A stretch of DNA of 64,000 nt from Longimicrobiales bacterium (GTDB taxonomy: Bacteria; Gemmatimonadota; Gemmatimonadetes; Longimicrobiales; Gaopeijiaceae), in the NCBI GenBank assembly GCA_965116905.1, contig OZ220732.1, forward strand, positions 1,952,001-2,016,000, written 5' to 3'. Under the pieces are notes generated by a model, which did no database searches, was not told the DNA's origin, and saw only the letters and a list, made by a program, of their open reading frames with translations. Shown piece after piece: positions 1-64,000 of the stretch (its first letter is position 1; each line of letters starts with the position of its first letter). Position numbers and translations under genes: made by a program.

Positions 1-1
1 G

Positions 2-496
2 CGGCACTACAGCAACAGCGGCGAATACGCGCGGGCGCGGCCACTATACCTGAGGGCGCTCGGCCAGAATCGCGACGATGCCGATATCGTGTATGAGACC
101 GCGCTCGCGCACGAGGAAATCGGGGACTGTGAGCGGGCGCTGGTGTACCTTGACGAGTTTCGGGAGCTGGCTCCGCGGCGGGCGGCGGAGGTCAGCTGGC
201 ACGTGGGTTCCTGTTCCTTCCAGCTCTCGAGGGAGTTGGCGGAGGAGGGGGCGCTCGACGAGGCGTTGCGGTACCTGGATGCGATGATCGAGCTGGCCGA
301 GCCCAGACCGCTGTTGGCGCAGGCATACATGGACAAGGGCGAGGTGTTGGTGCAACTCGGCGACTGCCTTTCCGCGCTGGAGGCCTTCCGCGCCGTGGTG
401 GGCGCGGATCCGTCCGGCTCCGGGCCGCTGGTGGGTCAGGCGAGAGCGCGTGTGGACGAGATCCGCTTCGGCGAGAGAGGGGATGCTCCATGCTGA
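2..496 (+). CDS. Tetratricopeptide-repeat protein (5' partial)
   Basis: Frame open from position 2 (RHYSNSGEYARARPLYLRAL...). Repeated TPR-like helices (A..LG.C..AL..F). Overlaps bamD start. Confidence 0.75.
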   Translation, partial: RHYSNSGEYARARPLYLRALGQNRDDADIVYETALAHEEIGDCERALVYLDEFRELAPRRAAEVSWHVGSCSFQLSRELAEEGALDEALRYLDAMIELAEPRPLLAQAYMDKGEVLVQLGDCLSALEAFRAVVGADPSGSGPLVGQARARVDEIRFGERGDAPC

Positions 497-1302
497 CCCG
501 GTCCGTGGCCGCCGGGGCCCTCGTCGGCCTGCTGGGGACGGCTTGCTCTTCGGCGCCGCCCTTTTCGGGATGGACTCCCGAGCAGCTCTATGAACACGGC
601 CAGAGGGCCTTTGACCAGGGAGACTGGGATGAGGCGCGGCGGGCGTTCGAGCGTCTGGTCCTGACGTTCCCCGGGTTCGATCAGGCGGTGGAGGCGCGCC
701 ACTACCTGGCCCTGACCTTCTTTTCCGACGGGGAATACGTGAGTGCGGTGTCGGAGTACACGCGCATCGTGCAGGTATACCCGGATCACGAACGCACCAC
801 CGAAGCCTATATGGGACTGTGCCGTTCCTACGCGGCCATGTCTCCTCATCCACAGCGCGACCAGCAGTACACGATGCAGGCCCGCACGACGTGCCAGAAC
901 GTGGCCAACGACTTCCAGGGCACGGCCGTGGGCGACTCGGCCGCGGCGGTTGCCGGAGCAATGCACGCCAAGCTGGGCGACAAGGCCTACCTGGAGGGCT
1001 ACTTTTACTTCCAGCGTGATATCCTCCCGTCGGCGGAGCTTGTTTTTCTTGACCTGCTGGAAGCCTTTCCGGATACCGATGCAGCCCCGCGCGCGGTGGC
1101 ACGTCTCATCGACATCTACGAGACGTGGGGATGGGGCGAACAGCAGGAGGAATTCAGGAACAGGCTGCGCGAAAGCTATCCCGACTCTCCCGAGGCCAGG
1201 GAACTCGACGCGCCCGCCGCCAGCGACACCGTTTCGACGGTCAGGAGCCGGGCCCCTCCCGGTCCGCATCTCCTGACGAGATGGCCGGACGCCCACGGGT
1301 AG
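490..1302 (+). CDS. bamD: Outer membrane protein assembly factor BamD (lipoprotein)
   Basis: Lipobox LGTAC, TPR helices, RDQQYT motif, 'Y..G.FY..R' and FPDTDAA segment typical of BamD/YfiO. Confidence 0.85.
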   Translation: MLTRSVAAGALVGLLGTACSSAPPFSGWTPEQLYEHGQRAFDQGDWDEARRAFERLVLTFPGFDQAVEARHYLALTFFSDGEYVSAVSEYTRIVQVYPDHERTTEAYMGLCRSYAAMSPHPQRDQQYTMQARTTCQNVANDFQGTAVGDSAAAVAGAMHAKLGDKAYLEGYFYFQRDILPSAELVFLDLLEAFPDTDAAPRAVARLIDIYETWGWGEQQEEFRNRLRESYPDSPEARELDAPAASDTVSTVRSRAPPGPHLLTRWPDAHG

Positions 1303-1946
1303 GGATCTTCGGCGGTACTTTCGACCCGCCTCACAAGGGCCACATCGTCGTGGCCCGGGAGGTTGCGGATGCCTTGGATCTCGAATGCGTTCTCTGGGTC
1401 CCCGCGTCGATCCCGCCGCACAAGATGGACCGGCGCCTGACGCCGGCGGGCGTGCGGCGGCGAATGGTCGAAGCCGCCATCGGTCATGACTCCCGCTTCC
1501 AGCTTTGCGACCTCGAGCTGGAGCGCGGGGGCCTGTCCTATACGGTGGATACGCTGCGGAGCCTGAAGGCTGCAAACCCGGACTGGTCCCTGGTGCTGAT
1601 CGTGGGTGCGGACCTGGTAGCCGGAATGTCCGCCTGGAAGGAGCCGGAAGCGGTCGCGGAGCTGGCCGAGCTGGTGGTGATGTCCAGGGGCGGGAAGGCA
1701 CCCGGTTCGGCCTGCCGGGGGAGAATCGTTCCGGTATCGCGGATCGATGTCTCCTCTTCAAGGGTCCGGGAGCGCGTCAGGAGACGAAGGGCCGTTAGAG
1801 ACATGGTGGGGGCCCACATCATGTCCATTATTGAGAGCGAAGGACTGTACAGACAGCTCGAACGCCCGAGAGTGGGGGCGGACGGGCACGGAATCCAGGA
1901 GGGCCGGGAGTCTTCCGTCGAGGGCGACCCCGGACAAACGGAATGA
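1281..1946 (+). CDS. nadD: Nicotinate-nucleotide adenylyltransferase
   Basis: GIFGGTFDPPHKGH, PPHK, SYTVDTL, VGAD and SSSRVR motifs. ATG at 1281 preferred over the ORF-track start. Confidence 0.93.
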   Translation: MAGRPRVGIFGGTFDPPHKGHIVVAREVADALDLECVLWVPASIPPHKMDRRLTPAGVRRRMVEAAIGHDSRFQLCDLELERGGLSYTVDTLRSLKAANPDWSLVLIVGADLVAGMSAWKEPEAVAELAELVVMSRGGKAPGSACRGRIVPVSRIDVSSSRVRERVRRRRAVRDMVGAHIMSIIESEGLYRQLERPRVGADGHGIQEGRESSVEGDPGQTE

Positions 1947-4900
1947 TCAAAGGCGTAGTCAAGAAGATCGTCGGCTCCCGGCACGGTCGCGAGGTCAGAC
2001 GACTGAGCCCGCTGGTCGATGAGATCAATGGGCACTACGAAGGGCTGGCGGACCTGTCCAGGGACGACCTGACAGCCAGGACCGAGGAGTTCAAGGCGCG
2101 GATTGCCGAGCATACCGCCGGGACGCAGGGCGAGATGGACTCCGCGCGGGAGCGCAAGCGCACGTCGACGGACCCCGACGAGCGCGAGACGCTGGGCCTC
2201 AGGATCGGCAAGCTGGAGGAGGAGTATCAGGCGCAGCTGGCAGAGGTGCTGGAGGAGATTCTGCCGGAGGCGTTTGCCGTCGTGAAGGAGGCCTGCCGCC
2301 GTCTCATGGGGACCGAAGTGCGGGTGACGGGACAGAAGCTCGTCTGGGACATGATCCCGTACGACGTGCAGTTGATCGGGGCCGCGCAGCTTCACAGGGG
2401 CCGCGCGTGCGAGATGGCGACGGGCGAGGGCAAGACGCTCGTCGCGACGATGCCGCTGTACCTGAACGCGCTTGCGGGCCGGGGCGCTCACCTGGTCACG
2501 GTCAACTCGTATCTCGCTCAGCGAGACGCCGAGTGGATGGGGGCGATCTACACGTTCCTCGGGCTGACCGTGGACTGCATCGATCTGCACGAGCCGGGGA
2601 CGCCGGAACGCCGGGCCGCGTACAACGCCGATATCACCTACGGCACCAACAACGAGTTTGGCTTCGACTATCTGCGCGACAATATGGTGCATTCGCTCGA
2701 ACAGCGGGTCCAGCGGGCGCATCACTTCGCGATCATCGACGAGGTGGACTCGATTCTGATCGACGAGGCGAGGACGCCGCTGATCATCTCGGGTCCGGTG
2801 AGCCGCGACACTTCGACGCCCTTCAAGCAGATGGCGCCGACGGTGGGGGCGCTGCATCGGAAGCAGAACCGCAAGGTGAACCGCTTGGTCGCCGATGCGA
2901 TGCGGATGCTGCAGGCGGAAGAGGACGAGTACGTAGCGGGCGAAAAGCTGCTGGCGGCGAAACGCGGCGGGCCGAAGAACAAGCGCCTCATGAAGCTGTT
3001 CGCGGACCAGCCGTCCGTCGTAAAGCTCGTGGAGAAGGTCGAGGGCGACTACATGCGGGAGAAGCGCCTTCACGAGGTGGACGAAATGCTGCTTTTCGCC
3101 ATGGACGAGAAGGGCCACAACGTGCACCTGTCCGACCACGGCCTGGACACGCTTTCTCCGGGGGATCCGGACGCCTTCGTGGTGCCCGACCTCTCCGAGG
3201 TCATCGGCGACATCCAGGACGACGAAGCCCTCACGGTGGATGCCAAACGGGAGAGGATCGCAGAACTGGAGACCGAGTACGCCGACAAGTCACAGCGAAT
3301 CCACGTCATCCATCAGCTGCTCAAGGCGTATACGCTCTTCCACAAGGACGAACGCTACATCATCGGCGACAACGGTGCGATCGTGATTGTCGACGAATTC
3401 ACGGGCCGCCAGATGCCCGGGCGACGCTGGAGCGACGGGCTCCACCAGGCGGTGGAAGCGAAGGAGGGCGTGGAGATCCGGGGGGAGACGCAGACGCTCG
3501 CCACGATCACCATCCAGAACTACTTCCGCATGTACGAAAAGCTCGCCGGGATGACGGGCACCGCGGAGACCGAGGAGACCGAGTTCCACCAGATCTACAA
3601 CCTCGACGTCTCCGTCATTCCGACGAACAGGCCCGTGGCGCGGGATGACCGCGAGGACCTGATGTTCCGCACCAAGCGCGAGAAGTACACGGCCATCATG
3701 GACGAGATCGAGCGCTTGAACCGCCTCGAGCTTCCGGTCCTGGTGGGGACGACGAACGTCGAGGTGTCGGAGACGCTGTCGCGCATGTTGCGCCGGCGGC
3801 GGATCACGCACAACGTCCTCAACGCAAAGCAGCACAAGCGGGAATCGGAGATCGTGGCCGAGGCCGGGCAGCCTGGGGCGGTAACGATCGCGACCAACAT
3901 GGCGGGGCGAGGCACGGACATCAAGCTGGGAGCCGGCGTGACCGATCCACGGACCGTCGGCTGGGCCAGGGAGCACGGACTCGACCTGGATTCGGTCGTG
4001 TCGACCGACCCGACGCGCTACGAGGAGCTTGACGATGCCGCGCCGGCCGATCACGTGATTGAAGAGGGTGGGCTCCATATTCTCGGCTCGGAGCGCCACG
4101 AGGCGCGCCGGATCGACCGTCAGCTGCGCGGCCGGGCCGGGCGTCAGGGGGATCCGGGCGCTTCACAGTTCTTCCTGTCCCTGGAAGACGACCTGATGCG
4201 TCTGTTCGGCGGGATGGAGCGGATCGCGGCGGCCATGGACAGGATGGGCGCGGAAGAGGGGGAGGTGATCACCCACCGCCTGGTCACGCGTTCCATCGGC
4301 AGGGCGCAGAAGCGCGTCGAGGGCAACAACTTCGAGGCGCGCAAGCGGTTGCTGGACTACGACGACGTCATGAACCAGCAGCGCGAGGTCATCTACGACC
4401 TCAGGCTCTTTGCGCTCGATGGCGGCGAAGACCTGAAGGCCGAGCTGTGGGACATGGTGCACCACACCATGGAAGCGGTGTTCGACGACCACCTGCCCGA
4501 TTCTGAACTCGAACAGGGTATCGAAGTCGGTGGCCTGCGGCAGAGGATGCTCCTCGATCTCCACACGGTGCTCCCGCAGGTGGACAATGAGGACGACCCC
4601 GAGGAGGTCGACCGCGAAGAGGTGATCGCGCTGGCGGAGTCGTCGGTCCGGGAGGCCTTCGACCGGAAGATCGAGTCGTTCGGTGAACACGGCGAGCGCG
4701 TCATGAGTTTCGTCATGCTGTCCACCATCGACGGCAAATGGAAGGACCACCTGTACGATCTCGATCACCTGAAGGCGTCGATCGGCTTCCGCGGCTGGGG
4801 TCAGAAGGATCCCCTCGTCGAGTACAAGAAGGAAGCCTACGAGATGTTCGTGGGGCTCATGGACGACATCCGCCGCACGGTCACCCAGCAGTTCTTCCGC

Positions 4901-5284
4901 GTTCGGCTTGAGCGGTCTCCGGCGATGCGCTTCCAGCGTCAGCGCCGACTGTCCTATTCGGGCCCCGAAGACTCGCCCGGAGCCGGGCTGCGCGCGCCCG
5001 GGCGCCCCGGTGTCGGACGGGCGTCGCCGGCGGCCCGCTCGGCGCGGGCGGGAAGTCCCGGCCGGGCAGCGGTGGATTCGATGGGCATGGCGGCGAGCGC
5101 GCACCGGGGAGCGGTGTCGCCGTCGCAGGCGGGTGGTCCCGACGTCGGCAGGCTGGCCACCAACCGCGGCGAGGCGAAGGCCAAGGTGCCGGTAACGGTT
5201 ACCAAGGCTCCGGGGCGCAACGAGCCCTGTCCCTGCGGAAGCGGACGGAAATACAAGAAGTGCTGCTACCGTCAGGCGGGATAG
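1943..5284 (+). CDS. secA: Preprotein translocase ATPase SecA (long form with C-terminal SEC-C motif)
   Basis: EMATGEGKT, DEVDSILIDEARTPLIISG, TNMAGRGTDI, QLRGRAGRQGDPG and GRNEPCPCGSGRKYKKCC. Confidence 0.99.
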   Translation: MIKGVVKKIVGSRHGREVRRLSPLVDEINGHYEGLADLSRDDLTARTEEFKARIAEHTAGTQGEMDSARERKRTSTDPDERETLGLRIGKLEEEYQAQLAEVLEEILPEAFAVVKEACRRLMGTEVRVTGQKLVWDMIPYDVQLIGAAQLHRGRACEMATGEGKTLVATMPLYLNALAGRGAHLVTVNSYLAQRDAEWMGAIYTFLGLTVDCIDLHEPGTPERRAAYNADITYGTNNEFGFDYLRDNMVHSLEQRVQRAHHFAIIDEVDSILIDEARTPLIISGPVSRDTSTPFKQMAPTVGALHRKQNRKVNRLVADAMRMLQAEEDEYVAGEKLLAAKRGGPKNKRLMKLFADQPSVVKLVEKVEGDYMREKRLHEVDEMLLFAMDEKGHNVHLSDHGLDTLSPGDPDAFVVPDLSEVIGDIQDDEALTVDAKRERIAELETEYADKSQRIHVIHQLLKAYTLFHKDERYIIGDNGAIVIVDEFTGRQMPGRRWSDGLHQAVEAKEGVEIRGETQTLATITIQNYFRMYEKLAGMTGTAETEETEFHQIYNLDVSVIPTNRPVARDDREDLMFRTKREKYTAIMDEIERLNRLELPVLVGTTNVEVSETLSRMLRRRRITHNVLNAKQHKRESEIVAEAGQPGAVTIATNMAGRGTDIKLGAGVTDPRTVGWAREHGLDLDSVVSTDPTRYEELDDAAPADHVIEEGGLHILGSERHEARRIDRQLRGRAGRQGDPGASQFFLSLEDDLMRLFGGMERIAAAMDRMGAEEGEVITHRLVTRSIGRAQKRVEGNNFEARKRLLDYDDVMNQQREVIYDLRLFALDGGEDLKAELWDMVHHTMEAVFDDHLPDSELEQGIEVGGLRQRMLLDLHTVLPQVDNEDDPEEVDREEVIALAESSVREAFDRKIESFGEHGERVMSFVMLSTIDGKWKDHLYDLDHLKASIGFRGWGQKDPLVEYKKEAYEMFVGLMDDIRRTVTQQFFRVRLERSPAMRFQRQRRLSYSGPEDSPGAGLRAPGRPGVGRASPAARSARAGSPGRAAVDSMGMAASAHRGAVSPSQAGGPDVGRLATNRGEAKAKVPVTVTKAPGRNEPCPCGSGRKYKKCCYRQAG

Positions 5285-5964
5285 CGGCCACTCCGCCCCC
5301 GGAGACGCGGCCACGTGAGCGGCTTCAGCGCCACGGGCCCGGCCCCCTCTCCGAGCAGGAGCTTCTCGCGCTGGTGATCGGTTCCGGAAGCGCGGCGATG
5401 CCCGCACACCGTCTGGCCGAGCGGGTACTCGACCTGTCCGGGGGACGGCTTCGGGACCTGGCTCGGGTCGACCCGGGCATTCTGGTCGGCATCCCGGGAA
5501 TCGGCCCGGCCATGGCCGCGAGGATCGTCGCGGCCATCGAACTGGGCAAACGCGTGGGGTCCGCCCGCTCCCGTCACGAGGATCCCATATCGGGGCCTGG
5601 AGATGTGCACGACATCTTTGCGCCCGCTCTGGCCCACCTCGCGCACGAGGAATTCCACGTTCTGCTGCTCAACGCCCAGAACATCGCGATCTGCCAGCGG
5701 CAGGTCACGCGGGGCATTCTCGACGCGTCCCTCATCCATCCCCGCGAGGTCTTCCGCGATGCGATCGTTCTCAGGGCGGCGGGCCTGATCCTGGTGCACA
5801 ACCATCCGTCGGGGAATCCGGAGCCTTCCGCAGAGGACCTCAAGGTGACACGGCAGCTGAGCGTTGCGGGAGACCAACTGGGCATCCCGGTCCTGGACCA
5901 CATTATCGTGGCGGGAGGGACGTTTTCGTCGCTTGCGGGGCGGGGCTGTCTGCGGGGACCTTGA
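5260..5964 (+). CDS. radC: RadC/JAB-domain protein (start uncertain)
   Basis: RPRERL..G...LS..ELLA, HhH GIGPA, HPREVF, HNHPSGNPEPSAED and LDHII. Confidence 0.92.
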   Translation: MLLPSGGIAATPPPETRPRERLQRHGPGPLSEQELLALVIGSGSAAMPAHRLAERVLDLSGGRLRDLARVDPGILVGIPGIGPAMAARIVAAIELGKRVGSARSRHEDPISGPGDVHDIFAPALAHLAHEEFHVLLLNAQNIAICQRQVTRGILDASLIHPREVFRDAIVLRAAGLILVHNHPSGNPEPSAEDLKVTRQLSVAGDQLGIPVLDHIIVAGGTFSSLAGRGCLRGP

Positions 5965-6001
5965 AGGGGGTTCCGATAACGATCCGATCCGGAGGGGTGC
6001 A

Positions 6002-7909
6002 TTGAACGGGACCAACCCGGCGCGGCGGGAGCGCATCCCCGTTCGCGTCATGAAGGATCATGACGCTATCGCGGCCGAGGTGGCCGGGCGCATCTCGGCG
6101 CTCATGCGGCAGCGTGCCAAGGAGGGCCGCGATGTCGTGCTCGGGCTCGCGACGGGCTCGACGCCCGTGGGCGTCTACCGCGAACTGATTCGGCTGCACC
6201 GCGACGAAGGGCTCGACTTCTCCAACGTCGTCACCTTCAACCTCGACGAGTACTACCCGATGCAGCCTGGCAGCATCCACAGCTACCATCGCTACATGCG
6301 GGAGAACCTCTTCGAGCACGTCAACATCTGTCCCGATCGCTGCCACATACCCCGTGGTGACCTGGCCGGAAAGGAGGTGGAGGCTCACTGTCGCGACTTC
6401 GAGCGCCGCATTCGGGCTGCCGGAGGCATCGACCTGCAGATTCTGGGCATCGGTCGCACAGGTCACATCGGCTTCAACGAACCCGGGTCGGCCCGCCGTT
6501 CGCGCACGCGGCAACTCTACCTCGACACGGTCACGCGGGCCGACGCCGCGGCCGATTTCTTCGGCGAGGAAAACGTGCCGCCGCAGGCGATCACCATGGG
6601 GGTTGCGACCATTCTGGAGGCCCGCGAAGTCGTGCTGCTGGCTACTGGCGAACACAAGGCCGCGATCGTGCGTCGCGCCGTCGAGGGCGAGGTTCATGCC
6701 GATGTGGCCGCTACGTTCCTGCAGCAGCACCCGGCCTCGACCGTCTATCTGGATCCCGCGGCGGCTGCGGATCTCACACGGATCCGCACGCCCTGGCTGG
6801 TCGGAGATGTTGAATGGACGCCCCACTGGGAGACCGAGGCGGTGGTCTGGCTCAGCCAGCGCACCGGCAAGCCCATCCTCCACCTGGCCACCGACGACTA
6901 CCGGGAGCACCACCTCGGGTCGCTGGTGTCGCGATATGGGTCGGCCGAGCCGCTCAACGGGGAGGTCTTCAATACCCTGATCGCCAAGATCCGCGGCAAG
7001 AGTCGACTGCCGCGCGGCCAGAGGATGCTGGTTTTCTCGCCGCACCCCGACGACGACGTGATCTCGATGGGAGGGCTGCTGCGGAAGCTCACGGAGAACG
7101 GCAACCACGTTACCGTCGCCTACCAGACGTCGGGGAACATCGCCGTCTTCGACCACGAGGTGCGGCGCTACCTGGACTTCATGCGCAGGACGGCCAGGGT
7201 GATCGACCTTGGGGACAGGGAAGTCCTGGAGGACGTCTTGAGGTCCGTGGAGGAGGATCTTGCCGGGAAGGAGCCCGGTGACGTCGATTCCGCCGTCGTG
7301 CAGGATCTGAAACGGATCATCCGCGAGAGCGAGGCGTCGGCGGGCATTGCCGAACTGGGCCTGTCCACCGATCACGCGCGCTTCCTCAACATGCCGTTCT
7401 ACCAGACGGGGGAGGTCAGGAAGGATCCGATCTCGGAGGCCGACGTGCAGATCGTCGTCGGCCTGCTGGAGGAAGTGCGTCCGACGATGGTGTTCGCCGC
7501 GGGCGACCTGTCCGACCCGCACGGAACCCACCGCATGTGCCTGGAGGCGGTCGAGCGTGCACTCGCGCGCTACGGCGGCGACCCGCCCTGGCTCTGGCTG
7601 TATCGCGGCGCCTGGCAGGAGTGGAGCGTGAACGAGGCGACGGTGCTCGTACCGCTTTCGGACGGCGAGATGCGCGCCAAGGTGCAGGCGATCTTCCGGC
7701 ACGAGTCGCAGAAGGATTCGGCTCCCTTCCCCGGTCCGGACGACCGCGAGTTCTGGCAGCGTGTGGTCGACCGCAACCGGGGGACGGCGGACCTGCTTCA
7801 GTCACTGGGACTGCCCGCGTATCGTGCCATGGAGGCGTACGTGACGTTGCGGGCGGGGTGCCGGGTGGAGGCGCAGGAGATTCCGACATCGTCGCTGGCG
7901 GAGAAGTAG
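6002..7909 (+). CDS. nagB: Glucosamine-6-phosphate deaminase fused to a PIG-L-like deacetylase domain
   Basis: LGLATGSTP, FNLDEYYP and GIGRTGHIGFNEPGS, then C-terminal SPHPDDDVISMGG and DPHGTH. TTG start at 6002 is an estimate. Confidence 0.93.
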   Translation: MNGTNPARRERIPVRVMKDHDAIAAEVAGRISALMRQRAKEGRDVVLGLATGSTPVGVYRELIRLHRDEGLDFSNVVTFNLDEYYPMQPGSIHSYHRYMRENLFEHVNICPDRCHIPRGDLAGKEVEAHCRDFERRIRAAGGIDLQILGIGRTGHIGFNEPGSARRSRTRQLYLDTVTRADAAADFFGEENVPPQAITMGVATILEAREVVLLATGEHKAAIVRRAVEGEVHADVAATFLQQHPASTVYLDPAAAADLTRIRTPWLVGDVEWTPHWETEAVVWLSQRTGKPILHLATDDYREHHLGSLVSRYGSAEPLNGEVFNTLIAKIRGKSRLPRGQRMLVFSPHPDDDVISMGGLLRKLTENGNHVTVAYQTSGNIAVFDHEVRRYLDFMRRTARVIDLGDREVLEDVLRSVEEDLAGKEPGDVDSAVVQDLKRIIRESEASAGIAELGLSTDHARFLNMPFYQTGEVRKDPISEADVQIVVGLLEEVRPTMVFAAGDLSDPHGTHRMCLEAVERALARYGGDPPWLWLYRGAWQEWSVNEATVLVPLSDGEMRAKVQAIFRHESQKDSAPFPGPDDREFWQRVVDRNRGTADLLQSLGLPAYRAMEAYVTLRAGCRVEAQEIPTSSLAEK

Positions 7910-7978
7910 TGGCAGCCCCTGTGCGGTCCCTCTGCTAGATTTCGGTTCCCCACACAGGCCGCGAGGAGAAGCCCAACG

Positions 7979-8143
7979 ATGTCAGAGTGTCCCGTATGTG
8001 CCGGAGAAGTCGAGATCTCTCCCGACCCCGTGGAAGGAGAGTTGCTGGAATGCGACGAGTGCGGCGTCGAACTCGAGATTCTGGCCCTGAAACCCCTAAC
8101 GCTCGGGGAGGCTCCCGAAGCGGAAGAGGATTGGGGGGAATGA
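7979..8143 (+). CDS. lysW: Amino-group carrier protein LysW (54 aa, absent from the ORF track)
   Basis: Manual translation: [54 protein letters not shown]. Two CxxC zinc-ribbon motifs and the diagnostic C-terminal EDWGE. GAGGAG RBS upstream; stop overlaps lysX ATG (ATGA). Confidence 0.97.
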
Positions 8144-8985
8144 GGGTAGGCTTCCTTCATTCCCTGATCCGGAAGGACGAGAAGCTCCTGATCGCGGAAC
8201 TCCGGAAGCGGGACGACATGGAGCTGGTCTTCCTGGACGACCGCAAACTCGTCCTGGACCTTGGGCACGCCCCCGAAGTCGACATCGTGCTGGAGCGGTC
8301 GATCAACCATTCGCGAGCCATGCACGCGTTGCGCCTCTTCGAGGGCGCGGGCACGCGGTGCGTCAACACCTATGAAGTCGCGCGCCGGTGCGGGGACAAG
8401 ATCCTCACCGCCGTGTCGCTGCAGGAGAGCGGGGTGCCTCAGCCCGAGGTGCGCGTCGCGTTTACGCCCGAGTCGGCGCTGGTGGCGATCGAGGAGCTGG
8501 GCTACCCGGCCGTGCTCAAGCCGGCGGTCGGTTCGTGGGGCCGCCTGCTGTCGAAGATCAACGACCGGGACGCGGCGGAGACCGTGCTCGAGCACAAGTC
8601 CATCCTGGGCAGCTACCACCATTCGATCTTCTTCGTGCAGGAGTACGTGGAGAAGAACGGCCGCGACATCCGCGCATTCGTGGTCGGCGACCAGTGCGTC
8701 GCGGCGATCTACCGCTCGTCCGAGCACTGGATCACCAACACCGCCCGGGGCGCCCGCGCCACCAACTGCCCCGTGACCGTCCCCCTCGCCGAGATGGCCC
8801 TGCGCGCTGCGGACGCGGTCGGCGGCGGGGTCCTTGCGGTCGACCTCTTCGAGACCGCGGACGGCCTCCTGGTCAACGAGGTCAACTACACGATGGAGTT
8901 CCGCAACAGCGTCGACGTCACGGGGGTGAACATCCCCGAGCGCGTCGTGTCCTACGTGGCGGCGGCCGGATCGTCCCGCCCATGA
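8140..8985 (+). CDS. lysX: [LysW]-aminoadipate/glutamate ligase LysX (RimK-type ATP-grasp)
   Basis: [36 protein letters not shown] and [12 protein letters not shown]. Follows lysW. Confidence 0.95.
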
Positions 8986-10004
8986 TCCGGGTCGCGATCG
9001 CGGGGGGCTCCGGCTATGCCGGCGGCGAGCTGTTACGGCTGCTCACTGCGCACCCCGATGCGGACGTCGTCCAGATCACGTCGGAACGACTGGCCGGCAA
9101 GCTCGCGCACCGTGCCCACCCCAATCTGCGCGGCAACACGCGGCTCCGCTTCCGCACCCTCGGCGAACTGAACGAGTGCGACGTCCTCTTTTCCTGCCTG
9201 CCGCACGGCGAGTCCGCGCGTCGTATCGACGACTTCCGCCGCATCGCTCCCCGCGTGATCGACCTCGGCGCCGACTTCCGCCTGGGCGATGCCACCGAAT
9301 ACGAGCGCTTTTACGGGAGCCAGCACCCCCGCCCCGACCTGCTTGGCCGATTCGTCTACGGGATCGCGGAACTGAACCGGGACGCACTCGCCCATGCCGA
9401 CCTGGTGGCGTGCGCCGGTTGCAACGCGACGGCCGCGATCCTCGCGCTTCGTCCCTTGTACCTGGAGGGAGTGGCGGACTCGGCGGTGGTCGAGGTGAAG
9501 GTCGGCTCGAGCGAGGCCGGCAACCGCCCGACGCCCGGGAGCCACCATCCCGAGCGGAGCGGCGCCATGCGCTCGTACAAGCCCACCGGGCATCGCCACC
9601 TGGCCGAGATTCGCGCCGCGCTAGGGGGAGACATTCACTTTTCGGCGACCGCGGTCGAGATGGTGCGGGGTGTCCTCGCCACCTGTCACGCATTCGTGAA
9701 CCGCGACCTCGACGACAAGGCGCTGTGGCGGATCTATCGGAAGGCCTACGCCTCCGAACCCTTCGTCCGAATCGTCAAGGAACGCGCCGGGATCCATCGG
9801 TACCCGGACCCCAGTCTGCTTGCGGGCTCGAACTACTGCGATGTCGGATTCGAGCGCGATCCGCTGGCCGGACGCGTCGTGGTGGTGAGCGCGATCGACA
9901 ACCTCATGAAGGGAGCGGCCGGGCAGGCGGTGCAGGCCTTCAACGTGATGCATGGTCTTCCCGAGACCCGTGGGCTGGAGTTCCCCGGCCTGCACCCGGC
10001 CTGA
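8982..10004 (+). CDS. lysY: [LysW]-aminoadipyl-phosphate reductase LysY (ArgC family)
   Basis: [23 protein letters not shown] catalytic Cys, SHHPERSG and [14 protein letters not shown]. Confidence 0.93.
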
Positions 10005-10011
10005 CCGGCCG

Positions 10012-10749
10012 ATGTGCCGCCTGTTGTGCGTTCAGGGCCGCGAGGCCTTCGAGATGGCGGGTCACCTCGATGCGTTCGCAGCCGTCGCCAGAGACTGCCG
10101 TGAGTATCAGGGTCACGGCTGGGGATGCGCGTGGCTCGACCGCGGCGTGTGGCGGCTCCACCACGATATCGCACCGATCTGGGAGGATTCCTGGAGGCCG
10201 CCGGGCCGGACGAAGCTGCTCGTGGCTCATGCGAGAAGCGCGTTCCGCGACGAGGGAATCCGCGTGGAGAACAATATGCCGTTCACCGACGGAGAACGCG
10301 TGTTCGTCTTCAACGGCGAACTCCACGGCGTGAGGATCAAGGAGCGGGGCCGAATCGGCGCCGAGAAGGTGTTCAACTTCGTCAAGCGCTTCGATCGCGG
10401 AGATTTCGGGCTGGCGCTGCAGCGGGGACTCGGGGTGATCGAGAAGCGCACCCGCCACGTGCGTGCAATGAACCTGATCGTGGCCGACCGGTCGGCTCAG
10501 GTTCACGTTGCGATGAACTTCCGGGAGGATCCCGAATACTTTCAAATGCACACTGCGGAATCGGACGGTTTCCGGATCGTCTGCTCCGATCCCTATCCCG
10601 AGTCCACCGGGCGCCGCCCGTCCGAGGCGTCCGGCGGGTTGCCCGAGCCCTTTGCGCCCGAAGCCCATGCGGGGGCGGCCGTGGCGTGGGTTCCCCTGCG
10701 GAAGGGTGAGGTGCTGACCTTCAACCGCGAACCGTCCGGCCAGCGATGA
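10012..10749 (+). CDS. Class II glutamine amidotransferase / Ntn-hydrolase (YafJ/EgtC-like); candidate LysK replacement
   Basis: Starts MCRLL (Cys2 nucleophile). GHGWG, AHARSA, ENNMPF and FVFNGEL motifs. Sits 7 bp after lysY and 13 bp before lysZ. Confidence 0.85.
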   Translation: MCRLLCVQGREAFEMAGHLDAFAAVARDCREYQGHGWGCAWLDRGVWRLHHDIAPIWEDSWRPPGRTKLLVAHARSAFRDEGIRVENNMPFTDGERVFVFNGELHGVRIKERGRIGAEKVFNFVKRFDRGDFGLALQRGLGVIEKRTRHVRAMNLIVADRSAQVHVAMNFREDPEYFQMHTAESDGFRIVCSDPYPESTGRRPSEASGGLPEPFAPEAHAGAAVAWVPLRKGEVLTFNREPSGQR

Positions 10750-10762
10750 ATGGAGTGACAAG

Positions 10763-11554
10763 GTGCTGCTCGTAAAGATCGGCGGCGGTGAGTCAATCAA
10801 TCTGGCGGGCATCGCCAGCGACCTTGCCGATGTCGATGATTCCGTCTGCATCGTCCACGGGGCCAACGCGCTTCGTGACGACCTGGCGCGGCGGCTGGAG
10901 GTGGACAAGCAGGTTCTGACCTCCGTTTCGGGTTACACCAGCGTGTACACGGACGAGAAGCTCATGGACGTGATGCTCATGGCCTACTCGGGGCTCCGCA
11001 ACAAGCGCCTGGTGGAGCTGTTGCAGAGGCACGGGGTGAATGCGGTGGGACTTACCGGCCTGGACGGTGCTCTCGTTCGCGGCACGCGCAACAAGGGCAT
11101 CCGCGTGCGGCAGGGTGGGAAGACCCTGATCAAGCGGGATCTGTCGGGCAAGCCGGTCACGGTGAACGGGCAACTGCTCCGGCTCCTGCTGGACAACGGC
11201 TACACGCCGGTCGTGACCGTGCCGGTGATCGACGAAAACAGTTTTGCCATCAACTCGGAAAACGACGACGTCGTCGCCGCGTTGAATACGGTGCTGAAGG
11301 CGAGCATAGTGGTGCAATTGATCGAGGCGCCCGGCATCCTGGAGGACCGTCACGACCCCGGATCCCTGATCCGGCGCATCCCGCGTGGCGAATTGGCCGA
11401 TCGGGAGAAGCGTGTGGCTGGCCGCATGAAACGCAAGCTGCTGGCGCTCAGACGGCTCACCGAAGAGTCGTCGACGCAGGTGGTGGTGGCGGACGGACGC
11501 CGCGAAAAGCCGCTGACGGATGCGCTGGCCGGCGAGGGGACCGTGATCCTGTGA
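10763..11554 (+). CDS. lysZ: [LysW]-aminoadipate kinase LysZ (ArgB family)
   Basis: VKIGGG, VHGAN, SGYTSVYTD, RDLSGKP and GRMKRKL, in lysW operon context. Confidence 0.92.
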   Translation: MLLVKIGGGESINLAGIASDLADVDDSVCIVHGANALRDDLARRLEVDKQVLTSVSGYTSVYTDEKLMDVMLMAYSGLRNKRLVELLQRHGVNAVGLTGLDGALVRGTRNKGIRVRQGGKTLIKRDLSGKPVTVNGQLLRLLLDNGYTPVVTVPVIDENSFAINSENDDVVAALNTVLKASIVVQLIEAPGILEDRHDPGSLIRRIPRGELADREKRVAGRMKRKLLALRRLTEESSTQVVVADGRREKPLTDALAGEGTVIL

Positions 11555-12747
11555 GCACACGCGCGGACCGGCCCGGCAAGGCAGTTCCCGAGCCTCGGGA
11601 CGCGCAGGCGACCGAGCGCGCCTATGGGCTTGAAGTCTATCCCAAGCGTGACCTTACAGTCGTCAGGGGAAGGGGAGCGGAGGTCTGGGACGACAACGGC
11701 CGCCGCTACATCGACTGCGTCGCTGGGATCGGGGTGGCAAGTGTCGGACACGCCAACGCTGCGGTCGCCGCGGCCGTGGCCGAACAGGCGCGAACGCTTG
11801 TGACCTGCCCCGGGATCTTCTACAACGACACGCGCGCGCGTCTGCTGGAGAAGCTGGCCGAGGTGGCCCCCGAAGGCCTCTCACACGCCTTTCTTTGCAA
11901 CTCGGGAACCGAGGCGATCGAGGCGGCGTTCAAGTTCGCGCGCATCGTGACGGGACGCGTCGGAGTCGTTTCGACCATGCGTGGGTTTCACGGCCGGACG
12001 CTCGGGGCCCTCAGCGCGACGCACAGGAAGGACTACCGGGAGCGGTTCAAGCCCCTCGTCCCGGGCTTCTCGTTCGTGCCGTTCAACAATGTGGACAAGC
12101 TGCGCGCGGCGGTGAGCGAAGCCACGGCGGCGGTGGTGATCGAGCCCATCCAGGGGGAGGGGGGAATCCGTCCCGCAAACGCGGAGTTCCTCCATGCGGC
12201 GCGCGAGGCATGCGATGAAGCGGGCGCCCTCCTGATCTTCGACGAGATCCAGACCGGCTTTTGCCGTACGGGCAGGATGTTCGCGTGCGAGCACTACGAG
12301 GTGACGCCGGACATCCTGTGCCTCGCCAAGGCGATGGGCGGCGGAGTGCCGATCGGGGCGGTGCTCGCGGTCGACCGGGTCAGCCCGCCAGTCGGCAAGC
12401 ACGGCACCACGTTCGGCGGGAATCCGCTCGCCTGCGCGGCCGCCCTGGCCGCGATCCGGTTCATGGAGGATGAGCGGTTGGCGGAGCGGGCGGCACGTCT
12501 CGGCACCCGCTTCCGCACACGGTTCGAGCGGCACTCGCCCGCTCGCGTGCGGGCGCTTCGTCAGGTCGGTCTGATGATCGGCGTCGAACTGCGCGAACGC
12601 TGCGTGCCGTACCTCAAGGCGCTGATGGAGCGAGGCGTGCTGGCGCTGCCGGCTGGAAAGACCGTGATCCGCGTGCTGCCGCCGCTGGTGATCAGCGAGG
12701 AGCAGATCGACGAAGTCGTGGACACGCTGGTTGACGTATTGGCCTAG
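11551..12747 (+). CDS. lysJ: [LysW]-aminoadipate semialdehyde transaminase LysJ (ArgD family, class III PLP)
   Basis: [46 protein letters not shown] and [12 protein letters not shown]. Confidence 0.92.
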
Positions 12748-12827
12748 TGTCGCGTACCGGACCGGTGGCCGTGCAGAGCTCGGCCTGCCGCGGAAGCTGA
12801 TCGACCAGCGGCGGCCGGGACGCCAAG

Positions 12828-14849
12828 TCAGCGACCGGGCCTGAAGCCGTCGACCTCCTCCAGGGCGCCCAGCGCGAAGAGCGGCGCCCAGCTCTGGAAC
12901 CGATGCCCGCGCCCTGCGCCCGTCCGGGAATCGAAGTTCTCGCGGCACATTCCCGTGCTGGCGCGGTCGGCGAGAAACATGCGGGCGCCCTTCCAGGCAA
13001 GGTCGTGGGCGAGGTCGTCGAAGCCGTACCGGCGGAGGCCCTGCAAGACAAGGTAGTTCATGGGGGGCCAGATCGAACCGCGCCAGTACTGCTGGTCATC
13101 GAAGGCGGGGTCGTCCCGCGAGATCGTGGGCAGCACCCACTCGCCCCAGAAGCGTGCCGGGTCGCGCAGTACGTCGACCATGAGCCGGGCGCGGCGCCGT
13201 GAAGGCACGCCCGCGACGAGGGGGAGGAAGTTCGACGCGGCCACGCGCGGCGACTGGCCCAGGGGGAGTTCGTCCAGGTACATGCCGGCCCTCTCGGACC
13301 AGAGGGCCGCGTTCATCGTCCTTGCGAGGTCGTGGCGCATGTCTTCCAGTCGCCGTGCGGTCGGGCCGTCGTCCAGGATGTGCGCAATGCGTGACAGGCA
13401 CTCGAGGTCGAGGGCACGGTAGCTGCAAAGGTCGACCGCCGACATCGCGAGGACCTGCCGCTCCGGATCCCACTCGGCCTCGTCCCAGAGGGGCAGATCG
13501 TCCTGGCCCGATTCCCACGCCGCGCGCTGGTGGCCGCTCGCTCCCGCTTCCCACTCGGGGACCTGCTGGGGCGGCGGAACCAGCGCCGTATCGGAACCCC
13601 ACGAAAACAGGCCCGGGGTGAGCCCTTCGCGGCGGGGCCGCCCGTTTTTCTCCGCCACCCACCACTCGCACCACGTGAGGAGGTCGGGGTACACGGCGGC
13701 GAGCCTGCCGCGGTCGGGGTGGGCCTGGTGCAGACGCAGTGCCGCGTAGGAGCCGATGGGCGGTTGCGAGCGGTCGGGTGTGCCCGCGTGGCGGCTGCGC
13801 CAGTTCGGGACGCAGCCGTTGGGGTATCGGGACCGAAGGCCAGCCAGGAGGGTGCTCCATGCGAGCTCCCGCGACACGGTCGCAAGTTCGAGGGCGTTGA
13901 AGAAGCTGTCCCACCCAAAGACGGTCCAATCATCGGGTTGCGGGGTGGTGGGCGCCGCTGGGTGTTGGCGGGTCGACTCGGCGGCGGCGCCTGGCCGAGG
14001 AAAGATCCACCGGCGGCCCGCCGGAGCGTACAGCCGTCCGGTCTCGGGCTGAAGCAAAACCGTCCACATGAGGTTGTCGGCGATGCTCTCGAGCAGATCG
14101 GGGTGGCCCACCGCCCGGGGCCGCCGCCGCCCCCACTCGCCGCGCGCCTCGTCGATCCAGGCATCCGCCTGGTCGACCAGCCGCGCGGCTCGGGCGGCGG
14201 CCCCGGCCCCTCCCCACGCGGCCACCATCACCAGACGCCCGGTCGCGCCATCCACGATGTCGAGGACGCGCGCCACCTCTCCGGCGCGCAGCGGCACGGC
14301 CGACGCGTCGCCGGGCGCGAGGCGCCGCCCCGCGCCCGGCGCGAACGCGGTGGCGATGTCCACGCTCCCGCACCGGGTCCGCCAGCCGTTCACGGGCGCC
14401 GTGCCCTTGGCGACCGCAATGGCCCGGCCGTCGCCCTGTCCCTGTCCCTCCCCCTCCTCCATCTCCATCCAGCGCGGCTTCCAACTCCAGGGGGCATCCC
14501 CGATGAGCTCCAGCCGGCCCGGGGCCCTGGCCGTGACGCGCAACGCCACCGCGTTCCCGCCGCACGACCATTCCAGTACCAGGGTGCTCGATCGAGGCGC
14601 CGAAGCGGGCGACGCCTCCGCGCTCAGGTCGAACTCCATGCGCGCGTACGACCCGTCGGGCGCGTGGGGCCCGACCCGCGTGACCATCCAATACCAGTCG
14701 CCGTGATCGCGGCGGCGTCCCTCGGGATCGGTGAAGGCGAGACGAACGGCTGCGCCCTCGTTCGGACCCGCGGCAAGGACCAGGCCGGCCCAGCGGGACG
14801 CTTCCAGCGCACCGACCGACAGACCTGTCTCTGGAATCGGTCTCGCCAT
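12828..14849 (-). CDS. GH63/MGH1-like (trehalase-like) glycoside hydrolase
   Basis: FGWDSFF, RSQPP, WESGQDD, YWRGSIWPPMNY and ENFDS motifs of the (alpha/alpha)6 barrel. Confidence 0.85.
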   Translation of the reverse strand: MARPIPETGLSVGALEASRWAGLVLAAGPNEGAAVRLAFTDPEGRRRDHGDWYWMVTRVGPHAPDGSYARMEFDLSAEASPASAPRSSTLVLEWSCGGNAVALRVTARAPGRLELIGDAPWSWKPRWMEMEEGEGQGQGDGRAIAVAKGTAPVNGWRTRCGSVDIATAFAPGAGRRLAPGDASAVPLRAGEVARVLDIVDGATGRLVMVAAWGGAGAAARAARLVDQADAWIDEARGEWGRRRPRAVGHPDLLESIADNLMWTVLLQPETGRLYAPAGRRWIFPRPGAAAESTRQHPAAPTTPQPDDWTVFGWDSFFNALELATVSRELAWSTLLAGLRSRYPNGCVPNWRSRHAGTPDRSQPPIGSYAALRLHQAHPDRGRLAAVYPDLLTWCEWWVAEKNGRPRREGLTPGLFSWGSDTALVPPPQQVPEWEAGASGHQRAAWESGQDDLPLWDEAEWDPERQVLAMSAVDLCSYRALDLECLSRIAHILDDGPTARRLEDMRHDLARTMNAALWSERAGMYLDELPLGQSPRVAASNFLPLVAGVPSRRRARLMVDVLRDPARFWGEWVLPTISRDDPAFDDQQYWRGSIWPPMNYLVLQGLRRYGFDDLAHDLAWKGARMFLADRASTGMCRENFDSRTGAGRGHRFQSWAPLFALGALEEVDGFRPGR

Positions 14850-14935
14850 ATTGGTGGGAAAGGTCGTGTACGGGCGGCTTCGGCGCTATTCTTCATTGGA
14901 GTTGATGTTTGGCCCGTGGTGCAACGGAGATGCTG

Positions 14936-16963
14936 ATGGCTGTTGCGACGGACGATGTAGCGACCAGCGCCCTGACGCTGCCCGAGGAGCTCATCCTGAT
15001 GCTCCTCAACGAGGAGAACGGCTACTTCCACCAGGTGCCCGGCTGGCGGCTGAACTGCGCCGTTGTCGGCGCGGTGCTCGCCGAACTCTCGCTGCTCTCG
15101 CGGATCGACACGGACCTGGAGTCCCTGTTCCTTGTCGACTCGGAGAAAACGGGTGACCCTGCCCTGGACCCCATTCTGGAGGAAATCGCGGGCGAATCGG
15201 TGCAGCACAACGCGCAGTACTGGATCGAACGGCTGGCCCACCGTGCCGAGTCCGTCATCGACCTGACCCTCGACCGTCTGGTCGAACTGAAGATCCTGGA
15301 ATACCACGACGGCGATTTCTGGACGGTGGCTCGTACCGTCGTGCACTCGGACATGTACGGCGACCCCGAGGAGGACACGGCTGGGCAGTTCATCAAGACG
15401 CGGATCGGCAAGGCGATCTTCACCGACGCGATTCCGGACCCGAGAGACGTGATCGTCATTTGTCTCGTCAATACCTGCGATGTCTTCCGGTTCATGTTCC
15501 AGCTCGACGACGATGCCGAGGACCGCATCGAGTTCATTTGCAAGATGGATCTGATCGGCCGCTCGATCGCCGCGGCGGTCATGCAAAACGTCGCGGGGCC
15601 ACTGCTTCGGCGTTCCCGCCTGAGCAAGCACATTCCGCGCGTCGCCATGCGCAGGCTGCTGCTCAATTCCAACTTGCGCACCGGTAATCTTCCCGCGCTC
15701 TTTGCGGATCTCGCCAAAGAGTATGGCCCCGTGTACCAGATCCGTCCGCCGCTCAGGAAGCCCATGGTCTTCCTTGCGGGAACCGAGGTCAACCGCTGGA
15801 CGAATCGGCACGGGCGGATGCACCTGAGAACGAGGGACTACTTCGCCGATTTCGAGAAGGTCTACGGTGCATCCGGCGTCTTGCCCTCTCTGGACGGCGC
15901 GGACCATTTCCGGCTTCGCAAGGCCCTGGCGCCGGCATACTCGCGCCGGAGACTCGCGGATCAGGTGGACCAGCTTCTCCACCATAGCCGGACGCACATG
16001 GCCGAATGGCGGGCCGGTGACACCGTCTCCGCGACGAAGATGTGTCGGCGCCTGATCAACGCGCAGATTTCGCCGATGTATGTCAGCGTGGACTCGCAGG
16101 ACATCTTCGACGACATCGCGACATACAAGGAACGGGCGCTCAACGTTCACATCACCAAGGCCCTGCCCGGGTTCATGCTGAAGACTCCGGGAATGAAACG
16201 GCGGGCCAAGGCCGTGGATACGCTTCTGGCACGCATCCAGAGTGTTCATACGCCCGCGCAGCGAGCCGGGTGCCCGCGGAACCTCGCGGATGATCTGCTG
16301 AGCCTCAATGCGAGCGATCCGCAGTTCGTTCCGGAGTCGAACCTGCGTTTCGCGCTGTCCGCGGCGCTGATTGCCAGCGTGTACCTGGGCGACGCGTTCA
16401 GCTTTGTGGTCTACGCGATGGCGTCCAGGCCGGACGACTACGCGAGGATCCGGAGCGAAGCCGACGCTCTGTTCGGCGACGGCGATCCGGTTGGCGACGA
16501 CTTCACGCCATCCGCGTTGGACTTCACCCACCGCTTCCTCATGGAATGCCTGCGGATGTACCCGATTGTCCCGATGTCCATGCGCACCGTCATGAATGCG
16601 TGCGTGGTCGAGGGCTACGAACTGCCGGTGGGTACGACAATCCTGATCGCGCAGACGGCCCCGCACTTCATGGAAGACGTCTTCCGGGACCCGTTCACAT
16701 TCGATGTGGACCGCTATCGGGCTCCGCGTAATGAGCACCGGGGTCACGGGTATGCACCCTACGGCCTGGGCACGCACAGGTGTCTCGGCTTCCGCTGGAT
16801 GGAGCTGCAGTTGGCCATCAACGCCCTGATGGTCGCGCACTACTTCACGGTCAAGGTGTCCCCGGAGAACTTCAGGTTCAGGTTCAATCCCTTCCCGTCG
16901 ATGAAACCGAGCAAGAAGCTGAAGTTCCGCATCGCGGAGCAGGTGCGGGAACTGCCGGGCTAA
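14936..16963 (+). CDS. Cytochrome P450 with N-terminal GPP34/GOLPH3-like domain
   Basis: N-terminal LTLPEELILMLL...GAVLAELSL..RI (GPP34 signature). C-terminal ExxR (ECLR) and heme motif YGLGTHRCLG. GGAG RBS before 14936; 14930 is an alternative start. Confidence 0.88.
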   Translation: MAVATDDVATSALTLPEELILMLLNEENGYFHQVPGWRLNCAVVGAVLAELSLLSRIDTDLESLFLVDSEKTGDPALDPILEEIAGESVQHNAQYWIERLAHRAESVIDLTLDRLVELKILEYHDGDFWTVARTVVHSDMYGDPEEDTAGQFIKTRIGKAIFTDAIPDPRDVIVICLVNTCDVFRFMFQLDDDAEDRIEFICKMDLIGRSIAAAVMQNVAGPLLRRSRLSKHIPRVAMRRLLLNSNLRTGNLPALFADLAKEYGPVYQIRPPLRKPMVFLAGTEVNRWTNRHGRMHLRTRDYFADFEKVYGASGVLPSLDGADHFRLRKALAPAYSRRRLADQVDQLLHHSRTHMAEWRAGDTVSATKMCRRLINAQISPMYVSVDSQDIFDDIATYKERALNVHITKALPGFMLKTPGMKRRAKAVDTLLARIQSVHTPAQRAGCPRNLADDLLSLNASDPQFVPESNLRFALSAALIASVYLGDAFSFVVYAMASRPDDYARIRSEADALFGDGDPVGDDFTPSALDFTHRFLMECLRMYPIVPMSMRTVMNACVVEGYELPVGTTILIAQTAPHFMEDVFRDPFTFDVDRYRAPRNEHRGHGYAPYGLGTHRCLGFRWMELQLAINALMVAHYFTVKVSPENFRFRFNPFPSMKPSKKLKFRIAEQVRELPG

Positions 16964-17053
16964 CGTGCGGAGCCGGCGGGCCGTGATCACGCGAGTGGCG
17001 CCCGGCTCGCCGCCGACGACATTCTCGTCCACACCAGGCTGATCCAACAGAAA

Positions 17054-20000
17054 ATGAGCGGGAACTCGAGCAATCACGGAGAACCTGGCGGCCCCATAGC
17101 CTATATGGCGAGCAACGGCGTCGCCGCCAATCTGCTCATGTTCGGGATCATTGCAGCGGGTCTGGTGTCGCTGACCGGTCTCGAGCAGGAGGGATGGCCC
17201 GAGGTACCCTTCAACCAGTTCGAGATCTCCGTGCCCTTCCCCGGCGCAACGCCCGAGGAGGTCGAGGAGGCCATCGTCGTCAAGATCGAGGACGAGGTCA
17301 GGGGACTCGCCGATGTGAAGGCAGTCAGGTCCATAGCCGCGCCCGGGATGGCGTCCGTCAGGGTCGAAGTCAACTCCGGTACGGACATGGGCGCCAAGAA
17401 AGACGAGATCGAGTCGGCGGTCGGGCGCATTCAGACGTTTCCGAGCGGAGCCGAGCGGCCCCAGATACGCGAGATGACCAACGCCCAGAGCGTGATTCGC
17501 CTGATTGTCTACGGCGACGTTCCCGAGCGCTCACTGAAGGAGCTCGCGTACCGGATCGAAGACGACCTCGCCGCGCTTCCCTCCGTCTCCCAGGTCGCGA
17601 CCAGCGGAGTGCGCGACTACGAGGTCTCGATCGAAGTGCCGCAGCAGCGTCTCAGAGCTCTCGGCCTGACCCTGACCGATATCGCGAACACGGTTCGCCG
17701 CAACTCGCTGGATTTGTCGGCGGGCAGCATCGATACCCGGGAGTCCCAGGTGCGGGTGCGCACACTGGGCCAGAGTTACGACCAAATGGATTTCGAGGAA
17801 ATCGTCATCCTCAGCCGGGACGACGGCACGGTCGTGCGCCTGGGTGATATCGCCGAAGTGCGTGACGGTTTTCAGGACACGGATCTGATCGTGCGGCATC
17901 AGGGCCGGCCCGCAGTCTTCGTCGAGGTATCCCGGGCGCAGGGCGAAAGGGTCATGAGCGTGGCGCGTGCCGTCAGGGAGCACATAGCCGACGAGGTGAT
18001 CCCCTCCCTTCCCAACGGCGTGGGCGTGACCATCTGGAACGACGACTCCACGGCGTTCACGGAGCGTGGCGCCCTCCTCCTCAAGAACGGGGCTCTGGGG
18101 CTGCTGCTGGTGTTGATCGCGCTGGGTCTTTTTCTGGAAGTCCGGCTGGCCTTCTGGGTAGCCGTCGGCCTTGGCGTTTCGGGGATCGGCGCCCTGGCCG
18201 CCATGATGATGTTCGACATCGCGATCCACGCTGTCTCGCTCTTCTCTTTCGTGCTCGCCATCGGAATCATCGTGGACGATGCGATCGTCGTTGCCGAACA
18301 TATCCATCTGGAACGAATGCGAGGCACATCCGGTGTCGTCGCCGCGATCCGTGGTGCGCGGCGGATCAGGGTGCCGCTGATCTTCGCGGTGCTCACCACC
18401 ATCGTTGCGTTCGTGCCCCTGCTCTTCATTCCCGCGGGGTTCGGAGAAGTCTGGAAGGCGCTGCCCATCATCGTCATCGCCATGCTGGTGATCTCACTGA
18501 TCGAATCGCTGCTGGTGCTGCCGAACCACCTGTCGCACCATCTGCACGGCCCCGATTGGACGCCCCGAACGGGCGCGGAACGGTTCGTCGCCCGCATCCA
18601 GGGTCGGGTCGATTCCCTGCTGGACCGTTTCATCCAGGGTCCCCTGGATCACGCGATGCGGTTCGCGACCGATCAACCCGGCGTAACGCTCTCCGCGGCT
18701 GCCGCCCTCTTCATTCTGACCGTTTCCCTGCTGCCGGCGGGCATCGTACCAACCACCTTTGCGACCGAGGTCGAGGGGGACTTCGTAACCGCCACCCTTC
18801 AGATGCCGGACGGAACCACCGCGCGGCAGACGGACGCGGTGGCACAGGACCTGGAAGCGGCCGGTCACAGGGTCATCCAGCGTCTCTCCGAGGGCCGGCC
18901 CGCGGATGCGCCTCCGCTTCTATCCGGCGTTACGGTCGTCGTTGGTCAGCGGTCGCGGATCGAGACTGGTGGTCTCAACCCCTCGCCCACCCTGAATCCC
19001 GAAGCCAATATCGCCACCATCGAGTTCAAGCTCCTGCCCGCGCAGCAGCGACGCATCACTTCGGGAGAAGTCATGCAGGCCTGGCGTGAGGAAGTGGGTA
19101 TCCTGCCCCAGGTGCGCGCGATCACCTTCATGAGCGAGATCTACACGCTGGGCAACCCGGTGGAGGCCGTGCTGTCCCATCCGGATCCGGAGCGCCTGGT
19201 GACGATCGCGTCATCCATGGTCGATGAACTCCGTCGAGTGGCGGGGGTCTTTGACATTCGCTCGGATCACACGCCCGGCGTCCCGGAGATTCAGCTGGGA
19301 CTGTTGCCCGAGGCACGAACCCTCGGCCTGACGCTCGACGCCCTGGCCCAGCAGGCGAGAGCCGTCTTCTTTGGGGCGGAGGCCCTGAGGGTGCAGCGGG
19401 GCCGCGACGAAGTCCGCGTCTACGTCCGGCTGCCCGAGGAGCAGCGCAACTCGATCACCGATATCGAGAACTACCTGTTCCGTACGGCAACCGGCGCCGA
19501 GGTGCCGGTGAGCCGTGTGGCTTCACTGAGTATGGGCATGTCGCCGCCGGCCATCCATCGCCAGGACGGCCAGCGCGTCGTCACGGTCACCGCCGATGTG
19601 GACCCGAATGTGATTACCGCCGGGGAAGCCAATGGCATCCTGGAAAACACCATCATCGCAGGACTGGTCGATACGAACCCCGAACTGACCTATACCTTCG
19701 GCGGCGAACAGCAGCAGCAGCTCGACTCTCTGGGCGCGCTCTACCGCGGTTTCGCGATCGCGTTGCTGATCATCTTCGCGCTGCTGGCCATTCCGCTGCG
19801 TTCCTATACCAAGCCGTTCATTATCATGGCCATCATTCCGTTCGGGTTCGTCGGCGTGATCCTGGGCCACTGGGTCCTGGGAGTGGCGTTGAGCGCGGAG
19901 TCCTTTGTCGGGATATTCGGCCTGGCGGGCGTGGTGGTGAACGATTCCCTGGTCATGATGGACTTCATCGATCAGGAACTCGAGGAGGGCCTGCCCGCGC

Positions 20001-20233
20001 GCGAGGCGATCATCGAGGGAGCCAAGGGCCGTTTTCGTCCGATCATGCTGACTTCCCTGACCACCTTCCTCGGCTTCACGCCGCTGATTCTCGAGGACGC
20101 GATTCAGGCCCAGTTCTTCGTCCCCTTCTCCGCCTCGATCGGGTGCGGCATCCTCTTCACCACGGCCATACTGATGTTCCTGGTGCCCGCGCTGTCCTCG
20201 CTGCGCCTGCACTTGACCACCCGGAATTCCTAG
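17054..20233 (+). CDS. RND efflux transporter permease (AcrB/AcrD/AcrF-like)
   Basis: PGATPEEVE, GIIVDDAIVVAE, GVVVNDSLV and RFRPIMLTSLTT. About 12 hydrophobic segments. Confidence 0.93.
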   Translation: MSGNSSNHGEPGGPIAYMASNGVAANLLMFGIIAAGLVSLTGLEQEGWPEVPFNQFEISVPFPGATPEEVEEAIVVKIEDEVRGLADVKAVRSIAAPGMASVRVEVNSGTDMGAKKDEIESAVGRIQTFPSGAERPQIREMTNAQSVIRLIVYGDVPERSLKELAYRIEDDLAALPSVSQVATSGVRDYEVSIEVPQQRLRALGLTLTDIANTVRRNSLDLSAGSIDTRESQVRVRTLGQSYDQMDFEEIVILSRDDGTVVRLGDIAEVRDGFQDTDLIVRHQGRPAVFVEVSRAQGERVMSVARAVREHIADEVIPSLPNGVGVTIWNDDSTAFTERGALLLKNGALGLLLVLIALGLFLEVRLAFWVAVGLGVSGIGALAAMMMFDIAIHAVSLFSFVLAIGIIVDDAIVVAEHIHLERMRGTSGVVAAIRGARRIRVPLIFAVLTTIVAFVPLLFIPAGFGEVWKALPIIVIAMLVISLIESLLVLPNHLSHHLHGPDWTPRTGAERFVARIQGRVDSLLDRFIQGPLDHAMRFATDQPGVTLSAAAALFILTVSLLPAGIVPTTFATEVEGDFVTATLQMPDGTTARQTDAVAQDLEAAGHRVIQRLSEGRPADAPPLLSGVTVVVGQRSRIETGGLNPSPTLNPEANIATIEFKLLPAQQRRITSGEVMQAWREEVGILPQVRAITFMSEIYTLGNPVEAVLSHPDPERLVTIASSMVDELRRVAGVFDIRSDHTPGVPEIQLGLLPEARTLGLTLDALAQQARAVFFGAEALRVQRGRDEVRVYVRLPEEQRNSITDIENYLFRTATGAEVPVSRVASLSMGMSPPAIHRQDGQRVVTVTADVDPNVITAGEANGILENTIIAGLVDTNPELTYTFGGEQQQQLDSLGALYRGFAIALLIIFALLAIPLRSYTKPFIIMAIIPFGFVGVILGHWVLGVALSAESFVGIFGLAGVVVNDSLVMMDFIDQELEEGLPAREAIIEGAKGRFRPIMLTSLTTFLGFTPLILEDAIQAQFFVPFSASIGCGILFTTAILMFLVPALSSLRLHLTTRNS

Positions 20234-20234
20234 T

Positions 20235-21272
20235 CTAGTGGCCCTGAAGAGGCTTGCGCGCCAGGAAGCAGTATAGCGGCGTAAAGATCCCTGTCCTGCC
20301 GCCAGCGACATAGGCGTCTGCAGTCCGATCCATGAGTTCGACAACCTCTGCCGATCCCTTGGGGAACACCCGCAGCAACTCGGCCAGCCTGGATCCCCAG
20401 AAAAACATCTTGCGACCCATCGGAGCCTGGAAGAGAGCGGTGCCGAGCCGCCCGTGCCGGGTTTCCATGGGCCGATACCACGGCGTGGCCGAACCGGTCT
20501 CATCGACGGCGAGGTCCGTCGCCTCCAGAACCTCGAATCCCGCGGTTTCGAGGTCCCGGTCCACCTCCCCAAACGTTGCGATGTCCCGAAGCGCGATGCC
20601 GTGCATGAGTTCCCGCTTGATGGTCCGGTGGCGATTGTCGTCGGGATTGTACATGTCCGTCATGCACATTTCCTGGCCCCAGAAGAGGGCTCCGGGCTTG
20701 AGGACACGTTGGATTTCGGCAAACGCGTGCGCCTTGTCGGGAGCATGGCACGTCGATTCGATCGCGTAGCCCCGGTCGAAGGTCGCGTCCGCGATGGAGC
20801 TCATGTTCATGAAGCTGCACGCGAGGCAGTCGATCATGTGATCGAGCCCCGCCTCGGCATTCAGCGACCTGGCCCTCCTCAGCTGGACTTCACTGCTGTT
20901 GATTCCCAGTACCCGGACACCGGCCTCGCGGGCGACGCGGCGCATTGGACCCCCGATGCCGCAGCCGATGTCGGCCACCGTCATGCCTTCACGCAGTTCC
21001 AGGCTGGCGATCATCCGCCGCTGGTGCCGCACCTTGGAGTCCTTCAGGCTCTCGCCGGGCGACAGCGGCGCGAAGTGCAGGGATTCTCCCCAGCCGAAGA
21101 CCATCAATTCGCTGCAAAGGTCGTAGTATTCCTTTACGGTCCGGGTGTGGTCGTAGTCGGCGCCGCCATCCGTGGCGAACGCTCTGTCCGTCCACCCCTC
21201 GAAGTCCCGCACGCGGCGGCGGACGTTCGTTCTGCCGAACGCGGCCTTCAGTCCATCGGATAGTCGATGCAT
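20235..21272 (-). CDS. Sterol C-24 methyltransferase-like SAM methyltransferase (ERG6/SMT family)
   Basis: YYDL....FGWGESLHFA, DIGCGIGGP, YAIESTCHAP, RVLKPG and C-terminal VAGGRTGIFTPLY. Confidence 0.85.
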   Translation of the reverse strand: MHRLSDGLKAAFGRTNVRRRVRDFEGWTDRAFATDGGADYDHTRTVKEYYDLCSELMVFGWGESLHFAPLSPGESLKDSKVRHQRRMIASLELREGMTVADIGCGIGGPMRRVAREAGVRVLGINSSEVQLRRARSLNAEAGLDHMIDCLACSFMNMSSIADATFDRGYAIESTCHAPDKAHAFAEIQRVLKPGALFWGQEMCMTDMYNPDDNRHRTIKRELMHGIALRDIATFGEVDRDLETAGFEVLEATDLAVDETGSATPWYRPMETRHGRLGTALFQAPMGRKMFFWGSRLAELLRVFPKGSAEVVELMDRTADAYVAGGRTGIFTPLYCFLARKPLQGH

Positions 21273-21288
21273 TTTTTGCCTGGCCTGG

Positions 21289-23898
21289 TCATGGACCTTT
21301 CGGCGTCAGCCTCAACACGGTAGTCACGCGGCCCGGCTCGCCGGCAAGACCGACACGGATGGCGCCGTCCGAGCGGCTCGACACGGTGGCGTTGGCATCG
21401 CTCGCGGCGGCGTCGACCGGCGTGCCGAAGAGACGGACATCGTAGTCGCGGCCCGCCGTACCCTCGACGGTCAGCAGCCATCCGCCGCCGTCGGCCGCCA
21501 GGTCGATGATCCGCAGCCCCGTACTCCGCTGGCCCGGCCGCAGGTCGATGCGGGGGGGTGCGACGGCGAGACCGCCCTGCCAGGTGGCGGTAAACTCCCC
21601 GTCGGCGGATTCGACCACCGCCTCGTGGGTTGCGCCCACCGGCACATCCGGCACGAAGTCGATGTCCACCTGCGGCCCGGCGGTGCGCACGACCGCCCGC
21701 TGCTCCCCGCCGGTGCCGGTCCAGCGCCGCGTGATGTCCACGTCCACGGTCGTTTCACCCACCCGCAGTCCCCGCACCGACGCCCCGTCCCAGTCCGCCG
21801 GCAGCTGCGGCGCCAGCCGTGCCCGCCCGTTCGGCGCGTCGGGCTCCCACCCGAAGACGCCGCGGAGCAACGGCGTGACAAGCATCGAAGTCGCGAAGAA
21901 CTGGTGCGGGACCGTCTGGTCGAGGGGCTGGTAGAAGGTGCCCGAGAAGAGCTCGCCGTGGCGACCGAGGCTCCAGTCGAAGGTCATCTGCTTGACCGCG
22001 TCCATCAGGTGAAACCCCGCCCACGGCCGCCGGTAGCGGTACTGCGCCCACGACGCAAACCCCGTCACGAAGGGCCACACCGTGCCCATGTTGTACTGGA
22101 GCGGGTCGTAGAGCTCGCTTTCTGTCGAGAGCATGTGCGCGCCCCAGTCCGACGACACGCGGTCGCCGGCCATCAGCGTCAGGGTCGACCGGGCCCGCCC
22201 GTCCTCCAGCAGGCCGAAGGCGGCGGCGGTGGCCGGCCACACGGTCAGGTTGTCGTTGGTGCCGCCGCCGGCAAGGATCCCGAACGCGTGATGGCCCACA
22301 TCGGGGCGCCAGTACGCATCGTTCAGCGTCGCGCGCGCGGTCGGGGCGATCCGCGCGGCCTCCGCCGACAGCGCCCCCTCGCCCAGATGCTCCGCCATCG
22401 CCAGCGTGCCCTCCAGCGCGGCCACCCACACGCCCGCCAGGTAGATGTCCTGGTGCAGCGCCTCGCCCAGGCCGCCGACCTCGACCGCGCCCAGCCCGCC
22501 CACCGTGTTCTCGATGATGCCGTCGCCGTCCGTCTCGGCGCTCAGACACCACGCCCACGCGCGCCTGTACGCCGGCCACAGCTCGCGCAGCAGATCGTCG
22601 TCGCCGCTGGCGAGCCAGTACTGGTAGACCGCAAACATCCAGTGAGGGGTCGTGTCGGCGTGGTAGTAGGCGTAGGGGTAGGTGTCGAACCAGTCGATGT
22701 GGGCCGCCGCCTGCGAGATCTCGTGGGTGATCTTGCCGTCGCCGCGCTGGTATTTCGCGAGGAACGCGAGCTCCTCGGCCACCAGGTCCCACTGTCCCAG
22801 CGCGTCCATCGCGTAGGTGTTCATCATCGCGTCGCCGCCGAAGAACCAGCCGAAGCCCGGCCGCCCGCCGTCGCCCGACAGTCCCCAGCCGGCCACGAAC
22901 CCGCACCCCAGGTCCGGGTTGCAGACGCGCTGCTCCTCCAGGTTGATCTTGGCCCACTCCAGCGCCAGGTCGAGTGACGGGTCGGGCGTCTCGACCGAGG
23001 CCGTCGTCGCCAGCACCGAGTCGGCCCAGGCACGGGTGTCCCGATAGAGCATCTCGGCGCCCGCAATCAGCCGCCCGTACCGCGCGAACACCGTATCGCG
23101 CGGCACCGTCCCCGCCGCCACCACGATCGGAATGAACTCCGTCCGCGCGCGCTCCGGATCGACCGGAATGACCATGGTGCGCGGCGCCTCGCCCAGCTGA
23201 TGCGCCGGATGCTCGACCGAATTCGTCGCCCACGGCGAGCCCACCACGGCGTTGCGCGTCTGCAGACTCTCGGAGAGCACGAAGACGCGCCGCTCCCCGT
23301 CCCAGTACGCGTACTGCCCGCCCAGCGACCCCGGCCACATGTAGTTGAGCACCGGGTGGAACTCGGCGACGATCTCCATGGGCTCCGGGCTGTCGACCTC
23401 GAGCAACACGAGAATCCCGGACGCCGCCGTGTCCCGGGGCGCGAGAATATGCTGCCGCACCTGAAACGTCGCGTGGCTGTACGTGATCGTCGTCAGTTCG
23501 GGCCGCACGTGCACCGTGCGCGCCACCTGCTCGCCGGCAATCGGGGCGCCGTAACCGGACGTCGAAAAGGCGAGGCGGAAGCCGCGGCCCACCTTGAGCG
23601 GATGCACCCACAGCTCGGCTTCGCCGGTCTCCAGCCCGAGCCACGCCGCGCGCGGTCCGGTCACGCCGAGGTACTCGCCGGGGCGCACGGGGCCGGTCAG
23701 CTCGATGGGCGACGGCGGGATCGCGAAGCGGGGCACCGAGAGCGCGGCGAGGTTGCCGGGCGAGGGGTCGGGGAGGCGCTGGGCCGCGGTAGGGGTGGGG
23801 AGGGGGATGAGAAGTGCGAAGATGGCCGCCGCGACGAGGATCCGGGCCAGTGCCGGGGTGGGGCGGGCGGCGGGGCGGGGGGAGGGTGGGAGTTTCAT
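21289..23898 (-). CDS. Secreted (alpha/alpha)6 glycoside hydrolase (amylo-alpha-1,6-glucosidase/GH63-like)
   Basis: Signal peptide from ATG at 23898. RPGFGWFFGGD, DGKITHE, YYHADTT, DGDGIIEN and YNMGTVWP motifs. Confidence 0.75.
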   Translation of the reverse strand: MKLPPSPRPAARPTPALARILVAAAIFALLIPLPTPTAAQRLPDPSPGNLAALSVPRFAIPPSPIELTGPVRPGEYLGVTGPRAAWLGLETGEAELWVHPLKVGRGFRLAFSTSGYGAPIAGEQVARTVHVRPELTTITYSHATFQVRQHILAPRDTAASGILVLLEVDSPEPMEIVAEFHPVLNYMWPGSLGGQYAYWDGERRVFVLSESLQTRNAVVGSPWATNSVEHPAHQLGEAPRTMVIPVDPERARTEFIPIVVAAGTVPRDTVFARYGRLIAGAEMLYRDTRAWADSVLATTASVETPDPSLDLALEWAKINLEEQRVCNPDLGCGFVAGWGLSGDGGRPGFGWFFGGDAMMNTYAMDALGQWDLVAEELAFLAKYQRGDGKITHEISQAAAHIDWFDTYPYAYYHADTTPHWMFAVYQYWLASGDDDLLRELWPAYRRAWAWCLSAETDGDGIIENTVGGLGAVEVGGLGEALHQDIYLAGVWVAALEGTLAMAEHLGEGALSAEAARIAPTARATLNDAYWRPDVGHHAFGILAGGGTNDNLTVWPATAAAFGLLEDGRARSTLTLMAGDRVSSDWGAHMLSTESELYDPLQYNMGTVWPFVTGFASWAQYRYRRPWAGFHLMDAVKQMTFDWSLGRHGELFSGTFYQPLDQTVPHQFFATSMLVTPLLRGVFGWEPDAPNGRARLAPQLPADWDGASVRGLRVGETTVDVDITRRWTGTGGEQRAVVRTAGPQVDIDFVPDVPVGATHEAVVESADGEFTATWQGGLAVAPPRIDLRPGQRSTGLRIIDLAADGGGWLLTVEGTAGRDYDVRLFGTPVDAAASDANATVSSRSDGAIRVGLAGEPGRVTTVLRLTPKGP

Positions 23899-23999
23899 CC
23901 GGTGGTGGCCTCGCTCCGCCAGGGGGTGTCGGTCCGGTGCGGAGTGTGCCTGAACGATGAAATGTCGGATATCAGAAGGCAAGCGAACGCCGCCTGGAC

Positions 24000-25217
24000 C
24001 TACCGGCGCAAACGCAGCACCCGCGGATGCTGCACGTCCAGTTCGCTGGTCCAGACGCCGAGGATCTCGTCCACACCGACCTGCGTGACCCTGAAGCCCG
24101 CGGGGATCTCCACGCTTCCCAGCCACGCGCCGGCGGGCTCGAGCACCAGCCATTGCTCCGGTCCGCCGCGTTCGCTCTGTCCCAGAAACGGCCGGAGCCA
24201 GACCGCGCCGGTCGGGTCCGCCAGCATGTCGGCGTAGGCGGGCCGGGTCTCCGGCGACGGCATGTCTTCGATCGCCTGGACGAAGAAAGGCGGAAGAGAC
24301 GTGACCCCCGCCGGCAACGGGATGTCGAGACGGGCCTGCCGCTCTTCCTGAACCTGGGCTGGAGTCAGGGTCAGCGGATAGTCGGGGATGCGGAGTATCC
24401 GGACGGTCCCGCCGCTCGCACGGATCTCCTCGACCTGCATGTGGTCCGATGAGCCCATCAGGATTCGTCCGCCGTGCGTCGCGAGCACCGATTCCCTTCC
24501 GAAGAGGGGAGGCCCGCTCAGCATCTCGGCCACGTACATCTCGGAACCCGGCGTCTGTCCGATGCTGTCCCGCCGAGCCCCCTGCAGGTCGTAGGCCAGA
24601 AGGACCTCCGGCGGCCGGATCACCCCGTACACCTCGGGATAGCCCGTCACGGCCTGCACGATCAACGTGCCGTCGCCCAGGTGATGAACGTCGGTGACAT
24701 CGTCGTCGAACTGCATCGTGCGGATGTGTTGCAGATCGGGACCGAAGAGGGTGACCCGGGACCGGATATCCCGCGCGAGCAGCGAATCGCCGACGAGTTC
24801 CACCTGTTGCAGATTCGTGAACTCTCCCGGCCCTTCGCCGTGCCCGCCCGCGGCACCGACAAAGCCGCCGTCGGCCGAGAACGTCCGGATCTCGTTCGAC
24901 CCCCGGTTCACCACCACGATGCCCCCGTCCGGCAGCCGCTTGACGTCCCACACCTGGTAGAAGTTGTACGGATCACCCGTGCCGGACTCCGCCAGGTCGA
25001 GCACAGGCTCCGGGTCGACGCGCCAGTGCGCCGAATCGCCCCAGGCGGGCCCAAAGGACTCGACGATCGTGATGCCCGCGCTGTCGCGCTGCACCGCCAG
25101 CGGGGGACCGTCGCCGCCGGGGGTACAGGCGGCAAGCAAGCTCGCGAGCAGCATGCATGCCCCGGAAACCGCCGGCCGGGCGAAGCGTGGAATGCGTGTG
25201 CCAAGTAGGAAGATCAT
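24000..25217 (-). CDS. 6-bladed beta-propeller (NHL-like) lipoprotein, paralog 1
   Basis: Lipobox LAAC, RDSAGITIVES, GGHGEGPGEF and D.LDVQHP C-terminus. Confidence 0.75.
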   Translation of the reverse strand: MIFLLGTRIPRFARPAVSGACMLLASLLAACTPGGDGPPLAVQRDSAGITIVESFGPAWGDSAHWRVDPEPVLDLAESGTGDPYNFYQVWDVKRLPDGGIVVVNRGSNEIRTFSADGGFVGAAGGHGEGPGEFTNLQQVELVGDSLLARDIRSRVTLFGPDLQHIRTMQFDDDVTDVHHLGDGTLIVQAVTGYPEVYGVIRPPEVLLAYDLQGARRDSIGQTPGSEMYVAEMLSGPPLFGRESVLATHGGRILMGSSDHMQVEEIRASGGTVRILRIPDYPLTLTPAQVQEERQARLDIPLPAGVTSLPPFFVQAIEDMPSPETRPAYADMLADPTGAVWLRPFLGQSERGGPEQWLVLEPAGAWLGSVEIPAGFRVTQVGVDEILGVWTSELDVQHPRVLRLRR

Positions 25218-26449
25218 TCGCTGTTCCTTTGCAAGCGCAGCACCTGCGGGTGCTGCACGTCCAGTTCATCGTGCCATACGCCCAGCACCTCGTCGATGCC
25301 GATGTCCCACACGTGGAAGTCCTCGGGCACCTCCACCCTGCCGAGCCACCGGCCGGCGGGGTCCAGCACCAGCCAGGACTCGGGTCCGCCGCCCTCGCTC
25401 ATCCCGCGGAAGGGCCGCAGCCAGATCGCGCCGGCCGGATCGACGACAATATCGGCGTAGGCGGGCCGGGTAGTGGGCAGCGGCATGTCCTCGAGCAGCT
25501 GCTGAAGCCGCGGGGGCATCGGCCGGCCCTGAAGCGTCGGGGCTTCCAGGCGGGCATCCCGTTCCGCGACGGCCTCCGCCTCGCTCACCGCCAGGTCGAA
25601 GCCCGCCAGGCGCAGGATCCTCACCGTGTCGCCGGACGCGGTCATCTCCTCCACCCGCATCCGGTCGGAAGACCCGGTGAAGATGCGGCTGCCGTGCGTG
25701 CCGACGACGGCCTTCTTCTGAAAAAGAGGCACGATGCGCATGTCGCCCACGACGTAGTCCTCGTAGCCCGGAGTCCAGCCGATGCTGTCGCCCCCGCTCC
25801 CGTCCAGCCGGTACGCGCGGAGGACCTCGGGGACCCGCGTCAGGCGGCCGAGCTCCGGGATCGGGGGCACGATGCGCGCGACGAGACGACCGCTGCCAAT
25901 GGCGTGCACGGCAAGGGTCCTGCGGGCCAGCCGCGTCTCACGGATCAGGACCGGACCGGGGCCGAAGACGCTGATCACACCGTCCCGGTCGACCACGAGG
26001 ATCGTGTCGCCCGCCACCTCCAGCTGCTGCGCGTTGGTGAATTCGCCGGGACCCTGCCCCTGCCCGGGTCCGCCGAACGAGCCGACGAAGCCGCCGTCGG
26101 CCGAAAACTGCCGGATCTCGTCGGAGCCGGCGTTCAGAACGACGAGGGATCGGTCCGGGAGCCGCGCCATGCCGCGGACCTGGTAGAAGCTGTGTGCGTC
26201 GCCGGTGCCGGATTCGGACAGGTCGAGGATCGGTTGCGGGTCGATGCGCCACGCGTTCGAGTTGGCCACCTCCGTCTGGGCGGGGTCCCCCCAGGCGGGC
26301 CGCAGCGACTCGACGATCGTGATGCCGGCGCTGTCGCGCTGGATCGATGACGGGGGACCGTCGCCGGAGGGGGCGCAGGCGTGAAGGAGCACGGCCGCGG
26401 TGGCTGACAGGAGGCGTTTGCTACTATTATAATAGCAAAATGCTATCAT
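25214..26449 (-). CDS. 6-bladed beta-propeller (NHL-like) lipoprotein, paralog 2
   Basis: Lipobox LHAC, RDSAGITIVES and GQGPGEF. Clearly homologous to the neighbouring gene. Confidence 0.75.
   Translation of the reverse strand: MIAFCYYNSSKRLLSATAAVLLHACAPSGDGPPSSIQRDSAGITIVESLRPAWGDPAQTEVANSNAWRIDPQPILDLSESGTGDAHSFYQVRGMARLPDRSLVVLNAGSDEIRQFSADGGFVGSFGGPGQGQGPGEFTNAQQLEVAGDTILVVDRDGVISVFGPGPVLIRETRLARRTLAVHAIGSGRLVARIVPPIPELGRLTRVPEVLRAYRLDGSGGDSIGWTPGYEDYVVGDMRIVPLFQKKAVVGTHGSRIFTGSSDRMRVEEMTASGDTVRILRLAGFDLAVSEAEAVAERDARLEAPTLQGRPMPPRLQQLLEDMPLPTTRPAYADIVVDPAGAIWLRPFRGMSEGGGPESWLVLDPAGRWLGRVEVPEDFHVWDIGIDEVLGVWHDELDVQHPQVLRLQRNSE
26419..26448. promoter_or_regulatory. Promoter/operator of the FitA-like TA operon
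   Basis: AT-rich TGCTACTA-TTA-TAATAGCA-AAA-TGCTATCA. Contains TATAAT at 26428-26433 and the palindrome CTATTATAATAG. AGGAGG RBS follows. Confidence 0.65.
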
Positions 26450-26472
26450 TTCGGCCTTGAAGGAGGTGGGGA

Positions 26473-26763
26473 ATGGCGGACGTGGCCGTCCGGGGAATCC
26501 CGGACGAGTTGCACCTGGAACTTAAGGCGGCGGCGGAGAGAAATCACCGCAGCCTCAACGGAGAGATCGTGGCGAGGCTGGCGGCCTCGGTCCGCACGGC
26601 GCCGGTCGATGCCATCACGCTCCTGGAGCGCATTCAGCGGCGAAACCGTAGGCTGGGCCCGATCGAGCTGGATGACGCGGCCCTGCGCGGACTGCAGGAC
26701 GAGGGCCCTGGCGGCCCGGGTCGAGGGGACGCGCCCCACACCCGCTGGAAGGGCGGCGAATGA
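26473..26763 (+). CDS. FitA/Arc-like ribbon-helix-helix antitoxin
   Basis: VRGIPDELHLELKAAAERNHRSLNGEI; overlaps the PIN gene start. Confidence 0.85.
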   Translation: MADVAVRGIPDELHLELKAAAERNHRSLNGEIVARLAASVRTAPVDAITLLERIQRRNRRLGPIELDDAALRGLQDEGPGGPGRGDAPHTRWKGGE

Positions 26764-27155
26764 TCGTCGTCGACACGAGCGTGATGGTGAGGCTGGTCGT
26801 GGGGGGGCGCGACGGAGCTGAGGCGGCCCGGCTCTTCCGGCAGGACCCCGAATGGGCCGCGGCCGCCTGCCTCATGAGCGGTATGCGCCACGTGCTGCTT
26901 GGGCTGGTGCGCCGGCGGTCGCTCACCGTGGACCAGGCGAAGGCCATGTGCGACGACGCGGCGTTGGCGCTCGGCGGGAGGATCGTGACCGTCCCGTCGG
27001 CGCGGGTGATCGATGCCGCGCTGCAGTGCGGGCTGTCGGCCGAGCAGGCCGAGTTCGTGGTGGTGGCGCGGGAACTGGGCGTGCCGTTGGCGACCGGCGA
27101 CCGGGCAGTTCTGAGGGCGGCGCGTGATGTGGCGGTCTGGGTGGGGACGGGGTGA
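26760..27155 (+). CDS. VapC/PIN-domain toxin, apparently degenerate active site
   Basis: MIVVDTSV and C-terminal LATGD are present; the internal acidic residues appear substituted (SGMRH, SAEQAEF). Confidence 0.75.
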   Translation: MIVVDTSVMVRLVVGGRDGAEAARLFRQDPEWAAAACLMSGMRHVLLGLVRRRSLTVDQAKAMCDDAALALGGRIVTVPSARVIDAALQCGLSAEQAEFVVVARELGVPLATGDRAVLRAARDVAVWVGTG

Positions 27156-27159
27156 CGGA

Positions 27160-27211
27160 TTGCAAATCATGGATTGTAAACGTTGCAATTCTATGATCAC
27201 AACCGTTGCAA
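27160..27211. repeat. Three TTGCAA palindromes at 23-bp spacing
   Basis: TTGCAA at 27160, 27183 and 27206, plus TTGTAA at 27174, upstream of the DUF4143 ATPase. Confidence 0.7.
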
Positions 27212-27213
27212 AC

Positions 27214-28396
27214 ATGGGAATGAACGACGGCGAGACAGATTGCGGCCAGCGCGGTCATGTTGGACGCTCATCCGTCCGCTCGCCGCGCGGCTGCCGTTGA
27301 TCCGGGGTTTCTGCTCCAGGGAGACACGCCTCGCCTGATTGACGAATGGCAGGTCGTCCCCGAAATCTGGAACCATGTGCGCCATGCCGTGGACGATCGT
27401 TTGGGCCGTGGCCACTTTATCCTGACCGGATCCGCCGTCCCCCCGGACGACATCACCCGGCATACCGGAGCAGGACGCATCGGCCGGCTGCGGCTGCGTC
27501 CCATGTCGCTTTTCGAACTGCAGCATTCGACCGGCCAGATCTCGCTCGAACGGCTGTTGGCCGGTGACCCGGCGCCAACCTCGTCGACCGAGTTGACCGT
27601 ACCGGAGCTGGCGGAACTCGTGTGCATCGGCGGCTGGCCCGGACACCTGGGTTCGTCGGAATCCGATCCCCCGCTCTCAGCCACCGACGCGATGGAGGAA
27701 AACCGTGATTACCTCGGCGAGGTCTGCCGTGCCGACATCCGCCGGGTGGACGGGTCGGGGAGGGATCCGGCAAGGGTCGGGCGCTTCCTGCAATCACTGG
27801 GCCGCAACGTCGCCACATGCGCAAGCATGGCCACACTGGCCCGGGACGCCGGCGGACCGGATCATCATCTCGACGCGTACACGGCCAGTTCATACATGAC
27901 CGCGCTGGAGCGGCTCATGATCGTGGAGAACCAGCCGCCCTGGGCGCCGCACCTCCGGTCCCGGTCGCGGCTCCGCACCTCCGCAAAGCGTCACTTCGTC
28001 GACCCCTCTCTTGCCGTCGCGGCACTGAGTGCGGGCACGGATCACGTACTGAACGACTTCGAGTGGTTCGGCTTCCTGTTCGAGTCGATGGTGATTCGGG
28101 ACCTCCGCGTCTACGCGCAGGCCATCGGGGCGACCGTGCACCACTACCGCGACAACACGGGGCTGGAGGTGGACGCCGTGGTGGACGCCGGGCCAGGGCG
28201 GTGGGCGGCGTTCGAGATCAAGCTCGGTGCGAGCCGGGTGGACGAAGGCGCAAGGACGCTGCTGAAGTTTGCCGATCGGGTCGATACGGAGCGGTGCGGG
28301 GAACCCGCGGCCCTGGGCGTCATCGTGGGAAGCGGCTATGGGTACGCGAGGCCGGATGGTGTCGGTGTCATTCCCGTAGGAGCGCTGGGGGTGTAG
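27214..28396 (+). pseudogene. AAA_14/DUF4143 ATPase lacking its N-terminal Walker A
   Basis: Walker B LIDEWQ, ILTGS, LRPMSLFE, KRHFVDPSLA and HYRD..GLEVDAV..EIKLG are present. The in-frame upstream sequence is *TTARQIAASAV (TGA at 27221), i.e. only the post-GK remnant. Confidence 0.7.
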
Positions 28397-28439
28397 ACTC
28401 GGCTGCCATGAACCGTTCGCACGTAGCGAGCGAACCCTG

Positions 28440-29576
28440 CTACACGGTCCGCCTTGAACCCGCCTCCGGGTAGAACTGCCGGCAGTACAGGCGGTATTTC
28501 CCGATGGGCCCGTCGGCGCGGCACAGCCGGGGAGGAGACCGGAACCGCTTCCGCTCCCAGATGACCACGTCCTGCATCACATAGCGCTTCTCCTCCTTGA
28601 GCAGGATGTGGCTCATCACCTTGTGACGCAGCCTCATGGGCAGAAACCCCAGACCCGCGATGAACCGCTTTGGCCGGCGGATTTCGCGCGCCTGCGTGAC
28701 CAGCGTCAGCTCGATGAACTCGCCGTCGACGGGTGTAGCGAGCACCCACAGCCTCGCGTCCATGCCGATCGACCTTTCGTGGACTTCGACGTAGGAATAC
28801 CCCAGGCCATGCACGTGGGTGACGGCTGATACGTCGGACCCGAAGTCGATCAGGCCGGCCACCCTGCGCACGCTCTTGAAGTCGAAGGTGCTCTTCAGGT
28901 ACGCGCCGTCGATCGACAGCGGACCGGTCGGCTCCACGTTCTCGTAGCCGTGCGTGTACTCCAGGTGCTCCACGTCCACGGAGTTCTCGGTCGTCTCCTG
29001 GGGATGCCCGCGGAACCGCAGGGCGACCGATCGCAACGGACTCCACTCGGCGCCGGCGGGAGGTTCATCCGGCAGGTGCCACTGCGCCGCCCGCCCGCCG
29101 AGTCCCCACCAGGCGAAGATCATGCCGAGGATCTCGGTGGTCTCGTACACCTTCAGGTTGGCGGCCTTGGGGGCCGGGGCGTTCGGAGTCGCTACACACC
29201 GGCCGCTCGTGTTGAAGGTGAATCCGTGAAAGGGGCAGACCAGGCAGCCGTCGCGAACGAGCCCCCCCACCGTCGGCCCCATGTGTGAGCCCAGGTGCGG
29301 ACAGAAGGCATCGGCTACGCAGACGCGGCCGTCCTCGTCGGCCCAGACGACAATCTCCTCCCCGAGCCAGGTCTTCTCGATCAGCCCTTGCCGCTCGATG
29401 GATTCGCGTGTCGCGACCAGGTACCAGCCCTCCGGGAAGGGTGGCAGCCGGTCCGTTGGCGTCCGCGAAGGCCTCCGGTCCCGGCCGGTATTCCCGCCAG
29501 TCTCACGCCCGGTCTCACGTCCGGCCTCATGTCCGGCCCGTGCCGGAGGTGCGGCCAACGAAGTCGTTGAAGGCAT
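28440..29576 (-). CDS. Rieske [2Fe-2S] oxygenase, KshA/Neverland (cholesterol 7-desaturase)-like
   Basis: CPHLG...CPFHG, ENSVDVEHLEYTH iron motif, N-terminal PFPEGWY and C-terminal DVVIWERK...DGPIGKYR..C.QFY. Confidence 0.85.
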   Translation of the reverse strand: MPSTTSLAAPPARAGHEAGRETGRETGGNTGRDRRPSRTPTDRLPPFPEGWYLVATRESIERQGLIEKTWLGEEIVVWADEDGRVCVADAFCPHLGSHMGPTVGGLVRDGCLVCPFHGFTFNTSGRCVATPNAPAPKAANLKVYETTEILGMIFAWWGLGGRAAQWHLPDEPPAGAEWSPLRSVALRFRGHPQETTENSVDVEHLEYTHGYENVEPTGPLSIDGAYLKSTFDFKSVRRVAGLIDFGSDVSAVTHVHGLGYSYVEVHERSIGMDARLWVLATPVDGEFIELTLVTQAREIRRPKRFIAGLGFLPMRLRHKVMSHILLKEEKRYVMQDVVIWERKRFRSPPRLCRADGPIGKYRLYCRQFYPEAGSRRTV

Positions 29577-29663
29577 GCGAGAGGTCCTTTCCGCTCGGTG
29601 TACCCGAGAAGCGTTTGGATGCGACAATATCAGCCAAAAACTGTCCGAAACTGTCGCATGCCG

Positions 29664-31052
29664 TCAAGCTGGCGCCTTCCGGAAGCGCCAGCCGTGCATG
29701 ATGCGCCCGTAGTAGTTGAACATCTGCCGCGCCTCGGGGTCGTTGAAGGGATAGTCGGCGCCCAGCTGCCGTGCGGCGCCCAGCCCGCTGACGAAGCAGG
29801 TCTCCTGGCTGTTGATCAGCGTATGGGCGCCGCAATGCCACGTACGCCGGCCGCCCTGAATGTACCGGAACAGGGGGACGAGCAGCGCAACGTGGCGCAC
29901 GTCATGAACGATGTGCTGAAACCACCACCTCCTGATGACCTTCTCTTCGTCGATCCGGCTGACCGGGTTGTAGGTGACCAGACAGGGCCTGTCCGACCGA
30001 TGGACCCAGGGCTGCTGGTTGTGCATGATGTACGTGATCTCGTAGTTGTCCGGACGGGCGCCGTACTGCTCGATGTGATTGCTCCGCGTCTCCAGCGGCT
30101 TCACCTCGTTGTCAGGGAGCACCGACGCGTCCGAGTGCACGACCGTGTGGTTGTGGAGTTCGCTCTCGTAGCGTATGGACGAGAGAACGTAGCGTTCCAG
30201 GAAGGTGGGTTTGTCCAGCATCATCAGCGTCTGGTTCGCGTTGCAGGCGAAGATGACCTCGTCAAAGGTCTCGCGAACGCCGTCTTCGTCCTCGACCACG
30301 ACGCCGGACGCGCGGCGATACACCTTCCGGACCGGCCGGTTGAGGTGGATCCGATCCCGGAAGCCGGCCGACAGGCACTCGTAGATCCGCCGGGTTCCCC
30401 CGTCCCACGTCTGCATCGGCGTCGCCACTTCGATATCGAAGAATTCCAGGTACCTCGAGAACAGCGACGCCGGCATGTCGAACACGTTGGTCGCCATCAG
30501 GAAGTTGACGAACATCGGCTTCAGGATCTTGTACCTGAATTCCCCGCCCAGACCGGCCAGGTTGAGGACCGTGCCCATGCTGACGTAGTTGAACGGGTTC
30601 AGGGCGTTCAGGAACTTCGAGCGGGCGCGGGTCAGTCCTCCGAACCAGTGCAGCCGCCTCAGGATCCGCTGGAACCTTGCGATCTCGGTCGCGAGCTGTC
30701 GCCTGATCTCGGAGTCGAAGTCGTGCGCGTACACCTGGCCGCGGTACCGGACGCTGTAGCTGAATCTGGTGTCCACCAGCTCGATCCCGTGCTTCTGCAT
30801 CAGCAGCAGGATGTGGTGATACACCGACGGGATGCACGCGGTGACCGAGATGTCGAAGGGGATCGAGGTGCCGTCGTCCTGGGGCATGTCGACGGTGATC
30901 GCGTTGCCGCCAACCTGCCCGTGGGCCTCGAAGAGCCGGAAGTCGAACCGGTCGGGGTGCCGGTGCAGCGCCCATGCGGCGCCCAGGCCCGAAACGCCGC
31001 CGCCGATGATCGCGACCCGCTGCCTTCCTTCCCGGTTGCTGTTTGTTGGCAT
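29664..31052 (-). CDS. FAD/NAD-binding oxidoreductase (COG2907-like, amine oxidase fold)
   Basis: VAIIGGGVSGL, FEA..QVGGNA, FDEVIFAC, VHSDASVLP, ITYIMHNQQP and IQG.RRTWHCGA. Confidence 0.8.
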   Translation of the reverse strand: MPTNSNREGRQRVAIIGGGVSGLGAAWALHRHPDRFDFRLFEAHGQVGGNAITVDMPQDDGTSIPFDISVTACIPSVYHHILLLMQKHGIELVDTRFSYSVRYRGQVYAHDFDSEIRRQLATEIARFQRILRRLHWFGGLTRARSKFLNALNPFNYVSMGTVLNLAGLGGEFRYKILKPMFVNFLMATNVFDMPASLFSRYLEFFDIEVATPMQTWDGGTRRIYECLSAGFRDRIHLNRPVRKVYRRASGVVVEDEDGVRETFDEVIFACNANQTLMMLDKPTFLERYVLSSIRYESELHNHTVVHSDASVLPDNEVKPLETRSNHIEQYGARPDNYEITYIMHNQQPWVHRSDRPCLVTYNPVSRIDEEKVIRRWWFQHIVHDVRHVALLVPLFRYIQGGRRTWHCGAHTLINSQETCFVSGLGAARQLGADYPFNDPEARQMFNYYGRIMHGWRFRKAPA

Positions 31053-31092
31053 GGAGCGTCCGTTCTGCGCTGCCTGCGTTTCTTCGCTATTC

Positions 31093-31121
31093 GTGGGTAG
31101 AATTACGGTATTTCTACCCAC
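31093..31121. promoter_or_regulatory. 29-bp palindromic operator candidate
   Basis: GTGGGTAGAA-TTACGGTAT-TTCTACCCAC (perfect 10-bp arms), 40 bp upstream of the flavoprotein start in a divergent intergenic region. Confidence 0.6.
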
Positions 31122-31260
31122 TTGTAACAAAGATCGCCCGCCAACGTGCTCGTCTCCAGAGTGACCCACCTTGCCGGTCGCCCGTTGGAGACTTCGATTC
31201 AGCATCGGCGCCTGAGGTCGCCCCCGCGCCTGAAGTCGACTTTGTAGGAAGGACCGAGTG

Positions 31261-32313
31261 ATGAAGTTCTTGCGTTTTGCGATGTTGGCGGCGTTCGCGC
31301 CAGCTCTGGCGGCTCCGGCGTCGGGACTCGCTCAGGAGTCGGAGGGCGTCCAGGAGTTCGATCCGACGCTGGAGGAGTGGCAGGTGCCGTGGCTGGAGAG
31401 CCGGCCGCGCGATCCCTATGTGGCGCCGGACGGACGGGTCTGGTTTGTCGGACAGCGCTCCCACTATGCCGCGGTGCTCGACCCCGTGACCGGCGAATTC
31501 AGGAAGTACGACCTTCCCGACGGCGCAGGCCCGCACACGGTCGTGGTGGGCACGGACGGCATGGTCTGGTACACCGGAAACCGGGTGGGGAACATCGGCC
31601 GCATCGATCCCGCAACCGGCGACATCGAGATCTTCCCGATGCCCGACGAGCGCGCCCGCGACCCGCACACCTTCGCCTTCGACGCCGCCGGCGACCTCTG
31701 GTTCACCGTCCAGGGCGGCAACTTCGTCGGCAAGTTCTGGCGGGAGACGGGCGATGTGCGGCTGGTCGAGATGCCGGACAACCCCGAGGGGCGGGGCGGA
31801 TCGACGCGGCCCTACGGCCTCAAGATGGACTCCCGGGACCGGCCCTGGGCGACGCTGTTCGGCACGAACCAGCTGGTCATGGTCGATCCCGAGACGTTCG
31901 AGCCCACGTACTACGAGCTGCCCGACGGCGCGCGGCCCCGGCGGCTGGTCATCGACTCGCGCGATGTCGTCTGGTACGTGGACTACGCACGCGGGTACCT
32001 GGGCCGCCTCGACCCGGAGACCGCCGAGGTCACGGAGTGGGCGAATCCGAGCGGCGAGGGTGCGCGCCCCTACGGCGTCGCCATCGACGAACACGACCGG
32101 GTCTGGTTCGTCGAGACCGGGGTGCGCCCGAACCGGTTCGTGGGCTTCGACACCCGCCGCGAGGAGTACATCAGCGAGGTGGACGTGGCCAGCGGGGGCG
32201 GGACGATCCGCCACATGTACTTCGATCCGAAGACCAGCACGATCTGGTTCGGCACCGACGTGAACACGGTGGGACGAGCGGTGCTGCCCCCGTTGAGGAG
32301 GGTCAGCGAGTAG
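31261..32313 (+). CDS. Secreted virginiamycin B lyase (Vgb)-like beta-propeller
   Basis: Signal peptide; repeated P..DG.VW(F/Y) blades, GPH, DPHT and RPYG motifs. Confidence 0.8.
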   Translation: MKFLRFAMLAAFAPALAAPASGLAQESEGVQEFDPTLEEWQVPWLESRPRDPYVAPDGRVWFVGQRSHYAAVLDPVTGEFRKYDLPDGAGPHTVVVGTDGMVWYTGNRVGNIGRIDPATGDIEIFPMPDERARDPHTFAFDAAGDLWFTVQGGNFVGKFWRETGDVRLVEMPDNPEGRGGSTRPYGLKMDSRDRPWATLFGTNQLVMVDPETFEPTYYELPDGARPRRLVIDSRDVVWYVDYARGYLGRLDPETAEVTEWANPSGEGARPYGVAIDEHDRVWFVETGVRPNRFVGFDTRREEYISEVDVASGGGTIRHMYFDPKTSTIWFGTDVNTVGRAVLPPLRRVSE

Positions 32314-32722
32314 GGGGGAACCCGATCACTTCGACGCCTACCGACCCGGCAGCCCTGGCAAGCTTGCGGTCCAACGTCGCGAGTCCCCGCTGGTCTCGCG
32401 CCGCAAGGTCCAGGTACGCCGCATCGTAGGCTGTCAGACCACAGGTCCGGGCGAGTTGCATGGCCTCGTGGTCACGCGGCGCGTGATCGATTTGGATCCG
32501 GAGCGTCTGCAGCATGGAGAGCGCCGCATCCGCATCGCTCGGCACAATCCTGCCGTGCCTCTCCGCTCTCAGGAGCACGTTACGTATCTCCCACCACCAT
32601 AGTGCCGGGACGAGAGCCCCGTTTTCCCTGACCACTTCGAGCGCGACATCGGCAGCCCGTGACTGCTCGTCGGACAGGATCCATGCCGCCGTGGTGGAGC
32701 AATCGACCACAGGAGTGCTCAC
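32303..32722 (-). CDS. VapC/PIN-domain toxin
   Basis: VVDCS, LWWWEIRNVL, LTAYDAAYL and LATLD (acidic residues intact). Confidence 0.9.
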   Translation of the reverse strand: MSTPVVDCSTTAAWILSDEQSRAADVALEVVRENGALVPALWWWEIRNVLLRAERHGRIVPSDADAALSMLQTLRIQIDHAPRDHEAMQLARTCGLTAYDAAYLDLAARDQRGLATLDRKLARAAGSVGVEVIGFPPTR

Positions 32723-33288
32723 CGGCGGCCCTCGTCGCGCAGCAAGAGGATTTCAGACACGGTGAGGCAACCGATGCGCGCCCGGAGCGCCCGCAGACCC
32801 TCGGCAGCCTCGTCGACCGCCTGTTGATCGGGATAGTCGGCAGGAACCAGCATGGCAGTGGGGCGCCCGCCGTCCTCAACCACCAGTCGCTTGCCCACGT
32901 GTCTCAGAGCTCGTTCGACTTGGCGGATATGCGACCGGTGCCGCGGATTCAGGATCTTCCGTACCGCCCCTTCGGTCAACCCCATACGCCCCGCCAGTCC
33001 GACATTGGAGAGCCCCTGGTCACGCATCGCCGCGTAAAGCGCGAGCTTTGCCGCCACCACCAGTGGCACCGCAACCGTAGGCTGTCCTGGCAACACGGTA
33101 CCCGGCGCAGGGATATCCTCGCGCGACCGCATATACGCTCCGAGCGCAACAGCCAGTGCATCTTCGGCCAGCGTCAGAGCTTCAGCTTCATCTTCCCCAC
33201 ATGTGAGGGCTTCGGGGACATCCGGAAAGGAGACGGAGCATCCACCGTCCTCCTCGGCCGTCAGCACACAGGGGTAGGCGTATCGCAT
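32719..33288 (-). CDS. HicB-HTH antitoxin fused to a Phd/VapB-like C-terminal segment
   Basis: YPCVL..EEDGG..VSFPDVPEALTCG (HicB), an HTH, then GRPTAMLVP...LRDEGRR (Phd-like tail). Overlaps vapC. Confidence 0.75.
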   Translation of the reverse strand: MRYAYPCVLTAEEDGGCSVSFPDVPEALTCGEDEAEALTLAEDALAVALGAYMRSREDIPAPGTVLPGQPTVAVPLVVAAKLALYAAMRDQGLSNVGLAGRMGLTEGAVRKILNPRHRSHIRQVERALRHVGKRLVVEDGGRPTAMLVPADYPDQQAVDEAAEGLRALRARIGCLTVSEILLLRDEGRR

Positions 33289-33572
33289 TGGAAAGCATCC
33301 TCGACCGTACCGGTGCCGCTCAACGAGTTCGACCATATTCATCGGTAATCATCGTACTCAAAGGTACGAATGCAGAGACTCCCTGTCCATCGCCAACCGC
33401 CATTCCCACTTCCCACGATTCCGAACTGCCGCGCCGTATTGGGGCGGCAGTCGCGGGTGGGTTCACCGCTGAGGGAACAATGGCACCGACCCGTGGGCGC
33501 ATGGATAGCTGGATGGGACTAATATGTTGCTTGAACCGTGAGCAGTCCGAACGGCAACAAGGGGGAATCTTC

Positions 33573-34793
33573 ATGTCCACCAATCGTATCGCCCGCCACG
33601 CCGAGGTAGCGGCGTTCCCGAGGCTCGCGCTCTGCGCCGGCCTCCTGGCATACCTCGCTCTCCCCGCCGGGTGCGCCGCTCCTGTGGACCAGGCGCGGGA
33701 CGACACGTCGGCCGCCGGCCAGGCCGCGAGCCAGCCCCCCGAAGCCGATCATTTCGTCCCTTCGACCCCTGAGAACCTTAGTTGGGGCTGGTTCCCGGTC
33801 GACAAGGAGCCCGTGCTGCGCATGCAGTCCGGCGAGACCGTCCGCGTCCACACGCTGACCCATGTGGGCGCGGGCCAGAACGAAGAGCCGGTGGCCTACC
33901 TGACCGGCCGCCTCGGCATCCCGCGCGACGAGATCCTTCAGGACGCGCTGGACTTCTGGGCCACGCGCGACGAACGGCCGCGCGAGGGCCGGAGCGGCCA
34001 CGTCATTACGGGCCCGATCCATGTGGAAGGCGCGGAGCCGGGCGATGTGCTGGCGATCGAGATCCTGTCCATCGAGACGCGCGTCCCGTGGGGGGTCAAC
34101 AGCACGAGCGCACGGGGCGGCGTGTTCTCGACGTCATATCCCGGCTATGCGGAGGGCGATCCCGCGCTGGACATTCCGCCCGGCACCCGCCACGTGATCC
34201 GCACCGGCGAAGTCGACGGCAGGGAAGTGGCCTTCTTTTCCGACGACATCCAGGTCCCGCTCGCGCCGTTCATGGGCATTATGGCGGTTGCGCCCGACCC
34301 GGTGGTGGGCCAGCCTGGCGTGACCGTCCCCGGCGTACAGGGTTCGCGGCCGCCCGGCCCCTTCGGCGGAAACCTCGACGTGAAGGACCTGAAAGCCGGC
34401 ACGACGGTGTATCTGCCCGTGTTCCATCCCGGAGCCCTGTTCTATGTCGGCGATGGGCATGGGGCGCAGGGCGACGGTGAAGTCAGCGGGACCGCCATCG
34501 AACAGTCTCTGACGGGCACGTTCCGCCTCACGGTGCACAAGGACCGCTCCATCGCGGGGCCGAGGGCCGAGACCGACGACCACTACATCCTGATGGGGAT
34601 CGACCTGGACCTGGACCGCGCGGCCCGCCATGCCGTCTGGGAGGTCGTGGACTTCCTCGTCGAGGAGAAGGGGCTCACCCCGGCCAAGGCCCTGTCGCTG
34701 GCTAGCATCGCGGTGGACTTCCGCGTCAGCGAAGTGGTGGACCTGACTCAGGTGGTGTCGGGGTTCATCCCGAAAAAGGTGTTCCTGCGGTAG
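33573..34793 (+). CDS. Acetamidase/formamidase family lipoprotein
   Basis: Lipobox PAGC, GHVITGPIHVEGAEPGD, PFMG, GGNLD, GDGHGAQGDGEVSGTAIE and SEVVD. Confidence 0.9.
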   Translation: MSTNRIARHAEVAAFPRLALCAGLLAYLALPAGCAAPVDQARDDTSAAGQAASQPPEADHFVPSTPENLSWGWFPVDKEPVLRMQSGETVRVHTLTHVGAGQNEEPVAYLTGRLGIPRDEILQDALDFWATRDERPREGRSGHVITGPIHVEGAEPGDVLAIEILSIETRVPWGVNSTSARGGVFSTSYPGYAEGDPALDIPPGTRHVIRTGEVDGREVAFFSDDIQVPLAPFMGIMAVAPDPVVGQPGVTVPGVQGSRPPGPFGGNLDVKDLKAGTTVYLPVFHPGALFYVGDGHGAQGDGEVSGTAIEQSLTGTFRLTVHKDRSIAGPRAETDDHYILMGIDLDLDRAARHAVWEVVDFLVEEKGLTPAKALSLASIAVDFRVSEVVDLTQVVSGFIPKKVFLR

Positions 34794-34861
34794 CGGGCCA
34801 TCAGGCTGGAGCCAAGGGCCCGGATCGGTGGGACCGTCGTCGCCAGGAGAGAGGGTGGGCG
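34779..34861 (+). repeat. Direct repeat, left copy (15 bp + 55 bp)
   Basis: 34779-34793 is identical to 37048-37062, and 34807-34861 is identical to 37066-37120. Confidence 0.95.
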
Positions 34862-34866
34862 ATGAC

Positions 34867-35094
34867 TCAGTCGGCCGCGGCCGTCAGGATCGCGGCGGTG
34901 TTCGCGATCAGCCAGGCGGACGCGGCACAAAGCTGCAGCCAGTCCCCGGGTGAGCTGATCCCTGACGCGAGCACGCTGGCGATCCAGCATAGGCTGGCGG
35001 CCGTTTGGCCGACCCGCTCGACACTCAACGCCTGCTTCATTCGCTTGAGCTTCGGAGCCACGGGCGCCGGGGTGTCGGCACGGTCGGTCAGCAT
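34867..35094 (-). CDS. Small two-TM membrane protein
   Basis: 75 aa with two hydrophobic segments (GQTAASLCWIASV, DWLQLCAASAWLIAN); ATG overlaps the oxidoreductase stop. Confidence 0.6.
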   Translation of the reverse strand: MLTDRADTPAPVAPKLKRMKQALSVERVGQTAASLCWIASVLASGISSPGDWLQLCAASAWLIANTAAILTAAAD

Positions 35095-36215
35095 ACGCAC
35101 TCCTGTCCGCAGCAGGAAAGATCGTCGAGGTACATGCCCCACATCCTGTACATCTCAAGCCCCTCGGCGGGCAGGCCCAGCGAGGTCGCGATCGCCTTGG
35201 CGACGACCGCGAACCGTTGCCGGTACTTGTAGATGAAGCAGAATATGTGCTTGTCGTGCCGCACGGCCGCCCCGCACAGGTAGATCCCGGGGACGATCGT
35301 CGATTCGTCGTGCTTGTTGAGGAGCGGGAATCCGTCTTCTCGTGACTCGAAGTGGTCCATCACGAGCGGATGGCTTCCCGCGAACCCGCCCGCGAGGAGT
35401 GGCTGCACGGGCGTGTGAAAGAGCAGCCCGTCATCCGTGGCGACCTCGAATCCGGCGTAGGCGGTGGCCACAGCGGTGACTGTAGTGTCGGGAAAGAGCT
35501 CCACGTGCTCTGCGTACGAGGGGCGTCGTGTCCGCTCGAGTGAGAAGGTGGAAAGCGCGACGCTGGGATCGGAGCTCTCGGACGCCCATGGCCGCCCCCG
35601 GTCGAAGAGGCGCACCCGCCTGCCGCGCTCGGCCAGGTGGCTGGCGACGTCGACGCCGCTTTCGTAGCCGCCGACGACGATGAAGTCGTCCCCATCCAGC
35701 TCGGCGTAGCTGGGGAGCAGAGCCGTGTGCAGGCACAGCTCGCTGCCCTCGAAGTCGCTCAAGCGCGGGTACTGGAAATCGCCTGCAGCCCAAATGACGT
35801 GCCGGGTCCGCACATGCCCGGCTGTGGTTTCGACCACGAACTCGTCGCCGCTCCGGTCGATCCATAGTACGTCGACGCCCTCCTGGATCGGCAACTCGAA
35901 GTGCTTGGCGATCGCCTTGAGGAAGACCGCATACTCGCGCCCCGTGGGATGCTCGACCCCCAGCGTCACGGCGGCCGAGGTCCCGATCACGACAGAATTC
36001 AGGTCCAGCATACCGACCGAATTCGTCGGGAAAGAAGGTGTGATGAAGCGAGTCTCGGCCGGCCACCGGGCGAACGAAGCGCCCACCGAGTGGCGTTCGA
36101 GCACGACGAAGTTCTCGATCCCTGCGTGCCCGAGTGCGACCGAGACGCCCACACCGGCGGCCCCTGCGCCGACGATGACCACATCGAGCGGGTCGTCGGA
36201 AGCCGGAGCGTTCAT
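35088..36215 (-). CDS. NAD(P)/FAD-dependent oxidoreductase with Cys-rich C-terminus
   Basis: VGAGAAG, FITPSF, EHPTG.EYA, GGYESG and FCFIYKYRQRF; ends DDLSCCGQECVC. GAGG RBS. Confidence 0.85.
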   Translation of the reverse strand: MNAPASDDPLDVVIVGAGAAGVGVSVALGHAGIENFVVLERHSVGASFARWPAETRFITPSFPTNSVGMLDLNSVVIGTSAAVTLGVEHPTGREYAVFLKAIAKHFELPIQEGVDVLWIDRSGDEFVVETTAGHVRTRHVIWAAGDFQYPRLSDFEGSELCLHTALLPSYAELDGDDFIVVGGYESGVDVASHLAERGRRVRLFDRGRPWASESSDPSVALSTFSLERTRRPSYAEHVELFPDTTVTAVATAYAGFEVATDDGLLFHTPVQPLLAGGFAGSHPLVMDHFESREDGFPLLNKHDESTIVPGIYLCGAAVRHDKHIFCFIYKYRQRFAVVAKAIATSLGLPAEGLEMYRMWGMYLDDLSCCGQECVC

Positions 36216-36370
36216 CCGGCCACCTCCTCAACCATCTGAGGCTTGGGGAAGGGGTTGGGACGTCCCGCCCAGGCACCGCTGTCGGAGGCGGCAAGGGCTT
36301 TGTCGAGCAGGCATGCGTCGAGTCGCGCGCGGATTGTAACTAGTTGGATCGCTGCTCATCGAACTTCCTC

Positions 36371-36407
36371 ATTCGGGCAGTCCCCACTTATTCGGGCAGT
36401 CCCCACT
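36371..36407 (+). repeat. Tandem duplication of ATTCGGGCAGTCCCCACT (period 19)
   Basis: Exact copies at 36371-36388 and 36390-36407. Confidence 0.9.
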
Positions 36408-36419
36408 GCGGAATGCTCC

Positions 36420-36462
36420 TGCAAGCGGCTTGCGAATAGGAAAAATACGCAAGTGCCTTGCA
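36420..36462. promoter_or_regulatory. Two GCAAG-N3-CTTGC inverted repeats (candidate Fur-family boxes)
   Basis: At 36421-36433 and 36449-36461, with a third partial copy at 36466, between the divergent oxidoreductase and Fur-family genes. Confidence 0.6.
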
Positions 36463-36517
36463 TGTGCAAGTGCTTGTCCCTTTTCGAACTTCATTTCCGC
36501 CGCGCAGGGGAAGGCCC

Positions 36518-36961
36518 ATGCGAATGACGAAGACCGAGGCCCGTCGGAGGCTGCGCGAGTGCGGTCTGCGTGTGACCGCGCCGCGCCTTGCGGTGTTCGG
36601 TATCCTGGCCGACGCGGACGGTCCGGTGTCCTTCACGCAGGTGCTTGACCTGCTGGGCGACTCGGACTGGGATCAGGCGACGATCTACCGCAACCTGGTC
36701 AAGCTGCGGGAGGCTGGCCTCGCCGCCGTGGTGAGTCGGATGGACGGCATCGATCGATACGCATTCGCGGGAGACCACGCAGACGCAGACGGCCATCGCC
36801 ACCCGCACTTCCTGTGCGAGGACTGCGGCCGGGTGGCGTGTCTGAAGGAGGAACTCACCGCGGCGGCGTCGATCGAGGGGCGGTGGACCGAGTCCATCCG
36901 TGGCGCTATGGTGCAACTCCTCGGCCACTGCCCGGACTGTCTCGCTCAGCCCGATGTCTGA
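36518..36961 (+). CDS. Fur-family metalloregulator
   Basis: GLRVTAPRLAV, DQATIYRNL, HRHPHFLCEDC and GHCPDC. Confidence 0.92.
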   Translation: MRMTKTEARRRLRECGLRVTAPRLAVFGILADADGPVSFTQVLDLLGDSDWDQATIYRNLVKLREAGLAAVVSRMDGIDRYAFAGDHADADGHRHPHFLCEDCGRVACLKEELTAAASIEGRWTESIRGAMVQLLGHCPDCLAQPDV

Positions 36962-37047
36962 GATCCGTCAGGCCCGATGGGTCGCTCCCGGGCCAATGAC
37001 GGCGCCCTGGGCCTTGCCGTCTCTGCAGTCAGTCAGGTCCCAGGAGC

Positions 37048-37120
37048 GTGTTCCTGCGGTAGAATTGGAGCCAAGGGCCCGGATCGGTGGGACCGTCGTC
37101 GCCAGGAGAGAGGGTGGGCG
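37048..37120 (+). repeat. Direct repeat, right copy
   Basis: Matches 34779-34861 except for the 13-bp versus 3-bp internal spacer. Confidence 0.95.
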
Positions 37121-37134
37121 GCGACAGATGTGAC

Positions 37135-37164
37135 GGCCCCGTAACCGATCACGGGCCCTTTTCT
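37135..37164 (+). terminator. Possible intrinsic terminator
   Basis: GGCCC(C)GT-loop-ACGGGCC hairpin followed by CTTTTCT. Confidence 0.35.
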
Positions 37165-37311
37165 ATTTGGCTCCCTTTGGTTGGCTCGCGGCTATCCTTG
37201 AGCGTAACGGCCGGCCTTGTCCACGGGCTGCTTGCCGCTGCGGTCGGCCCGGGATGGCGCGACGCCCAGGGTTGAAGTCCCCGCAATAACCCCCAGCATC
37301 GCTCGTCCACT

Positions 37312-37692
37312 TCAGCCCTTGAAGTTGAGCGCCGCGGCCACCCGGGCCTGGTTGTCGTTGAGTGTGATGAACGAGATCGCCCCGGGGTCGGGCGCTGCGT
37401 ACAGTGCGGTCGCAACATGCCAGAGATCGGCGCCGCGCAGATACCCGGCGCCCAGCGCGGTCGTGATCTCGTCGGACAGGGGACGGTTGGTCAGGATCCA
37501 GCCGACCCGGTCGAGCAGATCCGTGGGCACCTGGCACCCCTCGCGGGAGCACGCCGCACGCAACTCGGCCTCGAGCAGGTTCGACGAGATCACGCGCGAG
37601 AAGCCGTTGATCCGGTCCGCGAGGGCATCCGCGCCGTCCTCCCCGAACGCGATGGCGACCATGACCGAGGTGTCCACGTAGGCCACGCTCAT
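37312..37692 (-). CDS. VapC/PIN-domain toxin
   Basis: YVDTSV, LLEAEL, LRGADLWHVA and TLND. Confidence 0.88.
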   Translation of the reverse strand: MSVAYVDTSVMVAIAFGEDGADALADRINGFSRVISSNLLEAELRAACSREGCQVPTDLLDRVGWILTNRPLSDEITTALGAGYLRGADLWHVATALYAAPDPGAISFITLNDNQARVAAALNFKG

Positions 37693-37964
37693 TCGCCGCG
37701 CTCCGCGAAGAAGCGCTCGAGTGCGCCCGGCCTCGCGGCGCCCACACGGATCGGCAGGCTCGGATGCTTCGCTGGCACAAGAATCCCCCGTTTCTCAAGC
37801 TCGGCGAAGTGTTCCTCGACGCTCATGGCCCCGCGTTCGAACGGACGGATTTCCGCTACCGGATCGCCTCGGTAAGTGACGGTTACCGTTCCCCCCTCCC
37901 GCACCAGCCGCATCACTTCGGAGAACCTCGCTTTTGCTTCGTAGGTTGAAAACACAGCGTTCAT
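37689..37964 (-). CDS. Phd/YefM antitoxin
   Basis: STYEAKARFSEVMRLV and TYRGDPVAEIRP. Confidence 0.9.
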   Translation of the reverse strand: MNAVFSTYEAKARFSEVMRLVREGGTVTVTYRGDPVAEIRPFERGAMSVEEHFAELEKRGILVPAKHPSLPIRVGAARPGALERFFAERGE

Positions 37965-37978
37965 GTTCGATCCAATCT

Positions 37979-37995
37979 AACCAGTCAGACTAGTT
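37979..37995. promoter_or_regulatory. Imperfect palindrome upstream of the phd gene (autoregulatory operator candidate)
   Basis: AACCAGTCAGACTAGTT, 14 bp upstream of the ATG. Confidence 0.4.
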
Positions 37996-38065
37996 TGTCA
38001 ATTTGCTCCGGCGCATCCCGGACACGGACCTCGGAACCCGTGGCCCGCGGGTTCGGAACATATTA

Positions 38066-38932
38066 CTAGCGGATTCCCTCGAGCTGTATTCCGCGCACGA
38101 AATACCGCTGCGTGAACAGGAAGAGCAGCGCGATCGGCAGCACCGCGACCACGCCCGCCGCCATCTGATAGGGCCAGTTGATCTCGTAGGTCGAGTGGAA
38201 GGCGGCGATCCCCACTTCGACGACGCGCATCTCCATCGACCGTGTTGCCAGCAGCGGCCACAGCAGGTTCTTCCAGGCATCGATAAAGGCAAAGAGCGCC
38301 AGCGTGGCCACGGCGGGTTTCGCCAGCGGCAGCGCAACGCTGATGAACACCCTGAACGGACCGGCGCCGTCCACTCTTGCAGCGTCTTCCAGCTCCCGGG
38401 GCAGCGTCCGGAAGTACTGGCGCATCAGGAAGATACCCCACACGGAGACGAGTTCGGTGGAGATCAGGCCGTGGTAGGTGTCGATCCAGCCGAGGGCGTC
38501 GATCAGAAGGAAGCGGGGGATGAGGACGATGACTACGGGCACCATCATGGTGGCCAGGAAGAGCATGAACACCTTTTGCCGCCCGGGAAAGTCGATGCGG
38601 GCGAAGGCATACCCCGCGGTGGTTGCGGTTACGATCTGCCCGGCCACGACGGCCACGGAAAAGACCAGCGAGTTCAGGAAGTACCGCCCGAACGGCTGGG
38701 CGGACAGCGCCTCGGGGTAGTTCGACCAGAGGGGTGCGGCAGGCAGGAATCCCCGGCTCGAGAAGACTTCGAGCTGCCCCATCAGCGAGGTGGCGGCCAT
38801 CCACAGGAATGGCGCCGCCATGACGAGGCAGATGCCCACGAGGAGGGCGGCGCGCAGTGCCGCGACGGTGCGGAGTGCCGGGATGGCGCGGAGGGCCGCG
38901 ACAGTGCGCACGGCGCGTGTGCCGTTACGCAT
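38066..38932 (-). CDS. Carbohydrate ABC transporter permease (MalG-like)
   Basis: AGYAFAR, EDAARVDGA (EAA motif) and LFTQRYFVRG. Confidence 0.92.
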   Translation of the reverse strand: MRNGTRAVRTVAALRAIPALRTVAALRAALLVGICLVMAAPFLWMAATSLMGQLEVFSSRGFLPAAPLWSNYPEALSAQPFGRYFLNSLVFSVAVVAGQIVTATTAGYAFARIDFPGRQKVFMLFLATMMVPVVIVLIPRFLLIDALGWIDTYHGLISTELVSVWGIFLMRQYFRTLPRELEDAARVDGAGPFRVFISVALPLAKPAVATLALFAFIDAWKNLLWPLLATRSMEMRVVEVGIAAFHSTYEINWPYQMAAGVVAVLPIALLFLFTQRYFVRGIQLEGIR

Positions 38933-40802
38933 GGACCGCCCTCCTCTCGAGCAGCCGGAAGTGCAGCCAGGTCGCGACGAACACCACCGCGAAGAGGATC
39001 CAGCTCATCGCGGCGGCGTTGCCGAAGCGGAGGAACTCCCAGGCCTCGCGGTAGATGTGGTAGACGGCCACGTCGGTAGCACCCAGCGGGCCGCCCTCGG
39101 TCATCACGTAGACGAGCCCGAAGACCTGGAATGAACCGATCACCGAGGTGACCAGCACGAAGAACAGCGTGTGGCGCAGGCCGGGCAGCGTGATGTGGCG
39201 GAAGCGCTGCACCGGCCCGGCGCCGTCCACGCGCGCCGCGTCGTACCAGTCGCGCGGGATGGCGGCCAGCCCCGCCTGGAAGACGACCATCTGGTAGCCG
39301 ACCACCATCCAGACGCTGATCGCCATCAGGGTGACGAGCGCGGTCTCGGGCGAGGAAAGCCACGCCACCGGGCCCAGTCCCGCGGACCCCAGCAGCCGAT
39401 TGACGGGGCCGTAGCCATCGTTCAGCAGCCACTTCCACACCACGGCGATCGCCACCACGCTGGTGATGCCGGGCAGGAACAGGGCCAGACGGGCCAGGCG
39501 GACCGCGCGCCGGGACCCCCGGGTGAGGAGGGCGAGCGCCAGGGCGACGGCCATCGCCAGGGGCACGTGCAGCGTGAAGACCGCGGTGTTGCGAAGCGCC
39601 CCCCACCAATCGGCATCCAGCAGAATGTCACGGTACTTGTCGAGGCCGACGAACGAGTGGACGGGGTCGACGAGGTGCCACTCGTGCAGCGAGATCCACA
39701 GGGAGAAGAGCAGGGGGCCGAAGGTGAAGACGGCGAGGAGGAGGGCGGCCGGGGCGAGAAACGCCCACGCCGTGACGGTGCGGCGCAGCAGGGGCGGACG
39801 CGCCGAGAGCGAAAGCAGGAAGAGGATGAGCGCCGTGAGCAGGGACGCGGCGGTGGCCGCGGCCGCAAGCGGGACGGTCGGTGCGCGCGTTTCCTCGTAG
39901 CCGAGCAGGGCGATGTGCAGGGCGGGAGCGGGGGCGGCGGGGGCCTGTGTGGGGAGGGGGACGAGGCCGGCGTGCCAGGTCGTGCCGTCCACCTCGACCG
40001 TGAACGGGGTGGCGGTGGGGGGGCTGGAAACGGCGGCGACCGCTTCGCCGACTTCCCGCGGCATCGTCCAGAGCTGATCGGGGCGCGTCAGCGCGGCGGA
40101 GGTGGCCCAGGGGAGGCGCGCGACGCGGACGGCCCGCTCGGGATCCGCGCCGATGGCCATGGCCGTCTCGACGGCGCGGAGCGCGTGGCCGGCGTGGCCG
40201 TGGCTGAGGGCATCCAGCTCGCGGTCGGCCCAGCGGTGCGTGGTCACGGCGATCGTGCCGAGCAGTGCGGTTGCCGTGAGTGCGACGAGCGCCGGGTAGC
40301 GTGGAGGTGGCGGGGCTCGTCGCCGCGCGGCGGCCCAGGCCGACATGAGCAGCGATCCCAGCAGCGCGAGGGTGGTGGCGGTGGGGGGGAGGGGACTTGT
40401 CCCCGGTTGCGGTGGGACGGCAATCCGGACGGCGGGCTGGAGCGAGCCGGCTCGGTAGGCGTAGACGCCGGACTCGGGAGGAGTCCCGCCCTGCCCGGCT
40501 CGGCTTGGCCGCTGTCCGGCCTCCTCCGCCTGCCCGGCCTCCTCCGCCTGCCCGGCTTCCTGCGCCTGCCCGGCCTCCCCCGCCTGCACGGCCTCGATCA
40601 CCACTCCGTCATCCAGGAAGGCCTGTGCAGCCGCGTCCGCCCCGCCGCCCAGCTCCCACAAATCGGCGGCCATGCGCGCAACGCTTCTGCCGGCTGCCGC
40701 CTGTGCGTCGCTCAGTCCTCCGACCGCCACGGCGATCATCAATACCGTGCCGGCCGTGAACGCCCCGGCGGCGAGTGCGGGAAGCGCGGTCCTTCCCTTC
40801 AT
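38925..40802 (-). CDS. Carbohydrate ABC transporter permease (MalF-like) with long N-terminal extension
   Basis: C-terminal FLAPA, YDAARVDGAG and SFQVF; roughly 340 extra N-terminal residues with additional TM segments. Confidence 0.88.
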   Translation of the reverse strand: MKGRTALPALAAGAFTAGTVLMIAVAVGGLSDAQAAAGRSVARMAADLWELGGGADAAAQAFLDDGVVIEAVQAGEAGQAQEAGQAEEAGQAEEAGQRPSRAGQGGTPPESGVYAYRAGSLQPAVRIAVPPQPGTSPLPPTATTLALLGSLLMSAWAAARRRAPPPPRYPALVALTATALLGTIAVTTHRWADRELDALSHGHAGHALRAVETAMAIGADPERAVRVARLPWATSAALTRPDQLWTMPREVGEAVAAVSSPPTATPFTVEVDGTTWHAGLVPLPTQAPAAPAPALHIALLGYEETRAPTVPLAAAATAASLLTALILFLLSLSARPPLLRRTVTAWAFLAPAALLLAVFTFGPLLFSLWISLHEWHLVDPVHSFVGLDKYRDILLDADWWGALRNTAVFTLHVPLAMAVALALALLTRGSRRAVRLARLALFLPGITSVVAIAVVWKWLLNDGYGPVNRLLGSAGLGPVAWLSSPETALVTLMAISVWMVVGYQMVVFQAGLAAIPRDWYDAARVDGAGPVQRFRHITLPGLRHTLFFVLVTSVIGSFQVFGLVYVMTEGGPLGATDVAVYHIYREAWEFLRFGNAAAMSWILFAVVFVATWLHFRLLERRAVHA

Positions 40803-42145
40803 CGCCTCAGGACTTCGTCGACCCTGCGGGCAACGTCCGCCGCGCTCGAGGCGAGATCCTCGCCGGTCAGGAGCCGCCGGTCCATGATCTCCACCGCCAG
40901 CGCTTCAACGCGGGAGAAGTCCCGGACGTGGGCGCCCCAGGTCACCCGGGCCCCCTCCACGAGCGAGACGAACGCCGCCTCCACCCCCGTGGTGTCACGT
41001 GCGGCGACTTCGGCCGCCACATCGGCGCGGGAGGGTATGGCCAGCCCGGAGCGCGCCCGGATCCGCTGCGCTTCCGGCGATGCCAGGAATCCGGCCAGGT
41101 CGATCGCCTGACGCAGGTTGGCCGCGTTCGGGGGCACCGCCCATCCAGAGGCGTAGAGCACGCTTGTCGCGCCGCTTTGAGATGGATGATGCGGAATCCG
41201 GATGATCGCCAGGTCTAGGTTCCCCGCATCCACGAGGTCGCGAAAAACGGGGAGCGTCCAGTGACCGGACAAGAGGAACGCCTGCCCACCCGAGGCGAAA
41301 CGGGCCTCCCGCGCCGGGTCTCCCTGTTGCACGAACTGAGCGCCGGGGGTCAGTCCGTCCTCGGCGAGCCCGGTCAGGAAGGCGTATGCGTCCAGCGCCG
41401 CGGGTCCGTCCATGAAACCGGAGGCGGCGTCGCCCTCGGGAGACAGGATATCGCCGCCGGCAGACCAGACGAACGGCACCCATTGGTAGAGGTTCCGCGG
41501 AAAGTCGAAGCCGTAGACATCCGGCCTGCCGTCGCCGTCGGAGTCGGTGGTTGCGGCACGGACCGCACGCCGGAAATCGTCCCACGTCCATTGCGCGCTT
41601 GCGGGCATGTCAATGTCTGCGCGAGACAGCACGCCACGGTTGGCGTACAGCACCATCGGCGTGAAGTCCTTGGGCAGCGCGAAGAGCGAGCTGCCACGCC
41701 GGAACGCGTCCAGGACCTGCGGGAAGACGCTGTCCGCGCGAAATCCGAGCGCTTCCTGGTAGGGTGCGAAATCGACCGCCAACCCACGGTCCACGAAGGT
41801 GGGAATGTCGGGCGAATCGAGCAGGTAGACATCGGGAGGGCGACCCGCCGCGATCGAGGTCAGGAGCCGCTCCTCGTAACCGTTCGGCGCCGATTCGAGC
41901 ACGATTCGCGTCCCCGGGCGGAGAACCTCGTACCGGTCGGCGACCCGCCGCTCGATCTCGAGTTCGTTGCCGCCGGCCCAGAGCGCGACCCGCAGCGTGA
42001 TGGCGGCGGGGGAGTCGGGGGAGCAACCTCCGGCGGCGAGGAGGAGGGCCGCCGCCAGCAGGACCGCTGCCGCGAGTGGTGCGACCGCCGCGAGGGCACT
42101 CCCAAGCGAACGTTGCCTACTCCTGAATAGTCTATTATAGCACAT
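40799..42145 (-). CDS. Sugar ABC transporter substrate-binding lipoprotein
   Basis: Lipobox AGGC, AGRPPDV, ALPKDFTPMVLYAN and WTWDDF. Confidence 0.9.
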   Translation of the reverse strand: MCYNRLFRSRQRSLGSALAAVAPLAAAVLLAAALLLAAGGCSPDSPAAITLRVALWAGGNELEIERRVADRYEVLRPGTRIVLESAPNGYEERLLTSIAAGRPPDVYLLDSPDIPTFVDRGLAVDFAPYQEALGFRADSVFPQVLDAFRRGSSLFALPKDFTPMVLYANRGVLSRADIDMPASAQWTWDDFRRAVRAATTDSDGDGRPDVYGFDFPRNLYQWVPFVWSAGGDILSPEGDAASGFMDGPAALDAYAFLTGLAEDGLTPGAQFVQQGDPAREARFASGGQAFLLSGHWTLPVFRDLVDAGNLDLAIIRIPHHPSQSGATSVLYASGWAVPPNAANLRQAIDLAGFLASPEAQRIRARSGLAIPSRADVAAEVAARDTTGVEAAFVSLVEGARVTWGAHVRDFSRVEALAVEIMDRRLLTGEDLASSAADVARRVDEVLRR

Positions 42146-42147
42146 TA

Positions 42148-43272
42148 TCAGTCGTCAGACAATAGCTGGATGGGGCGAGGTGCGGGCCCCACCCGATCGC
42201 CATCCGGGCCGAACAGGTGGGTTCTCTCCCAGGCGACCAGGACCTGGACGGGGTCGCCGGGGTCGACGCGCAACGACGGCGGCGTCCTCGCGATCCAGGT
42301 TGCGCTGCCCGGGCCATCGATGTGCACCCGCTGCTCGCTTCCCAGTGCCTCGATGCGCAGGACGGTGGCGGTGAAGTCGGCCCTGACCGGGGGGGTGATG
42401 TCGGGGCGGGATCTCGGCGGAGTGACCGTGAGGTCCTCCGGTCGCACGGCCAGCGTCGCCGCGGCGAGGGGCGGGTCGGCCGCGAAGCGGAACGGTCCGC
42501 CCGCGAGTGCGCCGTCGTTCGCGCGGGAGAGCCCGAGCCGGTTGATCGGGGGAGACCCCACGAAGGCCGCGACGAAGAGGCTGGCGGGTTGGCGGTAGAC
42601 CGCCTCGGGGGTGCCCACCTGCAGAATCCTGCCCCCGTCCATCACCGCGACCCGCTGCCCCAGGGAGAGCGCCTCGGTCTGATCGTGGGTGACAAAGATC
42701 ATCGTCGTGCCGAGGCGCTGATGCAGGGACGCGATCTCATCGCGGGTCCGGAGCCGCAGTCCCGCGTCGAGGTTGGAAAGTGGCTCGTCGAACAGGAAGA
42801 CCCCTGGATCACGGACCATCGCTCGGCCCAGCGCCACGCGCTGCTGCTGTCCGCCGGACAGCTGGCCGGGACGGCGCGCCAGCAGATCCCCGAGTCCCAG
42901 GATCCGGGCCGTCCGGTCCACCCGCTCCTCGATCTCGGCGCGGTCCGTGCCCCGCACGCGGAGGCCGAAACCCAGGTTGCCCGCCACGGTCATGTGCGGG
43001 TACAGGGCGTAGCTCTGGAAGACCATCGCGACATCGCGGTCGCCCGGCGGAACGTCGTTTACGCAACGCTCCCCGATCAGAATCTCGCCACCGCCGGGCT
43101 CCTCCAGTCCGGCGATCAGCCGCAGGAGTGTGCTCTTTCCGCATCCGGACGGTCCGACCAGCGCCATCAGCTCCCCGGGACGGACCTCCAGATCGGCGGC
43201 CGCGACCGCGGTCACGTCTCCAAACCGCTTTTCCACACCCCTGAGGGTGACACCGCAGGGCGCCGGGGTCAT
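42148..43272 (-). CDS. Sugar ABC transporter ATP-binding protein (MalK-like)
   Basis: [36 protein letters not shown] and VTHDQ. Confidence 0.95.
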
Positions 43273-45527
43273 GACCAAGGAACCCGGAGAGGACGGTCGC
43301 GCGGGCCCTCGTGGCGCCGCCCATCCACCGTCAGCGCGGCTCGATCCCCAGCCAACTCCACCGAGACCGTGTGTCCACGGGTTCGCACCGGGCCCATCGC
43401 GACATTCGGCAGGCCATGCGGCAGGGGCCACACCTTCGCCCGTTCCCGATTGATGTCCAGTCCCGCGACTCCGCGCGCCAGAAGGTCCAGGACCCAGGAG
43501 TGCTGATAGTCGTCGATCCCGCGGAAGTGGCAGGCGCGGCCGGTGTGCGGATTGTAGTGCTCGTAGCAGTTGGGACGCGCGGCATCGCCGCCCGTGAACA
43601 TCATGCGCACGAAACGCGTGAGCATGTCCGCCGCAACCGTGCCCGCCCGGCCATTGCCCCGACCCCAGCACCTCAGGAGTCCCTCGATCACGTGGCTGGT
43701 GGTCATGGGCCAGACCCGGCCGTTCCAGGGACAGTTGCGCCGTTTTCCGTTCCAGATCCCTTCGGCCGAGAAGCGAGGGTCGTCGACGCTGGACGAGGGA
43801 AGGGGGTATCGCGTCCCGAACGTCTCCGGGTCTTCAAGGTGGTCCAGCATCGTGCCGAGACGATGTTCGTCCACCAGATCGGTGAGCATCGGATAGAAGC
43901 CCACGGCGGCCTTCACCTCCGTACGCTCGAAGCTGCGGCCGTCGACGTCGGTGAAAAGTCCGGCCTCGGGCGACCACATTCGCTCCCGGATCGCGTCCCC
44001 CGTGCGGGAAGCCCGCGCCCACCAGCCCGACTCGTCTCCGTCGCGTCCGAGTTCGCCGGCGATGTCGCCGAGGGCGCGAAAGAGCAGGTATGCGTACACG
44101 GTCACATCGATGCCCTTGAGGCGGAGGCGCGGCTGCCACCCGGCGGTGTCCGCCCGCGGATCGACGGCCATGTATCGCGACATGTACTCCTGGCCCGTTT
44201 CGAAGTGGTTGACGACCGTGAACATCCCCGAATCCTCGGGGTCGCGCGACCGGGTCAGCCACTCGGCGTAGCGGCACAGCCCCTCGTAGCAGTATTCGAG
44301 CCGGTCCGGATCGGGCTGCATGCGGTGCACGGCCAGGACCGCGTCGCCCCAGTTGGCGTGGTAGAAGTCGGTGCGTTCGAGATGGTTCGCGTAGAGCCGG
44401 CCGTGCAGCGAGCCGTCCTCCTTCCGGTTGTCGAGGAAGTTGAGGATCGACCCCCACGCCTCCTGCCCGCCCGAGCGCCAGCGCATCTCCATCATGTGGC
44501 ACTGCGCGCTGTAGGTGATCGGCACGTGAAAGTACTCGGGCCCCTCGGCGACGGCGGGGCGCCGGATGTTGCCCCAGCGTCCCGCGATCCGGTTGAGTCC
44601 CAGCCCGTAGACGCGGTAGTCGAAATAGCGGTCGAAGTGGGGGTCGCCGCAGGTGAAGGCGGGGAAGTCGGCGAAGAAGGACCGCCACGGGCGCGAGGGT
44701 TGGGGCGTTCCCGTGGGCCGGGGTGTACCCGTGGACCGAGGCGTTCCCGTGGGCCGGGGTGTATCCGTGGGCCTGGGCGTGCCGTCGGTCTCGGGGATTT
44801 CCGGAGTCAGCTGCAGGCGGAAGCTGATCGGCCGGTCGCCCCGCACCGGGACGGCCACGGCGATCCAGGTCCATCCGATTGCATCGTCCGAACCTGAAGC
44901 GTTTGCCGCGGGGGTCTCGGCCGCCCGCGGACCTTCGGTAAAGGGGGACATCTCCCAGTCCGGCGACGCGCCTCCTTCCGACGCGACGATCCGCCGCCAC
45001 GCAGGACCCGGGTCGCTCGTCAGTTCCATGGCTACGGGGAGTTCCCCGCCCGCGCGATCCGTGACCGTTCGGACCCAGGACACGCCCACCGCCGCATCGT
45101 GCACGCCGGCCGTCGAGGGCAGGGGCTGCGCGGTGAAGCCGACGAGCCAGCCGTGTGCGCGCGGCGTCAGGGTCCACCTCGACTCGAGAAGGCCACCCGG
45201 CAGCACGCGCCGGTCCTCTGCAGCCGTGAGCAAGCCGGCGCGCGCCCGCCACCGCACGGTGAGGCGGCCGGGGCGCCAACCCGAACCGTCGTCGGCGGTC
45301 CGCTTCTCCGGTTCCAGTGGAACCTCGCGACCCTCGGCGTCCAGCAGCGCGACCGAGAAACACGGTCCGAGTTCGTATTGCAGCAGATGGACAGGATCCC
45401 AGAAGCCCGGCTTGTGCAGCCAGCGAGGGAAGGGCGGCGCCCACACGACGCCATCCAGCCCGCCCAGGAACCATTTGTCGGGACGGGCAAGGGCGGCGAT
45501 GCGGTCTCGGGCGGTTGGAAGCGTCAA
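43269..45527 (-). CDS. MGH1/GH63-like glycoside hydrolase
   Basis: ETGQEY, GIDVTVY, WNGRVWP and CYEHYNP motifs; first gene of the ABC operon (TTG start). Confidence 0.78.
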   Translation of the reverse strand: MTLPTARDRIAALARPDKWFLGGLDGVVWAPPFPRWLHKPGFWDPVHLLQYELGPCFSVALLDAEGREVPLEPEKRTADDGSGWRPGRLTVRWRARAGLLTAAEDRRVLPGGLLESRWTLTPRAHGWLVGFTAQPLPSTAGVHDAAVGVSWVRTVTDRAGGELPVAMELTSDPGPAWRRIVASEGGASPDWEMSPFTEGPRAAETPAANASGSDDAIGWTWIAVAVPVRGDRPISFRLQLTPEIPETDGTPRPTDTPRPTGTPRSTGTPRPTGTPQPSRPWRSFFADFPAFTCGDPHFDRYFDYRVYGLGLNRIAGRWGNIRRPAVAEGPEYFHVPITYSAQCHMMEMRWRSGGQEAWGSILNFLDNRKEDGSLHGRLYANHLERTDFYHANWGDAVLAVHRMQPDPDRLEYCYEGLCRYAEWLTRSRDPEDSGMFTVVNHFETGQEYMSRYMAVDPRADTAGWQPRLRLKGIDVTVYAYLLFRALGDIAGELGRDGDESGWWARASRTGDAIRERMWSPEAGLFTDVDGRSFERTEVKAAVGFYPMLTDLVDEHRLGTMLDHLEDPETFGTRYPLPSSSVDDPRFSAEGIWNGKRRNCPWNGRVWPMTTSHVIEGLLRCWGRGNGRAGTVAADMLTRFVRMMFTGGDAARPNCYEHYNPHTGRACHFRGIDDYQHSWVLDLLARGVAGLDINRERAKVWPLPHGLPNVAMGPVRTRGHTVSVELAGDRAALTVDGRRHEGPRDRPLRVPWS

Positions 45528-45625
45528 ATGGCTATTGCCGGTGTAGGATTGGTGTCGTGTCCCGGAGACGATACCGATGATCCGGCATCATATCACAACC
45601 CTGATTCCCCTGATAGATTGGGCGC

Positions 45626-47830
45626 ATGGCGACGACGGCGGCGGCTGAACGCACCACGACGATCCGCGGATTCCCGCGTCCGCTCGCGAGGGCCCTGGAA
45701 CAGTACGCCGACCGCCTCGACATCGACACGATTCGCGCGGCCTACGAACTCGCGGACGAGGCGCACGCCGGGCAGCGCCGGGCCTCGGGGGAGCCCTTCA
45801 TCAACCACGCGGTGGAGGTCGCGACGATCGTCGCGGAGCTGCAGCTCGACACCGCTTCCGTGATCTCGGCGCTCGTCCACGATGTGGTGGAAGACACGGT
45901 CGTCTCGATCCACGGAATCCGCGAGATCTTCGGCGAGGAGGTGGGGGCGATCGTCGACGGGGTCACCAAGATCGGGAAGGTGCGCTTCAGGTCGAGCACC
46001 GAGCGACAGGTCGAAAACTACCGCAAGCTGCTCCTCTCCATGGCGCAGGACGCGCGCGTGATCCTGGTGAAGCTGGCGGATCGGCTGCACAACATGCGTA
46101 CGCTCGAATACCTGCCGCCCGGCAAGCAGAAGCCGATCGCCCGGGAGACGCGCGAGATCTACGCCCCGCTGGCGCACCGGCTCGGCATGGCGGCAATCAA
46201 GTGGGAACTGGAGGACCTGGCCTTCAAGTTTCTCGATCCCGAGTCGTACGACGGCCTGCGCAAGCTGGTGCGGCAGCGGCGCCGCGCCCGTGAACGCCAC
46301 ATCCTCGAGATGCAGCGCCCGCTGGAAGATGCGCTTCTAGCGGCCGGAGTACCGGGTGAGGTGACCGGGCGTCCCAAGCACCTCTGGTCGATCCACCGCA
46401 AGATGGTCACCCAGGATAGGAGCTACGACGAGATCTACGACCTCATGGCGCTGCGCGTGATCACCGATTCGGTGGCCCACTGCTACGCCGCACTGGGCAT
46501 CATCCACGGCCGGTGGACACCGATCCAGGAGCGCTTCCACGACTACGTGGCGACCCCGAAGTCGAACATGTACCAGTCCATTCACACGACCGTGTACGGT
46601 CCCGGGGGACGCAGGTACGAGGTGCAGATCCGCACCGGCGAGATGCACCGCACCGCCGAGTTCGGGATCGCGGCGCACTGGCGGTACAAGGCCGAGGGAA
46701 AGGAGAGCGGGGTCGACGACGCGCTGACCTGGTTCCGCCAGGTGCTGGAATGGCAGAAGGACGCGAGCGAACCGGAGGAGTTCATGGAATTCCTCCGCAT
46801 GGATCTCTTCCAGGGGGAGATCTTCGTATTCACGCCAAAGGGCGAAGTCAAGCAGTTGCCGGTGGGGTCCTCACCCATCGATTTCGCCTTCTCGGTGCAC
46901 ACCGAGGTGGGGCTGCACTGCGCCGGAGCCAAGGTGAACGGGCGTATCGCCCCGCTGTCCCGCCAGCTCGCCAGCGGCGACTCGGTGGAGATCATCACGA
47001 ACGCGCGGCAATGGCCCAACCGCGACTGGCTGGGCTTCGTGAAGACCTCGCGGGCGCGCACCCGAATCCGGCAGTGGATCCGCCGCGAGGAGTTCTCCCG
47101 TGCCCGGCAGCTCGGTCAGGAACTCTTCCAGCGGGCCCTGCGCAAGGCCAAGCTCTCCAGGCCGAGCGACGACGAGACGCGCCGGGTGGCCCGCAAGCTG
47201 GGCTACAGGAGCTTCGACGAGGCGCTGGCTGCGCTGGCTCGCGGCGACATCGGGCCTTCCGCCGTCATCCGCGGCTTCTATCCCGACCAGGATCCGGCCA
47301 AGGTCGTGAAGCGGTCGCCCTCCGCGCTGGAACGGATCGCCGAGAAGATCCGCAAGTCGAACCGCGGCGTGACCATTCAGGGGATGGACAACCTGATGAT
47401 CCGGTACTCCCAGTGCTGTCAGCCCGTCCCCGGGGACAAGGTGATCGGGTACATCACGCGGGGCCGCGGCATCTCGATTCACCGGACCGACTGTCCGAAC
47501 GTTCTTAACCTGAACGAGGACCCGGAGCGGAGGGTGGAGATCGAGTGGCGGGCCGAGCGCGGCGACCGCTTCTTCGTGCATCTGCACATGGAGGGGACCG
47601 ATCGGCGGGGCCTGCTCGGGGACGTGGCCCGGACGATCAGCGAAACGGCGACCGATATCCAGCACGCGGACATGCGCGGCACGGACGGCGGCATGACGGC
47701 GGCGTTCGTCGTGGAGGTGCAGGACCTCAATCATCTGAAGCGTGTCATGCAGGCCGTGCAGCGCGTAAAGGGGGTGGTCTCCGTGGTGCGGCGCGAAAGC
47801 ATCCACGAGAGCGAACTCTTCGATGCCTGA
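45626..47830 (+). CDS. rel: Long RelA/SpoT homolog (bifunctional (p)ppGpp synthase/hydrolase)
   Basis: HDVVEDT hydrolase motif, [25 protein letters not shown], plus [11 protein letters not shown] and ACT regions. Confidence 0.97.
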
Positions 47831-49811
47831 ATTCGAGATTCAGGCGCCCTTCGAGCCGCACGGCGATCAGCCCGCCGCGATCGTCGAACTGGGCGAAGGC
47901 CTGCGCGCCGGGGCGCGCTTCCAGACGTTGCTGGGCGCCACGGGGACGGGAAAGACGCTCACGATGGCCCACGTCATCGCGGAGTCGAAGCGGCCCACGC
48001 TGGTCATGTCGCACAACAAGACGCTTGCCGCCCAGCTCTACGGCGAACTCAAGTCGCTGCTCCCCGCCAACGCCGTCGAATACTTCGTCTCGTACTACGA
48101 CTACTACCAGCCCGAGGCCTACGTCCCCGCGACCGACACCTACATCGAGAAGGATGCGTCCATCAACGAGGACATCGAGCGGCTGCGCCTGCGCGCCACG
48201 TCCTCGCTGATCGAACGCCGCGACGTGGTCGTGGTGGCGTCGGTGTCCTGCATCTACGGGCTGGGCAATCCGGTCGACTACCGGGGATTAATGCTCCACC
48301 TCGAAGTCGGGGAGGAGGTCCCGCGTCAGAAGATCCTGCGGGGCCTGGTCGACATCCTGTACAAGCGCAACGACATCGCCTTCGAGCGCGGCGCCTTCCG
48401 GGTGCGCGGCGACACGATCGAGGTGTTTCCGGCGTACGAGGAACAGGCGATCCGGATCGAACTTTGGGGAGACGAAATCGAGCGGATCACGCGTTTCGAC
48501 CCGCTTACCGGCGAGACGATCGCGAAGCTGGGGCGCACGGCGGTCTACCCGGCATCGCACTACGTGACGCGGCAGCGCACGATCGAGGAGATGGCCCCGT
48601 TGATCCGGGAGGAGATGGCGGCGCAGGTGGAGCAGTTCAAGGCGGCGGGACTCCTCCTGGAGGCGCAGAGGATCGAGTCGCGCACCAACTTCGATCTCGA
48701 GATGATGCTCGAGATGGGGACGTGCCCGGGCATCGAGAACTACAGCCGCTACACGAGCGGGCGGGAGCCGGGGGAGCGGCCGGCGTGTCTTCTGGACTAC
48801 TTCCCCGACGACTTTCTCCTGATCGTCGACGAGTCCCATGTGACCATTCCGCAGCTCCACGGGATGTACAAGGGCGACCGGTCGCGCAAGGAGACGCTGG
48901 TGCAGCACGGGTTCCGCCTTCCGTCGGCGATCGACAACCGTCCGCTGCGCTTCGAGGAGTGGCGGTCGCTGCTGAAACAGGTCGTGTTCGTGTCCGCGAC
49001 ACCCGGCGACTACGAGTTGGAACAGAGCGGCGGGGTCGTGACCGAACAGATCATCCGCCCCACGGGTCTGGTGGATCCGCCGATCGACGTGCGCCCGGTG
49101 CGCGGCCAGGTGGACGACCTGCTCGCGGAGATCCGCGACCGCGCGGACAGGGACGAGCGGGTGTTGGTCACCACCCTGACCAAGCGCATGGCCGAGGACC
49201 TCTCGGAGTACTTCCAGTCGGTCGGGGTGAAGGTGCGGTACATGCACGCCGACATCGACGCGATCGAGCGCATGGAAATCCTGCGTGCGCTGCGCCTGGG
49301 GAGGATCGACGTGCTCGTGGGCATCAACCTGCTGCGCGAAGGGCTCGATCTGCCCGAGGTGTCGCTGGTCGCGATCCTGGACGCCGACAAGGAGGGATTC
49401 CTGCGCAACGCCCGCTCCCTGATCCAGACGGTGGGCCGCGCGGCGCGCAACGCGAACGGCAAGGCGATCCTCTACGCGGACACCATCACCGGGTCGATGC
49501 AGGTGTGCCTCGACGAGACCGGGCGCCGCCGGCGCGTGCAGATCGCCCACAACGAACGCCACGGGATCGTGCCGAAGACCATCCGCAAGAGCGTCGAGCA
49601 GATCGAGCTGTCGACCCGCGTGGCCGACGCGCGCGACAAGCCGGTCGCCAAGGTGGCGGAGTCCGCGCCCGATTACGCGGACGAGATCGACTCGGAGGCC
49701 TTTGTGAAGATCCTCGAGGAGGAGATGGCCAAGGCGGCCGAGGCGCTGGACTTCGAGAGGGCGGCCACCCTGAGGGACCAGCTGTTCGACCTCAAGGCGG
49801 CGGTGGGTTGA
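47823..49811 (+). CDS. uvrB: Excinuclease ABC subunit B
   Basis: [35 protein letters not shown] and C-terminal UVR domain. Confidence 0.99.
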
Positions 49812-50359
49812 GCCCGACGGCCGGGACCGGTGGTGACCGCGCGGGAACCGCGAACGCGCCGGCGTCAGGCACCGGGGGCCACCGGGCCGTCCATCTCACC
49901 GAAGACGAACTGGTCGCATGGGGACACCGGATCGGAGCCACCGCCGAGGTCCCGGTCTTCATCGGCCTGATCGGGCCCCTGGGTGCGGGCAAGTCCGTTC
50001 TGGCACGGGCCGTCGCACGCGGGGCCGGCGTGGAGGGCGCCCTGCCGTCCCCGACGTTCAACATCGTGTTCCGGTACCCGGCTCCCGGGGCGGCGGTCAT
50101 CCACGCCGACCTCTTCCGCATTGCCTCGGAGCAGGAGCTGGCCGGGATCGGATGGGAGGACATGGTAGCCGACATGAGGGCCATCGTGCTGGTCGAGTGG
50201 TGTGCACGCGCGGGGAGCGAACTGCCGCGCAACCGCTGGGAAGTCACGCTGGGCTTTGTCGACGACGTTGCGCGGCGCGCGGTGCGCGTGGAGCGCATTG
50301 GCGAGCCCTCGCCCCTTCCGGGTCCGGGTCTTGACGCGCCCGGAGAGGGCGCGGAGTAG
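49808..50359 (+). CDS. tsaE: tRNA threonylcarbamoyladenosine biosynthesis ATPase TsaE
   Basis: [20 protein letters not shown] and LVEW; TTG start overlapping the uvrB stop (estimate). Confidence 0.9.
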
Positions 50360-50391
50360 CGGTCCGTGGTGCCGACGAGCGGCGGATCCGG

Positions 50392-51159
50392 ATGACCGGG
50401 CGGGCACCGGACGGTCCCGTCGTGGCGATCGAGACCTCCGGCTGGTTGGGGTCGGTCGCGGTGGCGGTCGGCGGATCCGTCGTGGCGCGCCGTTTTCTGA
50501 CCGAGCGCGCCGGCCACGCGTCCGGACTGATTCCGGCCGTGCAGGAGGTCCTCGAGGAGGGCGGCACCGGTTTGCCGCAGGTCGCGGGTGTGGTCGTCGG
50601 GGCCGGGCCGGGCTCCTTCACCGGGGTCCGGATTGCCGGGGCCGCCGCGAAGGGCCTCGCGTCGGGGCTCGGTGTCCCCCTCTACGCCGCCTCCAGCCTG
50701 CAGGCCGCTTCCTTCGCCGTGGAGGCCTTCGCCGGTGACCCGGAGGCACTCGAAGATGCGATCGCGGATGCGGGGCTGGGAGCGGATGCGGATGGGGACC
50801 GCGGGGTCATCGCCGGAAAGGGCGAGGATCGGGAGGTGCGCTACGTCCTTTTCGACGCGCGAAACGGCCGGGTGTACGGCGCCTGCTACGATGTGGATGC
50901 GAACGGGCCCACAGAGGTTGCGGCACCGCACGGCGGCACGATTCTGGATGTGCTCAACGGACGCCCCCCCCTGGGGACGTGCTTCATGGGAGACGGGGCG
51001 GTGGCGCACGCGGCGCTGATTCACGCCGCCGGCTACGAAATACGGCCGCCCCCTGCCGGGATCGCCCTCGCGGATGCGGTGGTGAAGTGCTGCCGCTGGG
51101 AGCCGGTGGATGTCGCCGACTGGCAGCCCGACTACGTGAGGGAATGGAGATCCGGATGA
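50392..51159 (+). CDS. tsaB: t6A biosynthesis protein TsaB
   Basis: AIETS, GPGSFTGVRI, DARNGRVY and PDYVR. Confidence 0.92.
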   Translation: MTGRAPDGPVVAIETSGWLGSVAVAVGGSVVARRFLTERAGHASGLIPAVQEVLEEGGTGLPQVAGVVVGAGPGSFTGVRIAGAAAKGLASGLGVPLYAASSLQAASFAVEAFAGDPEALEDAIADAGLGADADGDRGVIAGKGEDREVRYVLFDARNGRVYGACYDVDANGPTEVAAPHGGTILDVLNGRPPLGTCFMGDGAVAHAALIHAAGYEIRPPPAGIALADAVVKCCRWEPVDVADWQPDYVREWRSG

Positions 51160-51614
51160 CCGAGCGGATCTCCGTGCGTCGCGCGATGCGTTCGGACCTT
51201 GCCGCCATCCGCCAGATCGAGGAGTCGTCCTTCTCGCGCCCCTGGAAGGGCGAGACCTTCGACGAGTTGCTCGGAGCGCCCGGGATGGACGTGCTCGTTG
51301 CGGTCGCCGGCGCGGAGGTGGCGGGCTATGCGGTGCTGGCCACCAGGAAACGGGAGGCCGAACTGGCCAACCTGGCCGTGAGCGCCTCGCACCGCGGAGA
51401 AGGCATTGGGCGGGCCCTGCTCGCCCGTGCGCTCGAGGTCTGCCGGGATCGGGGCGCGCGGAGGGCCCTGTTGGCGGTGCGGGCCTCCAACCGGGGAGCG
51501 ATCCGTCTGTATCTGCGGCACGGGTTCAGGGCCATCGGCAGTCACGGTTCCTACTACGAGGATCCCTCGGAAGACGCCTGCATCATGGTGCTCGACCTGC
51601 GCAAGGGAAGCTGA
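51156..51614 (+). CDS. rimI: Ribosomal protein S18 N-acetyltransferase RimI (GNAT)
   Basis: SFSRPW, LAV...RGEGIG, VRASN..AIRLY and YYEDPSEDA; follows tsaB. Confidence 0.85.
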   Translation: MTERISVRRAMRSDLAAIRQIEESSFSRPWKGETFDELLGAPGMDVLVAVAGAEVAGYAVLATRKREAELANLAVSASHRGEGIGRALLARALEVCRDRGARRALLAVRASNRGAIRLYLRHGFRAIGSHGSYYEDPSEDACIMVLDLRKGS

Positions 51615-51671
51615 CCGGGGGTTCTCGTTTTCCGGCGAGCGGCTAACTTTCGACGCAGGTACTGCAACCGA

Positions 51672-52652
51672 ATGGAGATGATGCCCGAGGACGGCCGAAA
51701 GGTCCTGGTCACCGGCGGCGCCGGTTTCATCGGGAGTCATGTCGCCGACGCCCACCTGGAGCGGGGCGATCGCGTCTGGGTCGTCGACGATCTTTCTTCC
51801 GGGCGGCTGGACAACGTGCCGCCGGACGCCGAGTTCCACCGGATCGACATCGGGGACCCCGAGGTGGGCGAGCTCATCCGCGATGTGGGCTTCGATCTCA
51901 TCAACCACCACGCGGCCCAGATCGACGTGCGCCGCTCCGTGGCCGATCCGCTCCTGGACGCCCGGGCCAACATCCTCGGGCTGGTGAACATTCTGGAGGC
52001 CGCGCGACAGGCCGGGACGCGGCGGGTCGTGTTCGTTTCGAGCGGGGGCGTCGTCTATGGCGAGCCCGACGTGCTTCCGACGCCGGAGAGCGCGCCCAAA
52101 TCACCGCTCTCTCCCTACGGGATCTCCAAGCTCGCGGGCGAGTACTATCTGAACTACTACAGGGAGGTCCACGGGATGGACTACGTGGCCCTCCGTTACG
52201 GCAACGTCTACGGGCCTCGACAGGATCCCCTGGGTGAGGCCGGGGTCGTGGCCATCTTCGCGAACCGCCTTCTGGAGGGGGAACCGCTGGGCATTCACGG
52301 CGATGGAGAACAGACGAGGGACTACGTCTACGTGGGCGACGTGGCGCGCGCCAACCTGACAGCCGCGGAGATGGAGCTGCCGGCGACGGGGGGACTGGAC
52401 GCGAGGGCGTTCAACGTGGCCACGGGAGTCGGAACCAGTGTGAACGAACTCGCGCGCGCACTGGAGGAGGTCGCCGGGACCCGCACGGGAAGGCTGTCCT
52501 GGGACGCGCGGCCGGGTGAACTTCGGCACAGCGTGCTTGCCGTCGGCCGGATCGCGCGGCGGGGCTGGACGCCGGCGCTCGACCTTCGCGGGGGCCTTGC
52601 CGAGACCTTCCGGCACATCGCGGCCCGACACGCGGTGGCACGCGTCGGATGA
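51672..52652 (+). CDS. NAD-dependent epimerase/dehydratase (GalE-like)
   Basis: TGGAGFIGS, YGISK, RYGNVYGPRQ and RDYVYVGDV. Confidence 0.9.
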   Translation: MEMMPEDGRKVLVTGGAGFIGSHVADAHLERGDRVWVVDDLSSGRLDNVPPDAEFHRIDIGDPEVGELIRDVGFDLINHHAAQIDVRRSVADPLLDARANILGLVNILEAARQAGTRRVVFVSSGGVVYGEPDVLPTPESAPKSPLSPYGISKLAGEYYLNYYREVHGMDYVALRYGNVYGPRQDPLGEAGVVAIFANRLLEGEPLGIHGDGEQTRDYVYVGDVARANLTAAEMELPATGGLDARAFNVATGVGTSVNELARALEEVAGTRTGRLSWDARPGELRHSVLAVGRIARRGWTPALDLRGGLAETFRHIAARHAVARVG

Positions 52653-53359
52653 GCGCGCCTCTGCAGGACCTCCGGACTCCGCAGGACATCCCGGACATGA
52701 TTCTGGGGGCCAGTCCCCCGACCCACGTGGTGCTGGCCGTCCTGGCGCTCTTCTCGGTCCTCTCGCTTTGGGTGATTCTGGCCAAGGTCCGACGGTTCCG
52801 CTCAGTCCGCCGCGAGGGCGACGAGTTCCTCGCCCGGCTCGACCGCGTCAACGGCCTTGGAGAGGCTTCGGAGGCCGTGCTCACGCTGCCGGAGTCCCCC
52901 TACACCCGCCTCTTTCGCGCGGGCCTGAACTTCTTTGCGGAGTTGAATCCCGGCGCCCTCGGAGGCTCGGGCCGCGCCACCGGACTGTCGCTGACGCAGC
53001 TGGAGGCGCTGCGCCTGGTCATGGACAAGGTCGAGGCGGAGGAGGTGGACGAGCTCGGCCACGGCCTGAACTGGCTCGCCATCATCGGGTCGGTCTCGCC
53101 GCTGCTGGGCCTGATGGGCACGGTCATCGGCATCATGAACACGTTCCTGGGCATCACGACCTCTGCGTCCACCAACATCAGCGCGGTGGCCCCCGGGGTG
53201 GCCGAGGCCCTGATCACGACCGTTGCCGGCCTGTCCGTCGCGATTCCCTCGGTGATCGCGTACAACCACTTCGCGTCGCGCCTCAACCTCGTTCTCGGTG
53301 AGCTGGAAGGGTTCGCCAGCGAGTTCATCGGGACTCTGGCCAAGGAACGCCACGTATGA
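52649..53359 (+). CDS. tolQ: TolQ (MotA/TolQ/ExbB)
   Basis: SPLLGLMGTVIGIM and APGVAEALITT..GL.VAIP, in tol-pal context. Confidence 0.9.
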   Translation: MSAPLQDLRTPQDIPDMILGASPPTHVVLAVLALFSVLSLWVILAKVRRFRSVRREGDEFLARLDRVNGLGEASEAVLTLPESPYTRLFRAGLNFFAELNPGALGGSGRATGLSLTQLEALRLVMDKVEAEEVDELGHGLNWLAIIGSVSPLLGLMGTVIGIMNTFLGITTSASTNISAVAPGVAEALITTVAGLSVAIPSVIAYNHFASRLNLVLGELEGFASEFIGTLAKERHV

Positions 53360-53772
53360 GGAGGCGGGGGGGAAGCCGCGGCCGGCTGCCGGTGCGCTCG
53401 GAGATCAACGTGACGAGCCTGGTCGACGTGGCCTTCACCCTCTTGGTCATCTTCATCATCACGGCCCCGGTGCTGCAGGGCGGCGTCGAGGTCAACGTGC
53501 CGGAGGGGCACGTGGACGTCGTTGAGGCGTCGGACGACATGGTCAGGGTCGTCGTGCGGGAAGACAACACGGTGTTCGTGGGGGAGGCCCAGGTCGCGGA
53601 GGCGGATCTCGAGGAGATCCTGACACGGATCATTCAGGAGAATGGTGCGGACATGGTCTACCTGTGGGGCGACTCGCTGGCGATGTACGGACGCGTCGCG
53701 GCGGCGATCAGCGCCGTGGCCGCACAGGAGGGCGTCGGGCTTTCCCTGATCCTTCAGGAGATCCGCCGATGA
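53356..53772 (+). CDS. tolR: TolR (ExbD family)
   Basis: SEINVTSLVDVAFTLLVIFIITAP. Confidence 0.9.
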   Translation: MRRRGGSRGRLPVRSEINVTSLVDVAFTLLVIFIITAPVLQGGVEVNVPEGHVDVVEASDDMVRVVVREDNTVFVGEAQVAEADLEEILTRIIQENGADMVYLWGDSLAMYGRVAAAISAVAAQEGVGLSLILQEIRR

Positions 53773-54536
53773 CCGGCCCGTCCTCTTCCGGCCCGTCCGC
53801 CTCGGGCCCGTCCTCCTCCGGCCGGGATGAGAAGAAGGCGCGCAAGCGACTCGGGAGGAAGCCTCTGGGGCTGTCCCTGTCGATCCATTTGGCAATTTTT
53901 GTCATTCTCTTCTGGGTGATCCCGGCGCTCCAGCCCGAATCGCTGTTCTACGAGGTCGTCGAGATCAACATGGTCGCCGCCGCCCCGGAGCCGGAGGACC
54001 AGCTGATCGTCGAGACTCCGGACGATCCGGAGCCCCAGGAGGAGTCGCCGCTGCCCGAGCCCGAGCCGGAGCCGGAGCCTGAGCCCGAGCCGGACTCGCT
54101 CGAGACGCCGCCCGCCGAAGAGGAACCGCCTCCGGAGACCGAGACGGTCTCGACCACGGCCCCGGAACCGGAGGACGGCGATGACGAGGTCACGGCACGG
54201 ATCGAAGGGTTTCGGCGGGACTTTCCCGAGTACTACGAGCGCATCACCAATCAGATCAGGCGCTGTTTCCGGCCTCCGGACACGGGGCTAAGGGATGTCG
54301 TGGTGCGCTTTTTCGTCCAGCGGGACGGGACCACCACCGACATCGGCATCATGTCCTCCTCGGGCAGCTTTTCGTTCGATACGGCCGCCGAGGCGGCGAT
54401 CGAATGCGCGGGTCAGCCGGGGCGTCTGGGGCCGTTGCCCGACGAGTACCGCTATCCGGTGCTTCCGATCAACTACACCATCAGCCCGAGAGAAGGCTTC
54501 ATGTTGCTGCTGCAGCAGTTGGGAGGTACCGAATGA
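53769..54536 (+). CDS. TolA/TonB-like energy transducer
   Basis: S..IH TM anchor, PEPEPE linker and C-terminal SSG...FD.AA..AI; lies between tolR and tolB. Confidence 0.8.
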   Translation: MTGPSSSGPSASGPSSSGRDEKKARKRLGRKPLGLSLSIHLAIFVILFWVIPALQPESLFYEVVEINMVAAAPEPEDQLIVETPDDPEPQEESPLPEPEPEPEPEPEPDSLETPPAEEEPPPETETVSTTAPEPEDGDDEVTARIEGFRRDFPEYYERITNQIRRCFRPPDTGLRDVVVRFFVQRDGTTTDIGIMSSSGSFSFDTAAEAAIECAGQPGRLGPLPDEYRYPVLPINYTISPREGFMLLLQQLGGTE

Positions 54537-55912
54537 CTCGGCGCGGTGGGTGGGTGCCGGCGCGAATCGCGGCACTGACCGTCCCTCTCCTGGCGTGGGG
54601 CACCGGGAGTGCGGCCCAGGAGGAGGAAGCCGCGATTCCGGGGGTCTCGCTGGGGTTCGTCTACGAGGGCGAGCGCATCCCGCCCATCGCCATCCGCCCG
54701 TTCACCGGGGGTGGGCCGGCCGCGGACATCGCGTCCATCATCGCAACGGATCTGGACTACAGTGACCGTTTCTTCGTAAGGGACTCGCTGCCCGCCGGGG
54801 TGGATGCCGACGGTGTCCAATACAGTCTCTGGGATCAGTACGGAGTCGACTGGCTGCTCACCGGCAGCATCGACAGCGAGGACGGGGTCGCCTTTCTGGA
54901 TGTCGAACTCCACGACATCGTCTTCAGCAGCATTCGCTCGCGTGCCCGATTCCCGATCCCGCCCCCCGGACATGAGGGGTTCCGTCTCGCAATCCACCAG
55001 ATCTCGGACGCCGTGGTCGAGTGGGTGCACGGCGATCCGGGAATGGCCGCGAGTCGCATCGTCTTCTCGATGAGGCCGTTCGGGAACCCGGACAGCAAGG
55101 AGCTGTACGTCGTCGATTCGGACGGCGAGGGTTTGCGGCGGGTGACCTGGGACGACGACCTGGCGGTGTCCCCGGCCTGGTCCCCCGACGGGACGCACAT
55201 CGCCTATACCTCGTTCAAGTCCGGTCTGCCCAGGATCTACGAGCTGAACCTCGCGGACGGCAGCGAACGCACGGTGGACGGCGGGAGTCCCGGGGGACAG
55301 CAGTTCTCTCCCTCCTACCACCCCGATGGAGACCGCATCGCCTTCTGGACCCTCGACCCGGGAGGCACGAAGGGGATTTCGACGTACAACATCCGCGACG
55401 GCTGCTGCTTGACCCGCCTGATCAGCGGACACCACCAGAATATCCAGCCGTCGTACTCCCCCGACGGAAGCAGAATGGTATTCCTCTCCAACCGTCTGGG
55501 CTCGCAGACGCCCCAGATCTACGTCATGCCGGGCGAGGGAGGCGACGCCGAACTCCTGTCGCCGTACAGGTACGGGCAGGGCGGCTACTTCGCCGACCCG
55601 GACTGGTCGCCCACGGCCGACATGGTGGCCTTTGCCGGCGGCATCGTCGATCAGCGAGTGTACAACCAGTACGACATCTTCGTCCGCGACATCGAGAGTC
55701 CCGACAACCGCATCGTGCGGCTCACCACCGAGGGCAACAACGAGGACCCCAGCTGGGCGCCCGATGGCAGACACCTCGTGTTCGCCGGAGTGCGAAGCTA
55801 CGGGTACGGGGTCTTCGTGGTGGACACGGCGACCGGCCGCACCCGCCTTCTGGTCGCGGGGGTGCGCGCGGAGGACACGGACTGGTCGCCCGGGCTCTCG
55901 TGGGCCCGGTGA
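54533..55912 (+). CDS. tolB: TolB beta-propeller
   Basis: DLDYS, PD40 repeats (SPAWSPDG, PSYSPDG, PSWAPDG). Confidence 0.92.
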   Translation: MTRRGGWVPARIAALTVPLLAWGTGSAAQEEEAAIPGVSLGFVYEGERIPPIAIRPFTGGGPAADIASIIATDLDYSDRFFVRDSLPAGVDADGVQYSLWDQYGVDWLLTGSIDSEDGVAFLDVELHDIVFSSIRSRARFPIPPPGHEGFRLAIHQISDAVVEWVHGDPGMAASRIVFSMRPFGNPDSKELYVVDSDGEGLRRVTWDDDLAVSPAWSPDGTHIAYTSFKSGLPRIYELNLADGSERTVDGGSPGGQQFSPSYHPDGDRIAFWTLDPGGTKGISTYNIRDGCCLTRLISGHHQNIQPSYSPDGSRMVFLSNRLGSQTPQIYVMPGEGGDAELLSPYRYGQGGYFADPDWSPTADMVAFAGGIVDQRVYNQYDIFVRDIESPDNRIVRLTTEGNNEDPSWAPDGRHLVFAGVRSYGYGVFVVDTATGRTRLLVAGVRAEDTDWSPGLSWAR

Positions 55913-55993
55913 TGGTGTGGGGACCGGCGGAGCGGGCCTCGAGACCGAACCGCGAGACGCCTGGTGAACGTCGTGTTCAGGTGCCGCGAACAC

Positions 55994-56022
55994 TTGCAAA
56001 ATCCGAAGAAATCGCGTAAATA
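55994..56022 (+). promoter_or_regulatory. Sigma70-like promoter of pal
   Basis: TTGCAA-17 bp-TAAATA in the AT-rich tolB-pal gap. Confidence 0.5.
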
Positions 56023-56113
56023 CATCGCGTGTATACAACCGAGCGCGTATGTACAGCCCGACCCGGGACTGGCTCCCCGCCGGGACTTTTACCTCCACCA
56101 CACGGGAGATGGG

Positions 56114-56701
56114 ATGTCTAAATCACGGCTCATCCTCGCTGCCTGCGCAACAGTGCTCATCGCCACCGCCTGTCGGCCGGATCCCCCGCCCCCCGATCCC
56201 GCGCCAACCGGCCCGACTGCCGAAGAACTGGAGCGGATGAGGCAGGATTCGATCCGCGCGGCAGAGGAAGCCGCAAGGCGGGAGCAGGAGCGACTGGAAC
56301 GGGAGGCGGCGGCCGCGCGGGAACGGGCCGCGGCAGCGGCACGGCGCACGCTCATGGAGACGGTCTACTTCGACTATGACGAAGCGACCATCCGGCCCGA
56401 CACCGAGGAAAGACTCCGGGCCAAGCTGGAAATCCTGCGGAACAATTCCGACGTTCGCCTGCGCATGGAGGGTCACGCCGACGAGCGGGGCACCTCGGAA
56501 TACAACTTTGCGCTGGGGAACGATCGCGCCGAGTCGGTGATTCGGTTCCTGACCGGATTCGGGCTCGACATGGGCCGGTTCTCCTCGGTTTCGTACGGCG
56601 AGGAACGACCGGTGGCGCAGGGATCCACCGAAGCCGCGTGGGCCCAGAACCGCAGAGTCGAATTCGTGATTACCGCGGGCGGCAACGACCTGGGACGGTA
56701 G
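56114..56701 (+). CDS. pal: Peptidoglycan-associated lipoprotein Pal
   Basis: Lipobox IATAC, YFDYD, EGHADERGTSEYN, SYGEERP and NRRVEF. Confidence 0.96.
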   Translation: MSKSRLILAACATVLIATACRPDPPPPDPAPTGPTAEELERMRQDSIRAAEEAARREQERLEREAAAARERAAAAARRTLMETVYFDYDEATIRPDTEERLRAKLEILRNNSDVRLRMEGHADERGTSEYNFALGNDRAESVIRFLTGFGLDMGRFSSVSYGEERPVAQGSTEAAWAQNRRVEFVITAGGNDLGR

Positions 56702-56825
56702 GGCGGGTTTGACGGAACCGCCGGGACGACGTGCAGAGAGCCGTGCCGGTGGTCGCGCCGGTGGCCCCATGGACTTGTGGCTCGCCCGTGCGTCTGCAGG
56801 CGCCCGAGCGGGAAGGACCAGGCAA

Positions 56826-57626
56826 TTGACGGTGCGGAATTCCACGGCTGCGAAATGGGTCGGCATCGCACTGCTCGGATCATCGCTGGCCGCGTGCGCG
56901 ACCAAGACGGATTTCCGGAATCTCGAGTCCGAAGTCCGTGCCCTCGCGGCGCGGCAGGACACCGCCACCCTGGCGTTGCAACGAGTCCAACGGGTGAACC
57001 GGACGGTGATCGATTCCGTGGGGGCGCTGTCGGAGTCGTTGTTCGAGTTCAGGGGTGACGTCAGCAATCGGCTGCTCTCGATTCAGGACCAGCTTCTGCT
57101 CCTCGGCGAGCTCGTGGGCCAGAGCCAGCGGAGCCTGGCCACCATGCGCGAGGAGCTCATCGCGCAGCGGCAGCAGCTCGAGGACCGCTTGAGCGCGCGG
57201 GGCGAGCCGGGAGACACGCTCGAGGTGGTCGGCGGGGAGGCCGGAGAGCAGGACGCCGCCGACGTGGCCTTCGCGTCCCTGCAGACGGAGCTCGACCGGG
57301 GGAACCTCAACACCGCACGGAGGGGCTTCGAGCGCTTCATCTCGATGTACCCCAACAGCGAATTTGCGCCATCCGCCCACCTGCACCTCGGCGAACTGCT
57401 GAGTGGCGAGGAGCGCCTGGAGGAAGCGGTGGCGATGTATCTCGAAGTGCCCAGGCTCTTCCCCACTGCCGAAGAGGTCCCCGACGCGCTGTACCGTGCC
57501 GGCGTGCTGAGCATCGAGTTGAACGACTTCGAGCAGGCCCGCCAGCTGTTGGAGCGCCTCGTCAATACCTACCCGGGCCATCGCTACGTGGAGCAGGCCC
57601 GGGAACGGCTGCAGGGCATTCCCTGA
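56826..57626 (+). CDS. cpoB: Tol-Pal associated CpoB/YbgF-like TPR lipoprotein (start uncertain)
   Basis: Lipobox LAAC, coiled coil, YPNS and PDALYR TPRs; follows pal. Confidence 0.8.
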   Translation: MTVRNSTAAKWVGIALLGSSLAACATKTDFRNLESEVRALAARQDTATLALQRVQRVNRTVIDSVGALSESLFEFRGDVSNRLLSIQDQLLLLGELVGQSQRSLATMREELIAQRQQLEDRLSARGEPGDTLEVVGGEAGEQDAADVAFASLQTELDRGNLNTARRGFERFISMYPNSEFAPSAHLHLGELLSGEERLEEAVAMYLEVPRLFPTAEEVPDALYRAGVLSIELNDFEQARQLLERLVNTYPGHRYVEQARERLQGIP

Positions 57627-57636
57627 CGGGATCCCG

Positions 57637-58203
57637 ATGACTTGCCCGGCCTGCGAATCCGGGTCCAGCAAGGTCGTCGACACCAGGGCGGCCAAGGGTG
57701 GCCGGGCCATCCGTCGACGCCGCGAATGCCTCGGTTGCGGACAACGGTTCACGACCTATGAGCGCGTCGAGGAACGCGCCGTGCGCGTGGTCAAGCGCGA
57801 CGGGAGCGCCGAGGACTTCCAGCGCGACAAACTGGAGGCGGGGATCGCGACCGCCTGCGCCAAGCGTCCGGTGTCGCCGGCGGAGATCGAGGCCCTCCTG
57901 AACCGCATCGAAGACAACGTAATGGGGTCGGCGCGCGTCGAAATACAGTCGCGCGTGATCGGCGAGCAGGTCATGGAGGGGTTGAAGCCGCTCGACCGGG
58001 TGGCGTATGTACGCTATGCCTCCGTGTATCGGAACTTTCAGCACATCGACGAATTTCAGGAAGTCGTGGACGAACTCACCGTGAGAGACCAGCGCGATCA
58101 CCGGCGGCGCTTCCAGCGTGAACTGCCGCTCGCGGGTGGCGAAGACCTGGCGGGTGGCGAAGACCTGGCGGATGGCGAAGACCTGGTGGGAGAGCGGCCA
58201 TGA
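57637..58203 (+). CDS. nrdR: Transcriptional repressor NrdR
   Basis: CPAC...VVDTR, IRRRRECLGC..RFTTYE, ATP cone and VAYVRYASVYR. Confidence 0.96.
   Translation: MTCPACESGSSKVVDTRAAKGGRAIRRRRECLGCGQRFTTYERVEERAVRVVKRDGSAEDFQRDKLEAGIATACAKRPVSPAEIEALLNRIEDNVMGSARVEIQSRVIGEQVMEGLKPLDRVAYVRYASVYRNFQHIDEFQEVVDELTVRDQRDHRRRFQRELPLAGGEDLAGGEDLADGEDLVGERP
58132..58185 (+). repeat. 3 x 18-bp tandem repeat in the nrdR 3' end
   Basis: GCGG(G/A)TGGCGAAGACCTG x3, encoding AGGEDL. Confidence 0.9.
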
Positions 58204-59216
58204 ACAGGCTGCGTGACGGCCTCCTTTCGCGCGGGCGCCGCAACCCGAAGGCCGAGATGCCCTTCCTGGACCACCTGGAAGAACTGCGCTGGCGCCTTCT
58301 GCGGAGCCTGGTGGCGATTGTGGCGGGCTTCGCCATCGGCATGGCGCTGATGACGATGCTGGATGTGTTGGAAATACTGCTCGAGCCGGGTCGGGCCATC
58401 TTCGGGGCGGACTGGGAACCCCAGGTCCTTGCGCCCACGGACACCTTCTTCATCCTCCTCAAGGTGTCCCTCACGATCGGGCTGATCCTGGCGTCGCCCA
58501 CGATCATCTACCAGACCTGGGCCTTCCTGGCCCCCGCGCTGGAAGCGCACGAGAAGAGGGCGATCATTCCGGCGCTCTACATGGGGACGGTGCTGTTCGT
58601 GGGCGGTGTCGTTCTGGCGTACTTCGTCCTGCCGATCTCGTTGCGCTTCCTCACCGGCCTCCTGACGGGGCTCGTGGAACACAACTGGACCTTCAGTCTG
58701 TACATGGGGTTCGTGGTCAAGCTCCTGCTCGCCTTCGGCATCCTCTTCGAGCTTCCCGTGGTGGTGCTGGTGCTGAGCGTACTTGGCCTGGTCACGCCCG
58801 CGTTCCTCCGGTCCAAGCGCCGGCACGCGATCGTCATCATCGCGACCCTGGCGGCGCTCCTGTCGCCGGGCGACGTAATCGTCGTCACGGTCATCATGAT
58901 GGTGCCGATCTACCTGCTCTTCGAACTCAGCATCCTGATGTCGGTGATGATCTGGCGCCGCCGCGAGCAGCGGGAGAGCGCACGCGAGCCGGAAGCGGGT
59001 GGCACCGTGGCCCCCGAGGAGCCCGACCCGCCGCCGGGCGCCGAGCCCACCCCGTACGACCATGGTGACCCTGCCCGCGAGGAAGACAGCCATGAGCCGC
59101 AAGACGGCCATCAGCCGCGGGGTTCGGACGATGCCGATGCCGATGCCGATGCCGATGCCGATGCCGATGCCGACGCCGACGCCGGGGGAGACTCGACTCC
59201 GGACGGCGAGGAGTAG
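58200..59216 (+). CDS. tatC: Twin-arginine translocase subunit TatC
   Basis: MPFLDHLEELRWR, YQTWAFLAPAL..HEK, FELP and LLSPGD. Confidence 0.96.
   Translation: MNRLRDGLLSRGRRNPKAEMPFLDHLEELRWRLLRSLVAIVAGFAIGMALMTMLDVLEILLEPGRAIFGADWEPQVLAPTDTFFILLKVSLTIGLILASPTIIYQTWAFLAPALEAHEKRAIIPALYMGTVLFVGGVVLAYFVLPISLRFLTGLLTGLVEHNWTFSLYMGFVVKLLLAFGILFELPVVVLVLSVLGLVTPAFLRSKRRHAIVIIATLAALLSPGDVIVVTVIMMVPIYLLFELSILMSVMIWRRREQRESAREPEAGGTVAPEEPDPPPGAEPTPYDHGDPAREEDSHEPQDGHQPRGSDDADADADADADADADADAGGDSTPDGEE
59130..59183 (+). repeat. (GATGCC)7(GACGCC)2 hexanucleotide microsatellite in the tatC tail
   Basis: Read directly; encodes (DA)9. Confidence 0.92.
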
Positions 59217-59223
59217 CGGGCGC

Positions 59224-62127
59224 GTGGGACGCCGTGCCCTGACCAGGCTTGCCCTGGCGGGCTGCTTTCTGGCCGGCTCCGCGGCGTACGCCCCGGCATC
59301 GGCGCAGGAGCTCTCGGATTCGCTCCGCCAGGTTGTCCAGGAGCGCCTGGAAGCGCTTACCCGGCGCGTGGGCGACTCGACCGGCCTCGCTCCGCCCGAC
59401 ACGACCCAGGAGAGAAGCACCCTGGCGGAGATGGCGCAGGATTCGACGGTGAGGGAACTGCTGTCGCTGCCGGGCTACGAACTGGTTCAGTACCGCAGCG
59501 AATCCGCCACCTTCGAGACGGAGTCGCGGTTGCTGACCCTGTTGGGCTCGGAGGGCACGAGCGCGGTCATCAACCGGGAGGGACTCGAACTGTCGGCCGA
59601 TTCGGCGCTGGTCTTCAACGAGAACACGGGGCGGCTGGTGACGAGGGGCCAGGAGGCGACCTACCGGCCCGAGGAGGGCGACGAGGTGCAGACCCGCCGC
59701 ATCGTCTTCGATCTCGACGAGAACCGGGCCACCGCCCTCGACGCCAGGACCCAGATGAACGCCGGGATGGGAAACTGGATGGTCCGGGGCGATTTCCCCT
59801 GGGTCAACGAGGACGTGTCCTATGGCCACGACATCATGTTCACCAGCTGCGAGGAGGACGAGCCCCACTACCACTTCGTCGCGCGCCACATCAAGATCCA
59901 CCCGGGAGGAACGCTGGTGGCGCGAAACGTCCTGCTCTACTTCTCGGACGTGGGGGTCTTCTGGCTCCCCTTCATTGCGCAAAGCACGCAACAGGGACGC
60001 CGTTCTGGGCTTCTGCCGGTCCGCTTCTCGGTGAACGACATCGTGCGCACCTCGGGAAGCTATGCCCGCCGCATCTCCAACCTGGGCTTCTACTGGGCGA
60101 TGAGCGACTACTCCGACGCTGAGCTGGGCATGGACTGGTGGAGCGGCAACTACATGGCCATGACGGGTCGCATCCAGTACAGCTGGCTGCGTCAGTTCCT
60201 GGAGGGCAGGGCCAACTTCCGCCGCTTCTGGCGCGTCGAGGGCGGAACCGAGCTGGCGTTCGACACCGACCACAACTGGGAGATATCCGAACGGATGCAA
60301 CTGAGGCTGTCCGCCGCGTACGCTTCCAGCTCGGCCTTCGTGCGTCGGAACTCCTTCGACCCGCGTGAAGTCACCCAATCCATCGATTCCGACGGCGGGC
60401 TGAACCGGCGATTCGACTGGGGCAACCTCTCGGTGAGCGCGAACCGCAGGCAATTCCTGTCCGACGACCGGGTGGAGGCGACGATGCCGACGGCCAACCT
60501 CTCGCTGTCGACGATCACGCTCCTTCCGGCCCCCTTCAACCGTGCGCGCTTCTACAACAACATGACCCTGTCGGCGTCCGGCCGGTTCTCGCGCACCATT
60601 CGCGACCTGCCGGTGCAGGATCTGTCCGAGGGTCCGTTCGAACTGGGGAAGGCGGACAGCGAGGCATTGCGCGGCGGCCTTTCCGCTACGCTGTCGGCCG
60701 GTGCGCTTTCGATCGCCCAGAACTTCGAGGTGAACCGGAATACCCGGCGTGACCTGCCCGTGAACTTCTTCGACTCCACCACGCCGGCCGCGCGCGCCGG
60801 CATCGGTAGCGTGGGCGATCTGCAGCGGTCGATCGTCTTCTCCCAGGCCGCGGAGACGATGAACCTCAACTCCGACGATCGGACCTGGTCGACAAGCATC
60901 AACTACCAGGTGAATCTGATCGGCTCCACCTCGATCACGCCCCAGCTGGCGCTCTCGGGCAACGCCATCCGGTCCGACACCAGCACGGTGGGGGCCGGCG
61001 GGTTCATTTCGGCGCCGAGCCGCCTGTCCTTCGGAGCCCAGCTCAAGACGGATTTCTACGGGTTCTACAACGATGATCGCCTGCGCCACAAGGTGTCCCC
61101 GACCTTCGACTACGCGTACTCGCCGGAAACGCAGCCGACCGACATTCAGCGAGCGACCTTCGGGACACGGGCGATTCAGCCGAGGAACGAAATCCGCATC
61201 GGATTGACACAGACCATCGAGGCCAAGGTGGGGGACGAGGAGTCGGACACCACCGCGGCCGGCGAGCCGGAGCCCGAGTCCACGGACGGGGGTCCCCGCC
61301 GGCTGCCACAGGCGCAAAAGGTGACGGTGCTGGCGCTGCGCACGAGCGCGGTCACCTACGACTTCGAACAGGCCGGACAACTTGGCCACTTCACGCGCGG
61401 TTTTGCCGACAACCTGCGGATTTCCCATCAGATCAGTTCGGACTACCTGAGGGGACTGTCGGTCTCGATGGAGCACGGAGTGTTCGACAATACGGGAGTC
61501 AACCCGGAGGGCGGGGCACTCGGCTTCGACCCGTTCCTGTCGAACGTCAACATGTCGTTCTCGCTCAGCAACGAGTCGGCCCTCTTCCGCTGGATCCGCC
61601 GCCTGTCCGGCGAGGAAGCCGAGGACACGCCTCCGCCTGCGGAAACGGAGGAAGAGGAGACGGACCTGACCGACCCCAGCGGCTTCGAGACCGCGGATCT
61701 CGGTGAGTCCACCGTCGTGCCGACCGGCGGCCGCGACCGCGACCGTGAACGGCAGAGCGCCCCGACCGGCGAAGTGGGCAAGTGGAATGCGTCGTTCTCG
61801 TATTCGCTCGCGCGCAGTCCGGGGATGCAGGTGGGCGGCAATCAGATGATCCAGGCCAATCTCAGCTTTCAGCCGACCGAGAAGTGGTCGGTGAACTGGC
61901 GGACTTCGTACGATGTCGCCGGGGGCATCTTCAACGATCACGTGATCAGCCTGAAGCGCGACCTGCACCGGTGGGAGGCCGATTTCTCCTTCCAGCAGAC
62001 GGCCACGGGGAACTGGAGCTTCGTCTTCGAGGTGGCGCTTTCGGACAACCGCGACCTCCATTTCGACTACGAGCAGCGCGCTGGAGGCACCCAGGGCCCC
62101 GGACGCGGGCCCGGCCGAGGCTTCTAG
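59224..62127 (+). CDS. lptD: LPS assembly protein LptD-like outer-membrane barrel
   Basis: FTSCEEDEPHYHF, RRSGLL, LGFYWAMSDYSD and C-terminal RDLHRWEA. Confidence 0.85.
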   Translation: MGRRALTRLALAGCFLAGSAAYAPASAQELSDSLRQVVQERLEALTRRVGDSTGLAPPDTTQERSTLAEMAQDSTVRELLSLPGYELVQYRSESATFETESRLLTLLGSEGTSAVINREGLELSADSALVFNENTGRLVTRGQEATYRPEEGDEVQTRRIVFDLDENRATALDARTQMNAGMGNWMVRGDFPWVNEDVSYGHDIMFTSCEEDEPHYHFVARHIKIHPGGTLVARNVLLYFSDVGVFWLPFIAQSTQQGRRSGLLPVRFSVNDIVRTSGSYARRISNLGFYWAMSDYSDAELGMDWWSGNYMAMTGRIQYSWLRQFLEGRANFRRFWRVEGGTELAFDTDHNWEISERMQLRLSAAYASSSAFVRRNSFDPREVTQSIDSDGGLNRRFDWGNLSVSANRRQFLSDDRVEATMPTANLSLSTITLLPAPFNRARFYNNMTLSASGRFSRTIRDLPVQDLSEGPFELGKADSEALRGGLSATLSAGALSIAQNFEVNRNTRRDLPVNFFDSTTPAARAGIGSVGDLQRSIVFSQAAETMNLNSDDRTWSTSINYQVNLIGSTSITPQLALSGNAIRSDTSTVGAGGFISAPSRLSFGAQLKTDFYGFYNDDRLRHKVSPTFDYAYSPETQPTDIQRATFGTRAIQPRNEIRIGLTQTIEAKVGDEESDTTAAGEPEPESTDGGPRRLPQAQKVTVLALRTSAVTYDFEQAGQLGHFTRGFADNLRISHQISSDYLRGLSVSMEHGVFDNTGVNPEGGALGFDPFLSNVNMSFSLSNESALFRWIRRLSGEEAEDTPPPAETEEEETDLTDPSGFETADLGESTVVPTGGRDRDRERQSAPTGEVGKWNASFSYSLARSPGMQVGGNQMIQANLSFQPTEKWSVNWRTSYDVAGGIFNDHVISLKRDLHRWEADFSFQQTATGNWSFVFEVALSDNRDLHFDYEQRAGGTQGPGRGPGRGF

Positions 62128-62215
62128 GCTTCCGGCCGGCGGAGGTTGCCGGCGTCCCGGATTTGCTGGGGGACCGGCGCGAGATCCCGGCCGAAGCTCC
62201 TCTGTCCCTCACGCG

Positions 62216-62312
62216 GGTGACGCACCGTCACCAACAGTGGACACCCACCTGTGGGGGCTGGCGCCGTAAGTCGTTGTTGAGAAAAACCATGCGGTTGTGG
62301 TACGTCGGATGC
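62216..62312 (+). promoter_or_regulatory. Candidate sigma54 promoter with IHF site and upstream palindrome
   Basis: -24/-12 element TGGTACG-N4-ATGC (62298-62312), IHF-like TAAGTCGTTGTTG (62267-62279) and inverted repeat GGTGACG-CAC-CGTCACC (62216-62232). Confidence 0.55.
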
Positions 62313-62384
62313 ATGTGTGAGCGGCAGGGCTGCGGCCGCGCGGTGGGGCCGGGCCCGTTCATGGAACGATACGAGGGGGGGAGC

Positions 62385-63518
62385 ATGCGAGCCTTGAAGT
62401 GGGGTATGACCGTGGCGGTGGTCCTGGCCGCCGGATGCGACGATGACTATTGGCTGGTGGCGGATCCGCCGGATGCGCCTCGAGACCTCGAGGGCTACTA
62501 CTACGCCCTCGCCGTCGATCTCTCGTGGCGCCTCGGAGGGGGGTGGGACGGCGAGGCCTTCCGCGTCTACGGCAAGCGGGTGAGCGATCCGGACTACTTC
62601 TTCATTGCCGAAGTGACGAGTTGCACGGATGGTCTCTGCGTCTACCGCGACATCAACGTCCGGTCCGAGGTCACATACGAGTACTATGTGTCCGCGGTCA
62701 GTCCCCACACGGGGGAGGAGACGGCGAGCGACTACTCGGTCGAGGTATACGTTCCCAGGCCGGTTCCTCCGCCGGTGCCGGATCCGGTGGAGGCCGTTGC
62801 GCTCGACAACTCGGCGTACGTGCGCTGGGATGATGGCGCTTCGGCGGATGACGACTTTGCCTTTTACCGCGTCTACGTGGCGGCCGACGACAGCGAATAC
62901 CTGGTGGGCGAGACGGATTCGCCGGGGTTTCTCGACTTCCTGGCCGAGAATGGACGAACGGCGTCCTACTTCGTAACGTCGGTCGACGACCAGGGCCATG
63001 AGAGCGAGGCGAGCGAGATTGCGTCGTGCACACCGAGACCCGACTACACCGGCGAGGTCATGTACTCCTACGAGGACATCGCTGCCAGTGCGGGCTTCCG
63101 CTTTCAGGAAGCCGACGACCTGCAGGCGGTGATGTCAGGGGACAGTCCGCACCGGCATTTCCGGCTCGAATCCGATCGCGAGGGCCTGTGGCTGGTGCCC
63201 GGACCGGAGGGTCGGGTGCACCCCGAGGCTCACTGGACGACGGCTCTCAAGTGCGGGGTCGGGTCCGACCTGGATTGCGTGTCGTGGGAGCGCGCGCCGA
63301 TGTCGGGGTATTCGGCGAGGCGGATCGCCCTGGACGCGGGGTTCACATACATGTTCCGGGTCCGTGGCGACGACGGCGATACCCGGTTCGGGTCCGTGCG
63401 GGCCAGCCACGTTGGCCTGGATCAGGACGGACATCGCCTGATCGTATTCGATTGGGCGTACCAGACCCAGGTCGGCAACCCGAGCCTCTCGACCGCGGGG
63501 GGCACGCAGGGCTGGTAG
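62385..63518 (+). CDS. Lipoprotein with fibronectin type III-like domains
   Basis: Lipobox LAAGC, PPDAPRDL, YEYYVSAV and YFVTSVDDQGHES. Confidence 0.75.
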   Translation: MRALKWGMTVAVVLAAGCDDDYWLVADPPDAPRDLEGYYYALAVDLSWRLGGGWDGEAFRVYGKRVSDPDYFFIAEVTSCTDGLCVYRDINVRSEVTYEYYVSAVSPHTGEETASDYSVEVYVPRPVPPPVPDPVEAVALDNSAYVRWDDGASADDDFAFYRVYVAADDSEYLVGETDSPGFLDFLAENGRTASYFVTSVDDQGHESEASEIASCTPRPDYTGEVMYSYEDIAASAGFRFQEADDLQAVMSGDSPHRHFRLESDREGLWLVPGPEGRVHPEAHWTTALKCGVGSDLDCVSWERAPMSGYSARRIALDAGFTYMFRVRGDDGDTRFGSVRASHVGLDQDGHRLIVFDWAYQTQVGNPSLSTAGGTQGW

Positions 63519-63525
63519 GGACTTG

Positions 63526-64000
63526 ATGGAGGTCGTGGAGGCGGTTCCGAACTTCAGCGAGGGCCGTGATCCGGAGTTCGTCGGCGCGGCTGCCGCCGCC
63601 TTCGCGGACGCGGGATGCGAGGTCCTCCACACCACCATGGACCCGGATCACCACCGCTCGGTGGTCACGGCGATCGGGTCGCCCGCCTCGGTCGAGGAGG
63701 GTGCGGTGGCGGCGGCCGCACTGGCGCTCGAGCGCATCGACCTGCGCCGGCACCGGGGCGTCCACCCCCGCGTCGGGGCGCTGGACGTGCTTCCTTTCGT
63801 GCCCCTGCACGGAATCGGCATGGCGGGTGCGGCGAAGCTGGCCCACCGGGCCGCCGCCCGGATCGCCCGGCTGGGGATTCCCGTCTACCTGTACGGCGCG
63901 GCCTCGAAGCCTGAAGGGCGCGGCCTGGCGTCCATTCGGCGCGGCGGCTTCGAGGCCCTGACCGCGCGACCGCGGCCCGGTCGCACGGCAGCCGACCTGT
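63526..64000 (+). CDS. ftcD: Glutamate formiminotransferase (3' partial; absent from the ORF track)
   Basis: Manual translation: MEVVEAVPNFSEGRD...DPDHHRSV...IDLRRHRGVHPRVGALDVLPFVP. Confidence 0.93.
   Translation, partial: MEVVEAVPNFSEGRDPEFVGAAAAAFADAGCEVLHTTMDPDHHRSVVTAIGSPASVEEGAVAAAALALERIDLRRHRGVHPRVGALDVLPFVPLHGIGMAGAAKLAHRAAARIARLGIPVYLYGAASKPEGRGLASIRRGGFEALTARPRPGRTAADL

Follow-up and report, generated by a model that had tools for sequence, protein, structure and literature searches.

A class II amidotransferase-like Ntn hydrolase with glycine at the conserved aspartate position is encoded in LysK-less LysW operons and is predicted to act on LysW-gamma-glutamyl amides

The window, that is the whole stretch of 64,000 nucleotides analysed here, carries on its forward strand an operon of six genes in the order lysW, lysX, lysY, hydrolase, lysZ and lysJ (Table 1). 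No lysK follows lysJ in this operon, and in the host genome, which is 97% complete, the best match to the LysK model TIGR01902 reaches 64 bits against a cut-off of 163.1. The same genome contains seven matches to generic M20 hydrolases, the best of them with 64 bits. The product of the fourth gene, hereafter the hydrolase, scores 17.9 bits against GATase_4 (PF13230), below the gathering score of 23, and 26.7 bits against the EgtC model TIGR03442, where the cut-off of 218.65 is not reached. Profile searches gave no M20 match to the hydrolase, the fold being of the Ntn type instead. A synthase domain is absent from the protein, and its neighbours are lysY and lysZ, not the genes of an ergothioneine operon. 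Its closest relatives are encoded in Gemmatimonadota metagenome genomes; NCBI and Atlas label the relatives 'hypothetical' or 'class II glutamine amidotransferase'. An upstream ATG at 9952, which lies inside lysY, was rejected as start codon because the MCR start is invariant in the family. A low-confidence insertion of approximately 25-30 residues (about residues 197-225, window 10600-10690) is confined to the closest relatives; the length of most family members is 210-225 aa. A plasmid match was sought and none was found.

Table 1. The lysW operon, predicted functional motifs of the hydrolase and further loci (positions refer to the window unless a contig or locus is given)
Feature	Position	Strand	Remarks
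lysW carrier	7979..8143	+	54 aa, net charge -16, C-terminus EDWGE; TIGR01206 above cut-off
lysX ligase	8140..8985	+	signature F-I-T-NS; TIGR02144 336 bits vs cut-off 275.6
lysY reductase	8982..10004	+	sole ArgC-family gene found in genome
Class II amidotransferase-like Ntn hydrolase	10012..10749	+	245 aa, start MCRLL; predicted LysW-gamma-glutamyl amide hydrolase
lysZ kinase	10763..11554	+	NF010659 237 bits vs cut-off 223
lysJ aminotransferase	11551..12747	+	final operon gene; TIGR00707 passed; best match NF042418 below cut-off 700
Cys2, predicted N-terminal nucleophile	10015..10017	+	142/142 members
AHARSAF with HxR Arg75	10225..10245	+	AHARSA at 10225-10242; Arg75 142/142, Phe78 123/142
NNMPF, NxHPF equivalent	10270..10284	+	position 89 Met or Gln
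FNG, predicted oxyanion hole Asn101-Gly102	10309..10317	+	Asn101 142/142, Gly102 140/142
Basic patch RIKERGR	10333..10353	+	K/R 0.27 in family vs 0.18 over residues 105-114
GRIGAEK, TDSE Asp position	10348..10368	+	GRIGAE at 10348-10365; Gly116 codon 10357-10359
Basic patch KRTRHVR	10444..10464	+	K/R 0.36 in family vs 0.12 in 47 others
Host genome genes	G000:C1		lysA 3112538-3113758, dapB 3718463-3719248, argG 3341246-3342415, argF 3268564-3269442
lysW genes ending in EDWGQ	L060, L073, L076, L086, L087, L110, L111, L119, L127
lysW genes ending in EDWGQ, continued	L222, L224, L227, L231, L234, L237, L246, L249		and others

In an AlphaFold2 model (pLDDT 92) the hydrolase is predicted to adopt the alpha-beta-beta-alpha, class II amidotransferase-type Ntn fold. 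The nearest solved structure is EgtC (PDB 4zfj, 4zfk, 4zfl; TIGR03442), with Z 26.0, an rmsd of 1.9 A over 202 residues and a Foldseek E value of 9e-12. GlmS and PurF come next with Z of about 22 (GlmS 1xff: Z 22.1, rmsd 2.4 A over 198). EgtC and the hydrolase share the stand-alone Ntn fold, Cys2, the Arg and the Asn-Gly pair; however, the two are 18% identical, and EgtC retains the Asp of the class II amidotransferases, whereas the hydrolase has Gly116 in this place and is encoded in a lysW operon. The substrate of EgtC is a small molecule whose alpha-amine is free; the enzyme cleaves a gamma-glutamyl amide to the alpha-amine of an amino acid. In the LysW pathway the amino acid is attached to the carrier through its own alpha-amino group (bioRxiv 10.1101/2021.12.28.474397). 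By analogy, the bond cleaved by EgtC would be of the same type as that in LysW-gamma-lysine, which we count in favour of the proposed release role. Members of the YafJ/DUG3/GATase_4 group (PF13230; PDB 1te5, 3mdn) and the glutaminase domains of GlmS, PurF and AsnB match the hydrolase with 99.8-99.9% in profile comparisons and with Z 16-22, and all those tested keep the Asp, unlike the hydrolase.

The hydrolase gene was found in LysK-less LysW operons of several bacterial phyla. Each of the 80 close loci has lys genes around it; lysW is visible in 76, and contig ends cut the other four. For a distant clade, about 30-38% identical, 79 metagenome loci were fetched. Genes for lys functions were detected by tblastn in 69 of them, and the end of lysJ in two more at a relaxed threshold or by eye. 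Hence 71 of the 73 informative distant loci adjoin lys genes, the remaining six of the 79 having 73 bases or fewer upstream. The hydrolase gene of this clade mostly stands right after lysJ, which is the slot of lysK in LysK-type operons. With these counts the Gly form of the protein is not a common form away from lysW, in line with the first-pass annotation, which had tied it to the carrier. Among the 251 genomes from the phylum of G041, all three family matches are located in lys operons. Two copies, in L181 and L186, do not adjoin lys biosynthesis genes. A class I lysyl-tRNA synthetase gene directly follows the hydrolase gene in L186 (1250-3559, by eye) and in L119 (8664-10148, TIGR00467). 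The operon of L060 (G033) has lysW, lysX and lysY, with neither lysZ nor lysJ within 8 kb downstream. A copy in genome G276 (L315:9917-10532, G276:C7) was considered as a counter-example and rejected as a decayed remnant: it is without the first 40 residues including the Cys, and by eye it runs on from a short lysJ-like 5' fragment. No LysX or LysY match was obtained in genome G276. An integrase-like ORF adjoins the remnant in L315 (by eye).

The genes for the hydrolase and for LysK are mutually exclusive in the sampled genomes. The sample from the window's phylum comprises 201 genomes. LysX is borne by 19 of them, 17 with the hydrolase, two with LysK and none with both, and no hydrolase was found in the 182 LysX-negative genomes. 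The phylum of G026 is represented by 301 genomes, of which 33 bear LysX. Leaving out one unpublished LysX genome, 32 were counted, 16 with the hydrolase, 16 with LysK and again none with both; in addition, one LysX-negative genome has a decayed, Cys-less hydrolase remnant. LysK above cut-off was present in 0/50 and 0/15 hydrolase-bearing genomes. These counts come from samples of incomplete genomes, and kin among them are not independent. LysK is an M20 metallopeptidase (TIGR01902), the [LysW]-lysine/ornithine hydrolase, whose reaction is the one proposed for the Ntn hydrolase and whose slot after lysJ is taken by the Ntn hydrolase gene in the distant clade, but its fold and chemistry are unrelated to those of the Ntn hydrolase. 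We are confident, though short of certain, that the hydrolase is a non-orthologous replacement of LysK. If this is true, a cysteine Ntn enzyme takes over the task of a metallopeptidase, and the final step that had been missing from the synthesis of lysine or ornithine on LysW is accounted for in many bacteria that are uncultured. Of the LysX-bearing genomes in the Acidobacteriota sample, one half use the hydrolase gene.

The carriers encoded beside the hydrolase differ in their last residue. Among the loci compared here, LysW ending in EDWGQ instead of EDWGE was seen only in hydrolase-type operons. Within the phylum of G026, 8/14 hydrolase-linked LysW end in Gln versus 0/16 LysK-linked ones (Fisher p 5e-4). 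When all loci are pooled, where genomes are likewise not independent, the contrast of 23/113 versus 0/15 is weak (p 0.07), since every carrier in the large clade of Gemmatimonadota ends in Glu. On a quick tree of 68 hydrolases the endings require up to 12 changes between Q and E, at least four of them forced by strong branches. Covariation between hydrolase columns and the Q/E ending of LysW, looked for in 68 pairs, appeared only in scattered non-pocket columns, which we read as a mark of shared ancestry. Since LysX needs a gamma-carboxyl, a Gln-ending LysW is unloadable before deamidation. Gln-ending carriers fit the hydrolysis of gamma-amides at the last, alpha-N-peptide-bonded residue of LysW; the hydrolase probably deamidates these carriers too, and lysW genes ending in Gln would then be explained. 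We found no description of the hydrolase or of Gln-ending LysW in the open literature, much work on LysW being carried by subscription journals. The feature is real and well conserved, and both the LysW pathway and EgtC-like hydrolases are already known.

The occurrence of Gln-ending carriers in hydrolase operons would also suit an enzyme devoted to carrier maintenance only, which removes the amide of Gln-ending LysW or clears mis-loaded amino acids from the carrier while an unlinked M20 hydrolase releases the product. Generic M20 hydrolases of the host genome could perform this release, and M20 genes are found a few kb from two hydrolase operons (G326, G350). However, the hydrolase gene is kept where LysW already ends in Glu, as do 90 of 113 unique hydrolase-linked carriers and also that of the window, and an exclusion of LysK in 19/19 and 32/32 genomes is not expected from mere maintenance. 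We regard such a restricted role as improbable and retain the replacement of LysK as our reading.

In class II amidotransferases the Arg of HxR binds the alpha-carboxylate of glutamine, and the Asp of TD(S/T)E binds its alpha-amino group. For human GFAT-1 the equivalent Arg95 is placed in the glutamate pocket, in a section of the paper in which the Asp is not named (PMC7000685), and our literature search found no text confirming the Asp as alpha-amino ligand. Cys2, AHARSA and FNG, described as retained in the first-pass annotation, are indeed all in place, and Cys2, Arg3, Arg75, Asn101, Gly113 and Gly116 are invariant in the 142 aligned family members. Moreover, the position of GRIGAE opposite GxTDSE, which had been assigned by eye, was reproduced by MAFFT, HMMER and HHalign. 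With the E. coli proteins YafJ, GlmS, PurF and AsnB, MAFFT sets GRIGAEK over GETDSEK of YafJ, SETDTEV of GlmS and TTSDSEI of PurF, and over the corresponding stretch of AsnB. With three actinobacterial EgtC-like proteins it gave the same Gly116/Asp register, the equivalent stretch of EgtC reading ESTVDSA with the Asp as residue 133 of the chain. The register was kept by HHalign with two control profiles, at probabilities of 99.9 and 99.8, and HMMER against PDB 3mdn aligned GkiGaek with GSTDSEV. Because the three programs concur, Gly116 occupies the Asp position; judged by these sequence and profile alignments together with the helix start in the model, it is the equivalent of the TD(S/T)E Asp.

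Gly116 is present in 142/142 aligned family members, whose mean column identity is 24%. A second, overlapping set of unique full-length locus proteins has it in 165/165. Chance drift does not explain such conservation. The same column holds Asp in 47/47 class II amidotransferases from outside the family, comprising 26/26 nearest outgroup proteins, found by the family profile with 25-90 bits, and 21/21 GATase_4 controls (21 of 22 scored, locus L203 not being parsed). No lys genes lie within 1.5 kb of the 26 outgroup proteins, nor in the wider flanks of the 12 that were checked. As far as the alignment tells, the Asp is not retained at a neighbouring site: any Asp within residues 113-119 occurs in only 9/142 members, never at 116. 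The proteins of an unlinked clade (L301-L304, L306, L307) show GKIGAE or GxIGEE just after HNG and were dismissed as bearers of the motif, the real Asp being kept further on. They are class II amidotransferases from the phylum of G041 and the nearest outgroup by score, and have D, then T or S, then a hydrophobic residue instead of TDSE.

A class II amidotransferase fold with its catalytic residues might at first sight indicate an ordinary glutaminase, or a hydrolase of free gamma-glutamyl compounds, that feeds glutamate or ammonia to the pathway. Yet the Asp found in 47/47 relatives is missing, free ammonia is to our knowledge not required anywhere along the LysW route, and the release step would be left unfilled in LysK-less genomes. 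We give this assignment hardly any credence, and continue with the hydrolase as a replacement of LysK.

The family is characterised by the signature G-x-[IT]-G-[AS]-x-K, by which annotators can separate it from EgtC and YafJ. Two motifs emphasised in the first-pass annotation hold in part. Of IGAE, the Gly at the Asp position is invariant, but the Glu is not conserved (position 118: E in 64 and Q in 59 of 142), so that IGAE was discarded as a family signature. NNMPF is present in the window protein, but its Met is not conserved (position 89: Q in 70 and M in 66 of 142), and a missing His in NxHPF tells little because PurF also has Gln there; this motif was discarded likewise. Position 119 is Lys or Arg in 141/142 members and rarely so in relatives. 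Position 78, mostly Phe in the family, is Thr or Ser in 39/47 relatives, and position 115 is mainly Ile in the family versus Thr or Ser in relatives. In GlmS both positions presumably lie along the pocket for glutamine on its alpha-amino side, and their changes, with Arg75 kept, fit the idea of an adaptation accompanying the loss of the Asp.

The exchange of Asp for Gly arose once, on the stem of the clade, together with nine further columns of similar diagnostic power, ten in all. Being a trait of one clade, it matches lysW linkage as one event, and adaptation is thus statistically inseparable from a hitch-hiking change. Furthermore, helix 116-125 of the model begins with Gly116, and Gly is a common helix-cap residue, so the change could be structural. 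LysK might then have been replaced by an enzyme whose Gly merely hitch-hiked or capped a helix in the ancestor of the clade, with specificity given by surface docking and a pocket that still takes free gamma-glutamyl amides. Against this, the Gly is invariant in 142 sequences at a mean identity of 24%, and 47/47 relatives, with scores as low as 25 bits, retain the Asp. Moreover, positions 78 and 115 turn hydrophobic while Arg75 stays, changes centred on what we take to be the alpha-amino side of the pocket. We consider a neutral or structural origin of the Gly unlikely. The idea that keeping the Arg and losing the Asp is an adaptation to a LysW-bound Glu, put forward in the first-pass annotation, is supported, and the exclusion of LysK and the Gln-ending carriers add to this support.

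The two basic patches that had been pointed out as possible docking sites for LysW are conserved as a property, most clearly at residues 145-151, but not residue by residue (Table 1). Residues 145-151 are the top-ranked seven-residue window for basicity in the family. The helix of residues 119-126 has a K/R fraction of 0.27 in the family versus 0.03 in relatives. Net charge has a median of +2 in the family versus -4 in the 21 controls; the window protein itself reaches only +2.

That the replacement of LysK frees lysine or ornithine from LysW, with Gly116 serving the carrier chain as predicted here, is in our judgement likely. Concerning catalysis, binding mode and the reason for the glycine, we propose the following course. 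Removal of Met would free Cys2, which would attack the gamma-carbonyl of the terminal Glu of LysW. The oxyanion would be held by Asn101-Gly102, the amino acid would depart, and hydrolysis of the gamma-glutamyl thioester would give back LysW-Glu. The free alpha-carboxylate at the C-terminus of LysW would still be bound by Arg75. An Asp for a free alpha-ammonium would have no partner on LysW, because the alpha-nitrogen sits in the Gly-Glu peptide bond, and Gly116 would make room for the peptide chain of the carrier. That the residue is invariably Gly, and not Asn, Ser or Ala, suggests from the alignment that space is needed. Lys119 and the basic patches may engage the acidic tail of LysW, and the same chemistry would convert Gln-ending carriers to Glu-ending ones. 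This remodelling predicts that a G116D exchange trades carrier activity for activity on free glutamine. If true, it adds a class II amidotransferase that acts on a protein-bound gamma-glutamyl group.

More tentatively, and with somewhat less than even expectation, we suggest that one Asp-to-Gly change opened the pocket and that a single enzyme both matures LysW, from Gln to Glu, and unloads it in each cycle. Actinobacterial Dop, the Pup deamidase/depupylase, converts the C-terminal Gln of a carrier to Glu and also cleaves gamma-amides at that residue. Its fold is of the glutamine synthetase-like kind, and its substrate in protein degradation is an epsilon-lysine isopeptide; the likeness is one of functional analogy, and no homology is claimed. 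A combined enzyme of LysW maturation and unloading would be the metabolic counterpart of Dop in pupylation, and the signature G-x-[IT]-G-[AS]-x-K would in that case become a tag for protein-acting gamma-glutamyl hydrolases.

Concerning the amino acid that is made, lysine is suggested by the distant operons, which contain homocitrate synthase-like, homoaconitase-like and homoisocitrate dehydrogenase-like genes. The LysX signature F-I-T-NS of the window operon is of the aminoadipate type according to the part of a publication that treats such signatures (PMC12998189). The host genome holds lysA and dapB above cut-off, a dapA-like gene below it, and argF, argG, argH and argR, while argJ was not found there. 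Its lysY is the only ArgC-family gene, as in 15/17 hydrolase-bearing genomes of the phylum. No homocitrate synthase above cut-off was detected in the host genome; a single homocitrate synthase-like gene lies below, and a match of similar score occurs in lysW-less relatives. In view of the DAP genes, of argF, argG, argH and argR without argJ, of the lack of a second ArgC-family gene and of a clear homocitrate synthase, it is possible that the window operon makes ornithine, or both products, despite the aminoadipate-type signature of its LysX. As the remodelled residues face the carrier side, the choice between lysine and ornithine leaves the finding unaffected.

Directly upstream of lysW in the window, a glucosamine-6-phosphate deaminase is fused to a PIG-L deacetylase-like domain (5864-7909). 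Judged by eye, the gene at 14909-16963 encodes a cytochrome P450-like domain fused behind an N-terminal domain of another kind, and its neighbours are an efflux gene of the RND type (17054-20233) and a gene resembling those of sterol methyltransferases (20235-21272).
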